Assembly: GCA_951406725.2 (NCBI GenBank)
Contig: OX597814.1
Coordinates: 108,624,001-108,688,000 of the forward strand
Direction: 5' to 3'
Length of the DNA: 64,000 bases
Source of the DNA: Octopus vulgaris
Taxonomy: Eukaryota
Below are positions 1-64,000 of this stretch, one piece after another. The notes under the pieces were generated by a model. It ran no database searches. It was not told the DNA's origin and worked only from the letters and a program-made list of their open reading frames with translations. A program made the translations under genes and the position numbers. Positions within the stretch are counted from its first letter, which is position 1. Every line of letters starts with the position of its first letter.

Positions 1-749
1 GAAGTACAGATAACCATATGATCGTTACCAAGTCATGTTCTGTGCATATATCACAAATCATTTTATTGAACTTGATTAGCTGAGACAGTTGACACCTCTC
101 ACTCGCAATGTCTTCTGGATATTCTGGTATTTAAAGTAAAAAAATATTTCCACAACTCGTGTCATCTTCGTAATTAAACAAGAAAGAAGGATTAACAGCA
201 CTTTTGCAGTTAAATAAATGAATTAACCAACGTTATTACCGAGAATGGACAATTCGAAGACCCAGTCTTCTATGACACAATTCTACGGATAAATTATATT
301 TGATCGAACTTAAAGAAACGAAAAATCTAAGTCGACCGTCGCTAAATTATAATTACATTAACTAAGAACTTTATTATAATATGATAGATTATATATTAAT
401 TTGTATTCATTATTTTATCCTTTACATATCAATTATATCGGTTTCTTAAAAATACGAAAATATCGCTAATAATAAATCAATATTTCATCAACTTTTCGAT
501 CTCGTACTTATTTCAGTTATTAGACTGCGGCCATGCTGGGGCACCACCTTAAAGAATTTTAGTCGAACGAATCGACTGCTGTTTTTGTTTTGTTTTTAAA
601 CCTGGTACACATTCTAGCAATTACTTTCGCCGAACCGCTAAGTTACCGGGACGTAAACACACCAACACGGGTTGTCAAGCAGTGGCGGGAGACAACACAG
701 ACACGCTTTTGTGTGTGTGTGTGTGTGAAGTTATCTACTGTCAGCGTTC

Positions 750-957
750 TCTTTTACTCTTTTACTTGTTTCAGTCATGTAACTGTGGCCATGCTGGAGT
801 ACCGCCTTTAGTCGAGCAAATCGACCCCAGGACTTATTCTTTGTAAGCCTAGTACTTATTCCATCGGTCTCTTTTGCCGAACCGCTAAGTTACGGGGACG
901 TAAACACACCAGCATCGATTGTCAAGCGATGTTGGGGAGACAAATACAGACAAACAT

Positions 958-994
<37 letters not shown>

Positions 995-1001
995 CACACA
1001 T

Positions 1002-1040
<39 letters not shown>

Positions 1041-1194
1041 GACAGGCGTCTTTCAGTTTCCGTCTACCAAATTCACTCACAAATCTTTGGTCGGCCCGAG
1101 GCTATAGTAGAAGACACTTGCCCAAGGTGCCACGCAGTGGGCTGAACCCGGAACCATGTGGTTGGTAAGCAAGCTACTTACCACACAGCCACTC
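750..1194 (-). mobile_element. tRNA-derived CORE-type SINE (family 1), full length, with internal (TA)/(CA) microsatellite
   Basis: Minus strand begins GAGTGGCTGTGTGGTAAG (A-box like) ... GGTTCAG(T)CCC (B-box like), then CORE-like CCTTGGGCAAGT and a (GAGTAAAA)n tail. About 20 copies or fragments in the window, e.g. 505-705, 14868-15250, 22590-22995, 23338-23735, 33255-34025, 57100-57900, 60370-60690. Confidence 0.85.
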
Positions 1195-1199
1195 TTTCG

Positions 1200-2662
1200 T
1201 TATTGTAGCTAATACGTTGTATATTGTTTCGTGTTATATTTAGAATAAATAATATATAAAACTGATTTTCTCTCTTGGAACTAAAGATACCCCAAACATC
1301 CGAGATATGAACGGAATTGCGGGCATTAATATAGACGAAGAAACAGGCGTTATTCTTAGTTTCTAAGGATTTTATAAATATCAAATGCCTTTGTGCGTGT
1401 GTTCCCGAACGCTTAATCCCATGTTAGGGCACGTGTGTGTGGTCGTCTGTATGTTTTGGTTAAACAATTTTGGGCTTCTCAGGATATGGTGGTGAAATAG
1501 ACAAGGGTGGAGAACTGGTGAAAATCATTATGGAGCTCGTAGGTACGATAAAATATACCTGCTTTCATGTGGGCAAGGGCTAAGTTTAGGTAGATATCTG
1601 GATACTGAGAGTTTTTAATATACTTTTTTTTTCCACTTTGCTATTCATAGCTTGCACTTTCTGCTATTTCTCAGAGATTTTTCCACTTTATGTTGTATTC
1701 CGTGCCTCTTTCCTTTAACGAGCATACGTGCCTGGCTAAGGCTGTGGCATTTCGTCTCTGGGGTATTGAAGGAAGACTTGGGGGGGTCTTTGTATCTGGT
1801 TCTAAAGGGACCTTCTTTCGCTCCCACATACAACCGCACGTTTAGTTGTTCATTCAGGCCTTTTGCTGTTACCTCTGCTCCATTTACGACTGTTTTCGTG
1901 TTACGGTGGTCATTAAGGGAACATGTGGTGTTACTTTTACATGAGCATACTGCCTGTGTCTCAGATATGTACCGACCTACTAGTATCTCTTTTACACTAG
2001 GTGCATAGCTAAAGGAAACTCCTAAGGTGAGCCTATTAAAAATTTTTCTGAACCTATTCGTACAGGGAAAGTATTTATCCTTGAAGCTAATAAAAATCTT
2101 ACCCATGCAATTTTTTACGCTTAAGGAGAAGACGTATATGACCCACAACACTTTCCGGTGACATTTTCTCTTGGAGGGGATTAAGGTTTGGCGTACAAGT
2201 AAGCCTATCCTTAAAACCGTTGGCAGCCAGAGCTTCATTGTCGTATAGGGTAGCAGCGTAAAAAATGTCTTTACTTGAAAATAGGTTGGAGATTCTTCTG
2301 CTGGTTTCCTTTACCAGGTCCTTGAACACTATGGGTGGATATCAGAACACTGTGTTAAAGTATGCCAGCTTCTCGCTTGGCTTTCTAAAAGTACGAAAGG
2401 CATCGGATTTCAAGTCCAAAGTCACATCAAGAAAATCCACTTTCTTCAGTTGGTTTCTACTATAACCTTGAGGCCAAGGGAAGTCATGATATTGGTGAGG
2501 TCCTTCATAAGCTTGTCGAGTGGGCGGTCGTTCACCCCTCTCAAAATTACCAGAGCATCGTCTTTGTAAAGACTAAACTCGTAGAAGGGAATTTTTTCTT
2601 AAAGCAAATTCAGGACGAAAAACCAACGAGATCACACACGCCAGCACAGTTAAATTCGCCAT
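1200..2662 (-). mobile_element. Degenerate Penelope-like retroelement (RT C-terminal part plus GIY-YIG endonuclease), frameshifted
   Basis: Minus-strand translation gives AGVCDLVG..., YKDD at 2557-2568, the thumb-like stretch FKDLVKETSRRISNLFSSKDIFYAA, and CSCKSNTTCSL...LYVGAKEGPFRTRY (Cys-rich linker plus GIY-YIG-like motif). The 3' boundary is approximate. Confidence 0.85.
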
Positions 2663-2965
2663 CCTGCGTTAGTGCGCTTTCAACATTGGTGCTTGACGCA
2701 GTCCTCAGGTTTGTGGCATCCTGTGACACTGTCCAACCCATGCTAGCATGCAAGACGGACCTTAAATGATGGCAATGATGCATATATTATATATCATCAA
2801 TGTGTCACATCCGAAAGAAGAGGCGCACTCTAAAGAATAGAGCAGCAATGTATTTACGTGCAGTTAAGTCTATGTCTGGTTATAGAGTGACCAAAGGTTT
2901 CACATCCATAAAGCCCCATGGATGACTCGTCCATGGGGTTAGGCCCTTTATGTATGCAAAATCAA

Positions 2966-3352
2966 AAGGAAAATAGAACAAGGTAGAAAATGCTAAAATC
3001 ATTTTATCAGGAAGAACATTTTAGTACCGGTTTCAGTCTTTGCGACTTTTTCAACTTAGAGTAAAGCATGAAAAATAATTAAATTGTGGAAAAATGAAAT
3101 GAAATGTTTTTTTAAAAATATTTCCATAGTTTTCACATACATGGGAATTTTCCTTTTTTCTGTCCCTCTCTCTCTCTCTTTTACTTTTGTGGAGGCTCAG
3201 TAGGTAGGTAGTAGCAGGTCTGAAGAAATATTTAATATGAGGGAAGTGGGTTCTTGGTTTTGATTGCTTAAGTCGCAAAGACTGAACCCGGTGCTAAAAT
3301 GTTCTTCATGATAAAATGATTTTAGCATTTTCTACCTTGTCCTATTTTCCTT
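2966..3352. repeat. Head-to-head inverted element (82-bp arms) carrying a U3:A8-type hammerhead relic
   Basis: 2966-3047 is the near-exact reverse complement of 3271-3352. Minus strand 3020-3058 reads TTGAAAA-AGTC-gcaaa-GACT-GAAA-CCGG-TA; stem I is poor. Confidence 0.75.
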
Positions 3353-3451
3353 ATACATATCAACTTGTGTTACTTTTCAAACTTAAGAACACGCTAAGTT
3401 ATAGAGCAGTAGAGTAATTAAAAAAAAGAGATAGTTATGGCCGATCTATGG

Positions 3452-3508
3452 GGTCACCCTAGATTTCACGTCCATAAAGCTCTTAGCTTTAAGGCGTTTC
3501 TTCAGACC
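3452..3508 (-). ncRNA. Degenerate hammerhead motif with a long stem II
   Basis: GGT-CTGAAGA-aacgccttaaagc-taaga-gctttatggacgt-GAAA-tctagg-GTG-ACC. The cleavage triplet is mutated. Relatives at 2884-2916, 40392-40450 and 58763-58824. Confidence 0.5.
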
Positions 3509-4498
3509 TATATATATATAATGCATTTATCATTCTTATTAGTGAAGTCTCTCATACACAATGTCTTATATTCTAGCAGACAATTATATCGTCCCGATTC
3601 TTCAACCTTCTATTCTGTGAAGATCTGGAGTTGTATAGATAACAAAATTTATTTTCCTGAAATCGAACGCAAATGGAAAGATTCGATTCCAACGATGAGA
3701 TAATACTGGTCAGTTGAAGACGTTGTTCACTTACACAACCGTTCTTCTTGACAGATAAAAAAAAAAAAAGAGGGGGAATGACGTCAACTCCTCGCACCGA
3801 CACTCTGGAGACCGATACTGAAGGTTTGCCGTTAAATGATATTGCAAAAACTTGTTTAAGGCCGTGATAACATTGCTTTGTCACTTAATTGAGAGAGAGA
3901 TAATGTAGTTTCATATTTAATCGAGAGAAATAACAATGTAGCCTGAATCAATGTTCTCGATCGAAAATCACAACCAGACCGCCTTCTCCTATCGCCGTTG
4001 GTTTGCTGCCTCTCGCTCATTTATTTCTAATTATAGAAAGGAAAGAAATTCCTGATTTATGCTATTCTGGGGGAAGAAAACTGGGTCAAGTGTTTAATAA
4101 AGCGTCTCGGGGTTATCAGGTAACTAAGAAATATAGATGCAACAACAAGTAGGTTTAGATAGAAAGATGGAATCAAGAGAAGTAAATGTCAAGAAAGGAA
4201 ACTGGGACCGAATTTTACGAAGGGCCAACGGATGGAGGAGATCTTATAGTTTTGTATAAAGCTTTTCATGACCCCAGTACTGTACACACACACACACACA
4301 GATTAACATACAGTTTAGGGGTTTGAAGAATAAATCAAAAAATTGGTTGGAAGTCAAGGTAACATGTCATAATTCAATGTAAATAAATCTACGTGACATA
4401 ACTAATGCATAAAACGCAGATGTATTTATATTACATGAAAACTACACACACACGCACGCACGCACGCACGCGCACACACACACACACACACACACAGA

Positions 4499-5170
4499 CA
4501 GAGGATGCAATGAGTAAATTGCCGACATTTTATATTTTTAATTTTACGCATGCGCAATATTTGTTTTCGATTTTGTCGACTACACAGTATGGTAGGGGCA
4601 GTTGAACACTGTCTGTGAGAGAAACAGCACCATAAAACAATTCACTCTGCCAGAATTTTGGAAACAAGTTGTACTACTTGGCATTCGTGCCGGAAGCTCC
4701 AATACGAACATTTCAGAGTGTTTGAGTGTCAATCTGAGGACTGATAAAAATCAATCATCCAGTCAACATCATGGTGTTTGAAGTGATCACTAGTGATGGT
4801 GACGTTATGCCTCCATTCATCTTCCCACACAGCCTCAGACTAACATAGAGACGTACATCAAGTACCTGGAAGAGGTAGTGCTGCCCTGGGTCAAGTCAAG
4901 AAGGTGGCTGCTGGAAGACCCTATGTCTGGCAACACAATGCCACACAAACAGGAGAACCTAGTCATGGCAGTCAGAGAATTTCCGCGACCACATCACTCC
5001 TACTCCCTATACTGCAACCCCCTTGATTATTATGAGTGGGGCGCAGTTGAGCGAGAGACCAACAAAACTCCTTGCAAAACAAAAGATGAACTGAAGGCAA
5101 GGATTAGGGCAGCATACACCAACTTAAACGAGGAGAGTTTCCAGAAGAGTGGCAAGAGATTCTGAAGTTG
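4499..5170 (+). mobile_element. Tc1/mariner-superfamily (maT/DD37D-like) transposon relic, internally deleted
   Basis: Translates to IMVFEVITSDGDVMPPFIFP...LEEVVLPWVK...CNPLDYYEWGAVERETNK (SPDxNPLDY-like motif) with frameshifts. Confidence 0.8.
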
Positions 5171-5503
5171 ACATTGTTTCCTTACACTGGCGCTCTGTGG
5201 ACCAATACCGAAGGAATGCCTAAAATGAAAATAAGTACAAGGTTAACATGCAGTTTATCATCAAAAGTGTTAGAGCAAAATGACCTAAAGACACAGTAAA
5301 TTGCAATGGAAATCAGAATTGACAACAAAAGGGCTATGGATGCTTGCCAAGTAGAAACCGAGGCAAGAATGTGGACTTATGGTGATTTATTTACATCATA
5401 TCTTCATGATCATGTGTGGTGAAACAAATTTAGAGATTGTGTATGTGTGCATGTATATCTATATATGTGCAAGTTTGGATATGTGTGTACATACATACAT
5501 ATA

Positions 5504-7150
5504 CCGTGTTTCCCCGAAAATAAGCCCTTCCATGATTTTTCAGGATGTTTTTGATATAAGCCCTACCTGAAAATAAGACCTAGTCAAAAATGCATCAGCT
5601 TGTTTGTAAGACCATGTGCTGTTTGCAAAATAAACCATCTACCTCAGTTTGGTGAATGTCTATGCTAAGCGCACATGCACAGGGTTCTCTCTCATGGCTT
5701 GACTCCCTTGTTCCCCTGGCAAGATGAGTGCAAAATGATATAGTTATTCCATGGAGTACAAGAAAGGAATTGTGGAAGAGTAAGGAGATGTTGGATCTCC
5801 GAATGGTTTGAAAATGGCGAGTAAAGTACTATAATCTCAGCAGACAGGTGGATGAGGGAAGTGCTAAGAAACGCAGGTATGGATCAGGTTGATAACCATT
5901 AGCTGGAAGATATCACCTGGGGATGGATTACTGACAGAACAAAGGCCTTGGTTGTGTGCAGGGCCAATATTCAAGAATTTGCTCTTGCAATGGCACCACA
6001 GTTGGATATACTTCCCAGAGATATTCAAAGCATCACCTCAGTGGTTGGATAAATTCCTTCAGCGATACAAAACCTCTCTAAGATCAACAACACTGTTCAA
6101 GCTGGAGGATGCTGGAGTGATTCAATGGGCACTTGCATTCAAGTCCTTTATAGACGGCATCAACTTTTCTAAATACAATCTCTCCGATATAATTGCTATG
6201 GATGAGACTCATCAATGTACGTTGCTTTGTCAATCTATGTTGCCTCAACAGATTACAAAAGTGCAAGAGTTACTTGTATTTGAGCAATTCATCTTGATGG
6301 AGCAAAAGTCCCACCGTTTATCATCACAAAGGGCAAAAAAAGAGAAAATTGAATGAGTTTTGGGCATTTGTGTCCTTGAAGCGGAAAAAGCTTGGTGAAC
6401 ACAAACTGTTATAAGAAAATGGGTTGATTTAACTATGCCATTTATTTTATGTGGTTCTCAAAGAGGTATTTTAGTCTAGGATTTGGCCAGTATTCATTGT
6501 GCAAAAGACATGAAAGCCTTCTTTTATGAAAGAAGAATTGACCACATAATGATTACCGCAGGAATGATTTCATAACTACAAACATTAGATCTTGTAATAA
6601 ACAAGCCCTTCAAGGATTATTTGCAGATGGAAATGAATGAATATACCGAAAACAGAATAGAGAGAAATCAGTGTGGAAACTTTGTCAAACTCAACCTCCA
6701 AAAAGGCTAGAATTGGGTGAAGAATTCATGGAATAATATTACCGACAGTTGCGTTGCCAATGCTCTATGAGCAGGGTACTTGGGCAAAAAGTATTCATTT
6801 AAGGAAAGTTATATTGCCAAACATGAGTGATTGGGGTCCATGATTCTACAGGAAATGGATTTACAAGAAATTCAGTCTAAAGTTCAGGGTTTGAAGATTT
6901 ATGACAATGTTCCAGAGGAAGATGAAATGTTTGTGCTTGACCAAAAACAATAAGCAAATAAATAAGCTTTTGATAAGTAAAAACATGGGTTTCCTTTCTA
7001 CAATTTTTTTCCTTTTACACAAGATGAGACTTTTTGGTCTTTCTTGGATTATTTCACAAAAATATAAGACATCCCCCCAAAATAAGCCCTAGTGTGTTTT
7101 TTGGATGCAAAATTAATATAAGACCAGGTCTTATCTGTGGAGAACCATGG
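5504..7150 (+). mobile_element. pogo/Tc2-type DNA transposon, near full length, transposase pseudogenised
   Basis: Left end TA|CCGTGTTTCCCCGAAAATAAG; degenerate right end GGTCTTATCTGTGGAGAACCATGG; subterminal AATAAGCCCT/ATAAGACC repeats. CENP-B HTH-like FKASPQWLDKFLQRY and DDE motifs IIAMDET and LQTLDLVINKPFKDYL. Confidence 0.85.
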
Positions 7151-7723
7151 AATGTGGTTGAGAAGCATCATTCCCAACCAAGTGGTTTCAAGTTCAGTCC
7201 TCCTGTGTGGAACTTTGGGCAAGGGTCTTCTACCTTAACCCCAGGCCAAACAATGCTTTATGAGTGGTTTATTTAGTAGATGTTTCAACATCAAATGAAT
7301 GGTGTGCACCAGTCCAGACCATGATGGAAACTGAGAAATAAGAAAAGATAAGACATTAGCAACATGAAGACACCATTACAACTTGACTAAGTTCACTGGT
7401 GCCACACCAAATGGCCATGGAGAATAAAGAAAGTTCCGCTCATACTGTGTGTGTGCATATCATCATCATCATCATCATCATCGTCGTCGTTTAACACCTG
7501 TTCTCCATGCTGGCATAGGTTGGACAGTTTGACTGAGGACTGGTGAGCCAGAGGCTACACCAGGCTCCAATCTGACCTGGTAACGTTTCTACAGCTGGAT
7601 GCCCTTCCTAACACCAACCACTCTGAGAGTGTAGTGGGTGCTTTTATGTGCCACCGGCATGAGGGCCAGTCAGGCGGTTCATCACCTAACTGTCTGGATG
7701 TTTTGTGTTCTTGTTCCATTTTG

Positions 7724-7762
<39 letters not shown>

Positions 7763-7766
<4 letters not shown>

Positions 7767-7893
7767 AAGTTTAGAGGACTGACCATTAAAGGTGGACAGC
7801 CTATATGCTAAACATAGATGTCAAATCACCATTGACGTCTATGTTTAGCATATAGGCTGTCTACCTTTAATGGTCAGTCCTCTAAATTTTGTA
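7763..7893. repeat. Near-perfect hairpin, 62-bp arms with a 7-nt loop, next to (TA)n
   Basis: 7763-7824 versus 7832-7893 differ at 3 positions. Confidence 0.9.
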
Positions 7894-7930
7894 TGTAAAA
7901 CAATTTTTAATCTTCGGATTTTTTTAAAAT

Positions 7931-9090
7931 ATGGAAGGCTAACTAGGAAGATAGTTTTTGTATGTGGCAGATGCTCAGGAGCAATAAACACTGAAAATGC
8001 GCAGAGAGCAACTTCCGCCACATTCCAGGGAGAAAAACTAGAAATAGTTGATAGCTTCTGTTACCTAGGTGACCAAGTCAGTAGCTGGGGCGGGTGTGTT
8101 GAAAGTGTAACTGCTAGAGTAAGAATAGCTTGGGCAAAGTTCAGAGAGCTCTTACCTCTGCTAGGGACAAAAGGCCTCTCGCTCAGAGTAAAAGGCAGAC
8201 TGTATGATGCATGTGTATGAACAGCCATGCTACCTGGCAGTGAAACATGGGCCGTGACTGCTGAGGATATGCGTAAGCTCACAAGAAATGAAGCCAGTAT
8301 GCTCCGATGGATGTGTAATATCAGTGTTCATACTCGACAGAGTGTAAGTACCTTGAGAGAAAAGTTGGACCTAAGAAGTATCAGTTGCGGTGTGCAAGAG
8401 AGACGTTTGCGCTGGTATGGCCATGTGGCGAGAATAGATGAAGATAATTGTGTGAAAAAGTGCCACACCCTAGCTGTTGAGGGAACCTGTGGAAGAGGCA
8501 GACCCAGGAAAACCTGAGATGAGGTGGTGAAGCACGACCTTCGAACTTTAGGTCTCACCGAGGAAATGACTGGAGACCGAGACCTTTGGAAGTATGCTGT
8601 GCGTGAGAAGACCCGGCAGGACAAGTGAGACCATAACCCATGGCTTTAGTCCACTTATGCATACCTTTCCTTCTTGGGACACAAAACTCTACTTGTGAAG
8701 ACCTGTTGAGGCAAGTGAAAATCAAAATCAAAATCAAAAATCAAAATCGATCAACATAAATGGAAATTGTAGCTGTGATACCAGTGCCGGTGGCACATAA
8801 GAGAACCATCCAAACGTGACCGTTGCCAGTGCCGCCCTGACTGGTTTCTGTGCCGGTGGCACGTAAAAAGCACCATCCGATCGTGGCCGTTGCCAGCCTC
8901 GCCTGGCACGTAAAAAGCACCCACTACACTCATGGAGTGGTTGGCATTAGGAAGGGCATCCAGCTGTAGAAACATTGCCAGATCAGACTGGGCCTGGTGC
9001 AGCCTTCTGGCTTCCCAGACCCCAGTTGCAACGTCCAACCCATGCCAGCATGGAAAGCGGACGCTAAACGATGATGATGATGATGATGAT
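7931..9090 (+). mobile_element. RTE-clade LINE, 5'-truncated (RT C-terminus, 3'UTR, (GAT)n tail)
   Basis: LEIVDSFCYLGDQV...RRLRWYGHVAR...RGRPRKT; nearly identical to 47105-48330; contains in-frame stops. Confidence 0.9.
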
Positions 9091-9136
9091 GCTAAGCCAC
9101 TGGTTTTAATTGATTAATATCAATTTCTACTCTTAT

Positions 9137-9190
<54 letters not shown>

Positions 9191-9648
9191 GTATGTATAA
9201 ATAAGGATAAGACCGTTATCTAAATAATGATCAAATCAAGTGAGATTATCCAATTTTTACTAGTTTATTTGTCTATTTGTCTTCTCACCTTGTGATGTGG
9301 TTTAAGAGTCAGGTTTTGACTGCTACTTCAAGCAGGGCTGGTATCTCTTAGATACCCTTATTCATAATTTCATATATATTGTACACACATACTCACACAC
9401 ACACACACACACATAAAGGAAAGAATGGCAAAGTACATATTCTGATCACATCTCACTAATAATGGATGACTGAAAACAGGAATTTATCTCTGGCTATGTA
9501 TATCATGTGCTTGCATGGCCAATCCTGAGTTATGCTCTCTGTTTCTCTATGTCTCTTACTCTCTCTGTATATATCTATATATATATGTATGTACATGTAT
9601 GTATGTATGTATGGATGGATGGATGGATGGATGGATGTACACACACAC

Positions 9649-9710
<62 letters not shown>

Positions 9711-11065
9711 ACACAATGTTCTAACGGTTTATTTACAAATGTCTAATTATGAGAGAAACATCATGGATGAATTTGTAATGTGATCGGTTGAGAAAGCAAG
9801 TGACTTCCAAATAGAATTTATGGCCACTAACAACATTCGTTTGCTGTAATGCATGTAACGAAGCCAAATGAGATTAAAGATGCTCGTTTCTTGAGATTTA
9901 TTGTAATAGGTGTTATTAACATATTGATTGTTCAAGAAGTGCATTGTCTTCCACATCACTGATGGAATGACCAAAGTGTAGGAGACTAATTGTGGTCATA
10001 AGACTAATCTTGCTATTCCTAGATTACGTACAAACAGATGGAATCGCTCCAGAACTCATTGACCAAAGTGTAAAAGAGAGCGGGGCACAAAATTTAATTC
10101 TGCTTCAGTTTTAACCAACTTAATAGAAATGTCTTCTGTTATAATTCCGTCATCATCATCGTCATTGTTTAACATCTGCTTTCCATGCTGGCATGGGTTG
10201 GACGGCTTGACTGAGAGCTGGCAAGCCAGAAGGCTGTACCAGGCTCCAACCTGATCTGGTAATGTTTCTACAGCTGGATGACTTTCCTAACACCAACCAC
10301 TCTGAGAGTGCAGTGAGTGCTTTTTACATGTCATTTGCATGAGGGCCAGTCAGGCGGCACTGGCATCAACCATGCTTGAATGGTGCCTTTTACATTCCAC
10401 TGGCACAGGACAGTCAGTTGGCACTGGCATCGACCACACTCAAATGGTGCTTTATATGTGCCACTGGCACGGGACCAGTCAGGCAACACTAGCATTGACC
10501 ATGCTTGAATGGTTCTTTTTACATGTCACTGGCACAGGACCAGTCAGGCAGCACTGGCATCAACCACGCTGGATGTGTTTATTTTAATGATCCTGGAAGT
10601 ATGGAAAACAAAACCGATCCTGGCAAGATTTGAACTTAGAATGTAAAGGTCTGTTATTAAAAACTGCTGGCATTTTATTGAATGTCCTAAGGATTTCTGC
10701 TGACCAAAGTAGCACCAGAACTAATTATTGATTTCAAATTTTAGTACAAGACCAGTAAGTAGTGTCAGTTGATTACATTGACTTCAATATGCAACTGGTA
10801 CTTAATTTATTGACACTGAAAGGCAAAGTCAAGCTAGGCAGAACTTGAACCCAGAATGTAAAGACAGACAAAATGCCACTAAGCATTTTTCCCAGTGTGC
10901 TAACCATTCTGCCAGCCTTACCACAACTAATTGTTGAACACATGAAATGCAAATACTAATGATCTGGTAATTTTCTTGTTTTCTATAATTAACATAAGAT
11001 TTAAATCACTCTACCAGAGGATTCTACCAGATCACTTGTCACCACTCACACACACACACAAGCCT

Positions 11066-12470
11066 CCTGGCTTCCCAGACCCCAATCTGATCTGGCAGTG
11101 TTTCTACAGCTGGATGCCCTTCCTAACGCCAACCACTCCGTGAGTGTAGTGGATCCTTTTTACGTACCACTGGCAGAGGAGCCAGGGGAAGCTGGCAGCA
11201 GCCATGATCGGTTGGTGCTTTTTATGTGCTACCGGCATGGAAGCCAGTCAAGGCGGCACTGGCATCGGCCACGTTCAGATGGTGCTTTTTATGTGCCACC
11301 GGCACAGGTATCACAACTACAACTTCCATTTGATATTTATTTTGATGTTGGTGTACTTGACTCAATAGGTCTCCTCAAGCACAGCAGGTCACCCTACAAT
11401 CCAAGATAGGCACAGCAGGTCGTTCTGCAATCCAAGGTACTTTGGATGGCTGGGGCTGCTATGTGAAACTGGTGCGGAAACAGCAATGAACTCACATTAT
11501 TTGTTGGGTCTTTGCAGTCACAGCATATCTCCAGATATCCCAGTCTTTCGTCATTGCCTCTATGAGGCCCTGCGTTCGAAGGTCATGCTTGACCACCTCA
11601 TCCATGTCTTCCTGGGTCTACCTCTCCCCCAAATTCCTTCAACTGTTTGGGAGTGGCACTTCTTCGCACATCTCTCCTCATCCATCCACAGTACATGACC
11701 ATACCAGCACAAATATCTCTCTTGCATGCCACATCTGATGCTTCTTATGTCCAGCATTTCTCTCAGGGTGCTTACACACTGTCATGCATGGACACTGCCA
11801 TTACACATCCAGCTGATCATGCTAGCTTAATTTCTTTCAAGCCTACATATGTCCTCTGCAGTCACAGCCCATGTTTCACTACCGTGAAGCATGGCAGTTC
11901 GCACACATGCACCGTTCAATCTACCTTTCACTCTGAGTGAGAGACCCTTTGTCACCAGTAGGGGAAGAAGCTTTCTAAACTTTGCCCAGGCTATTCTTAT
12001 TCTAGTGGTGACACTCTCTGAGCATCCACCTCCACTACTAACTTGGTCACCTAGGTAGCGGAAACTATCAACTAAATCTAGTTTCTCCCTCTGGAGTGTA
12101 ATGGAATCTATTTTCTGAGTATCAATGGTGTCTATTGCCCCTGTGCATCTGCTGCACACGAAAGCTATCTTCTCGGTTAATTTTCCTCTGATGGTGCTGC
12201 ACCTCTTACGTGTCCATAGCTTACACTGGGTACATCTTATGGAGTTTCTACAGATCGAGCAGGGCCACCTACCTGATGGGGTGTGTGATGAGTTCGCCTT
12301 CCTACTTACTATAACTTTGGTCTTTGCTACATTTACTCTAAGGCCTTTTGATTCTAAACCTAGCTTCCACACCCGAAATTTCTTTTCTAGTTCCGGTAGT
12401 GATTCTGCTATGAGGGCCAGGTCATCAGCATAGAGGAGCTCCCAGGAGCAACCCGTCTTGAATTCCTTTG
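11066..12470 (-). mobile_element. RTE-clade LINE fragment, related subfamily with a different 3'UTR
   Basis: ELLYADDLAL...GLRVNVAKTKV...DSFRYLGDQV...WYGHV...RGRPRKTW, with frameshifts. Confidence 0.9.
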
Positions 12471-12892
12471 TTATTGGTTATATATATATATATATATATA
12501 TATTTCTGGCACATAAAAAGCACCCACTACACTCTTGGAGTGGTTGGCATTAGGAAGGGCATCCAGCTGTAGAAACATTGCCAGATGAGATTGGAGCCTG
12601 GTGCAGCCGCTGGCCCTCCAGATCTCTGTCAAACCATCAAACCCATGCCAGCATGGAAAACAGACGTTAAACAATGATGATGATATAAATATATATATAT
12701 GCATGCGAAGGTCTTCTTTCAGCTTCCTACCAAATCCACTCTCAAGCCTTTCGTTAGTCTGGGGCTGTAGATGAAGACACAAGCCCAAAGTGCCATACTC
12801 CTTAACCATATATTGTACCATTCTTTTTATCTCTGGTGTCTACTTTGACTCCTATTAGAATTGCACCAAATTAACCAAATTGGTTCCCTACA

Positions 12893-12927
<35 letters not shown>

Positions 12928-13264
12928 CTAAGATTTATCATTTACTCTGAATTTTCCTTATACAGTTTTCTTTATATTTTTCAAGAACATTTAAATATTT
13001 TTCTCCTTGATTTTTTCTTAAATTATTTATTTTTCACTCAAAACCATTCAGTAAATTCTTCTGCCTGTTTTTGATCTATGCCTTGCCGTTTTGAATATTT
13101 TGTGAAAATGTCTGGTCTTTCTTTATGGTGTTGATCAGTCTTTGCCACTCATGGCTAATAATCTATATTTACCTTAATATTCACTGTTTTAAATTTACCT
13201 GAATATGAATATTTGAAGCATAACTTAATAAGATAAATGGAATTGGTGTTTTGAGCATTGCCTC

Positions 13265-13304
13265 TGTGTGTGTGTGAGGGGCGGAGAGGAATGTAGAGAT
13301 TTAC

Positions 13305-13335
<31 letters not shown>

Positions 13336-13375
13336 TAAAACAAAAGAATAGATAGACAGACAGACAGACAAACAG

Positions 13376-13429
<54 letters not shown>

Positions 13430-13611
13430 GGGGAAATAGAAAAAGACACAGAATAGAGCAAGACATGGAATGGGGAGAGAGAGAGGGACAGAAGAGAGAG
13501 AGAGAGAGAGTATTTCTTTATTCACCATAAGGTTGAGAAAAAGAGGGGACAAAACAAACGTTGGAGAGAGAGAGAGAGAGAGAGAGAAAGATGAAGGACA
13601 AAGGAATAGGC

Positions 13612-13642
<31 letters not shown>

Positions 13643-13962
13643 AAAGAAAGATTTACAGAGTGAAGTTGAAAGAGATAGACAGAAACAAAAGCCGATAGAG
13701 ATAGAGAGACAGTGTGAGTAATAGAGAGAGAGAGAGAGATAAAGAAATAAACAGAAGAGACAGACACAGAGTATAGCGAGAGAGAGAGAGAGAGAATGAG
13801 AGAGGGGACAAAGGGATAGAGAGAGGGACAGAAACAAAGGGATAATTACAAAGAGATAGAGATAGTGACAAACGGATATAAAGATAGAGAGAGACAAACA
13901 AAAAGTAACAAAGGGAGAGAGAGAGAGAAAGAGAGAAAGAAAGAGAGACAGACAAACAGTAA

Positions 13963-14007
<45 letters not shown>

Positions 14008-14164
14008 TGTGTGTGTATTTTGTGTTAAGACATATTTAGACATAATCACAATTCAGGTGGACATATTTAACTTCTTGAAACAATTTGGTTCTGAAAATGT
14101 CTCCCTGTGTGTGTGTGTGTGCGTGCGCGTGCGTGTGCGTGCTTGTGTGCGTGCTTGTGTGCGC

Positions 14165-14195
<31 letters not shown>

Positions 14196-14215
14196 GGTGT
14201 GTGTGTGTGTGTGTG
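13265..14215. repeat. Compound (GA)n/(GATA)n/(GT)n microsatellite field
   Basis: Direct inspection. Confidence 0.9.
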
Positions 14216-14523
14216 ATGTCCATCCGTCTGTCTATATTAGACAAAGCCAAACAGCAGACACGTTAGACTCGCCATAGACAGACGATAGACAGGGTTAGCG
14301 TGATTGTCTTTATTACGTGCAAGACAACAACGAAAGTTAAAGAATATTTTAGAATAATAAATTGCTGATGGAAAATAGCAAATAGGATTGTTTGGAATCT
14401 CTCGATTCATGCTTTGTTTGCGACTGCACTCAAGCTGAACTGTGACAATACTGCAGCAGTGTCTGTGTATATGTGTGTGCATGTGTGTGTGCGTATGTGT
14501 GTGCGTGTGTGTGTGTTTGTGTC

Positions 14524-14738
14524 TGGCGAGCTGGCGAGCGGGCGAAATGCTTAGCTGTATTTCGTCTGCCGTTACGTTCTGAGTTCAAATTCCGCCGAGG
14601 TCGACTTTGCCTTTCATCCTTTCGGGGTCGATAAATTAAGTACCAGTTACGCACTGCGGTCGACGTAATCGACTTAATCCGTTTGTCTGTCCTTGTTTGT
14701 CCCCTCTGTGTTTAGTCCCTTGTGGGTAGTAAAGAAAT
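14524..14738 (+). mobile_element. tRNA-related SINE (family 2)
   Basis: GGCGAGCTGGC...GAGTTCAAATTCC (B-box like)...GCCTTTCATCCTTTCGGGGTCGAT. More than 10 copies, e.g. 10735-10925, 24645-24848, 37930-38145, 57205-57615, 61190-61400. Confidence 0.8.
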
Positions 14739-14744
14739 CAATCA

Positions 14745-14778
<34 letters not shown>

Positions 14779-14801
14779 TTATCTGTTTCTCTGTCTGTCT
14801 G

Positions 14802-14856
<55 letters not shown>

Positions 14857-15287
14857 ATATATGTATAGGCGCAGGAGTGGCTGTGTGGTAAGTAGCTTGC
14901 TAACCAACCACATGGTTCCGGGTTCAGTCCCACTGCGTGGCATCTTGGGCAAGTGTCTTCTGCTATAGCCCCGGGCCGACCAATGCCTTGTGAGTGGATT
15001 TGGTAGACAGAAACTGAAAGAAGCCTGTCATATATATGTATATATATGTGTGTGTGTTTGTGTGTCTGTGTTTGTCACCCTAGCATTGCTTGACAACCAA
15101 TGCTGGTATGTTTATGTCCCCGTTCGGCAAAAAGAGACCGATAGAATATGTAGTGGGCTTACAAAGAATAAGTCCCGGGGTCGATTTGCTTGACTAAAGG
15201 CGGTGCTCCAGCATGGCCGTAGTCAAATGACTGAAACAAGTAAAAGATAAAATATAAAAGAACACACATACATATATATATACATAC

Positions 15288-15348
<61 letters not shown>

Positions 15349-15739
15349 AAAACAATAAAAAATCTCTGGGCGAGATATAAACAGTAACTGCTCTATAACA
15401 TAAGAGGGATCAGCCATCTGAATGTGGCTAGGGTCAGGGCGGGGTGTGGGGGTGTTACTGATGCATTTAGCCCCAGGCGAACATCGACGTCACCAGAAGA
15501 GCTGACACCATCTCAGTGTCCTTGCCAGCCAGCAAAGGGAGATCAGCCTCCCCGAAGATACGGATACTACACACGGACCGGTTTCGAGGTTATTGCCTAG
15601 AGCAGTTACTGTTTATATCTCGCCCAGAGATTTTTTATTGTTTTCGAGCAGATTTTCTACGCCAGTGACTGTGGTTACTGTGAAAATCTATATATATCCA
15701 GCCGGTAGAGGAAGTCCCTCAACGAAGAGCGGTGCTTAC

Positions 15740-15782
15740 CATACGTTGACAAGAGGCAATAACCTCGAAACCGGTCCATGTG
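15740..15782 (+). ncRNA. Minimal type-I hammerhead ribozyme, U3:A8 variant (copy 1, one stem-I mismatch)
   Basis: CATACG-TTGACAA-GAGG-caataa-CCTC-GAAA-CCGG-TC^CATGTG; predicted cut after 15776. Confidence 0.7.
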
Positions 15783-16098
15783 TAGTATCCGTATCTTCGG
15801 GGAGGCTGATCTCCCTTTGCTGGCTGGCAAGGACACCGAGATGGTGTCAGCTCTTCTGGTGATGTCGATGTTCGCCTGGGGCTAAATGCATCAGTAACAC
15901 CCCACCACCCCGCCCTGACCCTAGCCACATTCAGATGGCTGATCCCTCTTATGTTATAGAGCAGTTACTGTTTATATATCGCCCAGAGATTTATTATTGT
16001 TTTCGAACAGATTTTCTACGCCAGTGACTGTGGTTACTGTGAAAATCTATATATATCCAGCCGGTAGAGGAAGTCCCTCAACGAAGAGCGGTGCTTAC

Positions 16099-16141
16099 CA
16101 TACGTTGACAAGAGGCAATAACCTCGAAACCGGTCCGTGTG
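16099..16141 (+). ncRNA. Minimal type-I hammerhead ribozyme, U3:A8 variant (copy 2, intact)
   Basis: CATACG-TTGACAA-GAGG-caataa-CCTC-GAAA-CCGG-TC^CGTGTG: 6-bp stem I, 4-bp stem II, palindromic stem III (ACCGGT), GUC triplet; predicted cut after 16135. Confidence 0.8.
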
Positions 16142-16517
16142 TAGTATCCGTATCTTCGGGGAGGCTGATCTCCCTTTGCTGGCTGGCAAGGACACCGAGA
16201 TGGTGTCAGCTCTTCTGGTGACGTCGATGTTCGCCTGGGGCTAAATGCATCAGTAACAACCCCACCACCCCGCCCTGACCCTAGCCACATTCAGATGACT
16301 GATCCCTCTTATGTTATATATATATATAAATCCTTAAAATCCTTAAAAATGTTTCAGCCCGAAGGCTGAGGCCATGCATCGCTACATATATATACACACA
16401 CATATATATATAGAGAGAAAGAGAGGAGGGAGAGAGTTACTAGAGATCTAATATCATAGACATTGGTCTGTATATGACAGGAAGTTTGAATCACAGAACC
16501 AAAGGTGGTCACAGATG

Positions 16518-16548
<31 letters not shown>

Positions 16549-16765
16549 ATATATATGTGTGTGTGTGTGTGCAGGTGTATGTGTGTGTGTATGCATAACT
16601 GTATGTATGTATGTACGTATGTATGTACGTATGTATGTATGTATGTATGTATGCATGTATGTATATACGTATGTATGTATGTACCTATGTATGTACGTAT
16701 GTATGTATGTACGTATGTATGTATGTATGTATGTATGTACGTACGTAGGTATGTATGTACTTATG

Positions 16766-16797
<32 letters not shown>

Positions 16798-17312
16798 CAT
16801 GCATGCATGTATGCATGAGAGCAGATTGATTAGATTAATTAAAGTTCCAACAACATTTTTTGTTAATGTTCTATATCTGAACATGACACACACACACACA
16901 CAAAAAAAACCAAAAAAAAAAACAGGATAAAAATATCCTTTAAAAGATACAAATTACACGCGGAAAAGTAATTTTTATATATTTGTTGCAAAGAAAGAAG
17001 TATTATAGAAGAAAATATAATTACAAGGAGAAAGAAAATATTATAATTATAAAAATAGATATTTTAACGTTTTTTTTTTTTATTCTCTTATGTTTCCTTA
17101 ATGCTTAGGTTGCAGTTAAATATATTAATTATTGGTTTCATAGGTCAGCAATTTCATAGCAGGATGTGGGGTCTTGTCAATTACATTGTCCAAGGGAGTT
17201 TTGTCCTGATCCCATAAATTAATTGTGACTTTTTTTCCTAGCCAAAATTGTGGCTTTATTGCTATGACTTTTTTTCCTGTGATTTTATTACTGGTCACTA
17301 TTTGATGTAGGG

Positions 17313-17625
17313 TGGAGGCACATAGCCTAGTGGTTAGAGCAGCAGACTTGCAGTCAAGGGATCATGGGTCCGAATCTCAGACCGGGTGATGTGTGTGTTA
17401 ATGAGCGAAACACCTAAGCTCCACGTGGCTCCGGCAGAAGGTAATGGCAAAATGTCTGCAGACTCTTTTGCCACAACTTTCTCTCACTCTTTCCTCCTGC
17501 ATCTTGCAGCTCACCTGTGACGGACTGGCATCCCGTCCAGGTGGGGAACCTATATGCCAAGGAAACCAGGAAACCAGCCCTAATGAGCCAGGCATGGCTC
17601 GAAAAGGAACAAACAAACAACAATT
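17313..17625 (+). mobile_element. tRNA-derived SINE (family 3) with (CAAA)n tail
   Basis: GGAGGCACATAGCCTAGTGGTTAGAGC (A-box)...GGGTCCGAATCTC (B-box like); same head as 26830-27202. Confidence 0.75.
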
Positions 17626-18204
17626 TATTTTACAGCTGCCTGCTCTTTCTGTCATCAGTTGTTGCCAATTTTTCTTTTATCTAAAAGAACCTTTTAATAT
17701 TCCCTGCTGATCTTTGAAATGGCTATTATGTTTCTGGGACCTCAGCACAAATGAGGTTCTTGAAGCATAATGTTTATTATGTCAACACCTATGTCCTCAA
17801 TCTGACCCTGATATGTCCTTTCCCCACAGCTCAGCTTCCTAATACTGCTACTCCTTAATTACTCTTCTGACTATGGCACTATTTACTCTACCATTGTAAT
17901 TATATGAGAACAGAACTCAACATACTTCACCCCCCCCGCCCACCACTTTGCACTCCCACTCACCCTACTTGGAACAATTTTGTTTCTCACATTCTCAGAA
18001 TCATCTCTCACCATCTTATTTTCTATCAAATGCCTGTTTCACCTCCAGTCTCTTCCTTTCTACCCTCTCATTCTGCCAATTGCAACCCCCCACTATTTAT
18101 GCTCATCTCTCACTATTTCCACCCCTATGTACCTCTGATCTCATCCCTGGCACTGTGCATCTCTCACACACTGCCTACAATCCACATCCTTCTCTTTCTT
18201 TCTT

Positions 18205-18243
<39 letters not shown>

Positions 18244-18375
18244 GCTTGTGTATTAGAAAAGGGGCAAAGAACACAGAAGATCTTTAGCAGATGACTGTCT
18301 TCTGTTTCAAAGAATGAGTCTAACTGAAGCAAGAAAGTAACTAGACATCTAATATCATTGGTATTGGTCTGTATA

Positions 18376-18603
18376 AAGGCGGCGAGCTGGCAGAAACGTT
18401 AGCACGCTGGGCGAAATGCTTAGCGGTATTTCGTCTGCCGCTACATTTCAAATTCCGCCGAGGTCGACTTTGCCTTTCATCCTTTCGGGGTCGATTAAAT
18501 AAGTACCAGTTATGCACTGGGGTCGATATAATCGACTTAATCTGTTTGTCTGTCCTTGTTTGTTCTCTCTGTGTTTAACCCCTTGTGGGTAGTAAAGAAA
18601 TAT
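18376..18603 (+). mobile_element. Family-2 SINE with a 15-bp target-site duplication
   Basis: GTATTGGTCTGTATA at 18361-18375 and 18604-18618. Confidence 0.85.
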
Positions 18604-20725
18604 GTATTGGTCTGTATATGACAGGAAGTTTGAATCACAGAACCAAAGGTGGTCACAGATGTGTTGGTGACAAAAGGGGTCAAGCAATCACATAAATACT
18701 CCCTCATTGAAAGTACAGCAGTTGATTCATTTGAATAAAACCCTTCAAGGTGGAACTCCCAGCATGGTTGCTGTCAAAATTACTGGAATAAGTGAAAGAT
18801 GAAAGATGGAAGCGATATATCTATACATATAAATTTCACATGGGTGATTCTTTCTTGTCTTGGGATTCACGGCCAAATGGCTGGGTGGAATTGCATGGGA
18901 ATTGCATGAAAAATTACACAGATGTGTAGAATGATCTGGTGGTGATGCTGGGCTTTGTGTTTTTTCCATAGCTCCCATAGCTACCGAGATAATCTACTAT
19001 AATAATACTCTTGTGTTTATGAATAAGGAAGGAAGGGGTGCTGTTATACTTGGTAGTGGGAGGATGACAGTTATATATCTACATGACAGGCTTTCAGTTT
19101 CCATTTACCAAATCTGCTCGCAAAGCTTTGGTTGGCCAAGGACTGTAGCAGAAGATATTTGCCAATTCAAGGTGCTGCACAGTGGGACTGAACCTAAGAC
19201 CACATGGTCGGGAAACAAACTTCTTAATCACACACCCAGGCCCAAGTCTATTAATTATTTTTGTTAATTTAGAAATCAAGACTGTTGAACAGCCTTCCTG
19301 TAATATATTGCTTTCTTTCAGGTATCAAATACTTTCTTTTATGGCATTATTGTTTCCTGTTCTTTTCTGCCTTCCTGACATTTAACTTTAGTCAATTACA
19401 GCTTCTCCACAGCCATTAAAAATAATATTTTAGCTAATGAGGAACGAAGATGATCAGAGAAGAAGACTTGCACAATATGGCTGACTTCACAACTGGTTAA
19501 TGTCGGCGAGTTTTCATTTTTTGTTTTATCTCTGGAGAGAAAAGAAGAAAGCGATGTTAAAAAGCTGATGAACAACTGCATTGTTGTTGAGTTAAACTTC
19601 AGTTATCGATTGATTTTTTTTTCTTCTCATAGCTTTCTTAAATGATTGATTGATTTTCAAAATCAATATGCAACAAGTGTTGATTTTTATGTTGGTTATA
19701 GGAACATTCGTAATTGCTTATGAATGGGAATGAGTCCGGTGTCTCATTGAATTCTCGCAAGAAATTCACACACACATACTGTGACACACACACACACACA
19801 CACACACACTTTCTCTTACACACACATACTTACTAACACATAAACAAACACACACTTATCCATACACATATATTCACTCTCTCACACAGACTCACACACG
19901 TAGACACGTACACACACACAAAGAATTTTCTAATAAAAAAATGTGAATTTGCAGTATATAAGAAAAGAAAAAAACTGTTGAGCCTTGAGAAATTGAGAAG
20001 AAAATGTCTGGAGAATAACTTGCATGTAACAGATCCTTTGATAAAAAAAAAGAAAGAAAAATTAAATTGGTAGCCTAATTTATTTTTAATTAACTTCTAT
20101 ATCTAATTAACAGTTGATATTAATAACAATACTAAATTAATATTTTCTTTTAAACTCCATTGATTCCTCTGTCAAATTCACTCATTTTCATAAATGTCTT
20201 TGAGATGAAAGAAATATAGGCGTCGTCTCTTGCAATGCAGAAATATGGCTTTCATGATAATCTTACCATAAGGTAGAGGAATTTTCTCTGTTGTGAAACA
20301 TATGTTCCTTTAGTTTCTATGTTCATTAGCTTCTATGGCTTCGAACTGCATCCAGTGGTGGTACCCACTCCTCAAGACCCAGGGGTTCCAGGGTCTTGAG
20401 TAATGTGGAATCACTGTTTAACCAATATTGTTCCCCATTTTACTCTAACCCAAAGTAGTAGCACCTGTCAGGGTCCCTGTTATGGGTTATTAAAGCCTAT
20501 TAGACCTTGCTTACCTATGCATGTGAAGACTGGATCCAGACACTGCAGGAAAAACCCACACAGCCACGTCTGCACCTATACACACATACATTCATACGTA
20601 TGTATGTACATACTTGAGGCATACATACATACATACATACATACATACATGCATGCATACATGCTTACATGCAGACACACAAACATATATACACATATAT
20701 AGATACACACATACATACACATATG

Positions 20726-21175
20726 GTGGCTGCCCCCTTGTTATTGAGTATGGCCATTGCACGAAGCTTAATCAATGTTGTTATCATGCAATGCCTGTGC
20801 AAGAAGATTTTTTTTTAAAGTGAGGAAAGGCTGTGCACTGAGTCAATCCCACTCACTAAGCAACAGCAGCCATAATCCAAAAAGAAGAACAAGTCAACAT
20901 CATCGGTAACCACTGAGCCGCAGGTTTTATGTCGGAGTTATCCCAGTTGCCTGAGTTACCTTCTAGAAGGATGCCTTAACAAAGGCTAGGAGTTTAACCG
21001 CGCAATCGGGTATTCAGTCCGATTATTTCTATGTCCCCGCGCATGATACAGCCTTAAGACATTTATTGGATGGCCGTTGACTCTCAAGAGTTCCTCCACC
21101 CTTTGACGGCAACCCCACCAAGCTTGCTTGGTGAGGAGGGTGTTTATTGGACACCCTGCGGGATGAAAAACAAAG
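20726..21175 (-). mobile_element. Probable bipartite (5'UTR plus 3' end) RTE-derived non-autonomous element
   Basis: The minus-strand 5' end has two hairpins (GGGTGT/ACACCC and CCTCACCAAGC/GCTTGGTGGGG). The 3' end GCAATGGCCATACTC.ATAAC.AGGGGGCAGCCA recurs at 21673-21707. Family assignment is from memory. Confidence 0.4.
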
Positions 21176-21957
21176 CATACACATACACATATACAAACAT
21201 ACATACATATATATACACACATACATACATACATACATACATACATATGCACACATACATACACACACATAAATACACACATAATACATTCATACACATA
21301 TACATGCACATACATACATATATACATACATACACACAAACATATACACACACCCACACATATATATATACAAACATACACATATAAAAACATACATACA
21401 TACATACACACACACATAATACATAAATACACACATACATACACACATACATAAATACACACATACATACATACACACACATACATACATGCATACATAT
21501 ATACACATATTGATACACACATACATACACACACACATACATACATGCATACATACACACGTACGTATGTACGTACGTATGTACGTACGTACATATATAC
21601 ATACACACATACATACATACACACATACATACATACATACATGCATATGTACATATGTACATAGATGCATTATGGCTGCCCCCTCGTTATCGAGTATGGC
21701 CATTGCATACATACATACACACACATACATACATGCATACATACACACGTACGTATGTACATATGTACATATATACATACATACACACATACATACATAC
21801 ATACATACATACATACATACATACATACACACATACATACATACACACATACATATATACATACATACGTACATACGTACATACGTACATACATACATAC
21901 ATACATACATACATACATACATACATACATTCGTACATACATATACGTACATACATA
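21176..21957. repeat. (CATA)n/(CA)n compound microsatellite
   Basis: Direct inspection; complementary field at 16518-16815. Confidence 0.9.
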
Positions 21958-23065
21958 GACTGACAATCTGGACAAGGAAGATAAAATATTCCTGATTGCA
22001 AAGTATTGCAAAGGGGAGTGAATGTTGTTGAGAAGTGTAAATAGGGGCGATAAGAATACACTTGACCTTGCTGTTGCCAAACCGAATGTGACATGGAAAA
22101 GTGTTACGAAAGGTTTGTTGACTGAGGAGAAGGAAGAGGAGTCTTTGAGTCTACAGCAAGTTTGACCCAACAGAGAGAGACCGGCCAGTAACTCTTTAGA
22201 GCGTTTAAATAGGCCTTGGGCAAGTGTCTTCCATTGTGGTCTCCAACCGACCAAACCTTTATGAGTGGATTTGATTGACGGAAACTGAGAGAAGCACATT
22301 GTATATATATGTGAGTGTATGTATATGTCTTTGACAGCTGGTGTTGGTGTGTTTACATCCCTGAACATTAGTTGTTCAGCAAAAGAGACTGATAGAATAA
22401 GAACCAGGCTTGTGGTGCCCCAGTATGGTCGCAACCCAGTGACTGAAAAACTTGAAGATAAAAGATATCTTCCCCAAATATTCTACCTGTTTTGTTTAAA
22501 CTGGCCAGATTCTGCCTCTCACACCTATCCTACAATGTCATTTTAAAAATAAACAATGACATCATCAAAATCTTAAAGATATATTATAGGCACAGGAGTA
22601 GCTGTGTGGTAAGTAGTTTGCTTACGAACCACATGGTTCCGGGTTCAATCCCACTGCATGGCACCTTGGGCCAGTGTCTTCTACTATAGCCTTGGGCCTA
22701 CCAAAGCCTTGTGAATGGATTTGGTAGACAGCAACTGAAAGAAGCCCGTCGTATATATACATATATGTATATGTTTGTGTGTCTGTGTTTGTCCCCCCAA
22801 CACCACTTGACAACCAATGCTGGTGTGTTTACGTCCCCATAACTTAGCAGTTCGGCAAGAAAGACCGATAGAATAAGTACTAGGCTTACAAAGAATAAGT
22901 CCTCAGATTGATTTACTCAACTAAAGGTAGTGCTCCAGCATGGCCGCAGTCAAATGGCTGAAACAAATAAAAGAATAAAAAGAATAAAAGAATACATCAT
23001 TAATTCAAGATGATGTGAATAAATAAGAAATACATTTGACAAACTGATCTGAATGTTGAAAGATT

Positions 23066-23220
23066 AAAGTTGACAGCAGGATGTGCAGGAGCCACAAGGC
23101 AGGTGTCGGTGAGCGTCGCTGTTCATGTTGCAGTAACATATCCACCTCTCGGTCATTTTGACCTGCATGGTTCCTCTGAGGGTGCTCTTCGCCGAGTGTC
23201 CGAGTCGGCTGGTACGATCA
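23066..23220 (-). other. Possible isolated exon
   Basis: Non-repetitive, CpG-rich stretch preceded on the minus strand by CTCAC-ATTTTTTCACAG (branch point, pyrimidine tract, AG). Two open frames; no recognised homology. Confidence 0.25.
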
Positions 23221-23943
23221 CTGTGAAAAAATGTGAGTTCTCAGAGCAAGCCCTGCAGAATGGTCACAACAGCAATTAATTTATCAAGGCAGGGAAGGGA
23301 AACTGGTGTATGAAAAATTATCTCTAAAATGTTTATAAGCACAGACATGACTGTGTGGTAAGAAGCTTACTTCCCAACCACATGGTTCCGGGTTCAGTCC
23401 CACTGCGTGGCATCTTGGGCAAGTGTCTTCTACTATAGTCTCAGGCCGACCAAAGCCTTGTGAGTGGATTTGTTAGTTGGAAACTGAAAGAAGCCTGTTG
23501 TATATATGTATATATGTGTGTATGTTTGTATTTGTGTGTCTGTGTTTGTCCCACCACCATTGCTTGACAACTGATATTGGTGTGTTTACATCCCCGCAAC
23601 TTAGCGGTTTGGCAAAAGAGACTGATAGAATAAGTACTAGGCTTACAAACAATAAGTTCTGGGGTCGATTTGCTCGACTAAAGGCAGTGCTCCAGCATGG
23701 CCACAGTCAAATGACTGAAGCAAATAAAACAATAAATGTTTAGTATTCAAACCAGCCACATCAGGCCCAAATATTCTTCCTTTTTCTTGTGTTCAAACTG
23801 GTCAGATCTGGCCCCTTTCACTTATCCTACAATGTCATTCTAAAAATAAATAATCACAACCTCAAAATCTCAAAGCAACAAGATACTACATTATTTACAT
23901 TATTTACATTTGACGGATATTTGTCCTCATCTTGTTTGTTGTT

Positions 23944-23989
23944 AACACAACGTTTCGGCTGATATATCCTCCAGCCTTCATCAGTTGTC
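23944..23989 (-). ncRNA. Minimal hammerhead motif
   Basis: GACAA-CTGATGA-A-GGCTG-gaggatatat-CAGCC-GAAAC-GTT^GTGTT; palindromic AACGTT stem III; first stem-I pair mismatched. Confidence 0.6.
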
Positions 23990-24208
23990 TTGGGGAAATT
24001 TTGAAACTGGGTTCTCATTCCTAATGTATTTTTCGATGTTGTTGTTGTTATTATTATTATTATTATTCAGGTCACTGCCTGGAATTAAACTCAGAATCTT
24101 GGGGTTAGTAGCCCATGCTCTTTACCAGTAGGCCCATGGGCATATGACATAGTGGTTAAGAGCGCAGGCTACTAACCCCAAGATTCTGAGTTCGATTCCA
24201 GGCAGTGA

Positions 24209-24283
<75 letters not shown>

Positions 24284-24352
24284 TAATAATAAGAATAACA
24301 ACAATTGAAAAATACCTTAGGAATGAGAACCCAGGTTCGAAATTTCCCCCAA

Positions 24353-24398
24353 GACACCTGATGAAGGCTGGAGGGTATATCAACCGAAACATTGTGTT
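24353..24398 (+). ncRNA. Minimal hammerhead motif
   Basis: GACAC-CTGATGA-A-GGCTG-gagggtatat-CAACC-GAAAC-ATT^GTGTT; stem I GACAC/GTGTT intact; two G>A changes in stems II and III. Confidence 0.55.
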
Positions 24399-25915
24399 AA
24401 CAACAAACAAGATGTGGACAAATATCCATCAAATGTAAATAATGTACATAATCTCTCATCTCTTAAATATAGAACTACAAGATACTGTATGATAATGCAA
24501 TCAGAGCTGGTGCAAGATGAGATCTGATAGATCTAAAACGTCTAAGACACACTAATGTGTCACAACAAAGTCTGTAGAATGCCATCAAGGAGCTGAGAAT
24601 CCAAGGCAAGGTATTAAAGAAAGCCGCAGTTCCACCATGAATGTTCTTTTCTATTCTAGGCACAAGGCCCGAAATTTTTGGGGAGTGGACCAGTCGATTA
24701 GATCAATCCCAGTATGCAACTAGTACTTAATTTATCGACTCCAAAAGGATGAAAGGCAAAGTCAACCTTAGTGGAATTTGAACTCAGAATGTAATACCGC
24801 TAAGCATTTTGCCCAACGTGCTAACGTTTCTGCCAGCTTGCCGCCTTAGTTTCACTGTGAATATTGGTCAGTTTCTGTGATAAAAAAACAAAATCTAAGA
24901 ATTTCAAATTGTACTTAAGGTTCCTTCTGTGCATTCTTTGTTCAACTCTTTAGCATTTAAACTGACCATATCCATCTCAATAGGCAACCTGTTTTATGTT
25001 CAAAGTGACCAGTCAGGACTCTCACATCTACCCTATGATGTCGTTTTAAAAGTAAACAATCACATCATTGAAATCTCACATTTGTGAGATAATGCATGCA
25101 CCCACCGCCCTGACTGGCTCCTGTGCTAGTAGCACGTAAAAAACATCATCTGAACGTGGCCAATGCCAGTGCTGCCTTAGTGGCTCCCAATCCAGTGACA
25201 CATAAAAAGTACCCACTAACACTGTTGGAGTGATTGGTGTTAGGAAGGGCATCCAGCTGTAGAAACCAAGCCAAATCAGATTGGAGCCTGACTTGCCAGT
25301 CCCCAGTCAAACCATCCATAATCAAATGGTACTTATTTCATCGATCCCAAAAGGGCAAAAGTCGACCTCAGTGGAATTTGAACTCAGAATGTTTAAGAGA
25401 GAGGTCAAATGCTGTGAAGCATTTTGTCCAGCATGCAAGGGATTCTGCCAACTTCATCATTCTCATCAGCATCATTTAATGTCTGTCTTTGTTTAATGGT
25501 TTGACTGGTGCTGGCATGGCCGGAGAGCTGCACCAAGTTCCATTGTATGTTTTGGCTTAGTTTCTACAGCTGGATGCCCTTTCTAAGGCCAACCACTTTC
25601 CAGAGTATACTGGGTGCTTTTTATGTGGCACCAGCACTGATGCTTTCTACATGGCACCAACACCCGAAGGGTCGGCAAGTGACTTGCAAGACAAAGGCCT
25701 CTCAGGTGGGAGAGAGAGTGGAACTAAAGGAAGTGGTTTTATGCCTGGTGAAAGGTTAGAGTGTGATAGAGGAACAGCTCACTGTCTTACTATAGGGGAG
25801 ATACTATAGAGTAAAGGAAGGAGAAACAGAAAGGGAGAGAGACAGTCAAAGCAAGAAAGGAAGAGAGAGAAATAGATAGTGTTGAAGAGTCATCAGGACC
25901 TACCTTCAGGTAGCA

Positions 25916-25954
<39 letters not shown>

Positions 25955-26095
25955 GCAATAATAAATCTTTGAACGAGGTATAAACAGTAGCTGCATGACA
26001 ATGTGAAGTATATTTGCCACTAAAGGTGGATGCTACTGTAGTTTGTAGCCCTAGGAGAACATCTTCTCCAGCTGGCTATTGACACACTTTCTGTG

Positions 26096-26133
<38 letters not shown>

Positions 26134-26297
26134 TTAATGTCCGTTTTCCATGCTAGCATGGGTTAGACAGTTTGACGGGGTCATATATATATTATTTTAT
26201 TCTACAATTTCCCTTTATACTTCCTATATCTCTACCTTTCCAAAATAACTTTTTATGTTAAACTCTACTTTTCCCTTCTATTTAACCCTCTCACATC

Positions 26298-26345
26298 GTC
26301 TCTGATGAAGGGACATCCCTCATATCTCTGAAACAGCTGTAAGAC
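26298..26345 (+). ncRNA. Minimal type-I hammerhead ribozyme with canonical core, in a PLE-like AT/pyrimidine-rich fragment (~26185-26415)
   Basis: GTCT-CTGATGA-AGGGACAT-ccctc-ATATCTCT-GAAA-CAGCTG-TA^AGAC: perfect 4-bp stem I, 7/8-bp stem II, palindromic stem III (ACAGCTGT), GUA triplet. Confidence 0.75.
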
Positions 26346-26445
26346 TACCTCTCTCTTTATGATTGTCCTAGAAATTTCACACAGCTTTCGCTTTGTTGTC
26401 ACCTTTTATTTAACACACACACGCACATACACACACACACACGTG

Positions 26446-26492
<47 letters not shown>

Positions 26493-26829
26493 TTAAAAAA
26501 ATGAGTAGAGATGGCATTTTTTTGATAATTTTTATTGTTGCTTGTGCTGGTGTTGTTGCTGTTGGTGCTGATATCAATAATGTTGGTGTTGGCATTGGTG
26601 CTGGCACTGCTGCCATTAATGCTGATGTAGGGGACATTATCAGTGGTAGTGGTGATGCTGTTGGTGGTGCTTATAGCCATCATCATCATTGCTATTGTGG
26701 TGGCTGATGTTGTCACCATTGTTATTGTTATCATTGGTGCTGCTGCTATTTCTCTTCAGGTTGCTGTTGTTGCTATTGGTACTGCCATTCGTGCTACTGT
26801 AGTAGTTGTTGGGAAAGCTGCTGCTGCTG

Positions 26830-27202
26830 TTTGTTTGTTTGTTTGTTTGTTGAGCGAAGCAGTCTTCATCCTAGAAGTCCGAAATGTGGTCCTTTGCTAT
26901 TCGTAAGACCCGGAGAAGAGAAAGCAGGTCAACTCCCAACACCGAGAGCATCGATGGATGGATGAATGTGCATCCAGGCTCAGCGGTTGCGTAGGAAGTC
27001 GGGGACAAGAAACAGGAAGAAAGAGTGAGAGAAAGTTGGCGCGAAAGAGGACAACAGGGGTCGCCACCACCCCCTGCCAGAGCCTCGTGGAGCTTTAGGT
27101 GTTTTTGCTCAATAAACACACACAACGCCCGGTCTGGGAATCAAAACTGCGATCCTCCGACCGTGAGTTCGCTGCCCTAACCAGTGGGCCATTGAGCCTC
27201 CT
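26830..27202 (-). mobile_element. Family-3 SINE variant (same head as 17313, different tail)
   Basis: GGAGGCTCAATGGCCCACTGGTTAGGGC...CCAACTTTCTCTCACTCTTTC shared, then unrelated 3' half; (CAAA)n tail. Confidence 0.75.
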
Positions 27203-27204
27203 GC

Positions 27205-27800
27205 TGTTGCTGCTAGGGTCAGCTACCACCTCAGCTTCATAGACAACTCCGTTGGTTTCACAATGGCCTGCCACTGGACATCTGTTGTAGTCCCTGCATG
27301 AGCATCCCCACCTCCGTTCATGGCCTAGAGGTGTTAGCTAGAATGCTCTTAATATTGAGGGCACAGCTAAAAGAGACCCTTAGATTGTGTCTGTTGAAAA
27401 TGCACCTGTACCTGTGTGAATATGTGAAGTGCTTATCTATTAGCCTTAGGCATATCCCACCTACACACGTTTTTACTTTGAGGGAGAAGCGGGTGGTGAC
27501 AAACCAAATGATATTTCTGCAGCACATCCTTCTGTGGGTGTCAGGGCTCAACATGTAGGAGATGCGGTCCCTAAATCTACTAGCAGCTAGTGCCTTGTTA
27601 TAGTAGGGGGCTGCTGCGTAAAATATCTATTGGCTAGAGGAAAGGTTTGTAATCCTCTTGCTGGTACTCTTCACCAGGTTTTTAAACATGATCAGTGGGT
27701 AGCAGGAAGTTGTGTTGAGACGTGTCAGTGTCTGGCGCCTAAGTTGAGCATGGTGTCTAAGAAGTGGTACTGAGGTTGGTCTCAATAGTAATTTCCAGTC
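27205..27800 (-). mobile_element. Penelope-like element fragment (RT thumb to GIY-YIG start)
   Basis: MFKNLVKSTSKRITNLSSSQ*IFYAAAPYYNKAL...RNIIWF...VSFSCALNIKSIL...CSCRDYNRCPVAGHC...VVYEAEV; homologous to 1200-2662. Confidence 0.85.
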
Positions 27801-28974
27801 CCATGGAGCCAAGGGTAGCGTACCTGTTTCTGTCTCCATTCTTGATCTTTCTCTCTCCGGCTGGGTAACCTTGTACTTCCTCAACAGCAAGACACCTGTA
27901 TCTGTCTCACTATAACCTTTTCATCATCATCTCCTCCAATCCCTCCCCCACTCTTAAACATTCTCTTTTTGTCTTGCAAGTAATTGATGACCCTGTCGGT
28001 GCAGGTTCCACTTAAATGCACCCAGGTCACATTGTAAAGTGGTTGGTGTTTGGAAGGGCATCCAGCTCTAAAAAACCATGCCAAAACTGACCTCAACTGT
28101 GTCTGTGCCATGTAAAAAGCACTATTCATTGCGCCTGTGCTTGTGCCACATAAAAAGCACTAAGTTCACTCTGCTGAGTGGTTGGTGTTTGGAAGGGCAT
28201 CCAGCTGTAAAAATCCAGCCAAAACAGTCTCAGAAGTGTGGTGCAGGCTTTGAGCTGACTGGCTCTTGTGGAACCATCCCACTCATGCTAGCATGGAAGA
28301 CGCACATTAAATGATGATGATGATGATGAGGTTATCGTCAATTATTGCTTCGTATAATATCCTCATATTATTTTGACTTTGCTCCAGGGAAATATAATGT
28401 GACTTTCACATACGCATATACAGACATGTACACACACATGTAGGCATACACATTCACACACACATACACACACACATATGCAAACACATAAACATGTACA
28501 CTTACATACACGCACACATACACTCATAAATACAAACACAAACACACACACATACACGAAAGAGACACACATGCACGCGCACGCACACACACACACACAC
28601 AGAAGTTAGCAAGGAATTATATGCAAGATCAAATTCTATGCATTTGTGAATTTAATGGGGAAAAAAATATGATTTATACATGTTTTTAGAAAATGTCGTT
28701 GGGGTTTTGTTGCTGCGTCTCTAAGCATACATATATAATATTTATGAGATTTTGATGAAATGCATGTTTTATATAAAATAGAAAATAAAAAGTCTGTTTG
28801 ATATCAGTTCCTCTCTATTTTCCTTTCTCAATCAATGCAATGGGGAAGCTTCCAGCAACTTCCATCTGTGAATATTTTTTTAAAATATTAGATATTTGTT
28901 GTGTCACAACTAACTTTCTCTTTGGCTCAAAGCAATTTTATTGTTCAAATCTTGCTATAAAAACAGATTTTGCT

Positions 28975-29410
28975 TCTATGATGTCTGATGTAGTGTGATT
29001 TACTACAATATTTGATGTATGATGTCCTATGGTGTCTGATGTTTTGATGTACTGTGATGTCTGATGTCTAATATCTGATGTAGTCTGATGTTTGATGTCT
29101 GATGTTTGGTCTAATGTCTGATGTAGTCTGATGTTTGATGTCTGATGTTTAATGTACTGTGATGTCTGATGTCTAATATCTGATGTAGTCTGATGTTTGA
29201 TGTCTGATGTTTGGTTTAATGTCTGATTTAGTCTGATGTTTGATGTTTGATGTACTGTGATGTCTGATGTATTATTATATTTAATGTCTGATGTCTGGTG
29301 TACTGTAATGTCTGAAGTGTGATGTAGCATAATGTTTGATGTCTAGAGTGGCATGATGTTTGATATCTGATGTACTGTGATGTGACCTACAGTGGCGTCT
29401 GATGTATGAG
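28975..29410. repeat. TGATGT(C/T)-based minisatellite with ~100-bp higher-order period
   Basis: ATGTACTGTGATGTCTGATGT recurs at 29047, 29152 and 29250. Confidence 0.85.
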
Positions 29411-29632
29411 GTACAGCAATGATGTTGTCCTCTAACTTGACTGATCCTGTCCATCTGCCATCCATCCCATGTCACAATGGGGAACAGACATGAAATGGCG
29501 ATGAAGTGGATGAAGTCATTGAAGATAAATAGATGTGAAATGATTGCAACCTTCTTTATTGTATAAAAATCCTGGAAAATAAGCTTGATATCTACAAGCA
29601 GTAATTCCTCATTTTTCAACTCCTCTTCACTT

Positions 29633-29663
<31 letters not shown>

Positions 29664-29817
29664 GTGCGTGCGTGCGAGTGTATATGAGTGGTATTTATAT
29701 GAAATGTGTATGGTAATCATTTTTATAATCCTTCTCTTCCTCCACCTCTTCTTCCTCCTCCTCCTCCTACTCCTCATTCTCACAATCATCATCTCAGAGT
29801 TACGTGGTGGTGGTATA

Positions 29818-29868
<51 letters not shown>

Positions 29869-30294
29869 GTCGTGCTTCTTTCAGTTTCCATCTACCAAAT
29901 CTACTCACAAGACTTTGGTCAGCCTGAGGCTACATTAGAAAAACCTTGCCCAAGATGTCACACAGTGGGACTGAACCTGGAACCATGAGGTTGGGGAGCA
30001 AACTTCTTTCAACAACCATTCCTGCACCAATGTGCACGAGAAAATATATGAAAGGTTGTTGTTGTTGTTGTTGATGATGATGTTGTTAGTGTAGTTTAAC
30101 CCCAAGATCAATTGATCCAGCAAACCTCAAACGAGGAAGTGGGGGAAGGGTCCATGTTTGGATTCTTCAATGGAACTCCTTTTGAGAATGTGACTTTTGA
30201 GTTTAGGGCATTTCATAGCAGAGCCATGAATAGGATGACAGCACCACCAGTTATTGCAGCCAGAACAAACAACAAACAGCTTGACCGACAGACC

Positions 30295-30661
30295 ATCATC
30301 ATCATCACAACAACAACAAGGATAAGAGACAGCAGCTGTAGTAACAATAGCAAAGACCACCACCACCACCACCACCACCACTATCACCATCACCATCACC
30401 ATCACCATCACCACCACCCCCACTACCACCACTAAACCCCACCACAACCAGCACAGTCACCACAACATCGACAATAACAGCAACAACAACACCAACAACT
30501 ACAACAACAACAACAGCAGCAGCAACAACAATACCAACTACACCAACAGCTGCAACAACAGCATTAACAACAACTACAACTACAACAGCAGCAGCAGCTG
30601 CCCTACTACACCCAAGTACAACAACAACAACAACAATTTCATCAGCAACAATTGGTGTCAG

Positions 30662-30699
<38 letters not shown>

Positions 30700-31069
30700 G
30701 TGAGTGTAGTAGTTTCTGGTACAGCTACTGTAGCAGTAGCACCATCACTTGCTGGTACACAACCACCACCACCACCACTACCTACTACCACCACGCTATT
30801 CACTACTACTACAGTAGCAGCAGCAGCGGCAGCAGCAGCAGCAACAGCAATTGGTAAGCAGCCTCAACTGCTACAACAGGTGCACCACCTGCTGCTGCAG
30901 CATGATCGCCACTAACTCCTCCTCCTCCTCCTCCTCCTACTACTACTACTACTACTACTACTACAGATGATGATGTCATTAACTTCACAACCATTATCAT
31001 CACCATCATCATCATCATCATCAGTATCATCATCATCGTCGTCATCATCATCGTCGTCGTCATCATCAA

Positions 31070-31104
<35 letters not shown>

Positions 31105-31469
31105 CTATCATCATCATGATCATGATCATCATCATTATCATCATCATCAACATCATCATCATTATCACCATCATCATCATCGTCGTCATCATAGTGAATT
31201 ATAAAGTAGTGTTAACAGGAATAACACCCACAAAAATAAACATCAAAGGGAACTGCTGTAGCAGCTGTAGTCATAGTGGTAGTGGAAGTGGTGGTGGTGG
31301 TGGCAGCAATAGTATACCACCACCACCACCACCACCATCACCATCACCTACTGCTACTAGATATAATAGAAGCAGCAACAGCAGCAGTAGTGGTAGTGAT
31401 TGTAGTAGTATATCACCAACACCACTACCACTACCATTACTACTACTTCTAATACTGCTGCTGCTGCTG

Positions 31470-31509
<40 letters not shown>

Positions 31510-31860
31510 AGTTACTGCTACTTACTACTATTTGTACTGTTGTTCATTACATTTAACCACCACCACCACCACCGCCCATCAGCCACCACCACCGTCCATC
31601 CCCCACCACCACCACTGACATCAACATGACTGGGGGTGGATGCTGTACCTAAGACTTTAATGTTTGTGGGGGGTCTTTTTTTATATAATAAGTGTTACTA
31701 CATCACCATCAACACAAAGAATTACTCTCAACAAAAACAGCAACAACTAGAATGATGGTGGTGGTGGTGGTGGTGATGGTTGTGGTGGTGGTGGTGGTGG
31801 TGGTGGTGGCGATGACTGCAGTGATGATGGAAGTGGTTTTTGGTGATGGTGGAGGACTGC
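30295..31860. repeat. Mosaic trinucleotide field (CAC, CAA, GAT, CAT, CTA, GGT)
   Basis: Direct inspection; similar fields at 26530-26830 and 41790-42150. Confidence 0.9.
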
Positions 31861-32073
31861 TCTAGTTTAAGGAAGATAACTGCAACAAGACCAAGATAAC
31901 CAAGGAACAGAAGATAGACGACCACACACCACCGGGCTGGGCTGGGGACAATAAATAAATAAATAAAAGACAGCTTTGGTAACTGGAATAACTTTATTTG
32001 AAATATAATGGCAGGAGAAAGTGTTATTGTTGATATTGTAACCATGAGCAACACAAGTTCTATATATCAGTAA

Positions 32074-32112
<39 letters not shown>

Positions 32113-32962
32113 ACATACAGATATACATGCACATAACTATGTGTGTGTTATGCGTGTGTGTATACACTTATGGAGAGTGAGATGTGATAGTAGTGTGCAA
32201 GTGTGTATGTGAAAAGGTGTGTAGATTTGAATGTATAGAGATAAAAGGTTTGTGTGTATATTTTCTTTTATACACATACACACACACCACACACACTTGT
32301 GTGCACATATATACGCACATTCACACACACACACACATGTACACACATATGCACACATTCACACAAACATACACACGCACTCACGCACACACAGTTTCAC
32401 TGGTGTGCACTCAATCATATTCACCAATATGCACACACACTCATACGCACATATACACACATCTTCACTAGCACACACATACGCACACACACATACGCAC
32501 ACACACACACATACGCACACACACACACACACATACGTACATACACACATCTTCACTAGCACACACACATGTGAGCACATGCACATACACATGTGAGCGC
32601 ATGCACATACACATGTCTTCACTAGCACATGCACACACACACATCTTCACTAGCACACGCACATACACACATCTTCATTAGCACACACACACATACACAC
32701 ACGTACACATAGACACACACACACATATTCACTAGCACATGCACGCGCACACACACACACTTACACATAGACACACATATATACCATGAATGACTACAAA
32801 ACCAATAACAACAACTACAACAACAATATTAACGCCAATAACAGCAATTACAAGACTAAAGGATTCAATTATTTCCTGAGGTCAGTCTTATTGATTTTTA
32901 TAAGTTTGTGATAAAGCTAACAGAAAAATATATCTCTGCCTTTCCCAAAGAATTCATTTTCC

Positions 32963-33026
<64 letters not shown>

Positions 33027-33415
33027 GGCTAAAGATCTTCAGGTTGGCTGCAGACTAAATGCATATTGGATTTAACTTGTTTCAGTAGACTTGGAAGAAA
33101 TTATTTTACCAATAGTTTAGTAGACTTTGAGGAAACTAAGTCATTTACAGAGCGAAAATGGGTGAGGAACTGAAGACCAGGGTGTTTATAAGTTTGGATA
33201 AATATACTTCATTGTGTGTGTAAAAATACATACATACATACATACATACATACAGGTGCAGGAGTGGCTGTGTAGTAAAAAGCTGGCTTCCCAACCACAT
33301 GGTTCTGGGTTCAGTCCCATTGCGTGGCACCTTGGGCAGGTGTCTCCTACTGTAACCTTGGGCAGACCAAAGCCTTTTGAGTAGATTTGGTAGAGAGAAA
33401 CTGAAAGAAGCCAGT

Positions 33416-33447
<32 letters not shown>

Positions 33448-35789
33448 ATCATCATCATTGTTTAACACCTGTTTTCCCTGCTGGTATGAGTTGGACGGTT
33501 CGACTGGAGTTTGGGAAGCCAGGAGGCTGCACCAGGCTCCAGTCTGATCTATCAGTGTTTCTACAGCTGGATGTCCTTCCTAACGCTAACCATTCTGAGA
33601 GTGTAGTGGGTACTTTTTACGTGCCACTAGCACAGGAGCCAGTCAGGGTGAGGGGGCTGGTATCGACCACATTTGGATGGTGCATTTTACGTGCTACTGG
33701 CACAGAGAGTCAGACAGGTGGTGCTGGCATCAGCCACAACTACAATTTCCATTGATTGTGGTTTGATTTGATTTTGAAATATATATATATATACACTCAC
33801 ACACATATATGTATGTATGTATTTGTGTGTCTGTGCTTTTGTTCCCCACCATCGCTTGACAACCGATGTTGGTGTGTTTACATACCCTCAACTTAGCAGT
33901 TTGGCAAAAGCGACTGATAAAATAAGTACTTGGCTTACAAAGAATAAGTCTTGCGGTTGAGTTGTTTAACTAAAGGCGGTGCTCCAGCATGGCCGAAGTC
34001 AAATGACTGAAACAAGTAAAATAAAAAATTTTTTAATACAAATATATATATACAAATGGCGGTGCCCCACCATGGCCACAGCTCATAAGCTGAAACTAGA
34101 ATCAATCAATCAATCAATCATACATATATACATCTATACATTTATGCATACACACATATATATATATACATACATGTGTGTGTGTGTGTGTCTCCTATCT
34201 TTTGCTTGTTTCATTCATTACACTGCAGCCATGCAGGAGCACTGCCTTGAAGAAGTTTTCTTCAAATGAATTGAGCCCAGGACTTTTTTTCTTTTTTCAG
34301 CCTGGTACTCATTCTATCAGTCTCTTTTGCTGAGCTGCTAAGTTACAAGGATGTAAACACACCATTGGTTGTCAAGCAGTGGTGGGAGACAAACACACAC
34401 GCACACACACAGTTGTCAACTGTGGAACACAACTGTCACTACATAAACCTGATGAATGTGTGATGCATGAATATTTCAATATTGTAAAATTATAAAAATT
34501 GTAAAAATTGCAAATAATAAAACATGAAAACCTAACTAAGTGAGAAATTTCATTGATTAATATATATAATGAGCAATGACTCTGAAACTAGTCTCTGGAT
34601 GCTGGTTTTGCTGGGTGGAAAGTGCTTATCTCCCCTTTGAAAACATAAGGACATAGAAAACGTGTCATGGCCAACTGGAAATGGTATTTCCGAGGGCTAA
34701 ATAGCAGTAGCATTCTTCCCTTTCATGGGACTGTCACATTAAGTTGGTAACATACCATCACTTTATGAATATATTCTTTTATTTCTTTCCTTTGTTTTAG
34801 TACCACCTTTAGTTGACTTATTCTTTGTAAGCCTAGTACTTATTCTATCAGTCTCTTTTGCCGAACCGCTAAGTTATGGGGAATGTAAACACACCAACAT
34901 CAGTTGTCAAGTGATGGTGAGGGGATCAAACACAGACACAGAACGTAAAGACTGACGAAATACTACTCTGTATTTCACCCAGTGTGCTAACATTTCTGCC
35001 AGTTTGCTGCCTTAGACGTTATGTTTACTGGATGGGCAAGGAAGGAAATGTAAGAGAACAGTCTGGAAATACAAACAGTGAACTGATTGTAGGAGAAGAA
35101 GCTTTGGTAAAAGTGTCAGCACTTTATAGATTTATCAATAACAAGATGTTTTTCGTGTAAGAATATAAGCTATCTTGATTTGTGTCCATCCCTTGGTGAT
35201 TGATGAAGCCCCTAACTTCACCTACACACATACTTTAATGGAGGAACTGAAGAATTCAGTACCCTGATGTCATGGACCCTCCACCTACACCACCCCTTTT
35301 GCATGACCTTACAAGACAAGAAACTAAGGAAGTGGAGAGGAGTTGCGCAGCTTCAGGCAGAATCTCATTTTAAATACTTTGATCTGAATCGTGTAGCAAG
35401 ACACGAGAAGAGTTGGAGACGAGATTTGCTATAAAAGAAACTATTGTTTTTAGTCAATGACTGTCACTTCCCAGACATCAAAAGCAATCACATTATGACA
35501 TGATGTCTGAAAGAGGAAGCAACTCAGTATATTTAATAAGCTGCTATAGGCGGTGTAATTGAAAAGTATCAAGACTGTTGCTATGGTTATGGAGCTTAAG
35601 TATGTAGAGTGAAGCCACTTGGCACAGAACTTTTGAACTCTGAAATCTAATCTCTTGAACTCTGTTGCACAAGTATGCCAAGTTATAGCATTCTCACTCA
35701 CTTCTGATGATCATAGCAGTGCTTGGAAGTAAAGTGCATAGAATGAGGTCATCTTAAAATAAAAAAAGATTGAGTTTCAGTTATATGGG

Positions 35790-36192
35790 ATCTCCTTGAT
35801 AGGGTCAAGTGACAAATCATGAGTCTATAGCCATGACCCTGAAACAAAGGCCCAGTCCTTGCAGTGGGAGACCACAACAAGATTTCAAAACATTGAGGAA
35901 AGCCAACATAACATGATGAGGCAGCTTCTTGCTATCCCCAAAAAGGAGTTTCAAGAAAACTTCCATCAATGAAAACAACGCTGGATTAAGTGCGTAGCTT
36001 CTGAAGGAGATTAAATGCTGAATTGATGATCTGTGTTATACTTTTCTTTTTATAGCACCAGTCCCAACACTTTTTGATCAGACCTCTTATATACAACACT
36101 GGATTAAGTGTGTGGCTTCCGAAGAGGACTACTTTGAAGGAGATTAAATGTTGAATTGATGATCTGTGTTGTAGTTTCCTTTTTATGGGACC
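35790..36192 (+). mobile_element. Mariner relic, internally deleted, with a duplicated C-terminal segment
   Basis: DKS*VYSHDPETKAQSLQW and RFQNIEE...QRWIKCVASE(EDYFE)GD*; TIR-like TTTTTGATCAGACCTCTTATA at ~36070-36091; about 95 bp repeated at 36094-36192. Confidence 0.75.
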
Positions 36193-36458
36193 AATTGGAC
36201 TTTGACAATGTCATATGACAAGCATGACAAGATACTTTTTATGATAGTTTGCCTTGTGCCATTTCAAAAGTCTCTAATAATGAATGACAAAATGACTTTA
36301 ATGTCATGATAGGTTTTGATTCTGATGCAGAAATGGGAAGCACAGTGTAAGGCAAAATGAAATAGCAATGGACAACACACGTCTTTTTGTAAAGAATTTG
36401 AGATCTCTATTGGAAACACACAGCATGGATTGAATGGTTTGACAGGAGCTGGCAAGTC

Positions 36459-36960
36459 TTGTATCACCAACAGACATGACAGGAAATGAACCACAGATCT
36501 GTTGCCCCATAAATTCTTCCCAAACATTTCTTAGAATGCCTTAAGGCCATTCCTATCTGCAGAATGATGGAATTACAGTTCCTTTCTATTGTGTCATATT
36601 TCCTTCACACTACTTAAAAACTTCTTGGTTGATCTTATTGGAAACACTACTGTACCAGGCTCCATTTTGTCTGTTTTGGCAAGGTTTCTACAGCTGGATG
36701 TCTTTCTGAACACCAACAACTTTACAGAGTAGACTGGGTGCTTTTTATGTGACACCAAAAAGAAAATTTGTTTTGAGTTGAAAAGATCAACCAAGAAGTT
36801 TTTAAGTAGTGGCAAGGAAATATGATACAATAGAAAGGAACTGTAATTCCATCATTCTGCAGATAGGAATGGCTTTAAGGCATTCTAAGAAATGTTTGGA
36901 AAGGATTTATGGGGCAACAGACCTGTGGTTCATCTCTTGTCATGTCTGTTGGTGATGCAA
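36459..36960. repeat. Inverted repeat, ~178-bp arms
   Basis: 36459-36636 versus 36783-36960, roughly 90% identical by eye. Confidence 0.9.
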
Positions 36961-37113
36961 AACTACTGAAAAGAAAAGGAAAATGAGATTCTACAAAGAT
37001 GGAAGGAGCACTTTAAGACTGTCTTGTAGACTGATTCATCAATTAATGATATTTTTTCATCAGTTCCACAAAAGCCAAAAATTGTACAACTTGGATGGAG
37101 AGAGAGGGGGAGG

Positions 37114-37191
<78 letters not shown>

Positions 37192-37337
37192 ATTAATCCT
37201 TGACCTCTACAGGTTAATCTTACCTACGAAACACTTATCAGGAACTACTAAAGCTGACCTTAAAATCTTTATTGCATCTTCTCACCAGTTATTTTCTCGT
37301 TCAATATTGAGAAATTATCTGCAAACACATAGAGTAA

Positions 37338-37723
37338 TCTCTCTCTATATATAAACGGCAGTTTGTCTGTGCGTGTTTCTGTGTGTCTGTTTGCTTGTAC
37401 CCTCACCCTGACCACGGCTTTCAACCGATTCTGATGAAACTTGATACACACATAGCCCAATGTCATAATTCAAAACTAACGCAGCGAAAATTTTGAAAAG
37501 TTCCCCCAGTTCTGAAAAAAATCGATAAATTCGACATGGGGTCGACAATGAGAAACACAAACCACAAACTGTCTAGGGGACGCAACTCCACCTTTTTTAA
37601 ATCTCAAAAAAAATTTACCATCATTTTTTTCCATTTTTTTGCTATTTTTTGGCTATAACTCTCTAAAAATGCTTTATAGTTATTTCCCTTACAAACCTGA
37701 GCAACGCCGGGTGATACTGCTAG
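37338..37723 (+). mobile_element. Non-autonomous Helitron
   Basis: 5' A|TC start, 3' GC-rich hairpin ACCTGAGCAACGCCGGGT followed by CTAG|T, no TSD. Confidence 0.8.
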
Positions 37724-38784
37724 TTCTTGCTAAAAATCAATCAGACAAACTAATAGATTTCTCATTAATATTTTCAGCAATGTTGCTACTTTTACATCTG
37801 ACACCACTGAAATCATAAAACAGCATGTTTCCAATAACCTACATCCTGAGAATTCCTTTAAAATATTATCTTTTGTAGGAGTTCAATAATTAATTAAGCA
37901 GTCATTCCTTGCAGGAAGAACAAAAATATTGGTTTCAAACTTTGGTACAAAGCCAGTAATTTTAGGGGAGGGGTTGAACTGATAACATCGACCCCAGTGT
38001 TCAACAGATACTTATTTTATCAGCCCCGAAAGGATGAAAGGCAAAGTTGACCCCGGCAGAATTTTAACTCAGAACATAAAGATGGAGAAAATGCTTCTAA
38101 CCATTTTCCCCAGCATCCTAATGATTCTGCCAGCTTGCTGCTTTAAGTAAGATCCTTACAGCGCCTAAGTCACCCATCTAAGTATTAAGAACAAAAATAT
38201 TAAGATCTCTATAGTTGTCACCTACTCTTACCTGCTGCCCCCACTTATCATCCATCAATATTTGTTCTTCATATTCCCCACCTCTCACTCCCCCATATAC
38301 TCTTGTAACCTCCAGCCATACTTCCTGTTCTTCTGTCCCCACTCACTTCAACTTACCCCATACCTTGAGGGTCTGCCCAAGCACTTCATCCCCACTAGTT
38401 TTAACTCTTCCTAGCTCCACCTGATTTCATCCCACCCTCACTTCTAACATGTGAGTGGTCATGTAGCTTTTCTACAGCAAGACACTTGTCCTTCAGTGAC
38501 CCCTTCTCTCATACTTTAATCCACATACCCCTGCAGAAAGCCACCTCTCTCAGGGGTTGTCATTTTGCAAGCTGTATGGTAACCTCTCTAGTGCTGGTGC
38601 TATGAAACAAAAAAGCACCTGGTACACACTGTCAAGTGGTTGCCTTTAGAAAGAGCATCTAACCATAGAAACTAGCCCCAAACAGACAACTGAGACCATC
38701 AGATCCCCGGCCCATCAGATCCTGGGACCATCAGATGCTGCCAAACCATTCAACACATGCCAGCATGGAAAACAGATGCTACCT

Positions 38785-38788
38785 GATT

Positions 38789-38822
<34 letters not shown>

Positions 38823-39185
38823 CGACGATGATGATGATGGTGATGATGACGATGATGATGATGATGACGACGATGATGATGATGACGACGACGACAATGA
38901 TGATGATGATGATGACGACGATGATGATGATGACGACGACGACGATGATGACGATGATGATGATGATGATGATGAAGATGAGGATGATGATGATGATGAA
39001 GATGAGGATGAGGAAGATAATGAGGATGATGATGATGATGATGATGATGACGACGATGATGATGATGATGACGATGATAATGACGATGACGATGGTGAGG
39101 ATGATGATGATGATGACGACGATGATGATGATGACAATGGCGATGATGATGACAATGATGTTGGAAAGGAGGAAGAGGAGGAGAA
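38785..39185. repeat. Long degenerate (GAT/GAC)n, continuing an RTE-type 3' tail at ~38560-38785
   Basis: Direct inspection; a similar field lies at 61403-61910. Confidence 0.85.
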
Positions 39186-39687
39186 GGGTAATGCTACTAC
39201 TGCTGCTACTGATGTTAAAAGTGTAACAGTGGAGCATTTGAACAGTTCTGTATTGTTCGATATTGTAAATAAATCATTAAAGACACAGAAAATGCTTTTG
39301 TGTTCGCTCAGCCGTTGCTCTGTGTTCTGTATCCTCACCAAATATCGATACAGGAAGTCACTGACCTCTTCATTCAATTTCAAATAACTTTCTTATATTC
39401 TACACTCAGGAACCACCAGTCAAAACAACTGTTCAACTACGAAAGACAAGTTCACTTTCACTTCATCCTTCGTATTTTATCACAGATTGGTAAATAATAG
39501 AATCGTTGGTTACAAATTCCTAAACAGTCCAGCTAATCACTGGTTTACTGTATTTCTGTTGGCAACAGCAGTGACAAGGGAGTATCTGTAACTTGGTGCA
39601 GAACAAATATCACAAAGGACTTCATATAAAAAGTGCTATTTTGTCATATACCTTCAATGTTTACAGCATTCACCAATATATATATAT

Positions 39688-40043
39688 AAAATATTCTATA
39701 ATTATATACATAATTATAATCAGGGGTCAGCTAAGTGCCTCACCATGTACTGAATTAGAAATAGATGCTAATGTCTTTTCAACTACTATAAAAATCTCCA
39801 AGACAATAACACACTTTTTCATGTAGGCAAAAAAGAAAAATGATGAATCCACACAACTTCGGTTAACCACAGACACGTTTTGAATTTAAAGTAATCTTTT
39901 TACTTACATAAAAAAAAAGTGTTATTGTCTTGGAGATTTTTATAGTTGTTGAAAAGACATTAGCATCTATTTCTAATTCAGTACATGGTGAGGCCATTAG
40001 CTGATCCCTGATTATAATTATGTATATAATTACAGAATATTTT
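39688..40043. repeat. Inverted repeat, ~148-bp arms with ~58-bp spacer (MITE/foldback-like)
   Basis: 39688-39836 versus 39895-40043. Confidence 0.85.
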
Positions 40044-40135
40044 CTATAATTCACCTAAAAAGGGTTTTTTTAACGTACTGACTACTTGGTAAAATTATTA
40101 ATTAATTTTACCCTATATTATTATATATATATATA

Positions 40136-40168
<33 letters not shown>

Positions 40169-40329
40169 CATACAAGTGAGGGTTGGTGATAGGAAGGGCA
40201 TCCATTTGTAGAAAATCTACCTCTACAAATTCCATCTGACCCATGCAAGCATGGAAGAAAAGTGGACATTAAATGATAAGGATAAGGATGATGATACACA
40301 CACACACATCATCATCATCATCATCAGTA

Positions 40330-40810
40330 AATCATAAATCCAAGGGGGAAACACACTCTAAGTTATAGAGTATTTAGATGACCAGTCCATGGGGTTGCCT
40401 AGGATTTCACATCCATAAAGTGTTTAGCTCTACAACATTTTGTCAGACCCTAATGGCTGGTGACCTGTAACCTCTCTTCAAATGGGAGGGTGAAAAAACC
40501 TCGTGGCTAGTTGTTGAACACATAGATAAAGGAGAAGGGTCAAGCACAAGAGATTGTCTTGCTTAGGCCACTATCCGGAATCCATCCAGTTAGCTTGTGG
40601 GTCCCAGGATATCAGTAGGAACCTCCTGAAGTGTAAACAAGGTCAGAAGATTTCCATCCTGGAATTTAAGATGTTTCCCAGGTCAAGGGAGTTCTTTAAT
40701 ATCCTTGCCTGTTCAGCTAATCACAACTTGCAATGCTTCCTCCCGTTGATGTAGGGGCCCAATTTTTCTAGGATCTCCCATGAGATTACATGTGGAGACC
40801 CTTCATCCTT
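40330..40810 (-). mobile_element. Penelope-like 3' end (endonuclease C-terminus plus terminal region with an HHR relic)
   Basis: ISWEILEKLGPYINGRKHCKL*LAEQARI...LNSRMEIF*PCLH (PLE C-terminal Cys/His pattern). Downstream at 40392-40450: GGGT-CTGACAA...GAAA-TCCTAGG-CA-ACCC. Confidence 0.7.
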
Positions 40811-40857
40811 CAGGCAACATATATATATATATATATAATCATCATGTTTAATTTGGC

Positions 40858-41172
40858 AAAGTGACATGGCTTGGTGGTTAGGGTTTTTGTTCATGGTTGT
40901 AAGGGTGTAAGTTTGATTACTGGCAACACGTTGTGTTCTCGAGCAAGACACTTTATTTCCCATTGCTCCAGTCCACTCAGCTGGCAAAAATGAGTTGTAC
41001 CTGTATTTCAAAGGGCCAGCCTTGTCACATTCTGTGTCAGGCAGAATATCCCTGAGAGCTAAATTTAAGGTACACACATCTGTGGAATGCTCAGCTATTT
41101 GCATGTTAATTTCACGAGCTGGCTGTTCCATAGATTCGATCAACTGGAACCATCATTGTCATAACCAATGGT
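40858..41172 (+). mobile_element. tRNA/CORE-like SINE (family 4), old
   Basis: TGGCTTGGTGGTTAGGG head and GAGCAAGACACTTTATTTC; second copy at 42520-42833. Confidence 0.65.
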
Positions 41173-43573
41173 GTATCAGCATGTTTAATTTGAAAGATTT
41201 CCTCCACAGTAGTAAAAATTGTTTGCCAACATAACATGGCAGTCCTGGTTTAGGACTAATGTTGCTGTAATGTTGCTGTAACCTCAGGAGACATCTTCTC
41301 CAGCTGGGTATACGACATGATCTGTGTCCTTATATTTTCGAACAAGGGAATCTAGCACCCCCACTCAGCTCAAAACAATATGTTTATCACAATTTCTGGG
41401 TTATTTCTTCCACAGTTTGAACAGTTTTTGTTGCATAACAAAAACTTTAAAAACTGTCCTGACAACAGTATGTCACAATTCTTCTTGGTTTTATGTCGGT
41501 ACAACCTACCACTTCTCTATGCAATGGCTTTTTTTAGTACTGACCCCTTGTTCCCCAGAGTAAACCCTGTGCCCTGAATTACTTGCACGTCATTGTTACT
41601 CAGCTTAACCTCCCTCCAATCCCTCCTCACAGCTCTGTCACTTATGGCTATAATGACTGATATCTCACAACAACCAAACACTGCCAGAAAATTTTACTCA
41701 AGACATTATTCTTACAATTTGATAATTCTGTTAAGAAAGCGAAACTTCTTTCTTCTACCAACACAGATAACAACTCTTTTGCAATGAAGGAGGTTGTTGT
41801 TGTTGTTGTTATTGGAGTGTTGGTGTTGTTGAAGTGGTGGTGTTGATGTTGTTGGAGTGGTGGCGTTGGTGATGGTGTTGGTGGTGGTGGTGATGGTGGT
41901 GATGGTGATGGCACTGGCAGTAGTGGTTATGATGTGTGTTGTGGTGATGGTGGTAGCAGTGGTGTGTCAGTGGTGATGGTGGTGGCACTGGCAGTAGTGG
42001 TTATGATGTGTGTTGTGGTGATGGTAGTGGTGTGTCAGTGGTGGTGGTAGTGGTGGTGGTGGTGTCTGTGGTGGTAGTGGTGGTAGTGGTGGTGTAGATG
42101 GTGATGGTATCAGTGATGGTGGTGATGGTGATGGTGGTGGTGTCAGTGGTGAAGTTCGCGATGCTGTTCTTATAATATCCCCCTCCACCACGACAACCAC
42201 CTGCTCTACTAATCAGGTCACCCAGATTACAGAAAACCTCTCTATGACATTTAATTATTAGCCATCTGTATTTTTTAAATATTTTATAGACTTCCTCTCA
42301 ATGAAGTTTCTACTCCTAAATATTCTTCTATATCACTGGGTGCACCTAAATATATGGGTCCTCCCCCCATTCTATCTGAGAACCCCAGAATTGACACCCA
42401 TTGTGGAAGCTCAATAAATAGTGTTGACTTCTTACTTGTCCCGTTTCTGTATGTGACACAGGCCCTTTATAAGCTCTATGTAACCCCTACTCTCTAAGCT
42501 CTAAATATCCAAAGACTGTGAAGACATATGGCTTAATGGTTAGGGTATTTAGCTCACAGTCCTAAGGTTATGAGTTCAATTCTTGGTGGTATCTTGCACT
42601 CTTGAGCAAGACCCTTTATTTCACATTGCTGCAGTTCACTCAGCTCACAAAAAGTGTGTTTTACCTGTATTTCAAAGGGACAGCCTTGTCATTCTGTGTC
42701 ATGCTGAAAATCCTTGAGAACTGCATTAAGAGTACAAACGTCTGAGGAGTACTCAGCCACTTGCACATTAATTTCACAAGCAGGCTGTTCTTTTGATTGG
42801 GTCAACTGGAACACTTGTCATCGTAACCAATGGACTGTCTGTATATCCATAGACCAATTGGTGATATCCATAGCTAGGAAGGCAGTATCCATAGCTACCA
42901 TATGAAGAGAGAGGAATTGACCCTTTAGCATTCAGATTCGGAGTGGTTGGCATTAGGAAGGGCATCCAGCTGTAGAAACTCTGCCAGATCAAGATTGGAG
43001 TCTGGTGCAGCCATCTGGTTCACCAGCCCTAAGTCAAACTGTCCAACCCATACTAGCTTGGAAAGCGGACATTAAATGATGATGATGATGATGATGATGA
43101 TTTCTTTGTTAAATGCAATGCTTATTTATTCACATTGTTTTGAATTAATCATGCATTACATCACAGCTTTGAGATTTTGATGATGATCAACATCATCATT
43201 GTCTAACATCTGCTTTCCATGCTGGCATGGGTTGGATGGTTTGACTGAGGACTGGTGAGGCAAAAGGCTGCACCAGACTCCAATCCAATCCAATCCAATC
43301 GGGCAATGTTTCTACAGCTGGATGCCCTACCTAACACCAACTACTCTGAGAGTATAGTGAGTGATTTTTATGTGCTACCAGCACAAGGGCCAGTCAGGCA
43401 GTACTTGAATGGTGCTTTTTATGTGCCACTAGCACACAAGCCAGTCAGGCAGCACTGGCATTGACCACACTCGAATGGTGCTTTTTATGTGCCACTGACA
43501 CGGGACCAGTCAGACAGCACTGGCATCAACCATGCTCGAATGGCGCTTTTTATCTGCCAACATTGTAAGAGAG

Positions 43574-43712
43574 CATTATTTACATTATTTACATTTGACG
43601 GATATTTGTACTCTTCTTGTTTGTTGCTAACACGTTTCGGCTGATATACCCTCCAGCCTTCATCAAGCATATGGCGTAGTAGTTAAGAGCCCAGGCTACT
43701 AACCCCAAGATT
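43574..43712. mobile_element. Second head-to-head copy of the tRNA-head/HHR-tail element (both arms truncated)
   Basis: Minus-strand tail TGATGAAGGCTGGAGGGTATATCAGCCGAAACGTG joined directly to plus-strand head GCATATGGCGTAGTAGTTAAGAGC. A third degenerate tail lies at 52980-53099. Confidence 0.75.
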
Positions 43713-43763
43713 CATTTAACATCCGTTTTCCATGCTAGCATGGGTTGGACAAAAAATGTGTGA

Positions 43764-43876
43764 TGCTTACAGCACCTAGGTTTCCCAAGCAGTCACCCAT
43801 CTAAGTACTAATGAGGCTCATCGTTGCTTAACTTCAGTGATTGGATGAGAACCGGTATTTTCAACGTGATATTGCC

Positions 43877-43879
<3 letters not shown>
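43764..43879 (-). pseudogene. 5S rRNA pseudogene
   Basis: TACGGCAATATCACGTTGAAAATACCGGTTCTCATCCAATCACTGAAGTTAAGC...TTAGTACTTAGATGGGTGACTGCTTGGGAA...GGTGCTGTAAGC, then T6 about 8 nt downstream. CpG-type decay; the 5' end abuts (TA)n. Confidence 0.9.
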
Positions 43880-43910
<31 letters not shown>

Positions 43911-43943
43911 CACCAAAATAAGCAACAAGGATATCCAGAGGTA

Positions 43944-44031
43944 ATGTAGTACGATCGTTTCAAGCAACTCCATTTAATTGAACAATACAATCATTACATC
44001 AGTTTAAATGCAGAGCAATCCTCAGCTGCAT
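43944..44031 (-). ncRNA. Hammerhead motif with a long imperfect stem II
   Basis: ATGCAG-CTGAGGA-[57 nt including CATTTAA/TTAAATG]-GAAA-CGATCG-TA^CTACAT; stem I 5/6 bp; palindromic ACGATCGT. Confidence 0.55.
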
Positions 44032-45517
44032 AAAGACAAAGAATTCAATTAAATTAAAACAGATGGACACATTAGTATAATTTTACCTAAAATCTCCAAG
44101 AAGGATAGGAAATAGACAAAGAACATGCTGTCTTCACTTCAGCTTAGAAGCTATTAAGGTATGGTATTATCCATACAATTTCAAAACACAGGAATTCGGG
44201 AGTAGCTGTCCATGGAACTTTTATATGGCAATAACGTGATTCTTCTCAAAGAATATGTCAAAGATCTGCAGAAAAGTAGTCATCAGCTGATTGGAGTGTT
44301 GAACCAGTCTTTGAGATTAAATGTCCAATGCAAAAAAGTAAATAATTATTATTCTTTGTAAGCCTAGCACTTATTCTATCAGTCTCCTTCACCAAACCAC
44401 CAAGTTATGGGGAGGTAAACACACCGACATCAGTTGTCAAGTGATGGTGGAGGATAAACACATATAAAAGTTCCATGGACAGCTATTCCTGAATGCCTGT
44501 GTTTTGTCTGGAAAAACTGTGAGGACGAGAAGAGTCCTATGCACACCAGTGTGCATGTGTGTGTGTTTGTGTATAGGCTCTGTGTATGTGTGTGCGTGTG
44601 TATGTATGTGTATATGTGTGTCTATACATTAGCATGAACTGTGTGTATGCATATGTGAGTATAAATATATATGTGTGCTCACACACATGCATACATGCAC
44701 ACACTTATAAACTGTTTTGTGTATATAACACACTGTAATTGTTTTAGGTGCTCCAGCATGGCCAGAGCCTTAAAGCTGGAGCATATCTGAATTCCCAGTT
44801 CTATGAAATTATCTCCTCCTACCTATAAGATTCTCTCACAGATGTCACTATGTTTTATTTCCTTTCTCCAACAAAAAATTCAAATTTTAACTATCAAGAA
44901 AAATCTATACCCCACAGGCAGTTGGAAAAAATGTTCTATTTTCGATATTTTACTACAATTATTTAATACAAAAGAATCTACCAGTAACTCTTTTTTAAAG
45001 TACAGAGTACAAAAGGAAGTACATTATTCATTAAGAAAAAAAAGTGGATGACTTTTATGAGAACTTTGTGCCTGGCAACTACAGTATCATGCCCCACCAC
45101 ATTTTCCTAGGCCCCACGTTGGGAATCACTGGTCTACACCATTCAGTACATCAGTGCTATTCAAAGTGGTGGTCCCCGGACCAGCACCAGTCCATGAGCC
45201 ATCACCTGCTGCTACGTGGCAATTTTCTAGTTAAGAAACTTTACAAAATGCTTATAAAATTCTTATGTGATAGTGTATTATTTACTCTTTTACTTGTTTC
45301 AGTCATTTGACTGTGGCCATGCTGGAGCTCTGCCTTTAGTCGAACAAATCGACCCCAGTATTTATTCTTTGCAAGCCTAGAATTTATTCCATCGGCCTCT
45401 TCTGCCGAACCACTAAGTTATGGGGATGTAAACACACCAGCATCGATTGTCAAGCAATGTTGGGGGGACATACACAGAGACACAAACGTATACACACACA
45501 CATACACACATATATAA

Positions 45518-45576
<59 letters not shown>

Positions 45577-45580
45577 TATA

Positions 45581-45612
<32 letters not shown>

Positions 45613-45667
45613 GTATATATATATATGAGATGTTAAATGATGATGATGATATATATATATACATATA

Positions 45668-48330
45668 TAGAAGACAACTGGACGTTTCTAAGGGACAACC
45701 TGCTGAGAGCCACTGACCAGATCTGTGGCTTGTGCAAAGTCCCCTCTCGACCTAGAATAACGTGATGGTGGAACAATGTTGTAGACAGGGCTATTAGAGA
45801 AAAGGGACAGGCTTGGAAGGACTGGTAAAATGGGGGTAGCAGGGAATTGTATCAGACTGCCAAAAGAGAAGCTAGGAGACAGGTTTATTTAGCCAGAGGG
45901 TAAGCAGATAAGAAAAAATTTGCCAATGTTCTGCGCCGTGTGGACCAAAGACTGGAGGTGTTTCGCGTTGCAAGACAGTGTGTGAGAGAGAATCGTGATG
46001 TGGTAGGAGAGAAGTGTGTTCGCATGGAAGATGGTTCACTTGCGCTAAATGAGGATGCAAAGAGAGAGGTTTGGAGACGCCACTATGAAAGGTTGCTGAA
46101 TAAAGAAAATGAATGGGATAAAGAGAGTCTGCCGAATGTTGACCCAACAGAGGGACCAGCTATCCGAGTTGATAGTTCCTTGGTAGTTAAGGCAATTAGA
46201 AGCATGAAGACAGGGAAAGCCCCAGGCCCATCAGGAATCACTACAGAGATGCTCAAAATATCTGGTAGTGTCGGCTATAGCCTAGTCACCCGTATAGTTA
46301 ATCAGGTGATACACTGGTGTAGCAGCATAATAGTCAACTGCTACAAAGGTAAAGGTGACACCCTAGATACAAATAATTACAGAGGTATCAAGCTGTTGGA
46401 TCAGGTGATGAAGGTTACGGAGAGGGTCATAGCCCAACTAATTAGAGAGAGAGTTAGTTTAGATGAGATGCAGTTTGGGTTCGTGCCAGGGAAAAGTACC
46501 ACTGATGCTATATTCCTGGTAAGGCAGCTGCAGGAGAAATACCTAGCCAAAGATAAGCCAAAGATAACCTGGCTTTTGTTGACATGGAGAAAACCTTCGA
46601 CAGGATCCCCCAATCCCTTATCTGGTGGTCAATGAGGAAACTAGGGATAGATGAATGGTTAGTGAGAGCTGTGCGAGCCATGTACAGGACGCTGCTAGTA
46701 AGGTGAGGGTTGGCAACGAGTACAGTGAAGAATTCTGGGTAGAGGTAGGGGTCCACCAAGGCTCAGTCCTCAGCCCCCTCCTATTTATCATAGTCCTCCA
46801 GGCAATAACGGAGGAATTCAAGACAGGATGCCCTTGGGAACTCCTCTATGCTGATGACCTTGCTCTAATTGCTAAGTCACTATCAGAACTGGAGGAGAAG
46901 TTTCAGTTGTGGAAACAAGGATTAGAATCGAAGGGCCTTAGAGTCAATCTAGCTAAAACCAAAGTCGTAATCAGTAGGAAGGTAGACAAATCACAAACGC
47001 CTTCAGGTAGATGGCCCTGCTCGATCTGTAGAAAAGGTGTAAGTAGAAACTCTATAAGATGCACCAAGTGTAAGCTATGGACACATAAGAGGTGCAGCAA
47101 TGTCAAAGGAAGGCTAACTAGGAAGATGGTTTTTGTATGTGGCAGATGCTCAGGAACAATAAACACTGAAAATGCTCTGAGACCAACTTCCGTCACTTTC
47201 CAGGGAGAAAAACTAGAAATAGTTGATAGCTTCCGTTACCTAGGTGACCAAGTCAGCAGCGGGGGCGGGTGTGCTGAAAGTGTAACTGCTAGAGTAAGAA
47301 TAGCTTGGGCAAAGTTCAGAGAGCTCTTACCTCTGCTGGTGACAAAAGGCCTCTTGCACAGAGTAAAAGGCAGACTGTATGATGCGTGTGTACGAACAGC
47401 CATGCTACATGGCAGTGAAACATGGGCCGTGACTGCTGAGGATATGCGTAAGCTCACAAGAAATGAAGCCAGTATGCTCCGATGGATGTGTAATGTCAGT
47501 GTTCATACTCGACAGAGTGTAAGTACCTTGAGAGAAAAGCTGGACCTAAGAAGCATCAGTTGTGGTGTGCAAGAGAGATGATTGCGCTGGTATGGGCATG
47601 TGGCGAGAATGGATGAAGATAGTTGTGTGAAAAAGTGCCACACCCTAGCGGTTGAGGGAACCTGCGGAAGAGGCAGACCCAGGAAAACCTGGGACGAGGT
47701 GGTGAAGCACGACTTCGAACTTTAGGTCTCACTGAGGAAATGACTAGAGACCGAGACCTCTGGAAGTATGCTGTGCGCGAGAAGACCCGGCAGGACAAGT
47801 GAGACCATAACCGGTGGCCTTCTACATGGGATGGAGCCAGCCTACGTATGCATACCTTCCCTTCTTGGGACACAAAACTCTACTTGTGAAGACCTGTTGA
47901 GGCAAGTGAGGATCAGAATCGAAATCGATCAATGGAAATTGCAGCTGAGTTACCAGTGCCGGTGGCATGTAAGAGAACCATCCGTTCGTGACCGTTGCCA
48001 GCGCCGCCCTGACTGGCCTCATGCCGGCTGCACATAAAAAGCACCATCCGTTCGTGTCCGTTGCTAGCCTCGCCTGGCCCCCATGCCAGCGGCACGCAAA
48101 AGCACCATCCGTTTGTGGCCGTATGCCAGCCTCGTCTGGCACCTGTGCGGGTGGCACGTAAAAAGCACCCACTACACTCACGGTGTGGTTGGCGTTAGGA
48201 AGGGCATCCAGCCGTAGAAACACTGCCAAATCAGACTGGGCCTGATGCAGCCTTCTGGCTTCACAGACCCCAGTTGAACTGTCCAACCCATGCTAGCATG
48301 GAAAGCGGACGCTAAATGATGATGATGATG
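45668..48330 (+). mobile_element. RTE-clade LINE, 5'-truncated, complete but disrupted RT
   Basis: GKAPGPSGI, NYRGIKLL, QFGFVPGKSTTD, GVHQGSVLSPLLF, YADD, FRYLG, RGRPRKTW; stops and frameshifts; 3'UTR subrepeats; (GAT)n tail. Confidence 0.95.
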
Positions 48331-48808
48331 ATATACGACAGGTTTCTTTCAGTTTCCGTCTACCAAATCCACTCACAAGGCTTTGGTTGGCCCGAGGCTA
48401 TAGTAGAAGACACTTGCTCAAGGTGCCATGCAGTAGGATTGAACCCAGAACCATGTGGTTGGTAAGCAAGCTACTTATCACACAGCTACTCCCACTCCTA
48501 CAAAATGAATAGAAAATTTTAAAAAAATTGTCGACTTCTATTATATTCATTATATATATTGTTTCTGGTATAAATTAATATTACTAAGAAATATTACCAG
48601 TCCCTGGTACATTGGAAAAAAAAAACAAAAAAAACTACCAGTATAGGAATGGCTATGTGGTAAGTAGCTTGCTTACGAACTACATGGTTCTAGGTTCAGT
48701 CCCACTTTATGGCACCTTGGGCAAGTGTCTTCTACTATAGCCTTGGGCCAACTAAAGCCTTGTGAATAGATTTGATAGATGGAAACTGAAAGAAGCCCGT
48801 CGTATGTA

Positions 48809-48840
<32 letters not shown>

Positions 48841-48841
<1 letters not shown>

Positions 48842-49755
48842 CATCATCATCATCATCATCATCATCATCGTTTAGCGTCCGTTTTCCATGCTAGCATGGG
48901 TTGGACGGTTCTACTGGGGTCTGTGAAGCCAGAAGGCTTCATCAGGCCCAGTCAAATCTGGCAGTGTTTCTACGGCTGGATGCCCTTCCTAACGCCAACA
49001 ACTCCGTGAGTGTAGTGGGTGCTTTTTACGTGCCACCCACACAAGTGCCAGACAGAGCTGGCAAACGGCCCCGAACGGATGGTGCTTTTTATGTGCCACC
49101 GGCACGAGGCCAGTCGGGGCGGCGCTGGCAACGGTCGCGAAACGGAAGGTTCTCTTACATGCCACCGGAAGGTTCTCTTACATCTGCAATTTCCATTGAT
49201 CGATTTCGATTCTGATCCTCACTTGCCTCAACAGATCTTCACAAGTAGAGTTTCGACATGCCACCGGCACTGGTAACACATCTGCAATTTCCGTTGATCG
49301 ATTTCGATTCTGATCCTCACTTGCCTCAACAGGTCTTCACAAGTAGAGTTTTGTGTCCCAAGAAGGGAAGGTATGCATATGTAGTCTGGCTCCATCCCAT
49401 GTAGAAGGCCATGGGTTATGGACTCACTTGTCCTGCCGGGTCTTCTCGTGCACAGCACACTTCCAGAGGTCTCAGTCTCTAGTCATTTCCTCAGTGAGAC
49501 CTAAAGTTCGAAGGTCGTGCTTTACCACCTCGTCCCAGGTTTTCCTGGGTCTGCCTCTTCCGCAGGTTCCCTCAACCGCTAGGGTGTGGCACTTTTTCAC
49601 ACAACTATCTTCATCCATTCTCGCCACATGACCATACCAACGCAAACGTCTCTCTTGCACACCACAACTGACGCTTCTTAGGTCCAGCTTTTCTCTCAAG
49701 GTACTTACACTCTGCCGAGTATGAGTACTGACATTACACATCCATCGGAGCATAC

Positions 49756-49756
<1 letters not shown>
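48841..49756 (-). mobile_element. RTE-clade LINE 3' fragment, inside a plus-strand family-1 SINE (48645-50025)
   Basis: MLRWMCNVS...RRLRWYGHVARM...RGRPRKTWDEV, (GAT)n tail, and a local 3'UTR duplication (49180 versus 49278). Confidence 0.9.
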
Positions 49757-49804
<48 letters not shown>

Positions 49805-50369
49805 GTATATGTTTGTGTGTCTGTGTTTGTCCCCACCCCCAGCCTCACTTGACAACCGATCCTGGTGTGTTTACGTCCCCGTAACTTAGCAATTCGGCAA
49901 AAGAGACCGATAGAATAAGTACTAGGCTTACAAAGAATGAGTCCTGGGGTTGATTTCCTCGATTAATGGCAGTGCTCCAGCATGGCCGCAGTCACATGAC
50001 TGAAACAAGTAAAAGAGTAAAAGAGGTATGCCACTTCAGATAGTTTGAGAAGCCCTGCAGTACATCACCCTTTAACTGAATCATTCAATTTTATGGTGTT
50101 GGTTCATTTGAGTTACTTCCCTTAGATCGTATATATATTTTTTAAATATGCATTGAGGGTATGAATCATTGTGCAACCAAAGTAACAGTTGCACTCACTC
50201 AGATGTACCTGCCAACCTACATATTTTCATATATTCACTTATCGATAAATATCTGTGTGTCTGTGTGTCCATCTATCAATCCTGTCTGGCTTGCCTGTCT
50301 ATCGGTTTGCCTATATTTCTGTCTGTGTGTTTGTATGTTTGTCTATCTGTCTCTCTATCTGTCTACCTA

Positions 50370-52780
<2,411 letters not shown>

Positions 52781-54834
52781 CAATTTAGGTTAGTTGAAAT
52801 ATGTTTGTCACATATTTCAACTGCTAAACGGCAAATACACTGCAGTTACCATGGAGATTAAAAATCTCTCTTATGGTAAAAAGGTGTGAAAACACCCAGT
52901 TCGTTCAGTGTCACCATCTCTTGGGGATCTCAGACATCAATGTTTCTAGTTTTTGACTTAAGAGAGGTAACTCTGAACAAACTTAATGAAGGCTGGCAAG
53001 TACATCAGCTGAAACGTGTTAACAAGAAACAAGATGAGAACAAATATCTATCAAATGTAAATAATGTACGTTAATTCCTCATCTCTCAGATATAGAACTG
53101 TATTTTACAAATACAACATGTAAGTGGAACAGTAAAAGTATGCAAGACTTTTCTCGAGTTTAAAATGTGACATTGTTTTGTTATCTACATTCCAACAATG
53201 GAGCTTTGTGTCTTTTTTAGAAACCAATTCCTTCCTCAAAGGATGAATTTAAGTAATTAAAAACAGAAGGGTACATATATAGATGTTTGTGTGTGTGTGC
53301 ATGTGATCATCATCATCATCATCATCTATTCTTCATCATCATCATTATCATCATCTATTCATCATCATCATCTATTCATCATCATCATCTATTCATCATC
53401 ATCATCTATTCATCATCATCATCATCATCATCATCAACCCTCACACACTTCCAAGCAAGGTAATCTTTCCCTTTGGCCAGACAAGGTTTTCTTGGAAGAT
53501 TCCAAACAAACAATACTGCTTGTATAATGATGTCTCTTTCTACAACTGTCATGCTGTGTCAGGACAAAGATGGACGGACGGACAGACAGACAGACACACA
53601 CACACACACTCTCATACACACACACACACACGCATACTCTCACACATACACAAACTTATACATGCACACACACATACACACACTCACACTCATGCACACA
53701 CACAAACTTACACACACACACACTCACATACATCCATACACACACAAAGTTACACACATACACATTCACACACATACAAACTCTCACACACACACACACA
53801 CACAAACACATGTAACTTATATTTTAATCTTCGATATTTCTTATTAGCTATTTAGGATGCTCTTCTGTTTTATCATGTCAGCATGGGTTAGATGAATACA
53901 TATCATTGAATAAGTGTTTTTACAACTGGATGCTTTTACTGTCACCAATCTTTACCAACTTTTCAAGAAAAGGAATTTTCTTTCCATTTGTCTTTGAAAG
54001 CATAGAACTACCAAACAACTTGGAAATGTCAACAATGCCACCACCTGTAGCTCAGTGATTTTCCAGAGATATGCAAACCCCCTCAATAGAACTCCCCACT
54101 TCCAATTTGAGGGGTTTCTGTTTTGCAAGGTACTTAGTAACCCTCCTGGTGCTGGTGCCACATTTAAAGCACTGGTGCTGGGGCAGCGTAAAAAGCACCT
54201 GTGCTAGTGCCATGTTAAAAGCACCCAGTACACACTGTAAAGTGGTTGGCATTAAGAAGGGCAGCCAGGTGTATAAACCTTGCCAAGACACACAGTGGAA
54301 CCTGGTGAGGTTCCTGGCTTTGCCATTTCCTGTCAAACTGTCCAATCCATGCCAGCATGGAAAATGGACATTTAAATGACGATGATGATGCAAAATGAAA
54401 GCATTTATACAGACCTTCCCACTCCCCCCCATACACGATGGGCTTCTTTCAGTTTTTGCTTATGAGATTCACATACAAGTCATTGGTTGGCTCAGGAATA
54501 AAGATCAAGGCGCTATGCAATGAGAATGAACCCAAAACCCTATGGTCAGGAGGCAAGCTTCTTAACCCCACAACCACACCTGTACAAATGACCCATATTT
54601 GATGGCATAAAGGACACATGAGCATATTAGATGCAGCCCAACGTCAGTAGCACATCATCATCATCATCATCATCATTTAACAGCTATTATCCCTGCTGGC
54701 ATGGGTTGGACGGTTTGACCAAGGCTGGCAAGGCTGGAAGGCTGCACCAGACCCCAGTCTGATTTGGTATGGTTTTTACAACTGGATGCCCTTCCTAATG
54801 CCTTCCACTCCAAAAGTGTGTTAATGCATGTAAT

Positions 54835-55862
54835 ATTGGTTTCAAATTTTGTCACAAGGCCAGCAATTTCGGGGGAGGGGGTAAGTTGATTACATCGCCC
54901 CTCTTCTCCCAGTGTTCAACTGGTACTTGTTTTTATCAACCTTGAAAGGATAAAAGGCAAAAATCAACCTCAGTGGAATTTGAACTCAGAATGTAAGGAC
55001 AGACAAAATGCCACGAAACATTTTGCACAACTTGTTGCCTTATTTCTAATATAAGTATTGGTTTCAAATTTTAGCACAAGGCCAGCAATTTTGGGGGTAG
55101 GAGACTAGTTGATTACATTAACCCCAGTGCTCAACTGGTACTCCTTGAAAGGAGAAAAGGTAAAGTGGACCTCAGCGGAATTTGAACTCAGAACTTAATG
55201 TTAGCACACTGAGTGAAATGTTTAGCGGTATTTTGTCTGTCTTTATGTTCTGGGTTCAAATTCTGCCAAGGTCAACTTTTCCTTTCATCTTTTGGAGTCG
55301 ATAAATTAAGTACCAGTTGCATACATGGGTCGATCTAATTGACTGGCTCCCTCCCCCAAAATTTCGGGCCTTGTGTCTAGAATAGAAAAGAATATTTAAA
55401 ATAACTAAGGGGGCGAGCTGGCAGAATCGTTAGCACACCGGGCAAAATGCTCAGCAGTATTTCGTATGTCGCTATATTCTGAGTTCAAATTCTGCTGAGG
55501 TCAACTTTGCCTTTCATCCTTTCGGGTCAATAAATTAAGCACCAGTTGTGTACTGCAGGTGATCTAATCAACTGGTCCCCTCCCCAAAGATTGCAGGCCT
55601 TGTGCCTAGAGTAGAAAAGAATATTTAAAACAACTAAGGTGGCGAGCTGGCAGAAATGTTAGCACACCGGGTGAAATGCTTGGCGGTATTTCATCTGTCT
55701 TTGTTCTGAGTTCAAATTCCGCCAAGGTTGACTTTGCCTTTCATCCTTTCAGGATCAATGAATTAAGCATGAGTTGTGTACTGTGGTCGGTCTAGTTGAC
55801 TGGCTCCCTCCCCACAAATTTCGGTCCTTGTGCCTAGAGTAAAAAAGAATATTTAAAACAAC
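54835..55862. mobile_element. Cluster of five family-2 SINEs: two minus, then three plus in tandem (~229-bp period)
   Basis: Linker AGAAAAGAATATTTAAAA(T/C)AACT follows each plus copy (~55384, 55614, 55841). Confidence 0.85.
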
Positions 55863-56562
55863 TTTGCTCATAAGACCTGGGGTGATTTTTTAATCTTTTT
55901 TTTTGTTTTGCTATTAAATGTGTGTCTTCAATGCCATCAAATACAGGAAATTTCTTGTTTTCCATTTTGGAATTTATGTGACAGTTTTCCAAGATTAGAA
56001 CCAGGACATTTACACAGAAGAACTTGCAAAAAGTCTTCAATTCCATCTGTACAATATTTCCAAGCAATTATTATATTGAATTCCTGTTATTTTATTTATT
56101 TTTTTTTTTTGTTGTTGTTGTTGTTGAGTTTGTTTTAAATATGCTACAGTTGCAATGAAATCTGCTAAGACAATTTGAAATACTAAGAACTGCAAACTCA
56201 TCAAAACACTAATTATATTATAAAACCACAGATTAATTGCATGCGTATTAGATTGTCTCCTTGAATACCTGACAACTGAAATATTGCTAAAACGAGATGA
56301 CAACAACAGGTGTTTTCAGCACTAATTGGCCACAGTATCAATTAGCATAACCTAATTAGTAACATATCAGATTTCAAATTGCAAACTGATATGTTACAGA
56401 AAATTAAAATAAAGAAAAAAAAAGAAGAAAAAATGTATTTAATTAGTTTTTTTCAAGCTTATTTGCCATTATCCTACTGATGCTGTGGCATCATGTTGTT
56501 GTTTTGACTGTTATTGATGTTGTTGTTGTTATTGTCTTTTACTAATTGTGTCCATAGTTGAA

Positions 56563-56772
56563 TTAACCCTCTTGAGACCAACGTGCTGGAGAACATCTTT
56601 GGTCCTCTCGTACAAACTTCCCACTTTAAAATGATCAAAATTTTATGCTAATTTATGTTTGAACACCAGGATAATAAGGACAAAGTCATTATATTAAATT
56701 CTTCGTTATTTCCAAAATTAATGGAAACAAAGGTAGAATGCTTCAACAGGAATATGGCAACAAATGGATTAA
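56563..56772. mobile_element. piggyBac-like MITE, with further degenerate copies to ~57090
   Basis: TTAA|CCCT...TGGA|TTAA ends. Another CCCTTTAGCATT-type family at ~23740, 24945 and 42918. Confidence 0.45.
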
Positions 56773-58411
56773 AGTGATTTAAATGATAACCTTCCATCAA
56801 AATTCCATGTTATGTTGTAAACACTAGCTTAATAGTGACAAAGTATTTTAACTAAAATTCTTCATTATTTTCAACAAAAAGTGGTGTATTTCAATAGAAA
56901 TACATTAACAGATTGGTTGAATATTGTTTGAGTTTATTGGTATGTGTGTTCTGTAATTCACCTGAGACAACCTTTACTTCTGTGATGCGAAGCTCTGCTT
57001 TTAAAGTGATCTAAATTTGAACCGTTCATCAAAACTGCATGGTGAATTTATCTTCCAAATATCAGATTATTTATGACACATTTATTTTACTGAATAATTG
57101 TTTTACTTGTTTCTGCCATTCTGACTGCGGCCATGCTAGAGCATTGCCTTTAGTCGAGCAAATCAACCCCAGAAATTATTCTTTGTAAGCCTAGTACTTA
57201 TTTCTTTATTTCCCACAGAGGGCTAAACATACAGAGGACAAACAAGGACAGACACTGGGATTAAGTCCATTACATCGACCCCAGTATGTAACTGGTACTT
57301 ATTTAATCAACCCCGAAAGGATGAAAGGCAAAGTCAACCTTGGTGGAATTTGAACTCAGAATGTAAAGACAAATGAAATACCTCTTTCTTTACTACGCAC
57401 AAGGGGCTAAACACAGGGGGGACAAACAAGGACAGACAAACGGATTAAGTTGATTATATCGAACCCAGTGTGTAACTGGTACTTATGTAATCGACCCCAA
57501 AAGATGAAAGGCTAAGTCTACCTTGATGGAATTTGAACTCAGAACGTAGCAGCAGACGAAATACCACAAAGCATTTCGCCCAGCGTGCTAATGTTTCTGC
57601 CAGCTCGCCGCCTTACTTATTCTATCGGTCTCTTTTGCTGAACCACTAAGTTACAGGGATGTAAACACACCGACATCAGTTGTCAAGTGATGGTGGGGGA
57701 CACACACACAGACACACAAACACACACACATGATGGGCTTCTTTCAGTTTCCGTCTACCAAATCCACTCACAAAGCTTTGGTCTGCCTGAGGCTAATGTA
57801 GAAGACACCAGCTGAAGATGCCACGAAACCGGAACCATGTGGTTGGGACTGAGCCCGGAATCAAGTGGTTGAGAAGTAAGATTCTTACCACACAGCCACC
57901 CCCAGAACAAAGGCGCCATGTAGGTCAACAGAAATATGATAGCAAAAGAATTAACAAGTGTTGCCATAACCTGTGATATCTTCACATTCTAAACATGTTC
58001 AAACAGCTCAGTCTATCAGGCTCTAAATAGATACCACTTGTTGATACAAAGGTCAATACAGTTCACTGATCTAGATGATAACCGCATTTTCACCAGCAGA
58101 GCGGGGGTTGGGGTGGTAGTCATTGTGTTCTTTTACATGTTTCAGTCGTTTGACTGCGGTCATGCTGGAGTACCCCCTTTAAGAATTTTTAGTGGAATAA
58201 ATCACCCCCTCCGCTATTTATTTTGTTTTGAAGCTTGGTACTTATTCTATTATGTCCTTTTTGCTGAACTGCTAAGTTATGGGGATGTAAACATACCAAC
58301 ACCGGTTGTCAAGCAGTGGTGAGGGGTGCAAACACAGACACACACATAGGCTGGCACTTATATAGATAGATAGTCAATGCATCATATCTGAAAAAGAAGT
58401 GCACTCTAAAG

Positions 58412-58686
58412 CAGTGGTTCCCAAATTATATTGGGCTGCTGCCCCCTTGACACTCAAGCCACATTCCTAGTGCCCCTACCTCAACTAACCATCGCAAACA
58501 CAAACCTCTTTCTGAAGCGAATTCAAAGCAATTGCATTTCACAAATAAAACTTAACCTAATGAACCCATTATTTTGTTGATTTTACATGAATCGCTACCC
58601 CATTATTGCCCCACTTTTCTTCAATGCTCCCTTGGAATTTTCCACCACATCCACGGGTGCAATACCACCCAGTTTGGGAACCACTG
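58412..58686. mobile_element. hAT (Charlie/Buster-like) MITE, 275 bp
   Basis: Perfect 14-bp TIR CAGTGGTTCCCAAA; 8-bp TSD CTCTAAAG at 58404-58411 and 58687-58694. The empty site is seen in the related repeat at ~2828. Confidence 0.92.
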
Positions 58687-58957
58687 CTCTAAAGCATAGA
58701 GCAGTAATGTATTTGTATGTAGTTAAGTCAGTGACCAGTCACAGACAAATGTCTTCGGCTTTAGAATTTGACAAGCCGTTCACAGGGCTTAGCCCTTTGT
58801 GGATGCTATACCATTAGTCACTCTATGACCAGACATAGGCTTAACTACAAATAAACACACACACACACACACACGCACAATCCATATTATATTAAGAGAA
58901 GAAAATGGAGAACTAGTGGTTAATATTTACTTTTATTAATAAATTGATAATCATTTC

Positions 58958-59101
58958 TTCCTACAGCTGTTTCCATTTATACTCATTGAATAAGTTACAA
59001 ATTTATGCATTAGATTTGCATTTATAAGTTATGATGCCTAACTTTTCCTTGATGATATTTTACTCATAACTTATAAATGCAAATCTAATGCATGAATTTG
59101 T
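58958..59101. repeat. Head-to-head insertion whose two arms carry complementary halves of one hammerhead
   Basis: 38-bp inverted overlap, 58997-59035 versus 59063-59101. Plus arm TTCC-TTGATGA-TATTTTACTCA; minus arm TGAGTATAAATG-GAAA-CAGCTG-TA^GGAA. Confidence 0.6.
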
Positions 59102-61838
59102 TATTGGGAAGCAATCCTCTTACATCCTGTAATTGTGTGTTGAGTAGCTGCGATGATGAGGTAGTGGTGGTCACATGACTAGGGTAGGCATTGAGACAGC
59201 TCTCTTTCAATGCAAATTTGATTTTAGGGTGAGAAAACAGTGTTTAAAGGTGTCAGTGTGTCGATGTGTTAAGTATTTTGGCAAGAAGTGTTGTGCTAAA
59301 CTATTGCCGCCGTAACATACTCAAACAGTAAAGGGTCTGTTAGAGAGAAACAGCTCAGGCTCCGATCTGTTGGTTGTGTTGCATTAACTTAAATGAAAGG
59401 TTAATTGCAAGCGAGCTTCTAAAGTGATAGCGTATCGGCATTTGTGGTTGTTATTGTTGTTGCCGTTGTTGGTGTGAAATGATGAAAGAGAACTTCAGAG
59501 AGATGCCATTCTTTGAATTGTTGAATTACTTCAAGCAACATTAAATAGTTAAAAGAGACTCGATACGATTATATTTGCTCATTCATACATCAAATATACA
59601 TTTCATGAATAGGAATACAGTTTTTAAAAAAATATAATTGTTGACAAATTATTAAGATTTAAAAACGAACAAAAAAAAAAACCCAAAAAGCCCACAAACA
59701 CTTCAGTTGTTTGGTTTATGTCTCTACAACTCTTTTCAGTCTAAAAAATTAATTTTTTTTTAGTTTTTAGCTAAGACTGGGATAATAGCTGCAATTAAGG
59801 ACCTTTTCAGTCCCTTAAATACTGAGATCTTATGTAATGGTTAGTGTTAATAATCATCATCACCATCACCACCACCACCACCACCACCATCAGCATCACC
59901 ATCATTTAACATCTGTTTACTATGCTGGTATGGGTTCAATGGTTTGACAGGAGCTGGCAAGCCATAGGGCCTCACCAGGCTCCAGTTGTCTGTTTTAGCA
60001 TAGCTTCTATGACTGGATGCCCTTCCTAACACCAAACATTATAAAATATTCTGGGTGCTTTTTACATGGCACTAGAATGGATGCTTTTAGGTGACGCTAG
60101 CACCGGTGCTTTTTATGTAACGAATCATTCTGCTCTGTAGAATGAAGTCAGGATTGCATTCCATACTCCTTAGGCTGAAGTCACTAGACTGTAGGACGAT
60201 TTTCTGCATCGTTACACGTCATTAGCTACAGACATCATATCTGTTGTTCACAGCCCACATATAAAACATTTGCTGGTGTGCGCAAAGCTTTACCAAGCTG
60301 GAATTAATTAAATTAATTAATGAGAGGCACATTAAGCAGTGATGATTGAAATATAGGTGCCTTTCTTCTTCTTTCACTTGTTTCAGTCATTAGACTGTGG
60401 TCATGCTGGGGCACTGCCTTGAAAAATTTTCAAGCATAGTACTTACTCTATCAGTCTCTGGCTGACACTAGCTGTTAAGTGGTAGTAGGAGACACACACA
60501 TGCACAAGCACACACACACACACATGCACACATAGGGTTTTTCTTACAGTTTCTGTCTACCGAATCCACTCATGAGGCTTTAGTTGGCCTAAGGTTATAG
60601 TAGAAGGCACTTACCCAAGGTGTCACACAGTGAGACTGAACCCGGAACCATGTAGTTGGGAAGCAAACTTCTTACCACACAGCCACGCCTGTATTTATAT
60701 GTGTGCACAATTATATTTAACCTGTCATGTACACTCAAATATGGAATGACCTCCACTACTAGAAAATGTCTATGGAAAGGAATGCCCCCTATAAACAATG
60801 TGCTTATGAAAACCAGACCAGAAGGCTTTCATTTTATAAGTTCTCAAATAAGAACCTGTATCTAGCTTCTTATCACCTGGCACAAGGCCACTTCTTTCAG
60901 AACAAATCCCCATTTCATTTGAAGGGCTGTTGTCCTGCAAGCGACTTGGTTACCTCATTGATGCTGGTGCCACATAATACACCCAGTCCACCCTACAAAG
61001 TGGTTGGCATTAGGTAAGGGCATGAAGCCATAGAAACCATGCCCAAAACAAGCAGTGGAGCTTGGTGCAGTCCTCTGGCACACCAGCCCCTGCCAAACCA
61101 TCCAACCCATGCCAGCATGGAAAATGGATCTTAAATGATGATGAGGATGATGGAGGTGGTGGTGGTGATGGTAATGATAATGATGATTTAAAATTTTGGC
61201 ACAAGACCAGTAATTTCAGGGGAAGGGGTAAGTCGATTACATCAACCCCAGTGTCCAACTGGTACTTATTTTGTTCAACCCAGAAAGGAAGAAATGCAAA
61301 GTTGACCTCGGCAGAATTTGAACTCAGAATGTAAAGACAGACGAAATGCTGAAGAGCATTTTGTCTGGTGTGCTAAAGATTCTGCCAGCTCACTGCCTTA
61401 TATGATGATGATAATGATGATAATGACGATGACAATGGTGGTGATGATGATGATGGTGGTGGTGGTGGTGGTGGCGATGATGATTGTGGTGATAATGATG
61501 ATGATGACAATAATGATGACGATGACGATGACGACAATGCCGATGGTGATGATGATGATGGTGATGATGATAATGATGATGACGACGACAATGATAGTGA
61601 TGGCGACAATGATAGTGATGGCAGTGGTGATGATGATGATGATAATGATGATGGTGATGACAATGATGATGACGATGGTGATGATGACGATGGTGATGAT
61701 GATGGTGATAACGAAGATGACAATGATGATGGTGATGACGATGAGGATGATAATGATAATGACAACGGCGATAGTGATGATGCTGGTGATGATGTTAACG
61801 ATGATGATAACAATGATGAGGACAATGATGGTGATGAC

Positions 61839-61872
<34 letters not shown>

Positions 61873-62588
61873 GTGACGACGGTGATGATGATGATGATGA
61901 TGATAATGATTTGCATTTCATTTGAGGCAAACAAAGATTGCTGGTTTTTACTTTCCCCATATTTCCATCGTTTGAGGCTTTCCCAAACATTTCCACCAGC
62001 GCAACGCCACACACACACAAGAGATTAAGCAGATAAAATAAAGAGACTTTGGTTGGCGGTGATTACTTCTCTTTCGAACGTATGAAGCAGTGTTTCATCA
62101 ATAGACTTTCCAAATCAATGATTCTTCAACCAAAACCTAATTCTAATGCTACATTTCCAAAATACACCGGACTCTACTAACGAACATTCTTCCTCTGTGG
62201 ACATTTTATAGAAAGTAGACCTCTCTTCCTAACCCCCCTCTCTGTATTCCTCATGCTCCCTCTCTCCATCTTCCTTCCTCTCTCTCTTTATCTCTTTCTC
62301 TCCCCTTCCCCTCTCCATCTTCCTCTCTCTCTCTTTACCTTTTTCTCTCATCCTCCCTCTCTCTCTTTCTATTTCTTCCTCTCTCTTTCATCCCCTCTCT
62401 CTTTTCTTCTCTCCTATTTTCTCTGTCTTCCTCTCTCTTTCATCCCCTCTCTCTCTTCCATTTCCTCTCTCTCCCTGTTTCTCTCTACCCCTATCTCATT
62501 TTCTCTGTCTTTCTCTTCTTTCCCTCCCTCTCTCACGTCCTTTATGCTTCACTATTCTTAACACACACACACACACACGTACATGGCC

Positions 62589-62639
<51 letters not shown>

Positions 62640-63110
62640 TACACGCCCCTGCACACATCGGTCCATTAGAAGACTCGTGCTAAGCACCGAATCTCTGCGA
62701 GATTGATTCATTACGTTGACAAAACTATGGAATTTTTATTGAAGTGTTCGTATGAAATATATATTAGGCTTCTCTACCAAATCAATAAATTATATATCTA
62801 TTGATCACCGTATAGGTGAATACGTAAATTCATAGATTCAGATGCTGGGCTTCGGTGACAAATATTTGATGTGGGGAAAAATATACAACATTTTGAGAAG
62901 GAGATAGATTTTTCTCTCAGACAAACACCACAGCATCATAACTTTTGATGGTGTATATAGATTAGGTTTGGTACACGGATAGCTTCTATGGGTGAAATAT
63001 ACAGAAACTGCATGAGCTAATCAGAGGTTTCACGAGCCCTTCTAAATCCATTGCAATGCTAGAACCCTTCTCGGCTATCTTTTGTTTTGACTTGAAGGGT
63101 TGTTATCTGG

Positions 63111-63322
63111 GTTCGTTAATTTCCATAAAAATTTATTTATTTATTTTTGTTTCAAAGTGAAAGAGAGGAAAAAGTATAGATATGTGTATATGAAATGGAT
63201 GTGTATGTGTGTGTGTGTGAGAAAGAGAGAGAGGAAGAGAGTGAGTGAAGGGGTGTGTTGTCATGTATACGTACATACATCATTACATATGCATACATCT
63301 TTTTTGTATGTATATGTGTGTA

Positions 63323-63357
<35 letters not shown>

Positions 63358-63547
63358 CAGAGACAGAGAGAGTGAGTGAATGTGTGTGTTCTCATGTATG
63401 TGTAAATGGAACTCACTCATTCTCTCTCTCTCTCTCACACACTCACGTCCATTTCATATATACATTCACACATCTTTTACTTTCTCTTCTCTTTCACTTT
63501 AAAACAAAAGTGAATAAATAAAAAAAATTTTATGGAAATTAACGAAC
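63111..63547. repeat. Imperfect inverted-repeat element with microsatellite interior
   Basis: GTTCGTTAATTTCCATAAAA at 63111 is mirrored at 63547; arms are about 115-125 bp. Confidence 0.75.
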
Positions 63548-63714
63548 AAAACAGCTGATTCGGATGACATTTCATTGACTACTTTTTGAGGCATATCGAC
63601 CGATAGCCCCCTTTCCATATCATCAACAGGTATCTCACAGTCACAATCATTTTGCCCTTGAGTCTGTGTAAGTTTCACCTGAGTGGAACAGCGAGGACTG
63701 AGCTAGTCTCCACC

Positions 63715-64000
63715 TACGGAAGGGTTCCACTTGTCGTCTCTCATCAGTCATAGCCATCTTGAGCTAGTTTCAGCTGCTGTTCCTATTTCCTGGATGGCTT
63801 TGTACAGTTGTCTGGGTTTCCTGGCCTATCATCTTCTGCATTGAAATAACACACTGACCTGGATGGGAAGCCATGGTAACTGACTCCTGTGGGGAATGAG
63901 GCTGCCTGCCAATCCTTGACAAGGACCTTGTTGACTAGGTGCTGATATTTTGATTGCTTAAACTGGCAGGAAATATCGAGTCTGTCCTCCCGGGGCACTG
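63715..64000 (-). mobile_element. 3' end of a restriction-like-endonuclease non-LTR retrotransposon (HERO-like), degenerate, continuing past the window
   Basis: VPREDRL...KQSKYQHLV...DW....P.GVSYHGF matches the VPWE..K..KY..L...GW...P.EVG.RGF pattern; terminal IGTAAETSSRWL*LMR..W. Confidence 0.65.

What the first reader, a model, noticed from the sequence alone, without database searches (positions are those of the whole stretch)
15345..16317. Candidate retrozyme: 359-nt tandem dimer with U3:A8-variant hammerheads, predicted to release a small (circular) RNA
Seen: two near-identical non-coding units plus an inverted 254-bp partial copy, inserted in (TA)n. Each unit holds CATACG-TTGACAA-GAGG-caataa-CCTC-GAAA-CCGG-TC^C(G/A)TGTG, and the predicted cuts at 15776 and 16135 are exactly 359 nt apart. 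Established: the HHR C3-G8 tertiary pair tolerates the compensatory U3-A8 swap; minimal type-I HHRs with palindromic stem III act as dimers; metazoan retrozymes are tandem arrays of a few hundred nt that yield circRNAs and are linked to Penelope-like elements. Inference: this is a young PLE-mobilised retrozyme whose monomer is 15777-16135. Searches requiring CUGANGA would miss it. I cannot verify whether the family has been described.
Basis: partly seen in the sequence, partly recalled or inferred. Interest (0 to 1): 0.88.

Follow-up and report, generated by a model that had tools for sequence, protein, structure and literature searches.

The report
Penelope-spread retrozyme with U3:A8 hammerhead
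This is one of many scattered copies of a short non-coding jumping repeat that carries a predicted self-cutting RNA motif and was likely pasted in by a Penelope-type enzyme; the element type and the swapped core pair are already known, but sister subfamilies with a mismatched core pair also spread, which offers a natural test of whether cutting is needed.

Summary
Observation confirmed: two 359/360-nt units, an inverted 250-nt arm, (TA)n flanks and a type I hammerhead with U3:A8. The motif is real: its stems covary across 15 family variants. The element is non-coding and dispersed (122 exact motif copies). Its insertions carry Penelope-like-element (PLE) marks: in 39 of 45 two-armed insertions one arm ends at the unit end and the other at a ~45-nt tail. 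It is a new member of the metazoan non-LTR retrozymes; U3:A8 and the PLE link are published, and this scan noted related repeats elsewhere in this genome. Corrections: the hammerhead is canonical rather than minimal, and unit 1's cut site has a stem I mismatch. Added here: none of the 4 of 348 copies lacking the preceding C17 starts at the cut, so the copied RNA likely was a circle or uncut tandem RNA. Subfamilies with C3·A8 (19 loci) and U3·G8 (45 loci) also spread. Cleavage, circles and the partner enzyme are untested.

The parts
15296..15344 (.). (TA)n target, left flank
15349..15395 (-). PLE-type tail (unit positions q1-47) ending the inverted arm
   Evidence: tail ends q41-58 recur across loci
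15396..15598 (-). Inverted, 5'-truncated partial unit (q157-360); begins inside the hammerhead and lacks its 5' core
15598..15956 (+). Unit 1, 359 nt, non-coding
   Evidence: no Pfam match for the overlapping frame 15506-15859
15740..15782 (+). Hammerhead 1 (type I; U3 15746, A8 15751; palindrome 15770-15775; predicted cut after 15776; C·A mismatch at 15778 in stem I)
15777..16135 (+). Predicted cut-to-cut monomer, 359 nt (not shown to exist as RNA)
   Evidence: folds at -112.9 kcal/mol, z -2.6 against 60 shuffles
15957..16316 (+). Unit 2, 360 nt; ends at the family's fixed 3' end (q360)
16099..16141 (+). Hammerhead 2 (U3 16105, A8 16110; palindrome 16129-16134; predicted cut after 16135; intact stems)
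16317..16327 (.). (TA)n target, right flank

Best explanation
This is a non-coding ~360-nt tandem repeat, dispersed through the genome, that carries a type I hammerhead motif and was likely inserted by the reverse transcriptase and endonuclease of a Penelope-like element, i.e. a non-LTR retrozyme. Shown: the anatomy, the absence of a joined reading frame, two fixed 3' ends about 45 nt apart, scattered 5' ends, (TA)n preference, 9-14-nt target duplications elsewhere, and covarying stems. Inferred: a tandem transcript pairs two palindromic stems III into a double hammerhead, which would cut out a unit-length RNA that is ligated into a circle. A Neptune/Nematis-type PLE protein would nick both strands of AT-rich DNA, prime at two internal sites on the RNA (unit end and tail end), and copy past the ligated cut site for a variable distance, giving one direct and one inverted arm. 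U3:A8 would act as an ordinary working alternative to C3:G8. I put PLE-mobilised retrozyme at about 0.9 and the circle as the usual template at about 0.6.
For: Dispersal: the 40 scored loci have full units 95-100% identical to unit 2, on many contigs. Anatomy in 82 loci and 129 arms: 119 of 129 3' ends lie at q345-360 or q41-58; 39 of 45 two-armed insertions have one end of each kind; 96 of 129 3' flanks are (TA)n. This matches the PLE tail and inverted copies described in PMC8557442 and the two RT start sites in PMC11167929. Duplications of 9-14 nt flank 9 of 25 insertions outside (TA)n (of 101 loci). Intact PLEs exist: 16 of 150 scored GIY-YIG hits lie in 781-aa frames, with RT, GIY-YIG and a CxxxxCxxC linker. 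At L114 a PLE RT fragment is joined without a spacer to sister family D. Read-through of the cut site: 344 of 348 copies of the post-cut 24-mer keep C17 before it, and the 4 others keep upstream hammerhead sequence; 108 of 129 arms are longer than a cut monomer allows. Selection on the motif: with the core left free, the invariant core is intact in 96 of the 100 listed copies (of 296), and the 4 exceptions are singletons (hand count). Stem III stays self-complementary in several different sequences. Mussel retrozymes of 350-390 bp give abundant circles (PMC7229834).
Against: No cleavage or circle data for this family. C3·A8 (27 copies, 19 loci) and U3·G8 (65 copies, 45 loci) subfamilies spread as single clades, and their arms are as long as those of paired subfamilies (only 8 and 10 loci). 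In Anolis Poseidon, hammerhead mutants did not affect insertion in vitro (PMC11167929). 8 of 9 Xenopus dimers did not cleave (10.64898/2026.07.22.740005). In the full window dimer the predicted ensemble gives the inter-unit stem III a probability of 0.0, so the active fold is not predicted to dominate. No PLE with DNA similarity to this unit was found, so the partner is not identified. Variants shared among units of one locus fit a circle and a homogeneous tandem RNA equally.
Confidence: 0.6

Rival explanations
1. Same PLE-mobilised element, but the enzyme copies uncut tandem transcripts. The hammerhead is slow, protein-assisted or regulatory, and is not needed for a burst of spread.
For: Mismatched-core subfamilies F and G spread to 19 and 45 loci with similar arm lengths. 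No insertion detected starting at the cut. Unprocessed RNA was the main substrate for Anolis Poseidon in vitro (PMC11167929). Most Xenopus dimers were inactive (10.64898/2026.07.22.740005).
Against: Only positions 3, 7 and 8, loop II, one stem III position and wobble-tolerant stem I positions show shared changes: 0 of 18 other core and stem II columns against 31.5% of columns outside the motif (biased, since many loci were found by patterns fixing those columns). The motif covaries across families about 60% identical. Copying only uncut transcripts with 5' truncation would shorten arrays each round (inference). U3·G8 is a wobble pair and may be active.
Confidence: 0.3
2. The units are only the terminal repeat (pLTR) left by heavily truncated copies of a coding PLE.
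For: PLE pLTRs carry hammerheads, including a U3:A8 one behind the endonuclease gene of the 781-aa family. Most PLE insertions are 5'-truncated.
Against: In the 102 loci mapped (82) the sequence upstream of a full unit is the same unit's 3' part, an inverted arm or flank. The PLE fragments near L002, L187 and L259 are separated from the units by (TA)n and other sequence. The protein queries were of one PLE type only, and only 150 of 6136 GIY-YIG candidates were scored.
Confidence: 0.07
3. A minisatellite amplified and moved at the DNA level (unequal crossing-over, excision and reinsertion), with a vestigial hammerhead.
For: Head-to-tail units, with arms up to about four units in the mapped loci.
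Against: Fixed 3' ends with scattered 5' ends, tail asymmetry, inverted arms and target duplications are marks of target-primed reverse transcription.
Confidence: 0.03

Closest known systems
Metazoan non-LTR retrozymes (Cervera and de la Pena 2020, PMC7229834; mussel 350-390-bp repeats, axolotl HHR_Amex1 repeats)
   Same: Non-coding tandem units of similar size, canonical type I hammerhead, target duplications longer than 4 nt; 1-bp helix III with palindromic tetraloop as in axolotl Amex1.
   Different: U3:A8 core; strong (TA)n targeting; inverted arms with a PLE tail, which I did not see described for retrozymes in the parts read (parts 2-3 of 6; supplement unreadable). Expression as circles is not shown here.
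Vertebrate retrozymes as non-autonomous PLE derivatives (Li, Clavereau, Pollet 2026, bioRxiv 10.64898/2026.07.22.740005)
   Same: Same class and same proposed PLE dependence; monomers, dimers and short multimers.
   Different: Their link rests on co-occurrence and pLTR homology in Xenopus; here it rests on insertion anatomy, and no homologous pLTR was found. The main text names insects and a coral as their invertebrates (species table not seen).
U3-A8 hammerheads (Perreault et al. 2011, PMC3088659; Schistosoma Cercyon PLE min-HHRs, PMC4209133)
   Same: Same compensatory swap of the 3-8 core pair.
   Different: Here it is in a canonical-layout retrozyme, and all four transition states of the pair occur as separately amplified subfamilies of one clade.
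Penelope-like elements, Neptune/Nematis type (PMC8557442) and Anolis Poseidon (PMC11167929)
   Same: Partial tandems, inverted 5'-truncated copy, tail at one end only, microsatellite or AT-rich targets, 3' ends internal to the RNA and away from the hammerhead cut.
   Different: No reading frame; tail about 41-47 nt against the quoted 30-40.

Membership tests
Type I hammerhead ribozyme | Core U4 G5 A6, A9, G12 A13 A14, A15.1-U16.1, H17 | tested here: met
   intact in 96 of 100 listed copies with the core left free (U16.1 and C17 fixed by the pattern)
Type I hammerhead ribozyme | Watson-Crick pair between positions 3 and 8 | tested here: met
   U3:A8 in both window units; not met in sister subfamilies F and G
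Type I hammerhead ribozyme | Helices I-III supported by covariation | tested here: met
   94.9% of cells paired, 8 of 15 pairs change on both sides; unit 1 has one stem I mismatch
Type I hammerhead ribozyme | Match to an Rfam hammerhead model | tested here: not met
   C3:G8 relatives also give no match, so the test is weak
Type I hammerhead ribozyme | Site-specific self-cleavage | not testable with these tools
   Needs a bench assay
PLE min-HHR (PMC4209133) | Helix II larger than the canonical 4 bp, short helix I, little or no helix III | tested here: not met
   Helix I 6 bp, helix II 4 bp, helix III 1 bp plus 4-nt palindrome
Non-LTR retrozyme | Short (150-450 bp) tandem units each with a type I hammerhead | tested here: met
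Non-LTR retrozyme | Non-coding, multi-copy, dispersed | tested here: met
Non-LTR retrozyme | Target duplications longer than 4 nt when present | tested here: met
   9-14 nt in 9 of 25 non-(TA)n insertions; not discernible at this locus
Non-LTR retrozyme | Expressed as linear and circular unit-length RNA | not testable with these tools
   Only contigs were available, and tandem DNA gives the same junction as a circle
PLE-mobilised element | Tail at one end, inverted 5'-truncated copy, partial tandem | tested here: met
   39 of 45 two-armed insertions
PLE-mobilised element | Sequence shared with an identified autonomous partner | tested here: inconclusive
   None among the PLE loci fetched; one chimeric PLE-family D insertion; only 150 of 6136 candidates scored
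Autonomous PLE | RT plus GIY-YIG reading frame between pLTRs | tested here: not met

The most novel reading that the evidence does not exclude
In this genome retrozymes spread without needing a correctly paired catalytic core: lineages with C3·A8 and U3·G8 cores colonised 19 and 45 loci with full-length arms, and no copy starts at the cut site. The hammerhead would then be under long-term but not per-cycle selection, and the four matched subfamilies form a ready-made natural experiment on what hammerheads do for Penelope-type retrotransposition.
Probability: 0.3. Interest if true: 0.62.

Novelty: new member of a known kind. Interest (0 to 1): 0.42.

Why it matters
What hammerheads do in PLEs and animal retrozymes, and which enzyme copies retrozymes, are open questions (PMC8557442, PMC11167929). 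This family gives locus-level evidence that a PLE-type enzyme inserts them and that linear cut monomers are not what gets integrated. It also supplies natural 80-92% identical units with all four states of the 3-8 pair, which can be compared in one cleavage and circularisation assay. The element class and the U3:A8 swap are not new.

Tried and rejected
Rfam: no hammerhead match; the other hits, mostly microRNA models on microsatellites, are all below their gathering scores. Expression: no RNA holder listed. Four runs guessed to be RNA were laid as contigs; they cannot show strand, ends or circles, and I draw no conclusion on expression. No DNA-run comparison of those variants is available. Partner search: the 781/771-aa PLE loci and the family next to L002 (25 loci) share no DNA similarity with the unit. 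A loose end seen in two runs was tested as a possible autonomous 5' end; it is a single family B insertion. Order of events at the 3-8 pair: the best tree nests the C3:G8 subfamily E inside U3:A8 lineages and F inside E, but holding all U3 rows together is not rejected (p-AU 0.158), so direction is unresolved; my first idea that F is the intermediate is not supported. Circle versus tandem template from within-locus variants: not discriminating. Pile-up of 5' ends at the cut: 2 of 118 within q175-185 against 3.7 expected. Literature: searches for octopus + hammerhead ribozyme, octopus/Penelope/non-autonomous/ribozyme and cephalopod + retrozyme listed no paper whose title or abstract start describes such a family. 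Repbase and Dfam could not be searched, and the supplements of PMC7229834 and of the 2026 preprint were not readable and may list it. Papers on 3-8 mutants and PLE dimers (Przybilski and Hammann 2007; Lunse et al.; Nelson and Uhlenbeck 2008; Martick and Scott 2006) are not held, and searches found nothing relevant, so the activity of C3·A8 and U3·G8 cores is undocumented here.

Full report
Observation. The window holds an inverted arm (15349-15598, minus strand), two direct units (15598-15956 and 15957-16316, 98% identical) and (TA)n on both sides. Positions called q count from 15957; the cut falls at q179/180. The layout is helix I 6 bp, helix II 4 bp with a 6-nt loop, and helix III 1 bp with a palindromic 4-nt loop, which PMC4209133 calls the canonical metazoan type I form. 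Two intact segments cofold as the double hammerhead (-26.5 kcal/mol, the minimum-energy fold). For the window pair, the A at 15778 removes one stem I, and in the whole dimer transcript the inter-unit stem III has a predicted probability of 0.0. The same change recurs at 4 loci, at a CpG, so it is probably decay after insertion.

The family. The genome has 2.8 Gb in 227 contigs; I take it to be an octopus from size and recalled repeats, which no call tested. A search with unit 2 scored 40 of 1545 candidates, with full units 95-100% identical. Exact motif counts are 122 for this subfamily, A, 27 for F and 65 for G; reversed controls gave 0. I mapped 82 loci of the clade (overlapping duplicates were dropped first, but L163 and L165 later proved identical and only L163 is counted there) and 20 more. 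Of 129 arms, 119 end at q345-360 or q41-58, and 96 have (TA)n at the 3' end. In 39 of 45 two-armed insertions one arm stops at the unit end and the other at the tail end. 5' ends are scattered. Of 101 loci, 76 have (TA)n on at least one side, and 9 of the other 25 show 9-14-nt duplications. No unit is joined to a reading frame (the queries were one PLE type).

Mobilisation. PMC8557442 (passages) describes partial tandems, an inverted truncated copy and a tail at one end only as PLE features. PMC11167929 (parts 1-2 of 4) shows that a PLE protein extends both nicked strands and starts at two internal RNA sites that bracket the tail. The ends seen here fit that. The genome has intact PLEs: 16 of 150 scored GIY-YIG hits are in 781-aa frames with RT, GIY-YIG and a cysteine linker of Neptune/Nematis type (clade not tested by a tree). 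None shares DNA with the unit. At L114 an RT fragment of another PLE family is joined directly to sister family D, a single hint at the partner.

Template. If cut linear monomers were copied, insertions would start at q180 and be at most 226 nt. 108 of 129 arms are longer than 230 nt (biased toward loci holding a whole motif). A genome-wide test without that bias: the 24 letters after the cut occur 348 times, 344 with C17 before them, and the other 4 still have hammerhead sequence upstream. A copy starting at the cut after a chance C would be missed. So the enzyme reads through the site, from a ligated circle or an uncut tandem RNA. Variants shared among the units and arms of one locus fit both. 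I favour circles because mussel retrozymes of this size make them (PMC7229834, parts 2-3 of 6) and because copying only truncated arrays would shorten them each round (inference).

Is the hammerhead under selection? Related families were found by the tail (B), by chance (C, H) and by pattern (D, E, F, G, I). D is about 60% and E about 90% identical to A. Across 15 variants the stems covary and stem III stays self-complementary in several sequences. With the core left free, the first 100 of 296 matches are 65 U3:A8, 25 C3:G8 and 10 C3·A8, and the invariant core is broken only in 4 singletons (hand count; G is missed because its stem III differs). In 71 units, 0 of 18 core and stem II columns carry a shared change against 31.5% outside the motif, but ascertainment inflates this.

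The 3-8 pair. With columns 3 and 8 masked, F (C3·A8) and G (U3·G8) are each one clade (99/98 and 100/100); the tree needs 4 changes at position 8 and 2 at position 3, and direction is unresolved (family C left out as a long branch, and the young A rows thinned to 8 of 23 of the first set). F occupies 19 loci and G 45 (hand counts). Their longest arms (medians 500 and 431 nt, 8 and 10 loci) are no shorter than those of paired subfamilies (409-455 nt). Either these cores still cut, or cutting is not needed for a burst of spread. In PMC11167929, C3G and G8C single mutants lost cleavage but not insertion. I could not read papers on the transition mismatches.

Comparison and novelty. The element meets the testable features of non-LTR retrozymes. 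Their PLE dependence is argued in bioRxiv 10.64898/2026.07.22.740005 (parts 1-3 of 5; supplements closed), where 1 of 9 dimers cleaved. Natural U3-A8 is reported in PMC3088659 (section 8 and passages), which cites earlier in vitro activity, and in PMC4209133 (parts 1-2 of 4). PMC6765202 was seen as passages. Searches listed no description of a cephalopod family; repeat databases were not searched. Earlier notes of this scan report similar repeats on other DNA of this genome and U3:A8 retrozymes in other genomes; a sequence look-up found nothing. They are unchecked AI notes and are not counted as support.

Verdict. Real, well supported, and a new member of a known kind. The added value lies in the insertion statistics and the four-state subfamily set. 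Interest 0.42.

Noticed in passing
window 25955-26099 (minus strand); L032, L047, L048: Truncated copy of an older sister family B (units about 357 nt, C3:G8 core, 8-nt palindromes) in (TA)n; it shares the tail with family A. 40 scored copies are 79-100% identical.
   Followed up: partly
L069:1-285, L230-L244: Separate young family C, units about 360 nt, also U3:A8, with a different palindrome and the same tail and inversion pattern; 2724 first-look candidates.
   Followed up: partly
L091-L120, L132, L133: Family D, 353-nt units, canonical C3:G8 core, arrays of up to five; the commonest row among the first 100 of 577 matches.
   Followed up: partly
L114:1904-2804 and 1323-1903: Chimeric insertion: a PLE RT fragment and an inverted endonuclease fragment joined without a spacer to family D sequence. 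One case only.
   Followed up: partly
L058, L061, L064, L069, L075 (3' of the GIY-YIG frame): The 781-aa PLE family carries a U3:A8 hammerhead with a longer helix II near its 3' end, with the same 7-nt core and palindrome as family C; no wider DNA similarity to C.
   Followed up: partly
L002:1080-1130 (minus), L071 3' region: Another PLE 3' end has a tiny hammerhead-like motif with a 2-bp helix II, an apparent A3:U8 pair and the same palindrome as family A. Read by eye only.
   Followed up: no
L081-L090: An upstream frame (479 residues stop to stop in L084, L086, L089), with no convincing Pfam match, overlaps the start of the 781-aa RT-endonuclease frame.
   Followed up: no
window 15995-16281, runs X1 and X5: Contigs of two studies of 'organism A' (guessed RNA) match unit 2 closely but read C at position 3 with A8 unchanged, while a contig of X9 keeps U3. 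This may be a further C3·A8 branch; no DNA control.
   Followed up: partly
window 15658-16046, run X2: One low-depth 390-nt contig has 26 differences, with 13 T>C among those listed for the run, as A-to-I editing of the opposite strand would give; the inverted arms could form double-stranded RNA. No DNA control.
   Followed up: no
L002, L069, L187, L259: PLE fragments and retrozyme copies sit in neighbouring (TA)n tracts as separate insertions, suggesting shared hot spots.
   Followed up: partly
L163 and L165 (G000:C1 about 67.41 and 67.47 Mb): Two identical units in opposite orientation with mirrored flanks: a local inverted duplication or an assembly duplicate.
   Followed up: no
window 11827-12477 (minus): Fragment of an unrelated reverse transcriptase frame, weak RVT_1 match.
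   Followed up: partly
window 55200-55863; 10317-10570; 43403-43559; 47957-48169: Other tandem repeats with periods 229, 65, 65 and 62; the 229-nt unit looks like tandem copies of the short repeat at 14540-14738.
   Followed up: no
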